A stretch of DNA of 64,000 nucleotides from an uncultured candidatus Porisulfidus sp. (GCA_965116025.1 OZ220480.1:576001-640000); one strand, 5' to 3'; positions 1 through 64,000 are shown, counted from the first letter of the stretch. Notes: generated by a model from the sequence alone, not told the origin. Translations and numbers: made by a program.

Positions 1-512
1 TCGAAACAACGGGCCGGCAGAGCGTCCAAAAACTCGTTGGCCAGAACGACCCCCTCGAACGCTCGAGGCAAGGAGTCGGTCCAGCGGTACGGGCGGCCTT
101 CCCCGCTCAGGGTTTCGACCTGTATCGCGCGCAATCGCGATGACCGCTCCAGCAACCAGTAGTCGTCCAGCGACGCTCGCGCCGCGGTCAGCAAACCGCT
201 CGCCAGCCTGCCATCCCCAGGTCCGTATTCCGCGATCGCGCCGTCACCCAGCCTTTCCCGGCAAAAGTCGCAAAACCGCGCGACGCAACGAGCCAGCGAT
301 CCCCCCAAAGCCGGCGCGGTGATGAAGTCCCCGTCCGCGCCAAAGATCGGCCGCGACCGTTCATAATACCCGCGTTCCGGCGCGTATAGCGCCTGGTCCA
401 TATACTGATCGAAACGTAGCGAGCCCTCCCGCCGGACCCGTTTCGCCATGCGCGCGCGCGGAGAGTCCACAGCGTCTCCGGGGGCGCGAGCGGACGAAAC
501 AGGAGCATCCAT
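1..512 (-). CDS. SAM-dependent methyltransferase, MidA/NDUFAF7 family (5' part; runs off window)
   Basis: Manual translation from ATG at 512 gives GSLRFDQYMDQALYAPERGYY...FGADGDFITAP, the MidA N-terminal signature. It is divergent from pteridine reductase, a common gammaproteobacterial arrangement. Confidence 0.8.
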   Translation of the reverse strand, partial: MDAPVSSARAPGDAVDSPRARMAKRVRREGSLRFDQYMDQALYAPERGYYERSRPIFGADGDFITAPALGGSLARCVARFCDFCRERLGDGAIAEYGPGDGRLASGLLTAARASLDDYWLLERSSRLRAIQVETLSGEGRPYRWTDSLPRAFEGVVLANEFLDALPARCF

Positions 513-558
513 CGCGCGATTACGCTACCATGAGCGAGAGCAAACATCCCACCGCGCG

Positions 559-1311
559 ATGACCTCTCCCACTCTAGACGGCCGAACCGTCCTGATCACC
601 GGCTCCGCGCGGCGGCTGGGCGCGCGCATGGCGCGCCTCCTGCACCAGGATGGCGCCAACATCATGCTGCATTGCCTGCGCTCCGTCGCCGACGCCCAAC
701 CCTTGGCGGAAGAGTTGCAGGAGCGGCGTGACGACTCGGTCGCCCTGGTCACCGCCGACCTGCGGGAAGAGCAAAGCGTGGTCTCGATCATCGCGGCGAC
801 CATGCGGGCGTTCGGACGACTGGACGCCCTGGTCAACAACGCGTCTTTGTTCGAGCCAGGCGGGGCCGCCCCGGCGGATCCGAAGCGGTGGGAAGAGATC
901 CAGGCGGTGAACGTGCGCGCCCCTTGGCTTCTGGCCGAGGCGGCGGCTCCGCATCTGCGCGAAACGCGAGGCTGCATCGTCAACATTCTGGATATCTACG
1001 CGGCGCGCCCGCTACCGGGATACCTGTCCTACAGCACCAGCCAAACCGCCCTGGCCGGGCTGACTCGCGGCCTCGCGCTGGAACTCGCGCCAGAGATTCG
1101 CGTCAACGGAATAGCGCCTGGGGCGATCCTGTGGCCGGAAGAAGAAGACGGCCGGGACCGGCAGGCCATCATCAACAGCACAGCTCTGAAAAGGCTGGGA
1201 CATCCGGACGACATCGCCCGCGCCGCGCTATTCCTGATCCGGGACGCCGGCTACCTGACCGGAGAGATCGTGACCGTCGACGGCGGGCGTAGCCTCACGC
1301 CATGGATCTGA
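559..1311 (+). CDS. Pteridine reductase / dihydromonapterin reductase (SDR, FolM/PTR1-like)
   Basis: TGSARRLG, LVNNAS, NILDIYA, LAPEIRVNGIAPGAILWP and VDGGRSL motifs. Adjacent to folK/folB. Start moved to M38 of ORF 448..1311. Confidence 0.88.
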   Translation: MTSPTLDGRTVLITGSARRLGARMARLLHQDGANIMLHCLRSVADAQPLAEELQERRDDSVALVTADLREEQSVVSIIAATMRAFGRLDALVNNASLFEPGGAAPADPKRWEEIQAVNVRAPWLLAEAAAPHLRETRGCIVNILDIYAARPLPGYLSYSTSQTALAGLTRGLALELAPEIRVNGIAPGAILWPEEEDGRDRQAIINSTALKRLGHPDDIARAALFLIRDAGYLTGEIVTVDGGRSLTPWI

Positions 1312-1791
1312 CACGGCGCGCAAGGTGATGGGCCTTTCCTCTCGCCACCGCCTCCACAACCGCTCGATGGGCACGTCCAAAACCGGGTGCTTCAGGTCTC
1401 CGCAGATTTCCGCCAAGGGACCAAGCACGAATTCGTGATCCAATATCTCGTCGCGCGGAAGAGACAAAACCCCATCCCCCAGAACCCAGTCGCCATAGAG
1501 CAAAACATCCAGATCGATCGTGCGGGACGCGAAGCGGTCCTTGCCGCGCACCCGCTCCAGCTCAGTCTCGATCTTGGACAAGACCTCGTTGACGATATGA
1601 GGATGGTCCCGCGTCTCGAACGCCACCACCATATTATGGAAATCGTCCCCCTCGAACCCCAGCGCCGGAGACTCGTACAGAGTGGACCGGGTCAGGGGGC
1701 CGTAGTGATCCTCCAGCCGCTCCAGAGCTTGGGCGACCTTGCGCTCCCGGTCGATGTTGCTGCCGAGGCTGACGTACACCCGCTCCATCAA
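1228..1791 (-). CDS. folK: 2-amino-4-hydroxy-6-hydroxymethyldihydropteridine diphosphokinase
   Basis: VYVSLGSNI, STLYES, F.N.VV, RTIDLDVLLYG and FVLGPLAEI motifs. Coupled to folB. Confidence 0.93.
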   Translation of the reverse strand: MMERVYVSLGSNIDRERKVAQALERLEDHYGPLTRSTLYESPALGFEGDDFHNMVVAFETRDHPHIVNEVLSKIETELERVRGKDRFASRTIDLDVLLYGDWVLGDGVLSLPRDEILDHEFVLGPLAEICGDLKHPVLDVPIERLWRRWREERPITLRAVSDPWREATPAVDGHDLSGQVAGVPDQE

Positions 1792-2138
1792 TCTCCCCGT
1801 TCGATCACGACGCCAACCTCCTGCGCGGCGCGAACCGCGAACGGCTTGGCGATCCGCACTCGCACCCAGCGCACCTTGAACTCCTCTTGGATGATGGCGG
1901 CGACCGCCTCGGCCAACGTCTCGACCAGCTGAAACTGGCTAGCCTCCGCGAACTCCACCACGCGCTTGCTGATCGCCTTGTAATCGACGGCGTCCTCCAG
2001 CGCGTCGCTGGCCGCCGCACCCGCCACGTCCGCCCGAAGGTCGATGTCCAGAAGCAGGTTTTGGCGAATTCGCTTCTCCCAGTCGAACACGCCAATCACG
2101 GCTTTCGCCTTGAGTCCCTTGATGAAGACCGTGTCCAT
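1788..2138 (-). CDS. folB: Dihydroneopterin aldolase
   Basis: MDTVFIKGL...IGVFDWEKRIRQ...AVDYKAI...LVETLAE...KPFAV...VGVVIER. Confidence 0.95.
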   Translation of the reverse strand: MDTVFIKGLKAKAVIGVFDWEKRIRQNLLLDIDLRADVAGAAASDALEDAVDYKAISKRVVEFAEASQFQLVETLAEAVAAIIQEEFKVRWVRVRIAKPFAVRAAQEVGVVIERGD

Positions 2139-2655
2139 GATCCTGAAGCTTGAGCGCGAGGAGGTCGTCGGAGCGATGGGGGAACGAAGCGACCTATTTG
2201 TTCGCCAAAGCGCCCGTCAAATCAATCTGGCCCAAAACGCCCGCTTCTCCCTCGTCGCCCAATAACCGGCATGGCTCTGGACGAAACCGAAACGGTGGAG
2301 GAATCTCGGGCATCCGAATCTTGACCATTTTAGAATGGCAAGTAGTCGCGCTCATGATCGTCGCTCGCTGACTCCGCGGGAACAACCTTATCTCTCGTCC
2401 GGGAACCGATACATCACTCAAGGCGTGGGCATCAAGGGCAACAGTGAAAACGAATCGCTAAAGTCGTATCGTTTGCAGCAACTCGATAACAGCATCCTCG
2501 CTGAGTGGAGACTACTATATCATCAGTACGTCATCATTGTCGCGCTAAGTCGACACGTTCGGTCTGTCCGAGAAGGCATCCACCTTCTGGCGAACACCCA
2601 AAAGCGAAAAATCGGCTTTGCTTTCCATTTACGAGAAATCGGAGTCGGAGTGGCA

Positions 2656-2664
2656 TGCTAAAAT
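2656..2664 (+). promoter_or_regulatory. Extended -10 promoter element (TGCTAAAAT)
   Basis: TGn-TAAAAT lies about 30 nt upstream of the low-GC three-gene operon. Confidence 0.4.
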
Positions 2665-2694
2665 AAGGTTCCATATTGACGCGGGAAACCAACC

Positions 2695-3045
2695 GTGCCA
2701 AAACAGCCAAAAGGCGTACTCATTGAGTATGCGAATCCCGATGATTCTACCAATCCTTCTTATGTGGAAGGGGCGCAAGGGTTGGTGACTCGAGGAAAAA
2801 TGCTTCACGTGAGTTTCTTTTCGGAATTCAGGAAAACGAAAAGCACATTACTGTGTGATGCCACAAAGACGGAAAACCCGAACATCCTCGCTGTGAAAAC
2901 TGAGGATATGGACCCACATTCGCCAAATGAAGACGGAAACCTCGTGGTAATTCGCCGGATTGAGGCCAGCATTCTCGTCGATGCGGCATCGTTGGAAAAC
3001 ATCGTCGCATGGTTGCAAGAGAAACTTCAAGACATGAAGTCCTGA
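2695..3045 (+). CDS. Hypothetical protein, DUF3467-like
   Basis: PSYVEGAQGLVT...LHVSFFSE...RRIEASILVD..SLENIVAWL resembles the DUF3467 pattern. First gene of a low-GC operon. Confidence 0.55.
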   Translation: MPKQPKGVLIEYANPDDSTNPSYVEGAQGLVTRGKMLHVSFFSEFRKTKSTLLCDATKTENPNILAVKTEDMDPHSPNEDGNLVVIRRIEASILVDAASLENIVAWLQEKLQDMKS

Positions 3046-3063
3046 CCAAGAAGGACGCGAAAG

Positions 3064-3492
3064 ATGTTTGAAGCGATTAGCGTCTCGACGGACTCGACCT
3101 ATATTTATCGTGTTGGGAATCCGGTTTCCGCCTCTCCTGATATCAGGATATCAGGGAGTTTGAATTTCGTCAGCGCACTCCATCTCTTTGCCGCAACATG
3201 GAGTGACATCCGATCATCAGAGAACTTATTTATCAAGGAGTTACCGGATAGCAGATACAAGCTCATTAAATTCATCCCCGTTTCCATTGAAGAAGACGAG
3301 ACCGGCGTGTTTATCGCTCGCTTCAGCGAGGCCAATATCAGCATAACTGGAGAAAACCGGGAAGCGGCGAAAGAGGATCTAAGCCACTACATACTAGATG
3401 TGTTCGAATTGTTTCTGGAAGAAGACAAGCTGGGGAAAGGCCCGAAAAAGGATCTGGCCATATTGCGGCAATACATACTGGCTGATGAATAA
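3064..3492 (+). CDS. HicB-like antitoxin with N-terminal extension
   Basis: The C-terminal half IPVSIEEDETGVFIARFSEANISITGENREAAKEDL matches the HicB partial RNase H fold pattern (G-x-T/N-x-E-E-A). Confidence 0.6.
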   Translation: MFEAISVSTDSTYIYRVGNPVSASPDIRISGSLNFVSALHLFAATWSDIRSSENLFIKELPDSRYKLIKFIPVSIEEDETGVFIARFSEANISITGENREAAKEDLSHYILDVFELFLEEDKLGKGPKKDLAILRQYILADE

Positions 3493-3764
3493 TGCCGTTA
3501 TTATCTCAAAAGCACGCGAGAAAAATTGCGGCGAAGTTCGGTGTGAAACCAAAACGTGGTCGACGCCACGACATTGTGGTTCTATACAAAGAAGAAAGTC
3601 TAGAAATCCAATATGGAATCAGCCGTTCAAGCAAAGACGCCCCACACAACCACCTGCCGAAGCAGTTAAAAATCAACAAGGAGCAAGCACTGAAACTGGC
3701 GAACTGCACTCTGAGCGAGGATGGATATTTTGGAATCCTGAGAGACAAGAGGATTATCGAATAA
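3492..3764 (+). CDS. HicA-like mRNA interferase toxin
   Basis: Basic 90 aa protein with KFG..KRGRRHDIVVLY (HicA G-x-H motif), HLPKQLKI and CTLS...Y. TAATG coupling to the upstream gene. Confidence 0.6.
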   Translation: MPLLSQKHARKIAAKFGVKPKRGRRHDIVVLYKEESLEIQYGISRSSKDAPHNHLPKQLKINKEQALKLANCTLSEDGYFGILRDKRIIE

Positions 3765-4160
3765 CGTGCGCGCCCCACCGCGGTGGCGGCGTCCCTTGGT
3801 GGTAAAGACATACGACTCACGGGCTACTGCACGCAGAAATTCATGGGGGTTTGACGCGTCGATACGCGAATTGGTAGCATCTCGTGGAGCGGTCACATTT
3901 CTCAGTAACGCCAGCACAACCCGTACGGAAACCCTCTTCGACCGTCAACTAGCCCTGACGGCCTTCGCCTCAACCGACATCGGAAAGGCTTCCATGAAAC
4001 CGTGGCGAGATGCCATCGCGCTCCCTGGAGGCCATGAAGGAATCAGGGCTGGACGAAACGCAGGCGATTTCTCCACGGAATGAGCGTCTATTTCGAAAAG
4101 TCCAGCGCGACCAAACGGCAGGGTACGGTAAAATTGCCCGCTAGGCGGATTGCCCGCCGT

Positions 4161-4248
<88 letters not shown>

Positions 4249-4356
4249 TCACCCCGAACAGCGAGAACAGACCGTGCGGTCTTGCGTAATCCCGCGCGTG
4301 GCCGCCCCCGCGACCTCTTGCCGCTCGCCGCGAACGTCCCCCGCTCCAGCGAGAGA

Positions 4357-4737
4357 TCAGTTGTGGCGAAGATAGGCGAACCGGGGATCGTCCGGAGTGC
4401 CTTCCAGCGCCGAACCCTCGGGGGGACGCCATGTCATGGCCTCCTCAATTCGGGCCGCCAGCTCGAAATCCCGGTTGGTCACTCCCTTCTTCGAATGGGT
4501 GGTCAGTTTGACGATCACGAACGCGTATGAGACGGTCAGATCCGGATGGTGCCAGGCCAGCTCCGCGAGGTGGCCGATGGTGGTCACGGCCATGAGCGTG
4601 CCTTTCCAGCTCGCCGTGCGATATTTCCGGCGAATCCAGCCAGATTCCAGATACCATTCGGGCAACTCCTCCTCGAGTCGCGCCTTGATCTCCTCGTCCG
4701 TGTAGACCGCGTCGTTGTCTTTCTTTTTCAAGCTCAT
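4357..4737 (-). CDS. Pterin-4-alpha-carbinolamine dehydratase (PCD; methylotroph PcbD-like)
   Basis: LAELAWHHPDLTVSYAFVIVKLTTHSKKGVTNRDFELA. Confidence 0.9.
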   Translation of the reverse strand: MSLKKKDNDAVYTDEEIKARLEEELPEWYLESGWIRRKYRTASWKGTLMAVTTIGHLAELAWHHPDLTVSYAFVIVKLTTHSKKGVTNRDFELAARIEEAMTWRPPEGSALEGTPDDPRFAYLRHN

Positions 4738-4876
4738 GGTTTTTTCCTCATGCCGCGTTCCCCATTCTACTCCGCTCGGTCATAAAATAAGATCCCGTGC
4801 CAGCCCTCGCTTCGCGCGAGCGCGGGGTCTCGCGCTCGCGTCAAGGAGGCCCTGGAAAACCTTCGCCCAGAAAACC

Positions 4877-5350
4877 ATGCGCCCGAAGCTTCATCCGGCA
4901 CGGCAGGGGGTCCCGCTTGCCGCCATTCTTGCGGTGGCCACGTCTCTCCCGCTATCCGCATGCAGCGGGGAAGGCACCGACCTGACGGGTTCTCGAGCCT
5001 GGGTTACCACGCCCTCCGCCGAAGGCGTCTCCACCTGCGGCGTGACCGTGCGCAACAGAACCGATGAAGCGCGAACGTTGCGGCATGTCATGGCGACGGA
5101 TTTTCTACGCGCGGAACTCCGCGCGAGCGTGGGCGAAGAATCCACCTCTCCTCCCCACATCATCGTCGAGGCCAACGCGTCCACCGAGTTGCCGCCGAAC
5201 GGCGCGACCTTCCTGCTGAAAGGGCCCAAGCGCTCCCTTCATGTCGGAGACGAAACCCTGCTCGCGCTGCACTTCGACGACGGTCAAGCGATTTTCATCA
5301 GCGCGAAAGTCGGAGTCGCGCCACCGTCCTCCCTCGTCCCGAGGCCATGA
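4877..5350 (+). CDS. PCu(A)C-fold lipoprotein lacking the canonical Cu ligands
   Basis: Lipobox LSAC; AWV, vTvRN, AEL, teLpPnG..FlLkG, L.vGDE..L.LHFDDG scaffold of PCuAC, but His/Met ligands are absent. Confidence 0.65.
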   Translation: MRPKLHPARQGVPLAAILAVATSLPLSACSGEGTDLTGSRAWVTTPSAEGVSTCGVTVRNRTDEARTLRHVMATDFLRAELRASVGEESTSPPHIIVEANASTELPPNGATFLLKGPKRSLHVGDETLLALHFDDGQAIFISAKVGVAPPSSLVPRP

Positions 5351-6048
5351 GCGATTTCAGCGACGCCCTGATCGCCGCGGCTGGCATGCTGACCGGGCTG
5401 GATCCCGACCTTCTGGAAATCATCCGGCTGTCGCTGTTCGTCACGCTGACCGCCGTTGGCTTGGCCACCGTGATCGGCGTTCCCTTGGGGGGATTGCTGG
5501 CCGTGAGGCGATTCCCGGGCCGCGCGTTCGTCGCGCTCGTCATCGACGCTTTCATGGGCCTTCCGCCCGTCGTGGTCGGGTTGATCGTCTATCTCTGGCT
5601 GTCGCGTTCCGGACCTCTCGGGGTGCTGGGGCTTCTATACACCCCGACCGCGATGATCATCGCGCAATGCCTGCTGGTCACGCCCATCATCGCCGCCCTG
5701 TCGCGCCAAGTCATCGCCGACGCGCATGGGCAATATGACGAGCAGCTTCGTTCCCTTGGCGCGGCGCGATGGCAACGCGTCGCGACCCTGCTCTGGGAAA
5801 CTCGGACCAGCCTTCTCGTGGCCGTGCTGGCCGGGTTCGGGCGCGCCAACGCGGAAGTTGGCGCCGTCATGATCGTGGGGGGAAACATCAACCATGTAAC
5901 CCGGGTGATGACCACCACGGTCGCCTACGAAACCAGTCGCGGCAACCTGACCGAAGCCTTGGCGCTCGGCATCGTTCTGATTCTGATCGCCATGCTGCTG
6001 ACCTTGTTGCTGCACCAGTTGCGCAGGCTTGACGTGGGACCCCGATGA
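5347..6048 (+). CDS. tupB: Tungstate ABC transporter permease
   Basis: MGLPPVVVGL.VYL.LSRSGPLG, FGRA.AEVGAVMIVGGNI..TRVMTT. Confidence 0.9.
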   Translation: MSDFSDALIAAAGMLTGLDPDLLEIIRLSLFVTLTAVGLATVIGVPLGGLLAVRRFPGRAFVALVIDAFMGLPPVVVGLIVYLWLSRSGPLGVLGLLYTPTAMIIAQCLLVTPIIAALSRQVIADAHGQYDEQLRSLGAARWQRVATLLWETRTSLLVAVLAGFGRANAEVGAVMIVGGNINHVTRVMTTTVAYETSRGNLTEALALGIVLILIAMLLTLLLHQLRRLDVGPR

Positions 6049-6788
6049 TGCGGCGCCATCCGAAATCCCTGTTTCCCCTAACGGTCTCCGGCTTAGATTT
6101 CGTCGTTGACGGGGAGCTGCTGTTGTCGGGGCTTTCGCTCAAGCTGGAAGAGAAGGGATGCACCGCGATACTCGGCCCGAACGGCTCCGGCAAAACCCTT
6201 CTGCTACGCCTGCTCCACGGCATGCTGACTCCCGCGTCCGGCTTCGTTCGATGGGGCGGCCTCACGCCAGCCCAAGCCCTGCCTTCGCAAGCCATGGTCT
6301 TCCAGCTGCCCGCCATGCTCAACCGTAGCGCGCGGGCCAACATCGACTACGCTTTGCGGTTGCGACGAGTCCCGGGCGCCGAGCGCCGGCGACTCGTTCA
6401 GGAAGCCATCGAGCTCTGCGGGCTGACCGAAGTGGCCGGGCGCAACGCCCGCGTCCTGTCCGGGGGCGAGCGCCAGAAACTGGCGATCGCGCGAGCTTGG
6501 GTCACCCGGCCGAGAGCCCTGCTGATGGACGAGCCCACCTCGGAACTGGACCCCCTCGCCACCCGCGAAATCGAATCCATGATCCAGCGGGTCGTCGCCC
6601 AAGGCGTTCGAGTCCTCTTGGCTACCCACGACATGAATCAGGTCCGTCATCTGGCGAACGACGTTTTGTTCCTGGAATACGGTCGCCTAAGCGCCCATCT
6701 TTCGATTGAGGATTTCCTGAACTACCAGGGAGACGGCGCGCTGCGCGATTTCGTCGCCCACCCGACCCGCTCCGAAATCATCTCGTAA
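6045..6788 (+). CDS. tupC: Tungstate ABC transporter ATPase
   Basis: GPNGSGKT, LSGGERQKLA, LMDEPT. Lies between tupB and tupA. Confidence 0.85.
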   Translation: MMRRHPKSLFPLTVSGLDFVVDGELLLSGLSLKLEEKGCTAILGPNGSGKTLLLRLLHGMLTPASGFVRWGGLTPAQALPSQAMVFQLPAMLNRSARANIDYALRLRRVPGAERRRLVQEAIELCGLTEVAGRNARVLSGGERQKLAIARAWVTRPRALLMDEPTSELDPLATREIESMIQRVVAQGVRVLLATHDMNQVRHLANDVLFLEYGRLSAHLSIEDFLNYQGDGALRDFVAHPTRSEIIS

Positions 6789-6792
6789 ATTC

Positions 6793-7605
6793 ATGCGCTT
6801 CCTGTTTTCCCTTGCCGCCAGCTGCCTGGCCATCTCTCCCGCGATAGCGGAATCGGAGTTCCTGACCATCGCGTCCACCACCTCGACGGACCACTCGGGT
6901 CTCTACGACTATCTGCTACCGATCTACGAAGAAAAATCCGGAGTGCGCTTCCGGGTCGTGGCTGTCGGAACGGGACAGGCTATTCGCAACGCGATGCGTG
7001 GCGACGCCGACCTGCTGATCGTTCACCATCGCGAATCGGAGGACCGCTTCGTCGCCGAGGGCTACGGGCTGAGGCGGAACGACTTGATGTACAACGAGTT
7101 CATCCTGATCGGACCGCGCGAGGACCCCGCCCGGGTCTCGACCGCGGGCAACGTGGAGGAAGCCCTGCGCCGTATCGCGCGCTCAGGCGCCACGTTCGTC
7201 TCCCGCGGCGATGACAGCGGAACTCACAAGAGGGAGCTGGAACTGTGGGCCAGAGCGAAGATCCCGGTGCGTCCCGCCAGCGGAGACTGGTACTGGGAAG
7301 CCGGCGCCGGCATGGGGCCCACACTAAACACCGCGGCCGCGCGGCATGCCTACGTACTGAGCGACGGAGCCACCTGGGCCGCGTTCGGCAATCGGCAAGA
7401 CTTGGTCGCGCTGTATCGAAACGATCCGCTACTGCACAACCAGTACGGGGTCATCGTGGTCAGTCCCGACCGCCACCCCCATGTTAAATGGAGACTGGCC
7501 CAAGCGTTCTCGGAGTGGCTGCTATCAGAGGACGGACAGCGGGCGATCACGGATTTCCGGATTGGCGAAGAGCGGGTCTTCTTCCCGAACGTCCCGCCCC
7601 GCTGA
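6793..7605 (+). CDS. tupA: Tungstate ABC transporter substrate-binding protein
   Basis: ASTTST (TTTS-type tungstate motif), VAVGTGQA, FVSRGDDSGTH and L.NQY. Confidence 0.9.
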   Translation: MRFLFSLAASCLAISPAIAESEFLTIASTTSTDHSGLYDYLLPIYEEKSGVRFRVVAVGTGQAIRNAMRGDADLLIVHHRESEDRFVAEGYGLRRNDLMYNEFILIGPREDPARVSTAGNVEEALRRIARSGATFVSRGDDSGTHKRELELWARAKIPVRPASGDWYWEAGAGMGPTLNTAAARHAYVLSDGATWAAFGNRQDLVALYRNDPLLHNQYGVIVVSPDRHPHVKWRLAQAFSEWLLSEDGQRAITDFRIGEERVFFPNVPPR

Positions 7606-7622
7606 AAACCCGCGCGGTCGTC

Positions 7623-7934
7623 TCAAGCGGAATTCCCACAGTACGGAGCGACCTTGACCTCGGCTTCTCGCGCGCGAGCTCGGGCGATATCGTAGCTATT
7701 CTGCATTCTCATGAGCGTGTCCATGGGAACGCCGAACGCCTTTTCGATTCTGATCGCCATTTCCGGCGATAGGCGCGCGCGCTCGTTGAACAACGCGGAC
7801 AACGCGGGACGCGTGACCCCGAGCGTCCGCGCCGCGTCGGTGACCGACAGACCCAGCGGCTCCACAACCTCGCTCTTCACGAACCCTCCCGGATGAGCCG
7901 GCCTCTTCATTCGGATTCCCCGGGTCGCGCTCAT
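7623..7934 (-). CDS. higA: HigA antitoxin (Xre HTH)
   Basis: PAHPGGF...LSVTDAARTLGVTRPALS...LSPEMAIRIEKAFG...MQNSYD. Confidence 0.9.
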   Translation of the reverse strand: MSATRGIRMKRPAHPGGFVKSEVVEPLGLSVTDAARTLGVTRPALSALFNERARLSPEMAIRIEKAFGVPMDTLMRMQNSYDIARARAREAEVKVAPYCGNSA

Positions 7935-7943
7935 GGCGTCTTC

Positions 7944-8234
7944 CTAGTGATAATCTTCAAAGTTCAAGTCCACGATCTCGCCCTCTTCCCGGTCCACCAA
8001 GAACGTGATCCGCCAGTTCCTCGTCACGGACAAGCTCCAAGCGTTTTTTCGATCACCGGTCAGTCTGCGCGCCCTCCAGCCCGCGACCGTCCGCAACTCG
8101 TCCTCCCGCTCCATGTCCTGGATGAAGGCCATGATCCGACGTAGCCTCGTCCTCACCTCCGAGGGGAGACCCGTCACGTCATCACGCTCCACAAATCGGC
8201 GAAGCCCTTTGTGGGAAACGTTCCTGATCTTCAT
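7944..8234 (-). CDS. higB: HigB toxin (RelE/ParE superfamily)
   Basis: HKGLRRF...LTGDRKNAWSLSVTRNWRITF...DLNFEDYH. Upstream of higA. Confidence 0.9.
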   Translation of the reverse strand: MKIRNVSHKGLRRFVERDDVTGLPSEVRTRLRRIMAFIQDMEREDELRTVAGWRARRLTGDRKNAWSLSVTRNWRITFLVDREEGEIVDLNFEDYH

Positions 8235-8360
8235 GCTCAGATCTACCACCACGACCCGTTTCGTGCCAGCCTTAAGTCTCAATGATGACATGATCAGTTC
8301 CTAAAGATGCACGGATGATATGGAAATCTGCAGACCCTTAATTCCTTATAGTTTCGTGGG

Positions 8361-9045
8361 GGAATTATGTAGTGCTTGGCAGAAAATCCCCGACCGGAGG
8401 ATTTTCGCATGATTTCGCGCCGTCCGTCACGCCAGCAGGCATTCTCGCGAGGAAGAACGGGCATCGGCTTCCTAGCCGGAAGCGGCGCGGGGAACTCGAG
8501 ATTCTGGACGCGGCGCTCAGACCGCCAGGCGAAGGCTCGCTCGCGCCGGCGGGATTCCCGTAACAGCCGCTCACGCGCCAGCAACAGCCACCCCAGTCGC
8601 TTGAGATTGGCCGTCATCACCGATGGCACCACACTCCGCGCGAAGCCCCCTTCCCGTGCATCCACGCCCGATCCAGGCCACAATGCCCCATCTGGTCAAC
8701 CAGCGTCTCGGCGAAGCCCAGAGAAAGCGCAGAATCGACCGGCGCCCCCGCCACACGCGCTCAGGCAAGCCCTCCAGCAACGCCTCCGCCTTCTCCCGCA
8801 GGACGTGGCAATGATCGTCGAATTGGACGTCCAGGATCTCGATCTGGCCGAACTGGAGTTGCGGGATATCGAACTTTCTCATTGGGAATCCTCGAAGATC
8901 AGGGCGAAATCACGGGAAAATGGGGAAAGCCGCCAAAACCCGCGCGGCCCGGGCGATTCCTCGCCCTGACGATATGGAGATTAACCCATAAGAATCAAGA
9001 GGATGAATAGGCGTTATAATTTTCTGCTAAGTACTACATCATTCC
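8361..9045. mobile_element. Internally deleted IS (ISNCY/IS5-like) remnant, MITE-like
   Basis: Terminal inverted repeats atgtagtgcttggcagaaaat (8367-8387) and attttctgctaagtactacat (9019-9039) match at 19/21. The minus strand holds a transposase-like N-terminus (MRKFDIPQLQFGQIEILDVQFD) and C-terminus (GFARSV..SVMTANLKRLGWLL) with no catalytic core. Confidence 0.7.
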
Positions 9046-9090
9046 TCTTCGTGGCGGGCACTAGGGCCGTGTGCTACACTCTTCCGTGCG

Positions 9091-9130
9091 TATAATGCTT
9101 TGACCATATGCGCTATAGCGCATAGGTCAA
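9091..9130 (+). promoter_or_regulatory. TATAAT followed by a 31-bp near-perfect palindrome (operator-like)
   Basis: TATAAT at 9091-9096; ttgaccatatgcgctatagcgcataggtcaa at 9100-9130 is palindromic apart from one extra base. Confidence 0.5.
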
Positions 9131-9174
9131 GCTAGTATTGAACTGGAGATAACGTTAGGAGACGTGGGAGAATC

Positions 9175-9384
9175 ATGGAGAATTGGACAGATCGGTTGAT
9201 TAGGATTCAGGAATCTGACTCGACAGTCAATGAGATCATGGAGGTTTACCGTGAGGCTGCGGAAGTTCACGAACAAGCTCTCATCTCAATGGGACAGCAA
9301 CCCACAGCCACGCGCTCTACTTTTTCGTCTACTAAGATTGTGAGTCTGATTCCTGGCCTCAACTCTAGAGGCGATCACCAGTAA
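9175..9384 (+). CDS. Small hypothetical protein coupled to a ClpP-class protease
   Basis: GGAGA RBS, 69 aa, TAATG overlap with the downstream gene, low GC. Confidence 0.65.
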   Translation: MENWTDRLIRIQESDSTVNEIMEVYREAAEVHEQALISMGQQPTATRSTFSSTKIVSLIPGLNSRGDHQ

Positions 9385-10388
9385 TGGCGGAGGAAGCCGG
9401 TCCTACCCCGGAAGGACCGGGTATTGTTGTGGGCGATGAGTGCCCTGATCCACTTCCAAGATCATACGGAAAGCTTCAGGAGTTCCTGGAAAAGCAGGGA
9501 GCTGACCTTTTCCAAGTTCGCCTGACCGTCATCAAGCGAATTCAGTCTGAGACAAACAGGCCTTTACTTTGCTACGCGACCCAAACGTCGAATGTGGCTA
9601 CCGGAATCCCTGTCTCCATAGAGGACGGGGATTTGGTAGGCTTCAGCGATCTAATCGATTCCGTCGACGGGACCAAGGCTGATGTCTTTGTCACTTCCAA
9701 TGGTGGTTCCGCAGAAACTACCGAACGAATTGTTCGACGCTTGCGAGAACGGTTTGATGGACTTCGGTTCATAATCCCATCTAATGCCTACAGTGCCGCT
9801 ACTCTCATGTGCCTTGCCGGGGATGAAATACTCATGCTCCCGGAAGGCACTCTTGGACCGATTGATCCTCAGCTGGGTGGAGTCCCAGCTCGGGCAATTC
9901 TTCGGGGATTTGAAAGACTGGAGGAACGATTGGCGAGGGAGGGCGCAAAAGCGCTAACGGCATATGTTCCATTGTTGCAAAAGTATGACCTCCACCTGCT
10001 TGAGCAGTGCCGTAGCGCGAATGAGCTATCGAAAGAACTAGCGCAAGTTTGGCTGACACGGTATGCGATGCGCGAATCCAGTTCAGAAGAGATTAACGAA
10101 GCTGTCGAATTCTTCAGCAACTGGGATTTGCACAAGAGTCATGGGAGAAGCATTGATGCAGCCGCGGCAAGAAGAATCGGGATTCCGGTCACAGTTCTGG
10201 ATGGCCGCCTTGCCGATTTGATTCGAAGTTTGTATCATCAATACACGTTGTTCTTCGACAAGACCCTTTTTTGCAAGGTGTTCGAAAACTCAAGAGGGGT
10301 TGCGTGGGGGCGGCAACTCTCGCCGCAAGCACTGAATATCCCTATTCCTGTCCAGGGACAATCACCGTCTAACACCGAGGTGGCATGA
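9384..10388 (+). CDS. SDH-family ClpP-fold serine protease
   Basis: SNGGS, IIPSNAYSAATLMCLAGDEILM, LGPIDPQ and HKSHGRSI motifs. Confidence 0.85.
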   Translation: MAEEAGPTPEGPGIVVGDECPDPLPRSYGKLQEFLEKQGADLFQVRLTVIKRIQSETNRPLLCYATQTSNVATGIPVSIEDGDLVGFSDLIDSVDGTKADVFVTSNGGSAETTERIVRRLRERFDGLRFIIPSNAYSAATLMCLAGDEILMLPEGTLGPIDPQLGGVPARAILRGFERLEERLAREGAKALTAYVPLLQKYDLHLLEQCRSANELSKELAQVWLTRYAMRESSSEEINEAVEFFSNWDLHKSHGRSIDAAAARRIGIPVTVLDGRLADLIRSLYHQYTLFFDKTLFCKVFENSRGVAWGRQLSPQALNIPIPVQGQSPSNTEVA

Positions 10389-10473
10389 CCTTCATGACCG
10401 CGCGGGGCAATCGCGAAGGGACACCATCAAGCGTCACCCTATCGCTGCAATCAGGTCCCAGGCCCGAGATCAT

Positions 10474-11700
10474 CTAGTTCGCGGACAGGCCATGCAGCCG
10501 CTCGGCGCGGCGCCGCAAGAGAGTGACGGTCGTCAGCAGAAGAATCGAGATCAAGACGAAAATCGTCGCCACCGCCAGGATGGTCGGCGAGATCTGCTCC
10601 CGGAGCCCGGAGAACATCTGCCGCGGAATCGTCCGCTGGGCTACGTCGCCGAGCTGCAGAATCACCACCACCTCGTCGAACGAGGTAATGAAGGCGAACA
10701 GGGCGCCAGAGACCACGCCGGGCAGGATGAGCGGAGTCTGCACCTGGAAGAACGTCCGCGACGCGGAGGCGCCCAAGCTGGCCGCGGCGCGCGCCAGGGT
10801 ATGGTCGAACCCGGCCAGGGAAGCCGTGACCGTGATAACGACGAACGGGACCCCGAGCACCGCGTGCGCGAGGATCAGCCCGGTGTAGGTCTTGGCGAGG
10901 CCAACCTGGCTGAACGCGAAAAACAGACCGGAGGCGGTGATCACCAGGGGCACCACCATCGGCGAGATCAGCAACGCCATCACCACGCGCTTGAACGGCA
11001 TCTCCGAGCGGCTGAGGCCGACCGCCGCCATGGTCCCGAGCGCCGTGGCCAGCAGAGTCGCCGGCACGCCGATGAGAAAGCTGTTCTTGATGGAGCGCAC
11101 CCACTGCGCGTTGTTCCACATATCGGACCACCAGCCAACCTCCGCGTCCGGCGCCACCATGCCGTTGCGCGCGATGTCGGCGTACCAGCGCAGGCTGAAA
11201 GCGTCTGGATCCAGCGTCAGCATGCCTTCGGTGAAACTGAAATATGGCTCCTGGTTGAAGGACAGAGGAATCACGACGAAGATCGGCGCCACCAGAAACA
11301 GGAAGATCAACGCGCAGAGGCCCCGGAACGCGTAGAACAGGGAGACTTCGCGCGGCCCCGCGTGCTCCGGCAGGCTCTCTCGATAGCGTCCGGTCGCGAG
11401 CCAGACGGCGGCCGAGGCCAAAACCCAGCCCACCGCCAGCATCAGCAAGGCCAGGCCCACGCCATGCGTCGCGAATCCCGCCAGCGCGAGCGCGAGCATA
11501 CATAGCGCGCGCGCCGCTCGGGGCGACTCGGGATGAACCGCGGCCGGGACCGACAGCGCGGCGAACAGCGCCGCGCCCGCCAACGCGTACGGCAGCATTA
11601 GCGAGACGTCGCCGTAGGCCGTGAGCGCGCCGACCAAGGCGCCCGCCGCACCACACCAGACCGCGGCGAGCCGAACCGGAGGGCGGACGGCCTCGAGCAT
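10474..11700 (-). CDS. Polyamine/opine-type ABC permease (PotC-like)
   Basis: PIFVVIPLSFN, LISPMVVP, LAHAVLGVPFVV, AAASLGA, FITSFDEVVV. Confidence 0.9.
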   Translation of the reverse strand: MLEAVRPPVRLAAVWCGAAGALVGALTAYGDVSLMLPYALAGAALFAALSVPAAVHPESPRAARALCMLALALAGFATHGVGLALLMLAVGWVLASAAVWLATGRYRESLPEHAGPREVSLFYAFRGLCALIFLFLVAPIFVVIPLSFNQEPYFSFTEGMLTLDPDAFSLRWYADIARNGMVAPDAEVGWWSDMWNNAQWVRSIKNSFLIGVPATLLATALGTMAAVGLSRSEMPFKRVVMALLISPMVVPLVITASGLFFAFSQVGLAKTYTGLILAHAVLGVPFVVITVTASLAGFDHTLARAAASLGASASRTFFQVQTPLILPGVVSGALFAFITSFDEVVVILQLGDVAQRTIPRQMFSGLREQISPTILAVATIFVLISILLLTTVTLLRRRAERLHGLSAN

Positions 11701-11703
11701 CCG

Positions 11704-12960
11704 TCAGCCGAGTTTCATCCGGTCGATGCCAGCCACGCGGTCGTATAGCCAAAACAGAAACATCACCAGGACCAGCAGCACGAACCCCATGGCGGCCGCC
11801 AAGGGCCAGTTGAGAGAGCGCCGCATGTGGAAATCGATCAGGTTGGAGATCATCTGCCCGTCCTGGCCTCCCACCAGGGCCGGGGTGATGTAGTAGCCGG
11901 TAGCGAGGATGAACACCAGCACCACGCCCGCGCCGACCCCCGGCAAGGTTTGCGGAAGATACACTTTCCAGAACGCCACCCAACCGTTCGCGCCCAAGCT
12001 TCGGGCCGCCCGGACGTACGCCCGCGGGATGGTTCGCATGACCGCGTACAGAGGCAGAATCATGAAGGGCAGGAGGATGTGCGTCATGGCGACCAGGGTC
12101 CCGGTGCGGTTGTAGACCATGCTGTACCGGCCGTCCTCTCCGATCACCCCGAACGCCACGAGCAGGTCGTTCAGCACTCCGCTGCCCTGCAGGATCGCGA
12201 TCCAGGCGGTGGTGCGCACCAGAATCGAGGTCCAGAACGGCAACAGCACCAGGATCAGCAACAGGTTCGCGCGATACGGCGTGAGGCTGGACAGGAGATG
12301 CGCCACCGGGTAGCCCAGCAAAAGGCAAAAGAGCGTGACCAGAGCGGAGATCTCTATCGTGCGCCAAAGCAGCGCGAGGTGGATGCGCCGTCTCTCGTCC
12401 TGCCGGCGAACGGAGCCATCGCCACTGTACTTGAGATCCACCGAGGCCGCCAGATACGATGGCGTGTACCGCGCCGCGGCGACGCGAAGCGCCCGCCAGG
12501 TCTCGATCTGGCCCCACGCGGGCTTGAGGTCGACCAACGCCTCCTTGCAAGGAGCCTCGAGGCGCGCCGCCTTGCGCGCCGTGGAGGTGAGCAGCGACCT
12601 TCCCCCGGGCAACTCCCGGTTCACCCGGGTAGCGACCTTGCCAATGGTCTTGTCCTTTCGCGCCTGCGCCAAGTCCTCCACCAGCGCCCGGCACATCTCC
12701 TCGGTCGGTTCCGATTCGCCGTCCCACGCCACCAGCAGGGAAGCGCTGCTCGGCATGTGCCGCGCGTACGTGTCGTCATGAACCCCCTGCCACAGGAACA
12801 GCAGCACCGGGACGACGAAGGACGCGAGCAGGAAGGCCAGCAACGGCAGGGTCAGGCCCAGCGCCCGGATTCGGCGGGCCAGGAGCGCCCGCGCCAGTCG
12901 CGTCTTGAGCGGCGCGCCGTCCGCGGTGAGCACCGGTTCGGCAGAGGCGGGCGAGGCCAC
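11704..12960 (-). CDS. Polyamine/opine-type ABC permease (PotB-like)
   Basis: LLPFWTSILVRTTAW, HILLPFMILPLY, AARSLGA, GYYITPALVGG. Confidence 0.9.
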   Translation of the reverse strand: MASPASAEPVLTADGAPLKTRLARALLARRIRALGLTLPLLAFLLASFVVPVLLFLWQGVHDDTYARHMPSSASLLVAWDGESEPTEEMCRALVEDLAQARKDKTIGKVATRVNRELPGGRSLLTSTARKAARLEAPCKEALVDLKPAWGQIETWRALRVAAARYTPSYLAASVDLKYSGDGSVRRQDERRRIHLALLWRTIEISALVTLFCLLLGYPVAHLLSSLTPYRANLLLILVLLPFWTSILVRTTAWIAILQGSGVLNDLLVAFGVIGEDGRYSMVYNRTGTLVAMTHILLPFMILPLYAVMRTIPRAYVRAARSLGANGWVAFWKVYLPQTLPGVGAGVVLVFILATGYYITPALVGGQDGQMISNLIDFHMRRSLNWPLAAAMGFVLLVLVMFLFWLYDRVAGIDRMKLG

Positions 12961-13001
12961 GGATCAGGCGCTTGAGCGGCGTTCCGAATCCCGGGCGCGC
13001 G

Positions 13002-14087
13002 TCACTCGATCAGCCAAGCGTTGAACCGCTCGCTCATCTCATCCAAGCGGTCCGCCCAGAACTCCGCGTCCTCCCAGATCGCCGTCTTCATGTTGCTCGG
13101 CCAAGTTGGCATATGCGGCCGCATGTCCAGGTCCGGCCGGGAGTGATAGGCTCCCACCATCTCGGAGACCGCGTGGCGCACCGGCGCGTAAGAAATCCAC
13201 GACGATTGAACGGCCATGTTCTCGGGCCTCGAGGCGAACGCGATGAAGTCGAGCGCCAGATCCAGGTTCGGAGCGCCCTTCACGATCGCCCAGTAGCCAA
13301 TCGCCATCACCTGCGCGTCCCACACGATGGACAGGGAGCGTCCCTCCAGCGCGAACGCGTTGAAAATCCGCCCGTTGTAGGCCGTGCTCATCACCACCTC
13401 TCCGTCCGCCAGCAACTGCGGCGGCTGGGAACCCGTCTCCCACCACACCACCTGGTCCTTGATGCGGTCCAGCTTGGCGAAGGCGCGGTCGACTCCCTGG
13501 AGGGTCGCCAGCGCCTCGTACACCTGATCTGGAGGCACTCCGTCGGCGACCAGCGCCATCTCGAGCGTGGCCTTGGGGCTTCTTCGCAGGCCCCGCCTTC
13601 CGGGAAATCTCTCCAGATCGAAGAAATCCCGGATGGAGGTCGGCCCCGGCGAAAACCGGCTCCGGTCGTAGGCGAACACCACCGACCCGATCACGCTCCC
13701 GATCATGCATGGACGGATCGCGCCCTCGAAAAAGTCTCGCTCGGCGGGGGTCCCGTCCGGAGCGGGCGGCAAGATAGCGGGATCGATCTCCTCGAGCAGC
13801 CCCTCGTCGCAACCCAGAATCCCCTCGGCGACCTCGATGTCCACGACGTCCCAGGTCACGTGACCGGCCAGCGCCTGCGCCTTGACCTCGGACATGCCGC
13901 CGCTGTAGTCCTCGGAGAGGATCCGGTGACCGGTGCTGGCCATCCACGGCTTGTAGTACGCCTCCAGCTGGCTCTTGCCGTAGGAGCCGCCCCAGGAGAC
14001 CACGGTCAGGTCGCCCGCCCGCGCGCCCGGCGCCGCGAGCCCGGCGGTGGCGAGGAGAAGCGCGAGCGCTCTCGCGAACCCGCTCAT
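13002..14087 (-). CDS. Polyamine-type ABC substrate-binding protein (PotD-like), copy 2
   Basis: Signal peptide, SWGGSY, FFDLERFPGRRGL, PPQLLADGEV, AYNGRI. Confidence 0.88.
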   Translation of the reverse strand: MSGFARALALLLATAGLAAPGARAGDLTVVSWGGSYGKSQLEAYYKPWMASTGHRILSEDYSGGMSEVKAQALAGHVTWDVVDIEVAEGILGCDEGLLEEIDPAILPPAPDGTPAERDFFEGAIRPCMIGSVIGSVVFAYDRSRFSPGPTSIRDFFDLERFPGRRGLRRSPKATLEMALVADGVPPDQVYEALATLQGVDRAFAKLDRIKDQVVWWETGSQPPQLLADGEVVMSTAYNGRIFNAFALEGRSLSIVWDAQVMAIGYWAIVKGAPNLDLALDFIAFASRPENMAVQSSWISYAPVRHAVSEMVGAYHSRPDLDMRPHMPTWPSNMKTAIWEDAEFWADRLDEMSERFNAWLIE

Positions 14088-15196
14088 TCGATCAACCAAG
14101 CGTTGAAGCGCTCGTTCAGCTCGTCGACGCGGTCCGCCCAGAACTCATCGTCGTGCCAAATCGCCGTCTTCCTGTTGTCTGGCCAAGTGGGGAGGTGCGG
14201 CCCCACTTTCAAGTCGGGATCGGCGTGGTAGCCATCCACCATCCGGGCGGCGGACTCGCGCGCCGGCGCGTAGGAGATCCACGAGGCCTGCACCGCCATG
14301 TTCTCGGGCATGGAAGCGAACCGGATGAAGTCCAGCGCCAGCTCCATGTTCGGGGCGCCCTTCACGATCGCCCATTTGTCGATCGCCATCACCTGCGCGT
14401 CCCAGACCACGGCGAGCGGCTGGCCTTCCGCCGCGAAGGCGTTGAAGACGCGCCCGTTGTAGGCCGTGCTCATGACGACCTCGCCATCAACCAGCAGCTG
14501 CGGCGGCTGCGCGCCCACCTCCCACCACAGGACGTGCTCCTTGATGCTGTCCAGCTTGGCGAAAGCGCGGTCGATTCCCTCCGGGGTCGCCAGCTCGTCG
14601 TAGACCTTCTCCGGCGCGACGCCGTCGGCCACCAGCGCGATCTCCAGGTTGACCTTGGGAGTCTTGCGCATGCCGCGCCGGCCGGGAAACTTCTCCAGAT
14701 CGAAGAAGTCCTGGATCGTGGTCGGAGGAGGCGACAGCCGAGATTCGTCATAGGCGAAGATGGTGGACCACACCACGGTGCCAATGGCGCAGTCGCCAAT
14801 GGCGCCCTCGACGAAATCCTTCTCGGCGGGCGTTCCGTCGGGGGCCGGAGGCAGGATGGCGGGATCGATCTCCTCGAGCAGGCCCTCGTCGCAGCCCAAG
14901 ATCGCCTCGGCGGACTCGGCATCCAGAATGTCCCAGGTCACGTGACCGGCCTCGACCTGCGCCTTGACCTCGGACAGGCCACCGCTGTAGTCCTCGGAGA
15001 GGATCCTGTGGCCCGTGCGGGCCATCCACGGCTTGTGGTAGGCCTCGACCTGACTTTTTGTGTAGGCGCCGCCGAAGGAGACGATGGTCAGATCGCCCGC
15101 GGGCGCGACGCCGGTCGCGAGCGAAAGCCCCGCGGCGGAAAGGAAGGATAAATATCTCACGGAGCTCCTCGCGAACGTCCTTGAACTTCCCATCAT
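14084..15196 (-). CDS. Polyamine-type ABC substrate-binding protein (PotD-like), copy 1
   Basis: Signal peptide, SFGGAY, FFDLEKFPGRRGMRK, PPQLLVDGEV. Paralog of 13002..14087. Confidence 0.88.
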   Translation of the reverse strand: MMGSSRTFARSSVRYLSFLSAAGLSLATGVAPAGDLTIVSFGGAYTKSQVEAYHKPWMARTGHRILSEDYSGGLSEVKAQVEAGHVTWDILDAESAEAILGCDEGLLEEIDPAILPPAPDGTPAEKDFVEGAIGDCAIGTVVWSTIFAYDESRLSPPPTTIQDFFDLEKFPGRRGMRKTPKVNLEIALVADGVAPEKVYDELATPEGIDRAFAKLDSIKEHVLWWEVGAQPPQLLVDGEVVMSTAYNGRVFNAFAAEGQPLAVVWDAQVMAIDKWAIVKGAPNMELALDFIRFASMPENMAVQASWISYAPARESAARMVDGYHADPDLKVGPHLPTWPDNRKTAIWHDDEFWADRVDELNERFNAWLIE

Positions 15197-16272
15197 GGTA
15201 ACGCATCCAGCGCGCGACAGTCCTCGGTGTTCCAGCTGACCCGCGTCTTCTGCCCGACCCGCAACCGCTCGTGGTCCGCCGCATTGGCCATCTTGACGAT
15301 GAAATCGTCGTGGCCCAGCACGCGCATGCGGCAGCGAATATGGTCGCCCAAATAGATCAGCTCCTCCACCTCCGCGTCGAAGCGATTCTCCCCTTTGTCT
15401 CCGATGAACACCCGCTCCGGGCGAATCGACAGCGTGGTCGGGGTTCCCATGCCGCTGCAGTTGATCGCCAGGGCCTGACCCCGAGCGGAATCCTCGATCT
15501 CGACCTCCGCCACATCGCCCCGGATTCTCTCCACGCGACCGTACAGGCGGTTATTCTCCCCGATGAAGCGGGCGACGAAAGCCGTCTCCGGACGCTCGTA
15601 GAGCGTCTCCGGGTCGGAGTCCTGCTGGATGGATCCGTCCTTGAACACCGCGATGCGCGTCGACATGGTCAGCGCCTCGGCTTGGTCGTGCGTCACGTAG
15701 ACCACGGTCACGCCCAGCCGATCATGCAAGCGCTTGATCTCGTACTGCATGTGCTCGCGTAATTGGCGGTCCAGCGCGCCCAGGGGCTCGTCCATCAGCA
15801 CCAGCTCCGGGCGAAACACCAAAGCGCGCGCCAGCGCGGCGCGTTGCTGCTGTCCCCCCGAAAGCTCGGACGGCCGACGACCCCCGAAGCGCTCCATCTC
15901 TACCATGCGCAGGGCCTCGCGCACGCGCTCCTCGATCTCGGAGCGCGCGACCCGGCGCACCCGGAGCGGAAACGCGAGGTTCTCGCGCACCGTCATGTGC
16001 GGGAACAGGGCGTAACTCTGGAACACGACCCCGATACCCAGCCGGTGGGGAGGCATGGAGTTCACCGGGCGCCCCGCGAGGCGAATCTCCCCGTTCGTCA
16101 CGGTCTCGAAGCCGGCCAGCATCATCAGGCTAGACGTCTTGCCCGAGCCGGAAGGTCCGAGCAAGGTCATGAACTCGCCACGGGGAATGCTCAGGTTGAG
16201 GTTCTCGACCGCCAGAGTCTCGCCGTCGTAGCTCTTCTGAACCTGGTCGAATTCCACGAGCGCGGCATTCAT
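15193..16272 (-). CDS. Polyamine-type ABC ATPase (PotA-like)
   Basis: GPSGSGKT, VFQSYALFPHMTV, LSGGQQQR, MDEPLGALD, TOBE C-terminus. Confidence 0.92.
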   Translation of the reverse strand: MNAALVEFDQVQKSYDGETLAVENLNLSIPRGEFMTLLGPSGSGKTSSLMMLAGFETVTNGEIRLAGRPVNSMPPHRLGIGVVFQSYALFPHMTVRENLAFPLRVRRVARSEIEERVREALRMVEMERFGGRRPSELSGGQQQRAALARALVFRPELVLMDEPLGALDRQLREHMQYEIKRLHDRLGVTVVYVTHDQAEALTMSTRIAVFKDGSIQQDSDPETLYERPETAFVARFIGENNRLYGRVERIRGDVAEVEIEDSARGQALAINCSGMGTPTTLSIRPERVFIGDKGENRFDAEVEELIYLGDHIRCRMRVLGHDDFIVKMANAADHERLRVGQKTRVSWNTEDCRALDALP

Positions 16273-16392
16273 AACTCTCGGCGCTCCCGACGCCGCCGGC
16301 GGCTTCCTCCCGATTTCGTCCCGCGGGCGCCGGAGAGAACACTCCCCTGCATCAATCTCGCGGCGGCCCGCGGTCCGAGAAAACGGTGGCTT

Positions 16393-16980
16393 TCATTCTA
16401 CCCCAGCGTCGCCGGACGGCGCGGAAGCCCCGCGCCAGGAACGTTCCGGCTCTCCCTCTTCCCGAGCCAGGACCCGCGCCAGCACGAACAGCAGATCCGA
16501 TAACCGGTTCAGGTAGATCCGCGCCGTCGCCGGCAAGTCATCCAAGACCACCGCGCGGCGCTCGGCGCGCCGGCAAACCGCCCGCGCCACATGGCACAAC
16601 GCCGCCGCCTCGCCGCCGCCAGGCAGAAGGAACTCCTCGAGCGGCGCCAGCGTCGCGTTCATCTCCCGAACGCCACGGTCCAACCGAGCCAGCTTCTCCT
16701 CCCCATTCCACGCGATCTTCCCCCGCGCGAGAACGGCGCCCAGATCGAACAAGTCCTGCTGCGCCTCGTCCACCCATCGCCTCGCCTCCCTATCCCGGAC
16801 CCGCGCGAACAACGTCCCCAGATGGCAGTTGAGCTCATCGACCGCGCCCAAAGCCTCAATCCTCGGGTCCGCCTTCGACAGGCGCGCGCCTCCCGCGATG
16901 CCGGTCGTTCCATCGTCCCCGCTCCGGGTCGTCACGCGCGAGATGCGTCGAGCCACCATCCGCTCCCTATCGGAGGGCAT
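16393..16980 (-). CDS. ATP:cob(I)alamin adenosyltransferase, PduO-type
   Basis: TTRSGDDGTT, GAVDELN, Q.DLFDLGA, FLLPGG, RAVCRRAER, YLNRLSDLLF. Confidence 0.92.
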   Translation of the reverse strand: MPSDRERMVARRISRVTTRSGDDGTTGIAGGARLSKADPRIEALGAVDELNCHLGTLFARVRDREARRWVDEAQQDLFDLGAVLARGKIAWNGEEKLARLDRGVREMNATLAPLEEFLLPGGGEAAALCHVARAVCRRAERRAVVLDDLPATARIYLNRLSDLLFVLARVLAREEGEPERSWRGASAPSGDAGVE

Positions 16981-17491
16981 CCAGAACGGCGAGAACGTCC
17001 TCGGCGTGCCCGCGTGGGGAAACCGTTCTCCACATGTGCCGGATGACGCCTTCCGGGTCGATCAGAAACGTCTGGCGCCTCGCGTAAACCTTCCCCAGCA
17101 ACCCGACGCGCGCTCCATACCGCCCGGCGACCCTTCCCCCCGGATCGGAAAGCAATGTGAACGGCAGATCGTGCCGGTCGATGAACTGCCGGTGCCGATC
17201 CGCGTCGTCGACGCTGATCCCGACGACGCGGACGTCCCGCTCGCGAAAGCGCTCGATCTCGTCGCGAAAGCCGCGGGCCTCCATAACGCATCCGATCGTG
17301 CCGTCTTTCGGGTAGAAGTACAGCGCCAGCCACCGCCCCGAATAATCTGAAAGATGGTGGGCCACCCGGTTCTCGTCGGTCAGGGTGAACGCCGGAGCCG
17401 GCATGCCGACATCCAGAAGGTCGGGGACCGGCGGCGAGCCCAAACCCAGAAACGTCAAGCTCCGGCGCAAGCCCAACAGGAATTCGTTCAT
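16967..17491 (-). CDS. bcp: Peroxiredoxin, BCP/PrxQ family
   Basis: LYFYPKDGTIGCVMEARGFRD, VVGISVD, FTLLSD, RQTFLIDPEG. Confidence 0.88.
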   Translation of the reverse strand: MNEFLLGLRRSLTFLGLGSPPVPDLLDVGMPAPAFTLTDENRVAHHLSDYSGRWLALYFYPKDGTIGCVMEARGFRDEIERFRERDVRVVGISVDDADRHRQFIDRHDLPFTLLSDPGGRVAGRYGARVGLLGKVYARRQTFLIDPEGVIRHMWRTVSPRGHAEDVLAVLDALR

Positions 17492-17567
17492 CAGGGCGCT
17501 TCCTCTCCGCCATCTTCCAGGTGAATTCCCGGATCGCCGCGCGAGTCTCCATATTCGGGCGCCGACG

Positions 17568-18968
17568 TCATGACGCCGCGACGTCCGATCCGGTCCGATA
17601 CCAGCGCAGCCGCTCGCGGAGGCGAACGACCTCGCCCACCACGATGAGGGTCGGCGGTTCCACGTTCCGCGAGCGCACCAGCCGGGGGAGGTCCGCCAGA
17701 GTGCCGGTCAGCACCCGCTGGTCCGGCATCGTGCCGCGCGTGATCAGCGCGGCCGGGGTGTCGGCGTCCAAACCATGCCGAAGCAGCTGCGCGCAGATTT
17801 CCGGACACCCGGCCAGGCCCATGTAGAACACCAGGGTCTGGCGCGGATGGGCCAGCGTCTCCCAATCCAGGTCGACGCTCCCGTCCTTCAGGTGTCCCGT
17901 CACGAAAACGCAGGCCTGCGCGTGGTCGCGATGGGTCAGGGGAATGCCCGCGTAGCTGGCGCAACCGTTCGCGGCGGTGATGCCGGGGACGATCTGGAAC
18001 GCCACGCCCTCCTGCATCAGGGTGGAGATCTCCTCCCCGCCCCGTCCGAACACCAGCGGGTCTCCACCCTTCAGGCGCAGCACCCGCTTGCCTTCCCGGG
18101 CCAGGCGGACCAGCAGGGCGTTGATCGATTCCTGCTCGATCACGTGACGAGCGCGCTCCTTCCCCGCGTAGATCTTCTCGATATCCTTCCGCAACAGCGC
18201 CATGATCGGATCCGACACCAGCCGATCATAGATCACCACGTCGGCCTGCTGAATGAGGCGCATGGCGCGGAAGGTCAGGAGGTCCGGGTCGCCCGGCCCG
18301 GCGCCGACCAGATAGACCTCCCCGGCCTCCGGCGCCCGCCCGCGCTCCAGGTCCCGCCGCAAGGCCTCGTCCGCCTCCTCCTCGCGGCCCTCCAGCACCC
18401 GCTCGGCGATCGGCCCGCTCAGGACCGCTTCCCAAAACCGTCGGCGCGAACGGCGATCGGGAAAGGCCGCCCGCGCCACGCCGCGGAATCTCTCGACCAT
18501 CCCCGCGAGCCTCCCGAACGCGCCCGGAATCCGGCTCTCCAGATGGTTGCGCAACAGTCGCCCGAGCACCGGCGAGGCCCCGTCGGTGCAGATCGCGACC
18601 TGGATCGGGTCCCGGTGAATCACCGAAGGCAGCAACACGTCGCCCGCGTCGGCTCTATGAGCGGCGTTCACCAGGGAGCCGCGCCCCCGCGCCTCCGCCG
18701 CGACCCGGTCGTTCAAGGCCGCGTCATCGCTGGCGGTCACCACGAGGAAGACGTCCTCCAGATCCTCGTCCTGAAACTCCCGCGTCCGGAGGTCGATCCG
18801 TCCCGCCTCGGCGTGCGCGCGCACCGATTCGACGGCCTCAGGGGCGACCACTAGAACCGGCGCGCCCGCCCGCGCCAGCGCGTCGATCTTCCGCGCCGCG
18901 ACCGGGCCCGCCCCTACCACCAGACAGCGGCGTCCCTCGACCTTGGCGAACAGCGCGAGCGAGCTCAT
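17568..18968 (-). CDS. cysG: Siroheme synthase (CysG B+A fusion)
   Basis: VVGAGPVAARK, GASPVLGR, VYLVGAGPGDPDLLT, RLKGGDP.VFGRGGEE, YAGIPLTHR. Start set at MSSLALF. Confidence 0.93.
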   Translation of the reverse strand: MSSLALFAKVEGRRCLVVGAGPVAARKIDALARAGAPVLVVAPEAVESVRAHAEAGRIDLRTREFQDEDLEDVFLVVTASDDAALNDRVAAEARGRGSLVNAAHRADAGDVLLPSVIHRDPIQVAICTDGASPVLGRLLRNHLESRIPGAFGRLAGMVERFRGVARAAFPDRRSRRRFWEAVLSGPIAERVLEGREEEADEALRRDLERGRAPEAGEVYLVGAGPGDPDLLTFRAMRLIQQADVVIYDRLVSDPIMALLRKDIEKIYAGKERARHVIEQESINALLVRLAREGKRVLRLKGGDPLVFGRGGEEISTLMQEGVAFQIVPGITAANGCASYAGIPLTHRDHAQACVFVTGHLKDGSVDLDWETLAHPRQTLVFYMGLAGCPEICAQLLRHGLDADTPAALITRGTMPDQRVLTGTLADLPRLVRSRNVEPPTLIVVGEVVRLRERLRWYRTGSDVAAS

Positions 18969-19628
18969 CTCTCCGGGATAAGGAAGTTGGAGTAAAATTA
19001 ACTCTATTATCAACCGAAAAGGTTAAGAAGCCATGTTTCGAGCAATCGCGATCCTGGTCGGCCTCGCCATCCTCGCGTCAGCCATCTACTTCGGGCTGAC
19101 CGGATAGCGGACCGGCTCCTCCCGCGGTCCGGCCCCCGCCTCGAACGCCCGAAACTCTGGGCGGATTCCTGCGGGCGGCCTGTCTGGAGCGATCTCGGGT
19201 GGACCTGCATCCCTTCCACGCTGATTGATCACGCCCCGGCGCGCGGTGCGGTTTGCGTTCGCGAACCGACTTTCTGGAGAAAGGGCGTGGCTTCCATAAC
19301 GCCAAACCCGCCGCCGAATCGAACTGGTCAGTACCGAGAACAAATGCCCGTGGCGGATACCGATCCATATCGAGCGGGAAGAGATCCGGCGGAAGAAGGG
19401 CATCGACCTCGAAAATCCTCGGCGGGACCGCGAGCGGAAGACGGCATCCCAGCCGAGCGTCGCGCTCGGCGGTCGAATCCGTATTTTCGACGCGACTCCA
19501 GATTCCTGGGCGGGGAGCGACGGAAGGGTGGCGTCTTGGATTCTGGCGCGAGTTCACAGCTCAGTGCCGCGCGCAAGTCCATGATTCCGCAAGCGATCAT
19601 TCGTCCTACAACAGGCGGGTCGGAAAGT

Positions 19629-19668
19629 CAAGCGTAAATGGTCACGAGAAAGTGACCATTTACGCTTG
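19629..19668. repeat. Perfect 17-bp inverted repeat with 6-nt loop
   Basis: caagcgtaaatggtcac-gagaaa-gtgaccatttacgcttg. Confidence 0.9.
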
Positions 19669-19696
19669 CGTTTTCCCGCGCTTTGGGGCATGGTCG

Positions 19697-19744
19697 GAGA
19701 CTCGCCGGATGGAGGCCGAGACTCGCCGGATGGAGGCCGAGACC
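19697..19744. repeat. 21-bp tandem repeat (about 2.3 copies)
   Basis: gagactcgccggatggaggcc twice, followed by gagacc. Confidence 0.85.
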
Positions 19745-19791
19745 CGCGCGCTCCGTCCTCACCCCTTGACCCGGATCAGGAGATCTTTACT

Positions 19792-20235
19792 ATGGAACAT
19801 CATCAGCAAATTCCCACCCAAGAGGCTTCCGCTCATTCCGCCCCGCGACCGCCCGGGTTCGATACAATGAGAGCGCAGAAGAAACTGACGAACGGAGGCT
19901 TCCAGGAGCGACAAGCCATGGCTATCGTCGAGACCATTCGAGACTCCCAGGCGGAACTCGCCACGAGAGAGGATTTGCTCGCGACGAGAAGGGACCTGAG
20001 AAGAGAAATAGGGGAAGTTCGAAAGGACTTGAAAGCCGAGATCGTGAAGCAGGGGCTCGAGCTTCGCAACGAATTGCATAGCGAGATTGGTGGCCTGCGC
20101 AAAGAGATGCAGGATCAGTTTTCCGCTATGCAGGATCGTCTCTCTATCATGCTCTGGCGCATCTTGCTCGGCTTTGGAGTGATCGTTGGCATTTTCGGAA
20201 CCATCGTCGGAATCGTCTTCACGTTAACTGGCTGA
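19792..20235 (+). CDS. CCDC90/DUF1640-family coiled-coil membrane-anchored protein
   Basis: FDT....KL..GGFQERQA.AI, LATREDL, heptad region and C-terminal TM helix. AGGAG RBS. Confidence 0.8.
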   Translation: MEHHQQIPTQEASAHSAPRPPGFDTMRAQKKLTNGGFQERQAMAIVETIRDSQAELATREDLLATRRDLRREIGEVRKDLKAEIVKQGLELRNELHSEIGGLRKEMQDQFSAMQDRLSIMLWRILLGFGVIVGIFGTIVGIVFTLTG

Positions 20236-20332
20236 AAGTGAGCCCCGGAAGCCGGCTTCATCGGCCGGGTCACCATTGGCTAAACGGAGCGAGATGATGG
20301 GAGAACGCCCTTGGAACGGGGTCGGCGCCTTA

Positions 20333-20609
20333 TCAGGTCAGTACGCGAAGAGCGGTCTCCGGAGCCTTGTCGAGCACCCGCAACAGCGCGCGCGCCGCGC
20401 CAGTCGGCCCGCGCTTCCCCTGTTCCCAATCGCGGATCGTCTCGCACGGCACGTTGATGCGCCGCGTCCCGCATGGCCTCAATTTCATCTTCCTTCTGTT
20501 GCGCGGCGATTTCGGCTTCGGTAGTACCGTCAACCACCGCGAGGTCGACCCGCCCCTCGAGGAAAGTCGTCGGATCTTCCAGATCAACACTGATGCGCGT
20601 TATGCTCAT
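20333..20609 (-). pseudogene. Xre-HTH antitoxin with internal deletion and frameshift
   Basis: N-terminus (..GRVDLAVVDGTTEAEIAAQ..EAMRDAA) and C-terminus (TIRDWEQGKRGPTGAARALLRVL) are in different frames, and the first HTH helices are missing. Confidence 0.7.
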
Positions 20610-20676
20610 AGCTCGCGGTCTCCTTTCCGTTGGCTTCGCGAATTGTACGACGCGAGAGAACCCGCCTCTCCCACCG

Positions 20677-21816
20677 TCACCTTGAGATTTGGATCAGCGC
20701 GCCGGATTCCGGGAGGCGCGAAGCCTCCTGAAGAAGCTCGCATAATTCCATGTTGACATAGTAGTCGCCACGACCCGCGCGGCGTTTCTCGACCAGACCA
20801 GCATTCGCGAGCTGACCCAGCCAGCGAATGGCGGTCGCCCGCGAAACCCCCAGCTCACGCTGGACATGCCGTGAACGCGTGTACGGATGCCGGAACAGGT
20901 TATTCAGAAGATCCTGAGAGTACAACTTGGGCAAGACCTCGCGCATCCGCGCCTTGCGTTTCTTCATGAGCTCGTGGATCCCGGAGACCAGGCGCATGCT
21001 CGCCTTGGACGTCTCCTCGACCACCGCGAGCATGTATAGCGTCCAATCCTCCCATGCGTCCTCTTCCCGAGCGGACTGGAGCAGTTGGTAGTATCTCGCC
21101 CTAGTCTGGAGAATCGTCCGGCTCATGTACAGGATCGGAGGATCCAGCAAGCCCGTCTTCGCGAGGTAGAGAGCGTTCAGGACTCGGCCCACGCGCCCGT
21201 TGCCGTCGGAGAAGGGGTGAACGCTCTCGAACTGCAGATGGATGAGCGCCATCCTGATCAACGGATCGAGTGGCCCCGGGGATACGTCATTGACATAGCG
21301 AAGAAGCGCGCGCATGAGGCTCTTGATCTCGGCGAGCTCTTTCGGCGGGACATACACGATTCTCCGCTCCGCTGGATCTCCCCCGTAGGCGGGCTTCTCC
21401 CGGAAGCCATCTTGACGACCCGTGATCTCTCGATAAACATCTATAATCACGCGCTCCGTGACCCGCCATCCTGATTCGATCAGGATTCGGTAGCCCTTCT
21501 TCAAGGCCCGCCGATACCGCATCACCTCTTTGGTGGCAGCGGACGCTCTCGACTCCCCCAGAACGCCATCTGCTCGGAAAAGCTCATCCTGCGTGGTCGC
21601 GATATTCTCGACCGCGGAACTCGCGTGCGCTTCCTGCAAAGTGAGCGTGTCGATCAATATTTCCTGATTCGGTATGGATGCCGCGCGGCCCGCGAGCTCG
21701 CCCAAGGCGCGATTCGCGCTGGCGAGAGCCTTCAAAATCCGTACCGTGTTGAGATCGACCCCATAGGGAGGCAACGGGCAAAGATATCGTTCCATTCTTG
21801 ACAAAAAACTTATCAA
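20677..21816 (-). CDS. Fic-family protein (class II, Fic_N plus C-terminal HTH)
   Basis: HPFSDGNGRVGR catalytic motif, SSAVEN inhibitory motif, LLNNLFRHPYT. Confidence 0.92.
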   Translation of the reverse strand: MISFLSRMERYLCPLPPYGVDLNTVRILKALASANRALGELAGRAASIPNQEILIDTLTLQEAHASSAVENIATTQDELFRADGVLGESRASAATKEVMRYRRALKKGYRILIESGWRVTERVIIDVYREITGRQDGFREKPAYGGDPAERRIVYVPPKELAEIKSLMRALLRYVNDVSPGPLDPLIRMALIHLQFESVHPFSDGNGRVGRVLNALYLAKTGLLDPPILYMSRTILQTRARYYQLLQSAREEDAWEDWTLYMLAVVEETSKASMRLVSGIHELMKKRKARMREVLPKLYSQDLLNNLFRHPYTRSRHVQRELGVSRATAIRWLGQLANAGLVEKRRAGRGDYYVNMELCELLQEASRLPESGALIQISR

Positions 21817-22197
21817 AATTTGCCGTTTATTATATCTTCAACAATTAATCATTTCAAATATAAATATTTTTGATATATAGCTGGAGCGATCTTCTCAAAA
21901 TTCTCGGTATTTGAACGAATGACTCAGATGAGACCGCAAGAATTTCGGAGCGCGTTTCCCGAAAATTTCCCACGTGGTGAAAGGCCGATACCCCACCCCC
22001 ATAATCATGGTGCCGGCCTCGCGATCTCAAGCGCGAGATAGGGGATGCGCCTATGGAGCGCGGAGGCCATCGCCCGCGACCTCTCCACGGCCGCGTCAAA
22101 TCGCGCGCGAATTTCCGCTTAAAGCAACAGTACGCGGAAAACTGTTGCAATTAGGCCGGATGCCGCCTTCCGCGGGCGGATTCCCTAGGGCTGAGGC

Positions 22198-23073
22198 TCA
22201 AAACGCGCGACTACGGAAAGGCTCGACCGCTCCCTGCATCGCCGCCGCCCGCGCCGTATTGAGCAACAGGCAAGCCACCGTCATCGGCCCGGTGCCCCCG
22301 GGCATCGGGGTCACGCGTCCCGCGACCTTCCGGACCTCCTCGAATCGAACGTCCCCCTGGATCTTCCCGCCCACGCGGTTCACCCCGACATCGAACACCG
22401 CCGCGCCGGGCTTGACGTGCTCCGCCGTGATCATTCCGGGACTGCCGGTCGCCGCCACCAGAATATCCGCCTCGCGCGCGATCCTTCGCAGACCCCGAGT
22501 GCGCGAGTGCGCCACGGTCACGGTGGCGTCCACCCCACGCTCGGCCAGCATCAGCGCCATCGGCACGCCTACCAGGCGCGAGCGCCCAACCACCAGGGCT
22601 CGCGCTCCAGAAGTCGGAATTCGGTAATGCCGGATCAGCTCCATCACGCCGAACGGCGTGCATGGACGCAACCCGGGAAGCCCCGCCGCGAGACGGCCCA
22701 AGTTGGTTTCCGTCAGGCCGTCCACATCCTTATCCGGAGGGATGGCGGCTAGCGCCTCCGCGGAGTCCAAGCCGCCCGGAAGCGGCATCTGCACCAGGAT
22801 CCCGTGCACGGATGGGTCGCCCGCCAAAATCCGGATCGCCTGGACCAGATCCTCCTGAGCGATGTCCGCGGGAAAGGCCTGATGCCGCGAGATGATCCCG
22901 GCCTCGTCGGCCTCCCTGATCTTCCGGGAGACGTACAACTGGCTGGCCGGGTCCTCGCCGACCAGCACGGTCGCCAAGGTCACCGGGGCCGCGGCATCCA
23001 GACGCTCGGCAAGCCGCGCGCGGATTCCGCGCGCGACCGCGTCGCCGTCGATCAGCCGCCCGGACTCACTCAA
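22198..23073 (-). CDS. folD: Methylenetetrahydrofolate dehydrogenase/cyclohydrolase
   Basis: VGEDPAS.LYV, HGILVQMPLP, KDVDG, PCTP, GRS.LVG.P, TPMPGGTGPMT. Confidence 0.95.
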   Translation of the reverse strand: MSESGRLIDGDAVARGIRARLAERLDAAAPVTLATVLVGEDPASQLYVSRKIREADEAGIISRHQAFPADIAQEDLVQAIRILAGDPSVHGILVQMPLPGGLDSAEALAAIPPDKDVDGLTETNLGRLAAGLPGLRPCTPFGVMELIRHYRIPTSGARALVVGRSRLVGVPMALMLAERGVDATVTVAHSRTRGLRRIAREADILVAATGSPGMITAEHVKPGAAVFDVGVNRVGGKIQGDVRFEEVRKVAGRVTPMPGGTGPMTVACLLLNTARAAAMQGAVEPFRSRAF

Positions 23074-23992
23074 TGGGGGGTTGCTTGTCCGGGTCGAGAT
23101 AGATCAGGTTCTTTCCAAGGCGGCCGCCGTAGTTTCCGGCCGAGATCATGATCAGGCCCGCGGTGTCGCGAGACGCCTCGATGGCCGCGTGGGTGGCCTG
23201 GATGATCGTCTCCAGGTCGCGCCCGTTAATGATGATCTCCATGACCGAGCTCACGCCTTCCGGGAGGCCTCGCTCGACTTCCGGGTCATCCTGCAGCATG
23301 GGGCAGAATTTCTCGTAGGTGCTGGCGATCGAGAACTTGTACGCGCTGCCGGGTTTGGAGCCAGACCCCGCGACTCCGCCGGGGAAGCACATCACCACGC
23401 CCGGCGTCTTGGCGATCGCCTCGACTCCCTTCATGGCGGCGTTCAGCGCGGAATCGACATCGCCGCCGAAGAACCAGAGATTGCCGCCCATCAGGCCGTC
23501 GGCGTACCCTAGCCTGCGGTCCAGCACGAACTCGCCGCCCAGAATCGGCACCCACCACATCTTTCGCCCGAATCGCTCGACGCGGCGCTGCTTGCCATTC
23601 CCGAAATAGGCGACCTTCCGGCCCATCTGGAAGTGATCCTCGGTGTCCAAAAGATTGAAGCAGGAAGCCGTCGGGCAGGTCAGCACGTTCTGGCTGATCC
23701 GCACCAGCGCGGCCCGCTCCAGCTTCTCCACCCGGTCCTTCCAGAAACGCGGCACGTGCAATTGCACGATCGCGCCCGGGCGTCCGTCCGGGGTCTCGAA
23801 AGACTCGTCTCCCCCCGGTCCCACGAACCGGTCCAGGCCCGCCTCGCAATCACACAGAATCGTGCTGGCGGCGTTCCCGACCGCGGCGTCCACCGCGTGC
23901 CGGACCCAGGTCTGGTCCCGGGCCGTGATCAGAAACTCAGTGTAGAGGCTACGGAACGCCTCGGCGTAAGTGTCATCGATTCGCGCGGACAT
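23066..23992 (-). CDS. fhcD: Formylmethanofuran-tetrahydromethanopterin formyltransferase-like (Ftr/FhcD)
   Basis: IDDTYAEAF, TPDGRPG, RISQNVLTCPT, YFGNG, GGNLW, FPGGV..SGSK, EIIING, SAGNYGG.LG. Confidence 0.9.
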   Translation of the reverse strand: MSARIDDTYAEAFRSLYTEFLITARDQTWVRHAVDAAVGNAASTILCDCEAGLDRFVGPGGDESFETPDGRPGAIVQLHVPRFWKDRVEKLERAALVRISQNVLTCPTASCFNLLDTEDHFQMGRKVAYFGNGKQRRVERFGRKMWWVPILGGEFVLDRRLGYADGLMGGNLWFFGGDVDSALNAAMKGVEAIAKTPGVVMCFPGGVAGSGSKPGSAYKFSIASTYEKFCPMLQDDPEVERGLPEGVSSVMEIIINGRDLETIIQATHAAIEASRDTAGLIMISAGNYGGRLGKNLIYLDPDKQPPIE

Positions 23993-23995
23993 GGA

Positions 23996-24628
23996 TCAGT
24001 CTCGCCCGCGACCCCGATAGACCGCGTCCTCGGTCACCACGTAATCCATGTACACGTCGTGCGGAGCGACCAGAATCTCTTCGAACAGCTGCGATTCGTA
24101 GCACAGCGCCACCAGCGCGCAATCCGGACGGACCCGCTCGAGCAAGCGGTCGTAGTAGCCTTGGCCGTTGCCCATGCGGCCGCCGTCGCGGTCGAAGCCG
24201 ACGCCCGGGACCATCACCATGTCCAACTCCTCCGCCGCCGGCTCCTTGTCCGGGTTGCCCCACATCTCTTTCGGAGGCTCGAGGATGTTCCATTTGCCGA
24301 CCACCATCTCCTCCAGACTCTCCATGTGCCACAGGCCGAGCTTGTTCTCCCCCTTCTCGTCCACCGTGCAGTACGGCACGACGATCTTCTTCTCGCCCTT
24401 GGCCACCTCGTCGAGCAGTTGCGGCTTGGTGCGGGTCTCGGAGCGGCAGTCGATATACCACATGACGGAGCGGGCGTTCCCATACTCCTCCAAGGCCATC
24501 AGGCGCCCCACCGCCCGGGCGCTGATCTCGTCCTTGTTCTCCTGGGCGTTCCGGCGGTCATACGCCTCGCGGCGCATCTTGGCCTTCCGCTCCATGATCG
24601 CGTCAAGTTCTTCTTGTGACAAAGCCAT
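23996..24628 (-). CDS. 5-formyltetrahydrofolate cyclo-ligase
   Basis: ILEP, DMVMVPGVGFDRDGGRMGNGQGYYDRLL, PHDVYMD.VVTE. Confidence 0.92.
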   Translation of the reverse strand: MALSQEELDAIMERKAKMRREAYDRRNAQENKDEISARAVGRLMALEEYGNARSVMWYIDCRSETRTKPQLLDEVAKGEKKIVVPYCTVDEKGENKLGLWHMESLEEMVVGKWNILEPPKEMWGNPDKEPAAEELDMVMVPGVGFDRDGGRMGNGQGYYDRLLERVRPDCALVALCYESQLFEEILVAPHDVYMDYVVTEDAVYRGRGRD

Positions 24629-25160
24629 CGGGTCTCTCCTATGCGCCTGCGGCGGGGAAAATCGGGTAACCGGAAAAGTGAGGTGCAGATTATAGGGGAT
24701 TTCGCTCCAGGCGCCTGAAAGCGGGGTGGAAGGCATCACTGGCGGCAATCATCGCCTCTCCGGGCTCGCTTCCACCCATCCGTCCCTAGCCTCGCGATCA
24801 AGCGGAGCGAGACCCTCTGACATGGTGGATGACGCCACGCGCCCAGTCGCGCCTTCACCAGCGTTTTCCTTACTTTTCTGGCTCCTTTGTAGCGAGTCGT
24901 CAAAACATAGCCAACTCTCCCCCGGATTGCCATCAGCAACCTGTTACTCCGCTTCTGGTCCAGTCGTCTCCTTCGTCGCCTCGCGCGCTGGTCAACCAGC
25001 GCGGTTTTCGGGCGTGTCACGCTTGAAAGTTGAAACCGGGGCTACCAAAAAATCCAGTATCCGACGAAACACCACAACAGGCCAGCCAATATAAAAGCCA
25101 CCCAGTTCGAGACTTGATCCGCGCCTCTTCGAACCAGCAGAAAGTCATTCCTATTAATCT

Positions 25161-28100
25161 TCATACGATGCGCGCCTCGCCCCCAACGATGGAGTACGTG
25201 GGCCGTTCGAGCCCGGACCAGGAGATGACGGATGACTGTCCTTTGTGAGTCAGAGTCACGGCCCCGGCCGAGAGCAACCGATCCCGCCACGACACGCTAT
25301 CGAACAACGAATCCCGGACGATCAGGACATCGGTGCCGCCCTCGCCGCCGTCCAGGTCGCCACTGAGCGCGGCGTTGGCCAGCAGAACGAATTGGTCTAC
25401 GTTATGGCCCCCCCGTAGCCTCTCCACCCCGGTGAAATCGACGGTCCACATCCTTCCGTCTTCGCCCGCCCCGAACCGGAGGTTTCCAGAATTGGAGCCG
25501 TCAAGGGTCCAGACGACGTTCACGCCGGGCCCCTGGATGGCGTCAATCGCGCCGCCGGCGCGAATACCTCTCATCCCGTACGCCTTGAAACCGTAGACTT
25601 CGAAGCTGCCGTCCGTAGAGAACGTCCAGGTCGTGTCCTCGTTCTTGCCCACGAACCAGTTCTTGCCAGAACCAGCCGCCAGCTTCTCGAACCCGTGGAG
25701 AGTCCAGGTGGCGGCGGTGGCGCGATCCTGCGCGTCGAGAGCTGGCCCCACGCGCGCCGCTCCCGCCTCCGTGACCGACCATGCTCGATCACCGGCGTCC
25801 CCCAGCGCCGTGTCCTCTCCACTTCCCCCTCCCAGCTCCTCGACCGAAGTGAATCGGGCCAGCAGCGCCTCGCTGTAGGAATCCAGCGTGGCCAGCATCC
25901 GACCTGATTCCCCGGAGTCCGGCAGAGTCCAGAGAGTCGCCTCGTCATTGAGGATCGCGATGCGGTCGTTTCCCTCTCCCCCGTCGAACTCGATGATCGG
26001 CAGGGGATTGACGGTCTCCGAGATGCTCAACGCGTCATCGAAGCCATCCGCGTCAATGGTGACGGTATCGTCGCCGGAGCCGGTCAGGATCACGAATCGG
26101 GTAACGGCCCCAAGTTCCACGTCCGCCAACTCGCGGTCCGACCCGTCCACGAGCTTGATACGGTGGGCGCCATCCGGATCCGTGGCCAACTTGAACCTGA
26201 GATCAAGATCGCCAGTCTCCGAACTTCGGTCAACGGTGTAAATGGACTCGACGAGCTCGAAGTCGGTATAGGAGACGGTGATGTCGTCGAGAGTCACGCT
26301 GCCCGACTCTGGAGAGCCGCTCATCTCGATCAACTCGTAATCGGTGTATTCGTAGGCCAGCGTGTCCTCGCCATTGCCTCCGTTCAGCCTCTCGATGCCA
26401 GTGAATCCGATCCGTAATCCCTCCTCCTTTCCGTCGAGCGCGCTCGATACATCGCCCGCGCCCGCGCCCGCGCCGGACAGGGTCCACCGCGAATTCTCGT
26501 CGGAAAGCACCGTGAGCACGTCGTTCGCGCCTTTCTCTCCCGTCACGATGAAAGACGGGGTCCGCGTGGCCGCGTTCTTTCCGAGCAAACTGGCGAAGGA
26601 CGTAGCGTCGATCACGACGCGGTTGTTCGCGCCTCCCCCAAGCGTCACGCGAAGAATGGAAATGTCCGAGAGATCCCAACTGTGAATTTCCTCCGGATCG
26701 GAGTCGAGCGTGGGAAAATCGTAAACCTTGACATAGTAAGCGGTCCGCGTCTCCTCGTTCACGGTCGTCTCCACGGCGACCAGCTTGACCTGAACGATCC
26801 GGTCCTCCTCGTCCTCATTCTCCTCGGCTCCGAGATTTATCTCCCGCTCCGTGGATTCGAAGTTAGCGCGAGCGATCACCGGGCCGATGGCCGGGCCCGC
26901 CACATGCTTGATGCGGAGAGAATCCGTCGGGCCGGCTCCGTCGAGACTCTCCACTCCGGTAAAGTCCACGGTCAGCGGTCCGGAATCCTCCGCGACCGTG
27001 GCCCACGCCACGCCATCGCCGTCCGGCTCCACGATCCAATCGGTTTTCGCGTCGTTGGTGATGACCAATTGGTCTTGACCTCGTCCGGCATCCACGATGA
27101 TCACGGGTGGCTGGGGACTGTCGGACTGCCGGGCACCGAACGAAGTCGCGTCGATGACGATCCGATCATCGCCATCCCCGGTGCGCAGAATGATCGATGT
27201 GGTGTCGGACGCGCTGGTCGCGGCCACGACTACGGCGGGATCATCGGCATCGACCGCGGCGAAGCGCGCGCTTCCGTTCTCACCATCCACGCGCTTGACA
27301 AGAAGCCGCTGGGCAGCCTCCTGATCGGAGCGGTCGATCACCCATGTGGATTCGACGCTGTCGAAGTCCGAATAAGACAACGACGCGCCGTTAAGCTGGA
27401 CCGTCTCGCGCGCTCCCGGCCCCTCGACCGCGGGGCGGTGACTGAACGCGACGCTCGTGAAATCCGATTTCACGACCGCCAGCTCGTCCTTCCCCACGCC
27501 GCCCACCAAATTCTCCGCGCCGGACCAAGAGACGTTCAGCCGAGTCTCTCCATCCGCGAGATTGCCGCTCACCGCGCCTGCATCCGCGTTTCTGACCGAC
27601 CACTTCAGGTCGCCTCCGTGGGTGATCTCCAGTCGATCTTGATCCCCCTCCCCAGTATCGACGAGAAACTCCGGAACCGCCTCGCCATCACTCAGGTCCT
27701 GGAAGGAATCCGCCTTGATCGTGACCCAATCGTCACCCCGCCCGGTGTTGACGGAAACTCGGGAGACATCGGCGAGCCGCTGCTTGGCGACGACATTCCC
27801 GGTGTTTCGGTCAACGATCTGGACGTAATTGACGTTCTTCATGTCGCCGTTGGCCCGTTCCCTCTGCTTGACCATCTTGACGATGAGCTGCTGCTCCCCC
27901 GCGCCGCCAGACAACCCGGTCACGTCGTGGACAGCTCGCCGTTGAGCAGCAGACGAGGCTCCATCGCCTCGAACAGAAACGGCTGCCTAGCGCGCGGGCG
28001 GCGCGCCTCCGGCCAAGTTGGGATGCGGGAGCGGACCCAATTCCGGACCACTCCAGAAAGCGGACTTCGGGACTCGGGTTCCAGGCAACTCTCGGACGAG

Positions 28101-28165
28101 ACGCCTTCGGAAGGCGCGGGAAGGATGGCGGGATCGGAAGAACGGCCGCCCGCGCGACGAAACAT
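25161..28165 (-). pseudogene. LEPR-XLL-type giant repetitive surface/secreted protein, frameshifted and apparently 3'-truncated
   Basis: The FLFEAMEPRLLL motif (ORF ending 27920) is one base out of frame with the 920-aa body (27923-25161). The body has recurring (F/W)xG(V/I/A)ExLxGGxGxD beta-repeats and ends abruptly. Confidence 0.7.
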
Positions 28166-29517
28166 CCGCGCGAGGGAGGGTGGAATCAAGGCGGATTTTC
28201 CATTGGCCCGATCTCCCGCCCGCGTCCCCTTATCCGCGGCAGCATCACAGGCGATCACCCGCATCCGCGCCCACGCGCGGGCGGCCACGTCACGGCTTGA
28301 GGAATCCCTCGCCTCAGGCCGCCCTCTCGCTCTCCCCGCCATGACGGTCTCTCGCCTCCCAGAGCGCGCTGACATCATTTCCGTCGGGCGGCCCGCGTTC
28401 CTTGACGTAGAAAGATCGCTGGCAGCCACCAGCCCGGCGCCTGGAATCGGTCGGTTTCCCGACCGTCGTCCCGCTCGTCAACCCGAGCGAAAAACGCGCG
28501 GAACCGGCTTGGCAAAGTTTAGGCGGGGGATGTTTCTTTTATGTGAACGCGCCTCCGCTCCGGTCGAGCGGAAAACGCCGCGCTGGACTGTGGGTCACGC
28601 GCCCGGAAGATCAAGGAGAACCGGGCTTGGCAAGGGGTGGATCGCCAAAGGTGAAAGGTGAAGAATCGCTATCGAATGAAAGTGCTTCTGGATGGCTTGG
28701 GTAAGCCCAAGGTCAAGCGAGGGGTGTCAGTCATACTTGGAACACCTTCATCACTTCGTCACCAAAATGATTGATGGCCTTGACCGCGATACGGCCGGAA
28801 GCGGGCTTGGGAAAAGGGCGGGAAGTGTCTCTTTTCAGGGTGGCCCACACCTCTTCATCAATCTCGGCCCTCAAGGTCGTTTTGAGGGACTTGTAGGGAT
28901 CCTGCGCCCCAAGGAAGTAAGCATGGCGCACGAAGAAACTCTCCTCGTTATAGTCGGTGTCCACAAACCAGCACGCGATGCCGTCAGCATTGTCGCTCCG
29001 CACCTCGCCGCTATTAGGATGGAAAACATCCACGCCTTTGATACGCACCCGGATGCTACCGTCATCATCCGGCAAGATATCAATGTCGGGCTCGCCAAAG
29101 ATCACGAAGAGATTTCCTTTCCCGGTATTCTTGAGGTCATCGGCCATGTGCAGATCAGCGTTCATGCGCGCCTTCAATATCGGAATTCGCCCGAGCTTAT
29201 TCAATTCGGTGGCATGAACATCGTAGTTGAAGGCGCAAGCGACCAACACATCGCAACCGGCATCGGCAGCTTCACGCGCGGCGGTTACCAAATCTGCCCG
29301 CATGACCGTTCCAAATTCCGGGCCAATAAAAATGCCAGCGCATCGTATGGTGCCTTTGTCACTATCGCCCTCCAAATAGTCCCCTCGGGCGCAGACGAGG
29401 TTCCCAGGCCAAGGAACCAATGAAATGAACTTGATGTGATCCCCTTTGCGCGCCTGCTGGACACCAGAGGTTGCCAGATTCTTCAAGATCATATCAGTGA
29501 AATTCGATGCCTCTTGC

Positions 29518-29540
29518 GGGGGGGGGGGGGGGGGGGGGGG
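29518..29540. repeat. G23 homopolymer (C23 on the mod coding strand, encodes Pro8)
   Basis: Counted directly; currently in frame. Confidence 0.85.
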
Positions 29541-30289
29541 ATTATCGTTATCAGCGACCGTCAGCATCCTGTGCGGGGACAAGCTTTCGACCGTGAAAGG
29601 ACCAGCGACGCGAACGCGAGTCTCATCCTGGAATGGTTTGTCGTATAGGTATTCAGTATCCGCCATACCTGCGATAGAGTCATCAATCTTCTTTTGTCGG
29701 GCGATACGCGCCTCCCACCACTGCTCATGCGCGGACACCGCGTCATCCGGCCAATCCCTTTCAGCCTCTCGTGGAATTTCCCACTCTTCCCAAGCCTTTC
29801 TGAGACTGTTATTGAGTTGGGCGCGGAGAGGCTCCAAGGTATCTTGCCAGGTCCGCCAAATTACGTCTATTTCGGCATTGTTAGCAATCGAACCCAGCGT
29901 GATGTGGGGCACCTGTTTGTAGACGAAGCCATGACGGAGATCACCGCAAGTAGGGTCACCCGAAGGAGCCCGCCCAGAGATTTCAGATTCATTCTTTTGC
30001 CCCTCTGGGCTATCAGCCAAAATGTAGTAAGGGTAGCGCGCCGCCATGATTCGAGATCGTGCCAAAGCCAAGGCGACGCGCGAGGTGTCTATGGTGATCC
30101 AGCGCCGTCCCCACTCCTCGGCAACATAAGCGGTGGTGCCAGAACCACAAGTTGGATCCAGAACTAAATCACCGGGGTCTGTAGTCATCAGGATGCAGCG
30201 TGAAACTGGTTTTTTAGAAGTCTGCACAACGTAGGATTTAAAGATTTCGGGACCTGTGTCATTCCAAGAATTCGGAATCTCAAAAGCTA

Positions 30290-31454
30290 GTGTAGTGTAA
30301 TCTAATTATAGATATTTATACTTGCTTGGCGCGGAGGGGCGCCAGCTTGTCCAGGATCTGCTCGGGCGTCTTGCTCCACGAGAACGGCTTCGGGTCGGCG
30401 TTGTGATGATCCAGAAAATCGTGGATCGCCCGGGTCAGCTCCCGCACGCTTCGGAACACCCCCCGCCGCACGCGCCGCTCCGTCAGCTCCCGGAAGAACC
30501 GCTCCACCAGGTTCAGCCAGGACGCCGAGGTCGGCGTGAAGTGGACGTGGAAACGCGGCCGCCGCGCGAACCATTCCCTCACCTTGCGATGCTTGTGGGT
30601 GGCGTAGTTGTCCACGATCAGGTGGACCTCCAGCTCCTTCGGGACATGCCCGTCGATCTCCCGCAGGAAGCGCAGGAACTCGACATGCCGATGGCGCTGG
30701 TAGCAACGCCCGAACACCGTGCCGTCCACGGCGTTCAGGGCCGCGAACAAGGTGGTGGTCCCGTGCCGCTTGTAGTCGTGCGTCATGGTTCCGGCGCGCC
30801 CCTTCTTCATCGGCAATCCGGGCTGGGCGCGATCCAGCGCCTGGATCTGCGACTTCTCGTCGACGCACAGGACCAAGGCATGCTCAGGCGGGTCCAGATA
30901 CAGCCCGACGACGTCGCGCAGCTTCTCGACGAAGCGCTCGTCGGTGGACAGCTTGAACGTTTGGACCAGATGCGGCTTCAGCCCGTGCGCGCGCCAGATC
31001 TTGTGAACGGTGGCGTGGCTCACCCCGGCGTGCTGAGCCATGCCACGGGTCGACCAATGCGTGGCCTGTTCGGGAGCGTCATGCAGGGTGTCCTCGACGA
31101 TGCGCTTGACCACGTCGTCGCCGTAGGTCCGCTTGCGCCCTCGCCCAGGACGGTCGGACAGCCCGGCCAAGCGCCGCTCGGCGAAGCGGTTCCTCCACTT
31201 CGCCACCGTGCTGGCGCTCGCGTCCAGTTGATCGGCGATGTCGATGGTGCGCCGGCCCTCGGCGGCGAGCAGCACGACGCGAGCGCGAAACGCGTCGCGA
31301 ACGCTGGAGAGGCTCGAGCGAGCCGTCTCGCTCAGGGCGGCGAGCTCCTCGGCGCTGAGCTCGATGGGAATGGCGCGTCGCATGCGATTCTCCTCCTGAT
31401 CATGGCAATCCGGCGAAGTGTAGCATAAATATATATTATTGACGTACACTACAC
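30290..31454 (-). mobile_element. IS630-family insertion sequence (1165 bp)
   Basis: IRs gtgtagtgtaatctaattatagatatttatac and gcataaatatatattattgacgtacactacac. TA duplication at 30288-30289 and 31455-31456 in a CTAG target. Confidence 0.95.
30316..31383 (-). CDS. IS630 transposase
   Basis: N-terminal HTHs, VDEKSQIQALDR, THDYKRHGTTTLFAAL, VDNYATHK, HFTPTSASWLNLVERFF. Confidence 0.96.
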   Translation of the reverse strand: MRRAIPIELSAEELAALSETARSSLSSVRDAFRARVVLLAAEGRRTIDIADQLDASASTVAKWRNRFAERRLAGLSDRPGRGRKRTYGDDVVKRIVEDTLHDAPEQATHWSTRGMAQHAGVSHATVHKIWRAHGLKPHLVQTFKLSTDERFVEKLRDVVGLYLDPPEHALVLCVDEKSQIQALDRAQPGLPMKKGRAGTMTHDYKRHGTTTLFAALNAVDGTVFGRCYQRHRHVEFLRFLREIDGHVPKELEVHLIVDNYATHKHRKVREWFARRPRFHVHFTPTSASWLNLVERFFRELTERRVRRGVFRSVRELTRAIHDFLDHHNADPKPFSWSKTPEQILDKLAPLRAKQV

Positions 31455-32685
31455 TAGATAATCATCGTAATAGTGCCTTGCCCTAAGTGCAGTATCATCA
31501 ACATGAATCCTAGATGCTCTGCAGAGTCTTTCAAACCCGATTAGCGAATATCTCCAACTTCTCATTGAGGGTATTTGCCAATCGGACCCGAATGCCTTTC
31601 TAGGCTCATTGTCCCCGGAAGCCATTGAGTGCACAGGAAGTTTTTGGTAGGGCCTCGACCCATCTGGACATTTGGAAGAATCTGCGCGCTCTTCCAACGT
31701 CATAGGCCTATGGCGCTGCTGGCCCAAGTCCAACTGATTGTACGTAACCGTGTTAACTTGCTTACCCTTTTCCGCCAATAATTTGCGGAACTTAATCTCC
31801 TCTGAATTTTTGCAGTACCAAACAATAAAGTTCGAGATGCTCTTAACTGAATTTTTTCGGGTTGTGCCACTGCTCGTCCGATAGGTGATGAGATTGACAA
31901 AATTATCTGCCCCAAACACCTCATCCATTAATGCTCGAATACGATGCACATTCGCTTCCCCTATCTGCACAAAAATAGAGCCGCTTTCTGCCAACAAATC
32001 ACGCGCCGCAGTAAGCCGGTCTCGCAGATAGGTCAGGTAGGAGTGAATGCCATCGCGCCATGTGTCTCGAAACGCCTTTACCTGCTCTGGCTCGCGAGTA
32101 ATCTGCTTGGCGTTGCCATCCTTCACTTCGCGGCTTGTAGTGGACCACTGAAAGTTGGAATTGAATTTGATCCCGTAGGGTGGGTCAATATAGATGCACT
32201 GCACCTTGCCTCGCAAACTCTCCCGCTCAGCCAATGACGCCATCACCTGCAGGCTGTCCCCCAAAATCATGCGGTTTGACCAGTTCGCGTCGTGTTGATA
32301 GAACTCAGTGCGCGCAGCCTCGCTCGGCAGGCCATTAAAATCGGCAAAGAGATCTAATGTAGTCGGCATCTCTTCCTCTCGCCGCTCCCGTGTCTGCCTC
32401 AACAAATCGTCAATTAATGATTTGGGATGCACCTTCTCCTGGATGTAGAGTGGCGGTGCATGAACGATGAATTCGGCCGCATCTTGTTCATCCTTTCCCC
32501 GCCAAACCAATTGGGGGTCGAGATCTCGATTACGCCGCTCGTAGGCCACGCGGACAGACTTTTTCTCGTCTTCCGATAGAACGGGCTGGTATTCCGCTGT
32601 TGGAATATTGCGCCGTGATGCGTCCTCGTGGACCAGCGTCTCTATCGATTTTTTGTTTCTCTTTTTGCGTGGCATGCTGACGCTC

Positions 32686-32745
32686 CTAGGCCGCTTTGCT
32701 CTGGGTTGTGAAGAAAGCGATCAGGTTTTCGAATTCCGACTCAAT
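32686..32745 (-). pseudogene. Displaced 3' tail of the res gene (IESEFENLIAFFTTQSKAA*)
   Basis: 20 codons ending just before the mod RBS/ATG. They continue res ...FTEVYE (43779) in frame if 32746-43778 is removed. Confidence 0.75.
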
Positions 32746-33186
32746 ACCCGCGCGGGTCTCGCGGATTACGGGCTATTAGCCCCTTGATGGTCGATCACCA
32801 GTCCTGCGCGGCCCGCGCTTACGCGCCCCGCGTTCGCCCTAATCAGGATCACCGGTTCTAGGCGCTCCCTCGCGCCTCGCGCCCGAACCGAGACCGCGTC
32901 CGCATTATCGGACGCGTGACGTGCAAAGCGTGAAGCCCGCCCGAATGGACGGCTAGCGAGTGAGAGGAATTGATGCCCGCGCCGGGTCAAAAGCCCGCGC
33001 GGATCACCTTTTCAGTGTGTGCGTTTTCCATGTAGCACCGGCGAGTCTAGCACACTCGCGGCGCCCTTAAAGCAGAACGCCCGACCTCGCGACCGGGCGC
33101 CCTATCCCTTTGCCGGCAATCAGGGTGCTACATGGACAGCCGGCGGGTGAAATCTTTTTCAGACTCCTTGCCCGAAAGTTTAGCAC

Positions 33187-33211
33187 AGGGTGTCACATTG
33201 TGTGACACCCT
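33187..33211. promoter_or_regulatory. Perfect palindrome (11-bp arms) next to an extended -10 on the minus strand
   Basis: agggtgtcaca-ttg-tgtgacaccct, with TGCTAAACT on the minus strand at 33177-33185. Confidence 0.55.
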
Positions 33212-33876
33212 CGCGCCGCCAGTGTGTCCTTTTTGCCACACTTCATTACATCCCGCTTCACGGCCAGCGGGATCGGCGCGAGACAACGCGGGCATACCAG
33301 CAGCTCCTCGATCCGCCGGCGTAACGTCCGCAATTCCTCTTCCTTTCGCGCGAGCTTCCCGGACAACTCCGCTATCAACGCCTTATCGCTGGCCGACGGC
33401 GCGGCGGCCTTCGCCCGCTTGCGACCGCCCCGCGTCCGCTCCGGACGCGGCGGCTTTCCATCCAGCTCGTTCATCGCGTCAAGCGCCGTAGGAAGGGAAA
33501 CGCCCATTTCCTCCGCTATCGCCCGCGCGGACGGCGCCGCCTCGCCCTCGCGCTCCGCCCGCCATCGGTATACCTGTATTCGCGTCTTGCACCGCTCCAG
33601 TTTGCTCACATGGCGCCGCCAGTCATTCACCCGCAAAACGAACGCCGCCGGGTCATCGCCGGCGAACTCGCGCATGCGCGGGGTCGGGTCTCTATAAAGC
33701 GCCAGCATGCACCGGTACCGATGCCAGCCGTCCAGCGCCTTGCCCTCGTATAGCGTGATCTCCACCGAGCCGTCGTCCGTCTTGATGCTCGCCTTCAGCT
33801 CCGCCCGGTCCGCCTCGCCCATCGTTCCGAACGCCGCCGATAGCGGATGCCGTTCAAGGATAGTAAGATTGTCCAT
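33193..33876 (-). CDS. Phage-type ParB-like N-domain plus HTH and coiled-coil protein
   Basis: HPLSAAF..M....ELKASI, ITLYEGKALDGWHRYR, F.GDDP.AFV..N..RRH, then SARAIAEEMGVS (HTH) and a CxxC near the C-terminus. Confidence 0.7.
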   Translation of the reverse strand: MDNLTILERHPLSAAFGTMGEADRAELKASIKTDDGSVEITLYEGKALDGWHRYRCMLALYRDPTPRMREFAGDDPAAFVLRVNDWRRHVSKLERCKTRIQVYRWRAEREGEAAPSARAIAEEMGVSLPTALDAMNELDGKPPRPERTRGGRKRAKAAAPSASDKALIAELSGKLARKEEELRTLRRRIEELLVCPRCLAPIPLAVKRDVMKCGKKDTLAARGCHTM

Positions 33877-34054
33877 GTCGCACTCCCATGCGATAGCGGC
33901 GCCGCGCATGGCCTGCCCGCGAATATAGGCCGGCGCTGGCGCCCATTAATAAACGGGCATTCCCAGACTCCTAGCCGCCACTAAACGGCCACAATTTTGT
34001 TAAGACGGGAAGAACATCCCGTCAAGCGCGCCAGCGTTGTCGGCGGCCTTGCCC

Positions 34055-34351
34055 CTATTCTATACGCCCCGCGTCTTCATCAACGCTCCGGGGCGGGCGG
34101 CCCGGACGCGGCTTGTCCTCGAGGCCGGCCATCCCCCGCTCCGCGAAGCGATTGCGCCACTTCCTCGCCGTGAAATAGTGAACGCCCAACTTCGCGGCTA
34201 TGCGCGGATTGCTCAATCCCTCCGCCGCGAGCAACACCACCCGCGCCCGTTCGGACTTCGCCCGCGATATGCTCATCTTGCGCGCCCGCCGCTCCAGCTC
34301 CGCGCGCTCCTCATCGGTCAACGTGACCGGTACCGGCTTGCCCATGAGCAA
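34055..34351 (-). CDS. Stand-alone IS630-type HTH DNA-binding domain
   Basis: LTDEERAELE..RARVVLLAAEG.SN..IAAKLG...KWRNRFAERG.AGL.DKPRPGRP followed by a stop. No DDE domain or IS ends seen. Confidence 0.75.
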   Translation of the reverse strand: MLMGKPVPVTLTDEERAELERRARKMSISRAKSERARVVLLAAEGLSNPRIAAKLGVHYFTARKWRNRFAERGMAGLEDKPRPGRPPRSVDEDAGRIE

Positions 34352-34382
34352 TCATCTTATCCCGCCAACGCGGGGATATGAA

Positions 34383-34404
34383 ACGGGCGGCCAATGCCGC
34401 CCGT
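34383..34404 (-). terminator. GC-rich hairpin after the RTX operon, putative intrinsic terminator
   Basis: acgggcggc-caat-gccgcccgt with only a short T run on the minus strand. Confidence 0.4.
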
Positions 34405-34425
34405 CCTCTTTCAGTCTTTCGGAAA

Positions 34426-34644
34426 CTACGCCCCTCGCGCTATCGCTAGCGCTCGCTCCAGCGCCGCGATCGTCGCGTCCACGTGAACGAACAGCAGTTG
34501 GTACTCGCTAGGCTTGAGCTCCTCGCCCGCCCGCGCCCGCTCGTACAGAACGCGAATCATCGAGGCCTTGCCCGCTTGCTCCGGGTAGGCTTCCTTATCT
34601 TGGATAAAGCCTCGCTCCCAGTCTCGCTTCGGGTCTTCCATCAC
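34426..34644 (-). CDS. Small hypothetical protein coupled to the last RTX gene
   Basis: 72 aa; start overlaps the RTX-4 stop. Confidence 0.55.
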   Translation of the reverse strand: MMEDPKRDWERGFIQDKEAYPEQAGKASMIRVLYERARAGEELKPSEYQLLFVHVDATIAALERALAIARGA

Positions 34645-35468
34645 CCCATGAACACGAAATCGGACTCCGTCAACTCGTCCGCGCTAATCCCCGTGAGCGT
34701 GACGCTCGCGTTCTTCCCGTACCCGGTGATCACCGCGCCGGCCTCGCTGTCCACGATCGTCAAGTCCTCGTAATCTAACTTCTTGCCGTAGAACACCAGC
34801 TTGTCGCGCCATTCGGGATGGTAGTTTCCTTTCGCGTCGGTATTCCCCGGCCCGGCCCGTTCCGTGATCCACTCCCCTTCATTGTCCGGGTCTGCGTATG
34901 AGTAGGTACCGGAGTTTTCGAGGAAGTCCGTAATCACGTCATGGCCGCTATAGCGGTGAAACTCGAAACGATCCGCTCCCCAGCTCCCTTTCAGCGTGTC
35001 GTCGCCGCGCCCGCCTCGAAGAACGTCCGCGCCCTCGGCGCCGTTCAGCGTGTCGTCGCCACGCCCGCCGTATAGATGACTGTTTCCGCCGCCGCTGTTC
35101 AGCGTGTCGTTCCCGTTCCCGCCGAACAGAACGTCGTGACCCCAGCTGCCGTCCAGCGAGTCGTTCCCGCGCCCGCCGAACAGAACGTCGTGACCCCAGC
35201 TGCCGTCCAGCGTGTCATCGCCCACGCCGCCGTACAGGTAGTCGTTCCCGTCCTTGCCGTCCAGCGTGTCGTCGCCCGCGCCGCCTTTCAGCGTGTCGTC
35301 GCCGCCCTTGCCTTTCAGCGTGTCGGCGCCCGCGCCGCCGGTCAGCGTCACGCCCTCATCATTGGACGGATTGGGAAGGTTATTGGGATCGGGATTAGCG
35401 GGATCGGGATCGCCTTGCTCGGCAAGAAAAGCCTTCTTCCATTTCTGCCACGCGGGAATTCTGGCCAT
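34641..35468 (-). CDS. RTX (hemolysin-type Ca-binding) repeat protein, copy 4
   Basis: GGxGxDxL nonapeptides; C-terminus LTESDFVFMG resembles a T1SS signal. Confidence 0.92.
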   Translation of the reverse strand: MARIPAWQKWKKAFLAEQGDPDPANPDPNNLPNPSNDEGVTLTGGAGADTLKGKGGDDTLKGGAGDDTLDGKDGNDYLYGGVGDDTLDGSWGHDVLFGGRGNDSLDGSWGHDVLFGGNGNDTLNSGGGNSHLYGGRGDDTLNGAEGADVLRGGRGDDTLKGSWGADRFEFHRYSGHDVITDFLENSGTYSYADPDNEGEWITERAGPGNTDAKGNYHPEWRDKLVFYGKKLDYEDLTIVDSEAGAVITGYGKNASVTLTGISADELTESDFVFMG

Positions 35469-35512
35469 GATTTCTCCTCATTGAATTTTGGGTGGATATA
35501 GTCTACTCCATA

Positions 35513-36343
35513 TTACCCCATGAAGTCGAAATCGGACTCGGTCAAGTCGTCCGCGCTAATCCCCGTGAGCGTGACGCTCGCGTTCTTCCCGTACCCGGTG
35601 ATCACCGCGCCGGCCTCGCTGTCCACGATCGTCAAGTCCTCGTAATCTAAATTCTTGCCGTAGAACACCAGCTTGTCGCGCAAGTTTGGATCGTAGTTTC
35701 CTTCCGCGTCGGTATTCCCCGGCCTGCCGCCCTTTTCCATGATAATCTCGGAGGGATTTTCCGGGTCTGGGTATGCGTAGGTAACGTCGTTTTCGAGGAA
35801 GTCCTTAATCACGTCATCGCCGCTATAGCGGTGAAACTCGAAACGATCCGCTCCCCAGCTCCCTTTCAGCGTGTCGTCGCCGCGCCCGCCTCGAAGAACG
35901 TCCGCGCCCTCGCCGCCGGTCAGCGAGTCGTTCCCGCGCCCGCCGTATAGATGGTTGCTTCCGCCGCCGCCGATCAGCGTGTCGTTCCCGTTCCCGCCGA
36001 ACAGAACGTCGTGACCCCAGCTGCCGTCCAGCGAGTCGTTCCCGCGCCCGCCGAACAGAACGTCGTTCCCGTATGAGCCGTTCAGCGTGTCATCGCCCAC
36101 GCCGCCGTACAGGTAGTCGTTCCCGTCCTTGCCGTCCAGCGTGTCTACGCCCGCGCCGCCGTACAGGTAGTCGTTCCCGTTCTTGCCGTTCAGCGTGTCG
36201 GCGCCCGCGCCGCCGGTCAGCGTCACGCCCTCATCATTGGACGGATTGGGAAAATTATTGGGATCGGGATTAGCGGGATCGGGATCGCCTTGCTCGGCAA
36301 GAAAAGCCTTCTTCCATTTCTGCCACGCGGGAATTCTGGCCAT
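35513..36343 (-). CDS. RTX repeat protein, copy 3
   Basis: As copy 4; ends [10 protein letters not shown]. Confidence 0.92.
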
Positions 36344-36387
36344 GATTTCTCCTCATTGAATTTTGGGTGGATATAGTCTACTCCATA

Positions 36388-37191
36388 TTACCCCATGAAG
36401 TCGAAATCGGACTCGGTCAAGTCGTCCGCGCTAATCCCCGTGAGCGTGACGCTCGCGTTCTTCCCGTACCCGGTGATCACCGCGCCGGCCTCGCTGTCCA
36501 CGATCGTCAAGTCCTCGTAATCCAACTTCTTGCCGTAGAACACCAGCTTGTCGCGCACATCTGGCAAGAGGTTTAATTCATGGTCATAATTTCCTCTCGG
36601 CAGAAGCTGGCCGTCCGAGTCTTCCACGGTGCTACCGGCTTCGAGGAAGTCCGTAATCACGTCATCGCCGCTATAGCGGTGAAACTCGAAACGATCCGCT
36701 CCCCAGCTCCCTTTCAGCGTGTCGTCGCCGCGCCCGCCTCGAAGAACGTCCGCGCCCTCGCCGCCGGTCAGCGAGTCGTTCCCGCGCCCGCCGTATAGAT
36801 GGTTGCTTCCGCCGCCGCCGATCAGCGTGTCGTTCCCGTTCCCGCCGAACAGAACGTCGTGACCCCAGCTGCCGTCCAGCGAGTCGTTCCCGCGCCCGCC
36901 GAACAGAACGTCGTTCCCGTATGAGCCGTTCAGCGTGTCATCGCCCACGCCGCCGTACAGGTAGTCGTTCCCGTTCTTGCCGTCCAGCGTGTCTACGCCC
37001 GCGCCGCCGTACAGGTAGTCGTTCCCGTTCTTGCCGTTCAGCGTGTCGGCGCCCGCGCCGCCGGTCAGCGTCACGCCCTCATCATTGGACGGATTGGGAA
37101 GGTTATTGGGATCGGGATTAGCGGGATCGGGATCGCCTTGCTCGGCAAGAAAAGCCTTCTTCCATTTCTGCCACGCGGGAATTCTGGCCAT
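36388..37191 (-). CDS. RTX repeat protein, copy 2
   Basis: Near-identical to copy 3 except for the loop between DFLE and RDKLVFYG. Confidence 0.92.
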
Positions 37192-37235
37192 GATTTCTCC
37201 TCATTGAATTTTGGGTGGATATAGTCTACTCCATA

Positions 37236-38231
37236 TTACCCCATGAAGTCGAAATCGGACTCGGTCAAGTCCGCTTTGGCCGTGTTAAAAATCGTGATGC
37301 TATCGCCCGTTCCGTAGCCGGTGATCGTCACCCCTACCGTCTCGGTGTGATCCACGATGGTCAAGTCCTCGAACTTCCGGTTCGCGTCGCCCTTGATAAC
37401 GATTTTGTCGCCGTCGTCGAAGTGGTTGATCAAGTCGTTGCCATCGCCCGTGCTGAAAACGAACTTGTCTTTACCCTCTCCTATTTCGCCGAACAACGTG
37501 TCATTGCCCTTGCCGCCGATCAGCGTGTCGGCGCCCGCGCCGCCGACCAGCGTGTCGTTGCCATCGTCGCCGATCAGCGTGTCATCGCCCGCGTCGCCGA
37601 ACAGCGTGTCTACGCCAGCGCCGCCATGCAGCTCGTCGTTGCCAGCGCCGCCGTACAGGCGGTCTACGCCAGCGCCGCCGTACAGGTAGTCGTTGCCCAC
37701 GTCGCCCACCAGGTGGTCGCCGCCCGCTTCGCCGTACAGGTAGTCGCCGCCCTCGCCGCCATACAGCGAGTCGTTGCCCGCGCCGCCCCACAGGTAATCC
37801 TTCGCGCCGGCCTTGAGAGGCGCCCAAGAATCGCCCCACAGATAGTCATCGCCCAGCCCGCCCCACAGATGGTCGGTTCCGCCGCCGCCGATCAACTTGT
37901 CATCGCCCGTGATGGTATTCCAATAAGTCGGGGAATTGGTATCGCCCCAAAGCTTGTCATCGCCCCTGCCGCCGAACAGAAAGTCTTTACCCGAGCCGCC
38001 ATACAGAAGGTCTTTACCCGAGCCGCCATACAGAAAGTCGTCACCAAGGCCGCCATGCAGCTCGTCGTTTCCATCACCTCCCCATATATAGTCTCTATCG
38101 CCTTCGCCATACAGGTAATCGCGACCGCCTTTGCCATACAATTTGTCGATGCCGTCTCGAGCTAGCATGATATCGCTTTCTTCGGTACCTTTCTTGATAT
38201 TGTTTCCGTCTGTTCCTATCCAACTCGCCAT
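37236..38231 (-). CDS. RTX repeat protein, copy 1 (divergent, no variable loop)
   Basis: More than 20 GGxGxDxL-type repeats, same terminal [19 protein letters not shown]. Confidence 0.92.
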   Translation of the reverse strand: MASWIGTDGNNIKKGTEESDIMLARDGIDKLYGKGGRDYLYGEGDRDYIWGGDGNDELHGGLGDDFLYGGSGKDLLYGGSGKDFLFGGRGDDKLWGDTNSPTYWNTITGDDKLIGGGGTDHLWGGLGDDYLWGDSWAPLKAGAKDYLWGGAGNDSLYGGEGGDYLYGEAGGDHLVGDVGNDYLYGGAGVDRLYGGAGNDELHGGAGVDTLFGDAGDDTLIGDDGNDTLVGGAGADTLIGGKGNDTLFGEIGEGKDKFVFSTGDGNDLINHFDDGDKIVIKGDANRKFEDLTIVDHTETVGVTITGYGTGDSITIFNTAKADLTESDFDFMG

Positions 38232-38280
38232 GACCTTATCCTCCAGTGTGATTATTAGTATCGGACTTCCCGCGTGTAAG

Positions 38281-38321
38281 TCGGCATAAATCTAATCAGG
38301 CCATGCCAGTATTTATGCTGA
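38281..38321. promoter_or_regulatory. Inverted repeat upstream of the RTX array
   Basis: tcggcataaat...atttatgctga (one mismatch) in an AT-richer intergenic gap. Confidence 0.4.
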
Positions 38322-38361
38322 ATTGTTTGCGGACGCGAAGTCCGGCGGCTAGTGTAGCAGA

Positions 38362-38700
38362 TTAGGAAAACTTGGAATAGGCGGCCTCGAAGCCGGCTTT
38401 ATGACCCGCCATCCACTCCTCCGTTAGCGTCTTCGCGGTCAAACTCGCGCCCGCGATCTCCGGCGCGATAGCCCGAAGCGTTGCCGCCGCATGGTATTTC
38501 AGATGCTTCGCGGACACCGGATAGGTTTCGGGCCATTCCCCCCGCTCGGCCAGCGCCCGCCCGTCATAAAAGCCCCGCCCGTAGGCCGAATACCAGACCG
38601 ACCGAGAGGCGTAAGCCCGATCCGTCGCGCCGATCGCCGGCCAGTCGATCGGCGTTCCCTCGATCTCGTCCGCGCCCAGATAGTGTCGTATTCCGCTCAT
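38362..38700 (-). CDS. Hypothetical protein downstream of portal
   Basis: 112 aa, GAGAGG RBS, co-oriented with the head genes. Confidence 0.6.
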   Translation of the reverse strand: MSGIRHYLGADEIEGTPIDWPAIGATDRAYASRSVWYSAYGRGFYDGRALAERGEWPETYPVSAKHLKYHAAATLRAIAPEIAGASLTAKTLTEEWMAGHKAGFEAAYSKFS

Positions 38701-38724
38701 CGCTCAGATCCTCTCAGTTGATGA

Positions 38725-48326: not shown

Positions 48327-48461
48327 GGTTCCGCTCCTGACTCCTCCCCGGGATCGTCGCGACCATCTTATCTCCCTCAGTATCCCGCTCCGGCAGACCA
48401 CCCATCCAACGCGGCGAAAAAGCGCGCTGAGACCACCCCCCGAAACCGCGGGGGGGCAGAG

Positions 48462-51400
48462 TCAGAGATCCACGCTCAAGCCCAAAAACATGTAGCGGCC
48501 CAGCGCGTCGTAGACACCGGGAAAAACGTTTCCGTTACCGAGACGGGATGGCCCTGCCGGGTTGCCCGCGATGGGCGGCGACTTGTCCAGCAGATTACTG
48601 GCGCCGAAACGGATTTTCACGTCTCTCGCGACCTGCCAAGCGACGACCAAGTCAAGATAGTTCCTCTCTTGGAGATCGACAAGATTCTCGTCGTCTCCGT
48701 CGACGCGGTTGATGTGGCGCCACAGGAGGCTCGTGGTGATATCCCATGGGGAATCCCAGGTGACGCGAAGGCGATTCCGCACGTCTGGCACCGGGGGACC
48801 GCAGGTCCAGTTTCCGGCGCAACGCTTCGTCGGCGCGCCCTCAAGCTCTCTTAGATCCCAGGAATCGATATAGGACAAGACGTTGTTGAACGACAGCGTC
48901 CCCCATGTCCCGACCCCCAGGGCATAGTCGAGCGCGACGTCGAGGCCTTCCACCTCTTCGCCGGGCAGGTTGTCTCGTAGCGAAATCACATGTCCGCTGC
49001 TATCGAGCCTGGAACCGACCCACAGGTCGCCGCCGCGGCCGCGGCGGACCCTCGCGCACAGAGGCTGGTTTCCCGCGAGGCATTGCCGGAGGACCTCCTC
49101 TGGATCCGGCGCGCGGACACCTCCCTCGATCTGGATTTTGTAGTAATCCATCGTCAGGGACAGCCCGGCGATGGACTCGGGCGTGAGCGCGAGGCCGATC
49201 GACCAGGTTTTAGCGACCTCCGGGGACAGATCGGGGTTGCCCCCCTGCAGGGTGTTGTACTGGGCCGCCGGCGAATGCTCGATCTTGCCCCATTGGTCCC
49301 GGGTCACGCCTGACCGCGCGCACTGCTCGAAAGTATAGCCTTGCGCGGTCTTGCCGTCGGCGACCGCTCCCGCGCATGGATCCCGGCTCATCTCGAACAG
49401 ACCGAATCCTCGCGGCAAGAACAGCTCCTGCACGTTGGGCCCCCGAGCCGCCCGCTGATAGCTGCCGCGCAGCCGAAGGTCCTGGTTGACTTTCCAACCC
49501 AGCCGAAAAGCGTAAGTGTGGGTGGTTTCGTCGTAGTCGTAGTCGGAATAACGGTAGGCCGCGTCCAGTAGAAGCTCCTCCATGCGCTTCTCGCCCTCGA
49601 CCAAAGGAACGCTGGCCTCCACGAAGAGCTCAGCGACGTCATAACCGCCGCTGATCGCGTGAGTCGCGCCTCCCTGACCCGCCCCGTCGCCGGAACGAAA
49701 TCCCTCGTCGGGATCGAGTCTCAGGGTTTCCTCGCGGTATTCGGCGCCCAACGCGACGCTGACGGGGTTGTCGGCGAGCGGAGAGCGAACGTCCCGCGAG
49801 CCCAGATCGCCGGAAATGAAGGCGGACGCCACGGTTTGCCCGGTCTCGCCGCGAATTCGCAACGCTTTCGCCAAATAGTCGACCATCTCCCGGGTGACCG
49901 CTCCGGTCCGGAAGATATTCCACGGAACGCAGTCCGGATCCTCCACCACGCCCCGGTCGTCCGGCAACGCGGCCCGGCATACGATTTCGCTGTCGGGGTC
50001 GTCTGGATTGGACCGCACGGCGTCCAAGGCGCGCCGAATCCGGGTGATGGAGAGGTCGTTCCTGTACGCGCTACGCATTTCCACCTTCGCGTGCTGCGCG
50101 AACGCGTCGAAACGCCAAAAGTCACCGATGTCGCCGCGCAGGCCTAGCACGCCCCGGTAGCTGGCGTGACGCAGTTCTTGCCGGCGGGCTCCGCCCTCGA
50201 TGTTACGACGGCCGATATTGGCGATCTGCGCGTCTTCTCGCGTCAACCCCCGCGACCCGCAGAGCGCCTCGAACTGCTGGTCCGAAAGGAACGCGTTGCC
50301 GCAATTCAGCTGATCGGTATGAAAGAAGTTTCCGGACGGAGCGATCTGGGCGGTGGAGCGATCATTCATGTACATGAGCTCGGCGTAGGCCTCCGCTCGC
50401 TCCCCGACCTCATGGTGGCCGAAGGCTCCGAGAGCGTAGCGCTCGTCGGGCCGCTGGAAGTAGTTGGCCGGACCGTAGTTGTAGGTCTCGCCCTGACGGT
50501 CCACGAACCGGTCGCCCTCAACGATGAAGTCGAAGGGGCTGGCCGTGGCGGCGAAGTCGGTGAATCTTCCTTGCGGGATCGTGGAAGAGCCCAGACAGGC
50601 GCTCAGGTCGTCGTTGAGCGCGCAAGAGCTGTAGTCTCGATCACCCTGAAGAACCGCGTTGATTTCCCGGTAGGTGGCATAGGCCGTCACATTGCCTCGA
50701 CCTCCGGGAGTCTCGAATCCGCCAATCAGGGAGAACTCGGAAATCCCTCCGTCGGTCGCGTGACCGCGGGCGACCGGGTAGCCCGCGTCCGAGACGATTC
50801 TCCGCCACCGTCGATCATCATTGTCGTGGTCGTATTGCCCGTATTGGACATCGAGGAGCACGCCCTCGAAATCGTCTCTCAGATGAAAGTTGATGACTCC
50901 AGCCACGGCGTCGGAGCCGTACGTGGCGGACGCTCCTCCAGTCAGGATATCCACCCGCTCGACCAGCGCGCCGGGGATTTGGTTGATGTCCGGCGCGACG
51001 CCACCCAGCAACGGTGAGCCCGCGGGCAGGCGCCGACCGTTGACCAGCACCAGCGTGCGCTCGGCGCCGAGGTCGCGCAGGCTCACGGTCGCGGTACCGG
51101 TGGCGCTGTTCGACTGGCCCGCGCTCTGGCCCGCGTACACCTGCGGATACGAGCGCAGCATGTCCTCGATTCGGGTCGCGCCCTGAAACTGAATCTCCTC
51201 CGAATCGATCCGGGTGATCGGGCTGGACCCGGCCAGCTCGTCCCTTTGGATGCGGGATCCGGTGACCGTGATCTCCTCCACGCTTCCGGTACCCTCTCCC
51301 GCCCGCGCGTCAGCCACCGCCACCGCGACGAAGCCCAACGCCGCGCCCGCGAGGAGCGAGCGAAGCCGGAGCTTCCGAGCCCATGCCGGGTCGCGTCGGG

Positions 51401-51476
51401 CGCCGTCATCCGACGCGATGTCGCTGGCTGGTGGATTTCTTCGCATACGAGGTCGCCCCCGCGTAGATTGCCGCAT
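48462..51476 (-). CDS. TonB-dependent receptor
   Basis: Signal peptide, EEITVTGSRI TonB box, RTLVLVNGRR, GGASATYGSDAVAGVINF, C-terminal YDALGRY..LG. Confidence 0.93.
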   Translation of the reverse strand: MRQSTRGRPRMRRNPPASDIASDDGARRDPAWARKLRLRSLLAGAALGFVAVAVADARAGEGTGSVEEITVTGSRIQRDELAGSSPITRIDSEEIQFQGATRIEDMLRSYPQVYAGQSAGQSNSATGTATVSLRDLGAERTLVLVNGRRLPAGSPLLGGVAPDINQIPGALVERVDILTGGASATYGSDAVAGVINFHLRDDFEGVLLDVQYGQYDHDNDDRRWRRIVSDAGYPVARGHATDGGISEFSLIGGFETPGGRGNVTAYATYREINAVLQGDRDYSSCALNDDLSACLGSSTIPQGRFTDFAATASPFDFIVEGDRFVDRQGETYNYGPANYFQRPDERYALGAFGHHEVGERAEAYAELMYMNDRSTAQIAPSGNFFHTDQLNCGNAFLSDQQFEALCGSRGLTREDAQIANIGRRNIEGGARRQELRHASYRGVLGLRGDIGDFWRFDAFAQHAKVEMRSAYRNDLSITRIRRALDAVRSNPDDPDSEIVCRAALPDDRGVVEDPDCVPWNIFRTGAVTREMVDYLAKALRIRGETGQTVASAFISGDLGSRDVRSPLADNPVSVALGAEYREETLRLDPDEGFRSGDGAGQGGATHAISGGYDVAELFVEASVPLVEGEKRMEELLLDAAYRYSDYDYDETTHTYAFRLGWKVNQDLRLRGSYQRAARGPNVQELFLPRGFGLFEMSRDPCAGAVADGKTAQGYTFEQCARSGVTRDQWGKIEHSPAAQYNTLQGGNPDLSPEVAKTWSIGLALTPESIAGLSLTMDYYKIQIEGGVRAPDPEEVLRQCLAGNQPLCARVRRGRGGDLWVGSRLDSSGHVISLRDNLPGEEVEGLDVALDYALGVGTWGTLSFNNVLSYIDSWDLRELEGAPTKRCAGNWTCGPPVPDVRNRLRVTWDSPWDITTSLLWRHINRVDGDDENLVDLQERNYLDLVVAWQVARDVKIRFGASNLLDKSPPIAGNPAGPSRLGNGNVFPGVYDALGRYMFLGLSVDL

Positions 51477-51695
51477 GTCACGGAATTCGCCAAACCAGCC
51501 AACGCTCCCAGCCCTCCGCGCACGCTCGAAACTCGCGGACTCGCGGGAGCGCGGCCGGAAGCGACTCCCGCTATTAGCGGAGTCGAGAGCGGTCCGTTTC
51601 GCGTGGACGAGGCGAGACGCTTCGGGCCAAAACTGGGTGGCGCGGACTGAAAAACGTGATAGACTAGAATGGACTAGTTGATGTGGAGATTCCCC

Positions 51696-51983
51696 ATGAA
51701 AGACCGAGCTCTTGGGTTGTCCGAGAAGATCTGGCCGGTCGCCGAGGCCAAGGCGCGTTTGTCGGAGATTTTGAGACAAGCCGAAAAAGAGGGACCGCAG
51801 CAGATCGGGTTGCAGCGAACCTTCGTGGTCACGCCGAAGGAGGAGTGGAGCCCCGCGAGGCTCCCGCCCATGCCTCTTGGCGAGAGCATCATGGAATTGA
51901 TGCCGCGCGGAACGGACCTGAAAATCCCGAAGAGAGAAGGAGGACGCCGTCCCGTCCCGTTCCTCGACTACGACGTGGAATGA
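51696..51983 (+). CDS. Phd/YefM-family antitoxin
   Basis: WPVAEAKARLSEIL..A..EGPQ.I. Confidence 0.85.
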   Translation: MKDRALGLSEKIWPVAEAKARLSEILRQAEKEGPQQIGLQRTFVVTPKEEWSPARLPPMPLGESIMELMPRGTDLKIPKREGGRRPVPFLDYDVE

Positions 51984-51984
51984 C

Positions 51985-52404
51985 ATGGCCGGCTTTCTGC
52001 TCGACACTTGCGTGTTCTCCGAGTTCACGAAACGGGACCCCGCGCCGTCGGTCGTCTCGTTTCTCACGGATCCTGGGAAATTCTGGATCTCTTCCGTCGC
52101 GCGCTACGAGCTGGGGCTCGGCGTCAACCTTCTCCCGCAAAGCGACCGGCGAGACGCGCTGAAGATCCAGATCAGCTTTCTTATGGACCTGTTCGAAAAC
52201 CGCGCCCTTCCGGTTGGCAACAAGGAAATGGACGCGGCCGCCTTTCTCATGGCCAAGGCGAAAGACTCCGCCCAGGCTCCAGAATTCGTCGACGCCTTGA
52301 TCGCGGGAACCGCCATGGCGAACGGCCTCGTCTTGGTTACCCGGAAAGTAAAAGACTTCGAGGCGTTGGAAATCGATCTCGCCAACCCTTGGGAGGAGCG
52401 ATGA
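51985..52404 (+). CDS. vapC: VapC PIN-domain toxin
   Basis: FLLDTCVFSE, YEL..G, DALIAGTAMANGLVLVTR.VKDF. Confidence 0.9.
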   Translation: MAGFLLDTCVFSEFTKRDPAPSVVSFLTDPGKFWISSVARYELGLGVNLLPQSDRRDALKIQISFLMDLFENRALPVGNKEMDAAAFLMAKAKDSAQAPEFVDALIAGTAMANGLVLVTRKVKDFEALEIDLANPWEER

Positions 52405-52645
52405 GCAGGCCGCGAACGCAGCGATTAATCGACTCCTCCCGCGCCATCTCCTCCCATGGGTGGAATGGCCAGTCCGCCTTCAAGCGAAAGAGTTCCAGCG
52501 AGTCCATGGGCGAATTCGAGGAACGTCCCCAGGCGTCCACCAACAACGCCCCCAAATCGTCACGCGGGAATCGGGAGAGCGATTTTTCACGATCCTCGGC
52601 AAACCCGTCGGGAGATTCCGATACCATCACGAGAGGCCCCACGAG

Positions 52646-53278
52646 ATGACTGACTTCATTCTTTATTTTTCCTTGGCTACCAGTTCGGCCGCTATCGTGG
52701 CCATCCTGCTCGTGATTTTCAAGGGTGGCCGGTGGGTCGGCAGGATAGAGGGAGACATCAAGAAGATTTTCGGCATACTTGAGGGAATCGACCGAAGATT
52801 TCGGGGAGTCGACAAAAGGCTTGATGGCATTGATGCCAAGATTGATGAGCGCGACAGAAGATTTACCGAGTTTTCCAGAAGAACCGAAGGAGACATCAAA
52901 GAGCTCCGGCAGGATGTCAAGGTCATGATGACCCGGGTTCTCGCCCTGCCTGTCGGGAAAAACAGCCCGTTGCACCTTACGGACATTGGCGAACGGATGT
53001 CCAAGGACATCTCCGGGCGCGCGTGGGCCACCGATGTGGCCCACGCCCTGCGCCATAAGATCGAAGGAAAAGAGCCCTATGAAATTCATGAATTCAGCTT
53101 TCAATACGTCAAGAAGGAGCTTGAGCCAGACCCCGATCTCGCGTCGAAAATTGGTAGGTGCGCTTATGAGACCGGATACAGCCGAGACGATGTGCTGGAC
53201 GTCATGGCGATCGAGCTGCGGGACGCGCTGATGCGACTGGCCGGCCTATCGACAGCAACGGCGCCTCCCTCTTCATAA
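52646..53278 (+). CDS. Membrane-anchored coiled-coil hypothetical protein
   Basis: N-terminal TM, heptads IDRRF.GVDKRLDGIDAKID, then SPLHLTDIGERMS. Confidence 0.7.
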   Translation: MTDFILYFSLATSSAAIVAILLVIFKGGRWVGRIEGDIKKIFGILEGIDRRFRGVDKRLDGIDAKIDERDRRFTEFSRRTEGDIKELRQDVKVMMTRVLALPVGKNSPLHLTDIGERMSKDISGRAWATDVAHALRHKIEGKEPYEIHEFSFQYVKKELEPDPDLASKIGRCAYETGYSRDDVLDVMAIELRDALMRLAGLSTATAPPSS

Positions 53279-54314
53279 CGGCCGTTTCTGACCGGAGCGC
53301 GACTTTCGCCAGCCTCGCGGCGGCGCCTGGCGCGCACACGATCCCGTAGCGATAGTGTCCCGTATTGAGGAACAGCCCCCGAATCCTCTCATGCGCTCCG
53401 ACTCGCGGCCCGGAAGCGTCTCCCGCCGGGCGCAATCCCGCCCTATGCTCGTCCGGCTCGGCCGCCAGCAGATCCGGACACCAGTGCCGCGCGAAATCCG
53501 TTAGCTCCGCTCGCGCGCGCTCAGTGACGCTCGCGTCGAAACCCGCGTCCTCGTCGGTCGCGCCCGCCAGCGTCTCGCCATTCGCGCGCGCCACCAGATA
53601 GCGGTGGCCGTCGAGAATGATCGGCAAATCCCCCGCGTCCACTGATCGCCAAGAGACGATCTGTCCACGGCGCGGGCGAACTGGGGATTTCGTCCCGGCC
53701 TCGCTTTCCAGTTCCGCGCTCCAGGCTCCCGCCGCGATCACCACCCGCTGCGCTCGCCATTCCTTCTCTTCTCCGCCAACTCCGAGCGCGAGCGTCCGGT
53801 CTCCGTCTAGAAGCACCCTTAAGACCCGGGCGTTTTCCCAGCGCGCGCCAGCGCCATCCAGGTCACGGCGCAACGTCGCCATGAACCGACGCGGATCGAC
53901 TTGGCCCACTTCCGGCAGCAGAGCCACGTCGCGATCGGGGGGCGCCAGTTGCGGATAGCGCCGCCGGCACTCGTCCGGCGTCATGATCTCGCTGGTCAGC
54001 CCTTGGGATTCCGCCCAACTGGCGGCCCGCCGGGCCTCCATGCCGACGACTAGAAGACCGCGCCGCTCGAAGCCCGTCTCCGCCTCGACGCCAGCGCACA
54101 ATTCCGGGTAGGCCACGTGCCCGTGGCGCGCCAGGCTCGCCCAGATCCCATCGCCGGTCGGATCGAAGATCGAGAACAGGATCCCGGCCGCGGCCGGCGT
54201 GGCGGCGCCTGGACGCTCGATGTCCAGTATCACCGTCTCCATGCCACTTCGCGCGAGCGCCCGCGCCGTGAGCGCGCCAACGATCCCCCCGCCCACCACC
54301 ACGCAGGCGACCAT
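53202..54314 (-). CDS. Glycine oxidase ThiO-like FAD oxidoreductase
   Basis: VVGGGIVG, ATPAAAGIL, IAAGAWS, PRRGQ, AGLRP, TGHYRYGI..AP. Confidence 0.85.
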   Translation of the reverse strand: MVACVVVGGGIVGALTARALARSGMETVILDIERPGAATPAAAGILFSIFDPTGDGIWASLARHGHVAYPELCAGVEAETGFERRGLLVVGMEARRAASWAESQGLTSEIMTPDECRRRYPQLAPPDRDVALLPEVGQVDPRRFMATLRRDLDGAGARWENARVLRVLLDGDRTLALGVGGEEKEWRAQRVVIAAGAWSAELESEAGTKSPVRPRRGQIVSWRSVDAGDLPIILDGHRYLVARANGETLAGATDEDAGFDASVTERARAELTDFARHWCPDLLAAEPDEHRAGLRPAGDASGPRVGAHERIRGLFLNTGHYRYGIVCAPGAAARLAKVALRSETAVMKREAPLLSIGRPVASARPAARSP

Positions 54315-54320
54315 GCCAGA

Positions 54321-54929
54321 TCAGTCCGTGGCGCGCTCGGCCTTCAGGATCAGCACCTGCTTCTTGGGAACGTCGCTGTGGGGCCCGTGCTGGCCGGTCG
54401 TCACCCCACTGATCGCGTCCACCACCTCGATCCCCTCGACCACCCGCCCGAACACGGCGTAACCCCAGCCTCGCTGGCTCTTCTCCTGATGGTCGAGAAA
54501 GTCGTTGTCCACCGAATTTATGAAAAATTGCGCGGTGGCCGAATGCGGATCGCCGGTCCGCGCCATGGCGATGGTTCCACGCTCATTTCTCAGGCCGTTG
54601 TCGGCCTCGTTCTCGATCGGCGGCAACGTCGGCTTCTGCTCGAAGTCACGGTCAAAGCCACCGCCCTGGATCATGAATCCCTTGATCACGCGATGGAAGA
54701 TCGTTCCGTCGTAGAAGCCATCGTCAACGTACTTCAGAAAATTCTCCGTGGTCCTAGGGGCGTTTTTAGCATCCAGCTGGATCACGAGGGTCCCGGACGT
54801 GGTCTCCATCCGGACTTTAGGGGCCAAGTCGTTCGCGGCCATCAGCAAATCTCCAGAAAACAACGACACGGCCATCGCCGCGACCCACCGCGACATTCCT
54901 TTTTTTGGCAAGAGCATTGACGTTTCCAT
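54321..54929 (-). CDS. Cyclophilin-type peptidyl-prolyl isomerase
   Basis: [44 protein letters not shown]. Confidence 0.95.
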
Positions 54930-54991
54930 TCAGTTTTTGGCGCGGCTATTATCCACCACCGCCAGAATACGCCGTCAGCGGGGAAAGGCGG

Positions 54992-55067
54992 TGGTGCCGG
55001 CGAGAGGAATCGAACCCCCGACCTACTGATTACGAAACAGTTGCTCTACCGACTGAGCTACACCGGC
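54992..55067 (-). tRNA. tRNA-Thr(CGT)
   Basis: GCCGGTGTAGCTCAGTCGGTAGAGCAACTGT-TTCGTAA-TCAGTAGGTCGGGGGTTCGATTCCTCTCGCCGGCACCA. Confidence 0.96.
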
Positions 55068-55385
55068 ACAGCGGCGCCATTTTAATCCTCTTCTCTCGGG
55101 ATCCCCATCTTCTCGCAATTCATCTATCTCCCTCTCGAGGAGCTCGGGGTGGTCCGTACCATGCGGAAATCCCTCCATGGCGTCGCAAAGGTCATACAAT
55201 TCGTGCAGATCGCCCTCCTCAAGGGGCAAGCCACCGGCGACCTCCTTGAATTCCCGCACGACATCCTCAAGGTGCTGTCGGTCCTCGTGCCGCATCTCGG
55301 AAATCGTCGCCAAGTCCAAGGCGGCATCCTCGATATCCTCCAGCAGCTTTATCGCTCTCTTGGAACTCATTTCGTTCTCCGGCAT
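55023..55385 (-). CDS. Acidic hypothetical protein whose 3' end overlaps tRNA-Thr
   Basis: 120 aa helical, acidic ORF that reads like a real protein. Confidence 0.5.
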   Translation of the reverse strand: MPENEMSSKRAIKLLEDIEDAALDLATISEMRHEDRQHLEDVVREFKEVAGGLPLEEGDLHELYDLCDAMEGFPHGTDHPELLEREIDELREDGDPERRGLKWRRCAGVAQSVEQLFRNQ

Positions 55386-55560
55386 AAGGGGGCGCCGCCG
55401 CGCTTAGGCGCTCCACTCTATTAAACCAGATGTCGTCGAAAGCCTGAAATTCCGGCGGAGCGGACGCGAAGCGCCTCCGCAGGTGTTTGCGAAAGCGTTG
55501 GCGTTGGCTATAATGCGCGCTCATCTGAACGCTGGACCGATCCCATATAGGAGAACGACA

Positions 55561-58500
55561 ATGACCAAGAACCTGTCCATTTTCGAGATTCGCGCCGCGC
55601 TTCGCGGGGCTTCGTCGTCTTCCCGCATAGGGGGGGGGGGGGGGGGGGGGGGCATAGCCTCCATTTCCTGACCGTTCTGGCCGGATTCACGGCCATTCTC
55701 GCGGTTCCGCACTCCGCCGTCGCGGTGAACGAGTGCGGCGCTACCAGCCCGGTCACCTGCGGCGACGCGAGTTACACCTCCACTAGCGACTCCCCGATCA
55801 AGTATGAGAATCGGACCGGGGGGCTGACCTTGACCGTGAAGCCTTCCGCGGCGGGCACGGTCACCATCACTTCCACGAAGCTTCCCGCGGATGATACCGA
55901 GGCGTTCCCGGGGATCCACCTGGACGGGGAAGGCACTCTGAAAGTCCTCTTGGATGGCGCCGTGAAAGTCTTGAACGGGGCGACCCGGACGACGGTGGAG
56001 GCCACGTACGACGGAGAGAAGCAACAGTTCATCGACCCGGCTCACAAGCGCGGCTCGCAGAACGACGGGGTGTACGTGGCGTACGACAAGGATGACGACG
56101 CGGGGACGACGAAGGGCATGGTGGAGGTGATGGTGGGGAAGGACGCGATGATCGGGAGCGCGACGGCGCCGGCGGGACGGTACGGGGTTCACGCCACCTT
56201 CATGGACGCGGACGGCGACGCCAACTATCCGGCCGGGAAGATCAAGGTGACGAGCGCGGGGAAGGTTTACGGTCATTTCGCGGGGATTTACGCGAAGCAC
56301 GACGGGGCCGGGGACATTGAGATCGAGACGTCGGAGGGGAGCGTGACGTCGATGGGGATTCGGGCGATCTCGAACAAGGCTGACAAGGCGGATCGGGGCG
56401 GGAATATCGCCATTCGCCATCATGGCGCGATCATGGTCAAGGATCCGGCTCGGTACGCGGAAGAGATCATGACGACGGGCGCGCTGACGACGGCCACGCC
56501 GGTGGAGATGGACAAAGTCAGCTTTGGCGGCCGGCACAGAGCCGGGATCTACGTGGAGCACAGGGACAAGGATGGGGGCACGGACGCGAAGCCCAGCAGC
56601 TCGATCATGGTGGAGTCGAGCGGCGACATCGCCGCCCATCCGATCCACGGCAAGGAAGGCGACAACAGAGCGAGAAGAAACGCCATTTACGTCGATACGC
56701 GGGGGGATCAGAATTCCTCCGTGGTGCCGGTCATGATCGACGTGACGGGGGGCGCCCTGACGGCGGACGACCCGAGCGGAAGAAACGGAGGGTATGGGAT
56801 TTTCGTCTATCACTTTCAGCACAAAGGCGGTTTGATCAAGGTGGACCTCGCCGGCGAGATCGCGCGGACGGGAGACATAAGAGATGGGATCGGAATTTAC
56901 CGGTACTCCAAGGCCGATTTCGACGACTCGGTCAATCGGGACATTGAGGTGACGCTGAGGTCTGGCGCGCGGATCGGAATGGAAGGAGAGGCGCCGACCG
57001 TGGGCCGGGATGGCGTGAACGTTCGCCAGCAAGCGGCCGGGGGGACGATCCGTGTGACCATCTCCGAGGGGGCGCGGATCGGGACCACGGGGACTCCGGT
57101 TGGCCGGTACGGCGTGTCCATTGATACGGTCGAGGCTGATGACGAGACTGACATCATGGTCACCAACGCGGGCTTCATCCACGCGAAGGGCTCGGGAGTG
57201 GCCGCTCTGCATCGCGGCTGGGGCGACGTGATCGTGGAGCATCTGGCGGGAGAGATCGTCGCGGGCGACGGGCCCGATATCTTGGAATCCATCGGATCGG
57301 AGGATCACAAGACGAAGCTGGCGGATCTGAAGTCTCGGACCGCCGGCATCCTCGCCGTTCATGGAGGCTCGGAGCCCAAGCCGCTTCCCGGCAAGAATAT
57401 CAGCAATAACGACCCCTCCACCTACGAGTCCGACATCGGGGAGATCAAGATCACGTCGAAGGCGAACGTCACGTCGAAGGGCGACGGCATTCTCGCCTAC
57501 GTGAGAGACCTGGACGATTCGAGAGCCAGGAGCCCCAAGATGCGAGTCCCGATCATGATCGATGTTTCAGGCGGAACGATCACGGCGGACGGCCACGGCG
57601 TCCACGCGGAGACGGCCACTATCTACCAGGGCACCTACGCGAATACGGAGACCACCTACGACGACGCGACGAAAGCCGGAAAGATCAGCGTCACGGTAGG
57701 GGAGATGGCGACGATCCGGGCCAAGAAGGACGGGGTGCATGTCAAGGGCATGCGGACCTTCGCGGAAGATCACGCTACCCGGGCGGGGCACTACGACCAG
57801 ACGGTCACCATCAACGGCAAGGTGATGGGCGGCGGCGGCGAGCACGCCGGCGTTCGGATGGTGAACGGCGGGACGCTGATGATCGGGCCGAAGGCGGAGA
57901 TCAGCGCGACGTCGGGGATCGCGGTGAGCGCGGACAAGGCGCTGCATGTCACCCTGAAGGAGAATGAGCATGGGCAGATCGCTTTCGTCATGGGGAAATT
58001 CCTGAACAGTGGAAAGGACGCGCCGAACGTCTTCCAGCGGGAGTTGATGGCCGGCGCGAAGAAGACGATAGCCGTGGGGGACGCGGTGAAGGCGACGTCG
58101 GGGAAGACGGGGACGCATGGGGTGTATGACGCGGTGTTCGAGCGTATGGTCACGCTGAAGTCGATCACGGGCGGGCATCAGTTCCAGGTGGACTCCGAGA
58201 AGGAGATCAGCCGGACGTACCACGCCCGGGCTCGGGTGTACGAGGCGCTGCCGTCGGTGCTGCTGGAGATGAGCGCGCCGGGCGGTCGTCAGGCGCGTTT
58301 GTCGGCGACGCGAGACGGCGGGGGCGCTTGGGCGCGGGTGTTGGCGAGCGACGGCGAGCGGGAGGTGGAGACATCCACGACCGAGATGGACGATGCGGGT
58401 CGCGCGCTGTCTTGGGATTTCGAGCGCTGGGGCGTGGAGACGGGCATCGTCGTTCCTACGGACGCGCCGGGGCTGATGCTGGGCGTGAGCGCGCACTACC

Positions 58501-59123
58501 GCGACGGCGAGGCGGACGTCGCGCGGGGCGGGAAGATCGAGGTCTCGGGCGTGGGCGTCGGGGCATCGGCGACTTGGCGGGGGGAGGACGGCTGGTACGC
58601 GGACGGGGAGCTCTCGTACACGCGGTTCGAGGATGTCGACTTGAGCTCGGAGACTCGGGGGATGGTGGCGTCCGGTCTGGACGGAGAGGGTCACGCGATC
58701 GGCGTGGAGGTCGGCAGGCGCATGGAGATGAACGGTCTGGCGGTGATCCCGCGTGGGGGGCTAACCTGGTCGTCGGTGGACATGGACGATTTCGCCGACG
58801 TGTCGGGCGTGGCCGGAAGCGGTCGGGTGGAGTTCAGCTCGGAGGACAGCGCGCGGGCGCGTATCGGGGTACTGTTGGAGAACGGCGAGACGTACGCCTC
58901 ATTGGACGTGGAGCGCGAGCTGTCGGAGAGCCGGGACGTGATGGCTTCGGGGTCGCGCCTGCGCTCGGAGGTGGAGTCCACGTGGGCGCGATTGGGCGTC
59001 GGGGGCGTGATGGTCTTGGATGAGAAGGGAGAGTCGACGCTATCAGGTGACGCTCACTACGCGGCGTCGGACGGCGACAATCATGATTACGGCGCGAGCG
59101 TCCTTCTGAAGGCTCGCTTCTGA
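55561..59123 (+). CDS. Autotransporter (type Va) adhesin, out of frame at a G23 tract
   Basis: AGGAG RBS plus ATG at 55561. The signal peptide HSLHFLTVLAGFTAILAVPHSAVA is in the frame of ORF 55725..59123. Beta-helical passenger, RARVYEALPSVL linker, beta-barrel ending in F. Confidence 0.88.
55630..55652. repeat. G23 homopolymer in the autotransporter leader
   Basis: Counted directly; G21 or G24 would restore the frame. Confidence 0.88.
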
Positions 59124-59292
59124 GCGCGTGGCCCCAACCCTCAAGCTGAGGTCACGTCTTGTATCGGGATAGCCGCGCGGGCTCTCTCTCAAAAAACTCG
59201 CCGCGCGCGGCCAACGCCCCCGATGAAGTCCATGCGTGATTTCCCGTGGGCGGCGGAGCGGCCGCGCGATATCATCCACCGCTCGGTTTCGC

Positions 59293-59817
59293 TCATTCGA
59301 ATGGCGGCCAAGCCCACTGCAACAAGGCTTGCCGCTGGCGCGGGCGACAGGATAGGTCGCCGGGCGAGCAGTTCTTCCGGATTTGTCCCGCGTGGCGGGC
59401 GATGCCCTTCCACCGTCGAACCTGGATCGTGTCCACCAATGGATCTCGCCGGCCCAAATAATACCGACAGTACCACTGGAACCAGCCACGCGGATCATCG
59501 CCCAGGATCCAGCCCTTCTCGCGCCAGACTCGCAGCGGTTGCCGAGACTTCAAGCCGAAACGGTTGACTCCGGGGTCCGGCGCCTCGCTCAGTCGCGCGT
59601 CCCGATACCAGCGTGCCGGAAACTCCGCGCGGCAGTCGTTCAGGTATTTTCCCTCGAACACCCCGAGCGCCAGCATCTCGGCTGGCGTGAAGAACGGCGC
59701 GAAGCCCTCGGCGAAATCCCGCCCCTCCGGCGCTTCCAGAAAATACCGGTATCCGGTCTGCATGCTGTCGCTCACGTCGACCCAGACGCCGGGAACGAAC
59801 TTTCTGGTTTCCGTCAT
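59293..59817 (-). CDS. Conserved hypothetical protein
   Basis: TPAEMLALGVFEGKY, W.EKGWI..DDPRGWFQWYCRYYLGRR, RPRQRQALLQWA: a widespread family of unknown function. Confidence 0.8.
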   Translation of the reverse strand: MTETRKFVPGVWVDVSDSMQTGYRYFLEAPEGRDFAEGFAPFFTPAEMLALGVFEGKYLNDCRAEFPARWYRDARLSEAPDPGVNRFGLKSRQPLRVWREKGWILGDDPRGWFQWYCRYYLGRRDPLVDTIQVRRWKGIARHAGQIRKNCSPGDLSCRPRQRQALLQWAWPPFE

Positions 59818-59866
59818 CTCGGAACGTCGGACCCCCGCGCCCAGACGGACGAGCTTGGAGGGGAAA

Positions 59867-60286
59867 TCAGCCGGCGACGCGCAGGGTCACGTCCACGCCG
59901 ACCAGGCTAGAGCCACCAAGCGCCCCGTTGGGCACCCGCACTTGGACTTGGGCGGGATCCAGATCCTCGATCTTTCCGGTATCGATATGGTACAGGTGAT
60001 GGTGCGGCGCCAGGTTGGTGTCGTAGACGCGCGAGCGGTCCCCGAAGTCCAGTTCCTGGAGCAACCCGTTTCGGACGAGCAGGCTCAGAGTGTTATAGAC
60101 CGTGCTGCGAGAGATCGAGGCGTCGCTCGCCCGCGCGCGGCGAAACAGTTCCGCCGCCTCCAAGTGCTGCTCGCGGGCGAACAGGATGGCGCTGATGGCG
60201 ACGCGTTGTCGAGTCGGCCGGATGCCGCGCGCGCGCAACAGCGCCGCCGCCTCGACGCTGGACATCTGAACGGATTCCGGCCTCAT
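59867..60286 (-). CDS. Fur-family regulator (Irr-like)
   Basis: [37 protein letters not shown]. Confidence 0.88.
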
Positions 60287-60392
60287 CTCCTCATTGTATC
60301 CCGATTTCGGCTGGCGCGCGAAGCGCGCGCCGGAGCCTGTCCTACAATACGACGCTCGCGCGCGAGCGCGCGCTCCGGCCCGGCCGCCTTCC

Positions 60393-62366
60393 ATGTCCGC
60401 CTCCTCGACCGACCCTTTCTCCCGCGACCAAGCTTTCCCCGTCCCGGACTCGTTCGCGAAGAGCGCGCTGATCGACCGGGCGAGCTACCTTGAGAGCTAC
60501 CACCGCTCGATCGAGGATCCGGAGGGATTCTGGCGCGAGCACGGCCGAAGAATCGACTGGATCCGGCCTTACACCAAAATCCGCGACGTCTCCTACGACG
60601 CGGCCGACTTGCGGATCCGCTGGTTCCACGACGGAATCCTGAACGCTTGCGGCAACTGCGTGGACCGCCACCTCGAGACGAGGGCGGATCAGGCCGCCAT
60701 CCTTTGGGAAGGCGACGAGCCGGACCAGGATCGGGCCCTCACCTACCGAGAGCTGCACCGGCAGGTTTGCCGGTTCGCCAATGGGCTGAAGGAGGCCGGG
60801 GCTCGGAAAGGGGACCGGATCACCATCTACATGCCAATGATCCCGGAGGCCGTCGTGGCCATGCTGGCGTGCGCCCGGATCGGCGCCGTTCATTCGGTGG
60901 TCTTCGGTGGCTTCTCGCCCGAGGCGCTGGCGGACCGCGTCCGCGATGCCGGCAGCGACATGCTCATCACGGCCGACGAGGGAGTTCGCGGCGGCAAGCG
61001 GATCCCGCTGAAAGCGAACGTGGACCGCGCGGTCGAGCGGTGCCCGGCGGTGCGCCGCGTCATCGTCGCGCGCCATACCGGCGCGGATATTCCGTGGAAC
61101 CAAAGCCGGGATATCTGGTCTCACGATCTCGCCGCGCGGGTTGAGAACGACTGTCCGCTGGAGGAGATGGCGGCGGAGGACCCGCTGTTCATCCTCTACA
61201 CCTCTGGATCGACCGGGAAGCCGAAAGGCATTCTGCATACCACCGGCGGCTATCTGGTCTACGCCTCGATGACCCATCAATACGCGTTCGATTGCCAAGA
61301 CGGCGACGTCCATTGGTGCACGGCGGATATCGGCTGGGTGACCGGGCACAGCTATCTCGTGTACGGTCCGCTGGCCAACGGCGCCACCACGCTGATGTTC
61401 GAGGGCGTGCCGAACTATCCGGACGCCTCCCGGTTCTGGCGGATCTGCGACAAGCACGGGGTCTCCCTGTTCTACACCGCGCCCACGGCCATCCGCGCCC
61501 TGATGCGCGAGGGCGAGGGACCCGTCCGCGCCACCTCCCGAAAAACGCTCCGCGTGCTCGGCACGGTCGGCGAACCGATCAACCCGGAAGCCTGGCGCTT
61601 CTACCACCAAGTCGTCGGCGACGGCCGTTGCCCGGTGGTGGACACTTGGTGGCAAACCGAGACCGGCGGGATCATGATCGCCCCGCTGCCCGGCGCCACG
61701 GACCTGAAGCCAGGCTCCGCGACCCGCCCGTTCTTCGGGATCCGCCCAATCCTGATGAACGCTCGGGGAGAGGAGGTCGAGGGCGCCGGCGAGGGAGACC
61801 TGTGCATCGCGGACAGCTGGCCCGGGCAGATGCGCGCGATCCATGGCGACCGCCAGCGCTTCGTCGACACGTACTTCACCGCCTATCCCGGGCGCTATTT
61901 CACCGGGGACGGGGCGCGCCGCGACGAGGACGGCGACTACTGGATCACCGGCCGCGTCGACGACGTGATCAACGTCTCGGGACACCGCATGGGCACCGCC
62001 GAGGTCGAATCCGCGCTGGTCGCGCATCCCCTCGTGGCGGAGGCCGCGGTGGTGGGCTTCCCCCACGAGATCAAGGGCCAAGGCGTCTACGCCTACGTCA
62101 CGCTGATGGCCGGGCAGGATCCGGACGAGGACCTTCGCGCCGCGCTCCGCGTTTGGGTGGGCGAGCGAATCGGTCCGATCGCGCGGCCGGATTTCGTCCA
62201 GTGGGCCCCGGGGTTGCCGAAGACCCGGTCCGGCAAGATCATGCGCCGCATCCTGCGCAAGATCGCCGCCGACGACCCCACGGATCTGGGCGACACCTCG
62301 ACGCTGGCCGACCCGGCGGTCGTCGACGACCTGATCGAGAGCCGAAGGAATCGGGCCGCCGCGTGA
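60393..62366 (+). CDS. acs: Acetyl-CoA synthetase
   Basis: [47 protein letters not shown]. Confidence 0.97.
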
Positions 62367-63409
62367 GATCCCCGCTTCTCTCCATCGCCTTAGCCTTGGC
62401 GGCCTTGGCCACGCCGGCTCCCGCGCAGGATCAGGGGCCGCCCGCCACGCTCGTCGTGGTCGAGCCAGCGCGAAACAGGCTCGTGGCTCCCAAGGCGACG
62501 CACAGCGCCACGGTCATCAGTCGCAACGACGCCAGCCTGTCCGGAGAGATCGCCGGGCTCCTGACGTGGGTCGCGGAAGTCGGCGACCGCGTCCGAAAGG
62601 GGGAGAGCGTCGCGCGACTTGACGACACGTTCTTCCAGCAACAAGTGATCGAGGAACGATCCATCATTCAGAGAGAGCGAGCCCGATTCGATTTTCACAC
62701 CCGCCAGGCGGAGCGCCTGGAGAGATTGCTGGCGGAGAACAACGTCGCGCGTAGCCAAGTCGATCAGGAGAGGACGGACCGCTCCGTCGCGCGCAACAAC
62801 ATTCTTTCCGCCCAAGCTCGCTTGGCGCGGGCCGAGGAGCGGCTCCGGCGCGCCAGCGTCCTCGCGCCGTTCGATGGCGTCGTGTCGGAGCGCTGGCTGC
62901 AAGCCGGAGAGTGGGCCGATAACGGAGACCCTATCGCGCGTCTCGTCAGCGTCGACGACTTGGAGATCGAGGTCCACGTCCCGGCCAGCTCCCTTGATCT
63001 CGTGGCGGTCGGCTCCCCGCTGGGCTATACCGACGGAAATGCCTCTGGAACCGGGACGGTGCGCGCGATCGTGCCGGTGGGCGGGGACGTATCCCGGTTG
63101 TACGAGTTGAGAATTTCCGTGTCGGACCCCGCGTTAAGCGCCGGCTCCCTGTTACGGGTCGCCGTGCCAACCGCGCGGGCGCGCGAGGCCGTGATGGTGC
63201 CGCGCGACGCTCTGGTCTTGCGCCGCGAGGGAACGTACGTGTATCGGATCACCCAGGATAACTTGGCCGAGAAGGTCCCGGTCCAGACCGGGGTCGCCGA
63301 GGACCAGGATATCGAAGTCCTCGGCGGAATTCGCGCGGGCGATCCGGTGGTCGTGCGCGGCGGGGAGTACCTGCGCCCCGGGACGCCGGTCCAGGCGAAA
63401 TCCCCGTAG
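62363..63409 (+). CDS. RND efflux periplasmic adaptor (MFP)
   Basis: Signal peptide, [35 protein letters not shown] start overlaps the acs stop. Confidence 0.88.
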
Positions 63410-63416
63410 GCGCCGC

Positions 63417-64000
63417 ATGGGCCTGATCCGGCTCGCCCTCGGCAATCCGGTAGCGACGCTGTCCGGGTGCCTGCTCGTCATCCTGTTCGGGTCGGTCACC
63501 CTGACCCATCTCCCGGTCCAGCTCGTCCCCGAGGTGGAGCGGCCCGAGATATCCATCACGACCAATTGGCGCGCCGCCGCCCCGGAGGAGGTCGAGTCCG
63601 AGATCATCGAGCCCCAGGAGAAGCAGCTTCGCGGCCTGCCCGGCGCGAAGGAGCTCCTCTCCGAAGCCAGCACGGGCGTCGGCAAGATCACGATCACCCT
63701 GCAGGTGGGGCAGGACATGGGCCGCGCCCTGATCGAGGTCATCAACCGCCTGAACCGCGTCCCGAGCTATCCCGCGGACGCCGACGAGCCGACGCTCCGC
63801 ATGGCCGGAGGACGCGGTCGCGCCATCGCCTGGTTCATCGTCCGCCCGGGCGAGGGCAACGAGAGGCCGATCGAAAGATATCGGGATTTCATCGAGGATT
63901 TCGTGCAGGCGCGCCTGGAACGCGTTCCCGGCGTGGCGCTCTCCCAAGTGTACGGCGGCGACGAGAACCAGATCCGCATCACGGTCGACCCATACAAGGC
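63417..64000 (+). CDS. RND efflux permease (AcrB family), 5' part
   Basis: Manual translation MGLIRLALGNPVA...LPVQLVPEVERPEISITTNWRAAAPEEVESEIIEPQE. Confidence 0.9.
   Translation, partial: MGLIRLALGNPVATLSGCLLVILFGSVTLTHLPVQLVPEVERPEISITTNWRAAAPEEVESEIIEPQEKQLRGLPGAKELLSEASTGVGKITITLQVGQDMGRALIEVINRLNRVPSYPADADEPTLRMAGGRGRAIAWFIVRPGEGNERPIERYRDFIEDFVQARLERVPGVALSQVYGGDENQIRITVDPYK

Follow-up and report, generated by a model that had tools for sequence, protein, structure and literature searches.

The window, a stretch of 64,000 nucleotides from the genome of an uncultured candidatus Porisulfidus sp., carries an array of four RTX genes on its minus strand (34641–38231). All four are co-oriented and separated by identical spacers of 44 nt. 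The coordinates and protein sequences agree with those of an earlier note made from the sequence alone, as do the sites of the inserts in copies 2–4:

37236–38231, minus strand: copy 1, long RTX protein of 331 aa with a canonical cap lacking the insert (PF00353, E 5e-68)
36388–37191, minus strand: copy 2, short RTX protein of 267 aa (PF00353, E 4e-39)
36556–36639 (84 nt), minus strand: insert of copy 2, type A, 28 aa
35513–36343, minus strand: copy 3, short RTX protein of 276 aa (PF00353, E 8e-39)
35681–35791 (111 nt), minus strand: insert of copy 3, type B, 37 aa, modelled as a β-hairpin followed by a loop
34641–35468, minus strand: copy 4, short RTX protein of 275 aa, the last of the array (PF00353, E 2e-45)
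34809–34916 (108 nt), minus strand: insert of copy 4, type B, 36 aa

The earlier note described copies 2–4 as nearly identical outside the insert. This holds for copies 2 and 3, whose scaffolds differ at only 6 of 764 nt (4/596 upstream and 2/168 downstream of the insert), but less so for copy 4, which differs from both at 39–41 of 764 scaffold nt, patchwise inside the RTX repeats. Stretches as long as 632 bp recur between array units with 99.4% identity. The 3' half of copy 4 and its downstream flank are in turn 92% identical to a second locus at genome position 883729–885464.

The inserts of 28–37 residues are bounded by the motifs DFLE and RDKLVFYG. As previously noted, copy 1 has none, and the alignment reveals a canonical short turn (DDG-DKIVIKG) at this site. 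Divergence in the inserts far exceeds what chance would produce given the scaffolds: between copies 2 and 3, 45 of 84 aligned nt differ in the insert versus 6 of 764 in the scaffold (Fisher p 1.2e-44), and between copies 3 and 4 the counts are 26/108 versus 41/764 (Fisher p 6e-9). The inserts were said to share only the residues GNY, which proved incorrect, as 21 of 36 residues coincide between copies 3 and 4, whose inserts include a 37-nt stretch of 95% identity. The insert of copy 4 differs at 15/36 aa from copy 3 and likewise at 15/36 aa from a fifth paralog, which lies at the second locus and bears a third type-B insert. Only the insert of copy 2 is unrelated to the others.

Predicted fold and route of export

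RTX repeats were the only domain detected in the array proteins (PF00353, E 4e-39 to 5e-68), with 5–10 stretches in each of the four copies in the profile search. The short copies comprise a short N-terminal helix, a Pro/Asn-rich linker, a β-roll with 12–13 nonapeptide matches (motif regex) and a C-terminal cap. NCBIfam toxin, protease and lipase models scored far under their cut-offs. The description of these proteins as a β-roll with a C-terminal cap/secretion region and no detectable enzymatic domain is thus upheld. A pore-forming toxin of the HlyA/CyaA type was considered and rejected, with NF033943 reaching 98–138 bits against a cut-off of 1000 and its match confined to repeat positions 673–843 of 930, and with only about 40 residues ahead of the repeats in the array proteins.

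The C-terminal profile matches RTX blocks of CyaA, including block V, and the C-termini of lipases and serralysins. In an AF2 model of copy 3 the β-roll has a pLDDT of 80–90, and a model of its roll and cap built on a 20-sequence alignment reached a pLDDT of 85.4 and a pTM of 0.77. Superimposing the latter on residues 512–617 of PML lipase (2zvd) yields a Z-score of 15.0 and an rmsd of 2.0 Å, with 101 of 142 residues aligned; for CyaA block V (5cvw) the Z-score is 12.0 over 99 residues. The roughly 40 model residues left unaligned to 2zvd agree in size with the 37-aa insert. The insert itself occupies residues 51–87 of this model, with strands at 53–59 and 62–71 and a mean pLDDT of 71, 83, 59 and 77 in successive ten-residue blocks. 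It is thus predicted to form, at one turn of the cap, a protruding β-hairpin without counterpart in the 2zvd or CyaA structures. The proposal that the insert is an excursion from the conserved fold is borne out in this one AF2 model, in which part of the insert has a pLDDT of 59.

The same turn is a recurrent site of insertion in the family. Canonical relatives have just 'DG(K)' at this position, and in two sequences (P0006 and P0016) of the same alignment (A3) this site holds about 17 aa of unrelated insert. A paralog at 788 kb of the genome has yet another insert there, and another cap loop also bears unrelated insertions in other family members.

No type I secretion genes were found in the window, in accordance with the earlier note. 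The genome nevertheless encodes a complete, non-adjacent set more than 200 kb from the array. A PrtD-type ABC gene (TIGR01842, 598.8 bits, cut-off 510) and an HlyD gene (TIGR01843, 322 bits, cut-off 209) lie at 395–398 kb, and two TolC genes elsewhere score over the curated cut-off (TIGR01844, 284 and 253 bits). The PrtD-type transporter passed its cut-off in this genome only, among 21 genomes. Export by a host type I system encoded away from the array is therefore plausible. Judging from gene content and from knowledge of the family, this PrtD/HlyD/TolC system most likely exports the array proteins, which would then fold outside the cell upon binding calcium.

Origin of the insert pattern

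The earlier note regarded the inserts as hypervariable and antibody-like. Our analysis instead points to a few discrete, old alleles (insert dS 0.19–1.6), with no diversification machinery found and one insert identical in a related strain. Scaffold dS is 0.008–0.03 between copies 2 and 3 and 0.04–0.07 between copies 3 and 4, whereas the corresponding insert values are 1.6 and 0.19. A diversity-generating retroelement was rejected, as neither a reverse transcriptase (no PF00078 match in the 99.4%-complete genome) nor a template repeat was found and insert lengths are unequal (84, 108 and 111 nt). Silent-cassette antigenic variation of the vls/pilS type was likewise dismissed: blastn-short and tblastn searches of the genome with all four inserts revealed no partial cassettes and no further insert copies, only the four full genes. 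Because insert dS also lies far above scaffold dS, these results together argue against hypermutation. For the type-B inserts, dN/dS is 1.0–1.7 over few sites and not significant (Fisher p 0.58), a value also compatible with neutral divergence in a permissive loop.

We therefore consider it reasonably probable that the array encodes exported RTX proteins whose discrete insert alleles are kept by duplication together with gene conversion or recombination, not by hypermutation. A unit of 848–875 bp would have multiplied by tandem duplication or unequal crossing-over, and gene conversion would keep the scaffolds alike within the genome. A few discrete old alleles of the insert would persist, with type A represented by copy 2 and type B by copies 3 and 4 and the second-locus paralog, and recombination in the conserved flanks may exchange or retain these alleles. 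Recent duplication followed by insert replacement would give the same picture as ongoing gene conversion.

Comparison with a related strain is informative here. A protein from that strain (P0004) is identical to copy 2 across the insert (28/28) and throughout residues 105–263, but differs at 21 of 104 N-terminal residues; the paralogous copies 2 and 3 of this genome differ at only 2 of the same 104. Thus, the scaffold tracks the genome whereas the insert tracks the allele. As this is a single protein that is identical over the whole of 105–263, its insert may be conserved through recent sharing of the segment rather than through constraint. The related-strain contig carries a type-A gene ending in FVFMG, resembling the genes that precede a 72-aa ORF here (see below), and array content appears to vary: the clusters of copies 3 and 4 have no second member, and contigs of runs X1 and X2 cease to match, or change to another copy, at the insert boundary.

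A further alternative is that the three short copies were over-expanded by assembly from one or two real genes. The units are alike over up to 632 bp at 99.4% identity, beyond the span of short reads, the related strain appears to have a type-A gene only, and contigs from public runs are fragmented in this region. However, every insert is a unique sequence with a single occurrence in the genome, which requires the existence of no fewer than three different short genes in addition to the second-locus gene. The genome is moreover a single contig of 2.02 Mb with 99.4% completeness, and a 344-nt contig from run X1 covers 36527–36870 with zero differences, reproducing the insert of copy 2 with both flanks. 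Runs X1–X3 come from one study and provide contigs only, too fragmented in repeats for copy counts and with uncovered parts that count neither way, and the three-copy structure is drawn from this one assembly and short contigs. We see only a very slight chance that it is an artefact.

Beyond this genome and one related-strain contig, no relatives of the insert were found. Among 5.8 billion clusters, 4 of 78 candidates matched the insert search. A search of 1.84 billion representatives yielded 25 matches, of which P0003 alone spans the insert; among these matches the hairpin insert is limited to proteins of this genome. None of 40 related genomes had the insert, and no match emerged from scans of JGI metagenomes, of IMG/VR with the cap alignment and with TerL, or of GTDB genomes with the capsid. 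The repeats themselves are also concentrated in this genome, with 113 matches against a single match in one of 12 congeners and none in 8 other relatives. In named genomes, the acetyl-CoA synthetase encoded in the window matched mixed taxa at 63–73% identity, which gives no clear placement. Searches of the open-access literature for RTX paralog arrays with gene conversion or hypervariable regions, and for tandem RTX genes linked to prophages, yielded no description of an array of this kind.

Genetic neighbourhood and possible function

The array lies beside a group of phage-like head genes (38725–43007, minus strand, delimited by Pfam and PHROG matches) and several smaller features:

41442–43007, minus strand: TerL (phrog_9, E 8e-36)
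41122–41445, minus strand: HNH (E 1e-7)
39759–41234, minus strand: capsid (PF05065, E 8e-7)
38725–39759, minus strand: portal-like gene (PF04860, E 3e-10)
38362–38700, minus strand: 112-aa ORF flanked by the portal-like gene and copy 1
38251–38280, minus strand: weak sigma-70-like site upstream of copy 1 (9/12 matches), possible operon promoter
34426–34644, minus strand: 72-aa ORF with a start that overlaps the copy-4 stop
34055–34351, minus strand: IS630-type HTH fragment, duplicated with RTX genes at the second locus
33193–33909, minus strand: 238-aa ORF (phrog_21315), duplicated with RTX genes at the second locus

IS elements adjoin the head-gene cluster, and no tail, protease, small terminase or integrase gene was found beside the head genes in the stretch examined. 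The terminase, capsid and portal genes resemble a prophage in decay. The array probably came to lie next to them by carriage in, or insertion into, such a segment, which would later have been duplicated. The 112-aa ORF has no Pfam, PHROG or NCBIfam match; the second locus retains a C-terminal fragment, and the related strain has a version of 97% identity. Promoter and terminator scans gave counts at shuffle expectation, and with three sigma-70-like sites in the region against 2.3 expected, the site upstream of copy 1 is not evidence on its own. Neither phase-variable repeats nor an invertible promoter were found at the array.

Among the roles proposed for the loops in the earlier note were a phage decoy and receptor binding for tailless particles, which would tie them to the adjacent phage-like element. 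In line with such a role, the RTX genes are flanked by the portal-like gene and the 112-aa ORF upstream and by the phrog_21315 ORF downstream, phage-related flanks recur at the duplicated locus, and a second, IS-split TerL homolog adjoins another RTX gene. Copy 4 also has a weak PHROG 'tail protein' match (E 0.0027), the other three copies matching no PHROG family. However, the second locus is a 92%-identical segmental duplicate and thus not independent evidence for a phage link, and the genome holds 18 RTX genes at no fewer than nine loci, mostly away from phage genes. RTX-like sequence occurs in only 3 of 50,697 phage records, in the repeats only, and none of the three has a capsid match. 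The capsid had no match in the phage collection; its only relative found, in G032, sits in a remnant without RTX genes. Given also the head genes' missing partners and inserts that are not hypervariable, we regard a particle or decoy role as very improbable, and a structural role in particles is not indicated by the neighbourhood. Of the interpretation in the earlier note, the RTX roll and cap, the lack of a detectable enzymatic domain and the modelled insert excursion are supported; hypervariability across strains and the particle or decoy role are not.

Weighing the remaining readings, the insert is probably a specificity-determining surface module, in which case the cell would obtain several binding variants simultaneously from the array. 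The fullest version of this idea, in which the cap hairpin recognises a ligand or cell, alleles circulate between strains and are recombined into a homogenised scaffold, unequal crossing-over sets how many specificities are secreted together, and family and transporter were acquired horizontally, possibly on a prophage-like segment, is speculative and, taken as a whole, rather doubtful. If true, it would represent a recombination-based display repertoire on a β-roll cap in a free-living bacterium with a 2-Mb genome. A different reading holds that the cap turn is simply permissive and that the paralogs are redundant secreted calcium-binding proteins (matrix, surface-layer-like or NodO-like) whose insert differences have no functional meaning. 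The unrelated insertions at this site and in another cap loop, and a type-B dN/dS of about 1, are compatible with it, and a 2010 review (PMC3034196) describes the role of most RTX proteins as unknown. Against it speak the sharp insert boundaries, flanks that are fully conserved even in the diverged second-locus paralog, the three distinct inserts kept in an otherwise homogenised array, and the type-A insert shared intact between strains. Neutral differences should be removed by gene conversion, unless divergence itself prevents it. We consider this permissive-turn explanation unlikely.

A further reading is a bacteriocin-like antagonistic function, with the insert setting target specificity and the translationally coupled 72-aa ORF encoding an immunity or accessory protein. 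At both this array and the second locus, this ORF overlaps the end of the final short RTX gene, a decayed third pair lies at genome position 412069–412409, and the family and transporter are strain- or species-specific. RTX bacteriocins are moreover a known class, although those covered in PMC3034196 are far larger (88–439 kDa). A single 72-aa ORF, however, serves three different inserts, which precludes insert specificity. It matches no Pfam or PHROG family and has no relatives outside the lineage, the sole outside relative found being P0029 from the related strain (92% identical), and no toxic domain is detectable in the RTX proteins. A bacteriocin-like role therefore appears quite improbable.

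Comparison with known systems

Neisseria Opa and the Campylobacter fetus sap S-layer genes are families of gene-converted paralogs with defined variable regions. Like these, the array combines a homogenised scaffold with sharply bounded variable segments and has recombination as the likely generator. It differs in that all copies are complete, co-oriented and apparently co-transcribed, with no silent cassettes, phase-variable repeats or invertible promoter found, and in that the organism appears environmental, without known host immune pressure. Targets of diversity-generating retroelements likewise carry a localised variable patch on a constant protein, whereas the array variants are of unequal length and differ at all base types.

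The Rhizobium leguminosarum protein NodO, which is RTX-only, has a mass of 30 kDa and leaves the cell through the PrsDE type I system (PMC3034196), resembles the array proteins in size class, in having no catalytic domain and in the separate location of its transporter gene; the two are compared at the level of the repeats. For NodO, PMC3034196 gives no account of tandem paralogs with a variable cap insert. In this streamlined genome, the species-specific pairing of a PrtD-type transporter and 18 RTX genes offers a handle on the role of enzyme-less RTX proteins.

The closest structural comparison is with CyaA block V (5cvw, 5cxl, 6sus) and the C-termini of family I.3 lipases and serralysins (2zvd, 2qua, 1k7g), whose nonapeptide repeats, β-roll and cap are also present in the array proteins; the predicted cap model matches such RTX blocks with Z-scores of 12–15 over about 100 residues. 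However, the array proteins have no N-terminal enzyme or pore-forming domain, and the known structures lack the predicted hairpin of 28–37 residues at the cap turn. The cap is reported to be critical for RTX folding (PMC9120197). The array indicates that an insertion of considerable size is tolerated in the RTX β-roll cap and that one insert can be exchanged for another. The RTX cap is usually viewed in terms of secretion and as a folding nucleus. If the inserts are binding determinants, the array would be a natural precedent for the RTX cap as a calcium-switchable display scaffold, and also a compact example of variable modules protected within concerted evolution.

Structure of the RTX mosaic

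The RTX array at 34641-38231 of the window is a real, sharply bounded mosaic within an otherwise ordinary RTX family. Its four copies are all complete and share one orientation on the minus strand, with identical 44-nt spacers between them that contain a GAGGAG ribosome-binding site:

37236-38231, minus strand, copy 1, complete RTX gene, 331 aa
36388-37191, minus strand, copy 2, complete RTX gene, 267 aa
35513-36343, minus strand, copy 3, complete RTX gene, 276 aa
34641-35468, minus strand, copy 4, complete RTX gene, 275 aa
34426-34644, minus strand, 72-aa ORF overlapping the stop codon of copy 4

PF00353 RTX repeats are the sole family matched by all four proteins (E 4e-39 to 5e-68). The NCBIfam models for RTX toxins, serralysins and lipases scored far below their cut-offs, with matches confined to the repeat region. 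As the earlier note had described, copies 2-4 carry a variable insert between the DFLE and RDKLVFYG motifs, a site that lies in the C-terminal cap. Our alignment recovered these inserts as well as their absence from copy 1, which has a canonical short turn at that site.

The further claim of a constant scaffold with a divergent insert holds, with one correction. Between copies 2 and 3, the scaffold (the rest of the gene) differs at 4/596 nt 5' and 2/168 nt 3' of the insert, whereas the inserts differ at 45/84 aligned nt and by 27 nt in length (Fisher p 1.2e-44). Copies 3 and 4 differ at 41/764 scaffold nt, in patches within the RTX repeats, and at 26/108 insert nt (p 6e-9). The contrast is real; however, copies 3 and 4 carry related inserts (21/36 identical residues; a 37-nt stretch at 95% identity), and only the insert of copy 2 (type A) differs in kind from these type B sequences. 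Each insert sequence is unique within the assembly, and therefore at least three distinct short genes exist, in addition to a type B gene at a second locus. Synonymous divergence is far higher in the inserts (dS 1.6 versus 0.008-0.03 in the scaffold for copies 2-3, and 0.19 versus 0.04-0.07 for copies 3-4), which indicates that the inserts are older than the scaffolds surrounding them.

Fold of the cap and its insertion site

Searching the PDB with the sequence profile returned RTX blocks of CyaA, block V among them, and lipase C-termini. Folding copy 3 with AF2 from its sequence alone gave a confident beta-roll (pLDDT 80-90, residues 40-150) and a poor C-terminus. Using an alignment of 20 sequences, comprising genome paralogs and distant hits, residues 135-276 were modelled with a pLDDT of 85.4 and a pTM of 0.77. 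This model matches Pseudomonas lipase 2zvd over its C-terminal roll and cap (chain 512-617) with Z 15.0 and an rmsd of 2.0 Å over 101/142 residues, and CyaA block V (5cvw) with Z 12.0; these structures were also ranked by Foldseek. About 40 residues of the model stayed unaligned, consistent with the size of the 37-residue insert, in which strands 53-59 and 62-71 pair into a hairpin and a loop of lower confidence comes next. The insert is therefore an outgrowth from a single turn of a cap whose fold is well known, and it would be exposed at the surface.

The same site tolerates insertions in other family members. Two more distant proteins in the alignment (P0006 and P0016) have about 17 extra, unrelated residues there, and one genome paralog has yet another insert. 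Two RTX paralogs, at L006:111-440 (genome 432850-434022) and L010:3067-3396 (genome 1359025-1360161), vary in another loop of this cap domain, through a Pro-rich insertion. Variable cap loops thus characterise the family and are not peculiar to the array.

Origin of the mosaic

The insert had been regarded as a hypervariable loop. The high insert dS and the unequal insert lengths speak against hypermutation, and against recent duplicates having simply been under positive selection. Moreover, the genome yielded no PF00078 reverse transcriptase match and no further copy of any insert, and thus neither a template repeat nor silent cassettes. Comparison with a related strain points the same way. 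Its RTX protein P0004 is encoded on a 23.9-kb contig together with a 112-aa ORF at 97% identity and a 72-aa ORF at 92%. In this comparison of one protein, P0004 matches copy 2 throughout the insert (0/28 differences) and across residues 105-263, a block that may be a recently shared segment. By contrast, 21/104 N-terminal residues differ, a stretch in which copies 2 and 3 of this genome show just 2/104 differences. The scaffold follows the genome and the insert the allele, the signature of concerted evolution. Its source would be gene conversion, or else unequal crossing-over of recent date, with recombination breakpoints lying in the flanks that do not vary. Recombination, and not a diversification machine, explains the mosaic.

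P0004 ends in FVFMG, as do the genes preceding the 72-aa ORF in this genome, and copies 3 and 4 are each the lone member of their cluster; this suggests that the related strain may carry its type A gene in the last or only position. Contigs, not reads, from three public sequencing runs of one study (X1-X3) lend weak support to variation at the insert boundary, but no verification of the three-copy structure. One X1 contig equals the copy 2 insert region exactly (36527-36870, 0 differences), another matches 34400-34809 at 96% until the match ends at the insert boundary, and an X2 contig runs from the copy 4 insert into copy 3 coordinates at 84% identity.

The second locus repeats part of the window segment in inverted orientation, with 92% identity across 1.7 kb, and is ordered as follows:

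Genome 880-886 kb: 112-aa ORF fragment, IS, long RTX gene, short RTX gene with type B insert, 72-aa ORF, same IS630 HTH fragment, phrog_21315 ORF

Genomic setting and possible function

A motif scan flagged 19 of 10,631 ORFs, 18 of them small RTX proteins (229-478 aa), mostly with DLT(E/D)SDFDFMG-like tails and mostly in long-plus-short gene pairs. At least nine RTX loci, the array among them, lie in the 2.02-Mb genome. Two others (genome 434072-434851 and 1601985-1602674) share a 100%-identical 212-aa frame, which shows that RTX loci have been duplicated as segments recently and still are. RTX repeats gave 113 matches here versus a single match in one of 12 congeners and none in eight other genomes. 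The PrtD-type transporter exceeded its cut-off in this genome only among 21 searched (0/20 relatives), and an insert-plus-cap query matched 0/40 relatives. Substrates and transporter thus co-occur, and the RTX genes and the PrtD/HlyD type I system look like a lineage-specific acquisition that was then amplified. The earlier note saw no such system in the element and proposed export by the host's. A PrtD-type ABC transporter and an HlyD protein (395-398 kb) and two TolC proteins are indeed present elsewhere, all above curated cut-offs, and the co-occurrence supports putative export by this route.

Upstream of the array lie TerL, HNH, a capsid of the HK97 type whose N-terminus has a coiled-coil region, a portal-like gene and the 112-aa ORF. 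The head-gene order (38725-43007: TerL, HNH, capsid, portal-like) is unusual, and the portal-like protein is short (344 aa), with only its C-terminal third matching the Pfam portal model. No small terminase, protease, tail or integrase genes were seen beside the head genes. A nearby N6/N4 DNA methyltransferase gene (28731-32675) is split by an IS630-family transposase (30316-31449), an element with two more genome copies at 99% identity, and an IS fragment lies 3' of the array. A second TerL homolog (genome 804207-809185, 46% identity), just downstream of a 478-aa RTX gene, is likewise split by an IS630 copy. In our reading, the RTX genes were either carried by a decayed prophage-like segment or inserted into it. 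No evidence favours the particle-associated role once suggested, although a role of a novel kind could have escaped such searches. The sole capsid relative among 40 genomes (G032, 36% identity) sits in a remnant riddled with IS elements, where portal fragments persist and RTX genes are absent; phage collections contain no capsid relative, and the 3 of their 50,697 records with RTX-like sequence show repeats alone; and PHROGs gave one weak match, to copy 4.

Also in the window, the region 43698-48105, low in GC (0.535), encodes a ResIII-type restriction enzyme of 1050 aa that includes an endonuclease domain; a C5 cytosine methylase directly adjoins the terminase gene. The 920-aa ORF at 25161-27923, whose GC3 is coding-like, matched no family in Pfam or NCBIfam and contains just three RTX-like motifs. 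At 20677-24748, a Fic/DOC protein lies beside C1-metabolism genes (formylmethanofuran-H4MPT formyltransferase, FolD, 5-formyl-THF cyclo-ligase) that hint at a possible methylotrophic or formaldehyde-oxidising capacity.

An insert that protrudes from the cap would be best placed to act as a surface or ligand-recognition module, and three variants in one operon would widen the recognition range. Less probably, the insert variation lacks functional meaning, as in a neutral loop; dN/dS among type B inserts is 1.0-1.7, from few sites and not significant (p 0.58), in keeping with neutrality. A less likely reading still takes the short RTX proteins as bacteriocin-like, with the 72-aa ORF as accessory protein. 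RTX proteins of this kind leave the cell unfolded by type I secretion, and once calcium is bound their folding starts at the C-terminal cap (PMC3034196, PMC9120197, PMC6891781). PMC3034196 describes the role of most RTX proteins as unknown. It also gives NodO as the example of known enzyme-less RTX proteins of about 30 kDa, and copies 1-4 likewise match RTX repeats only.
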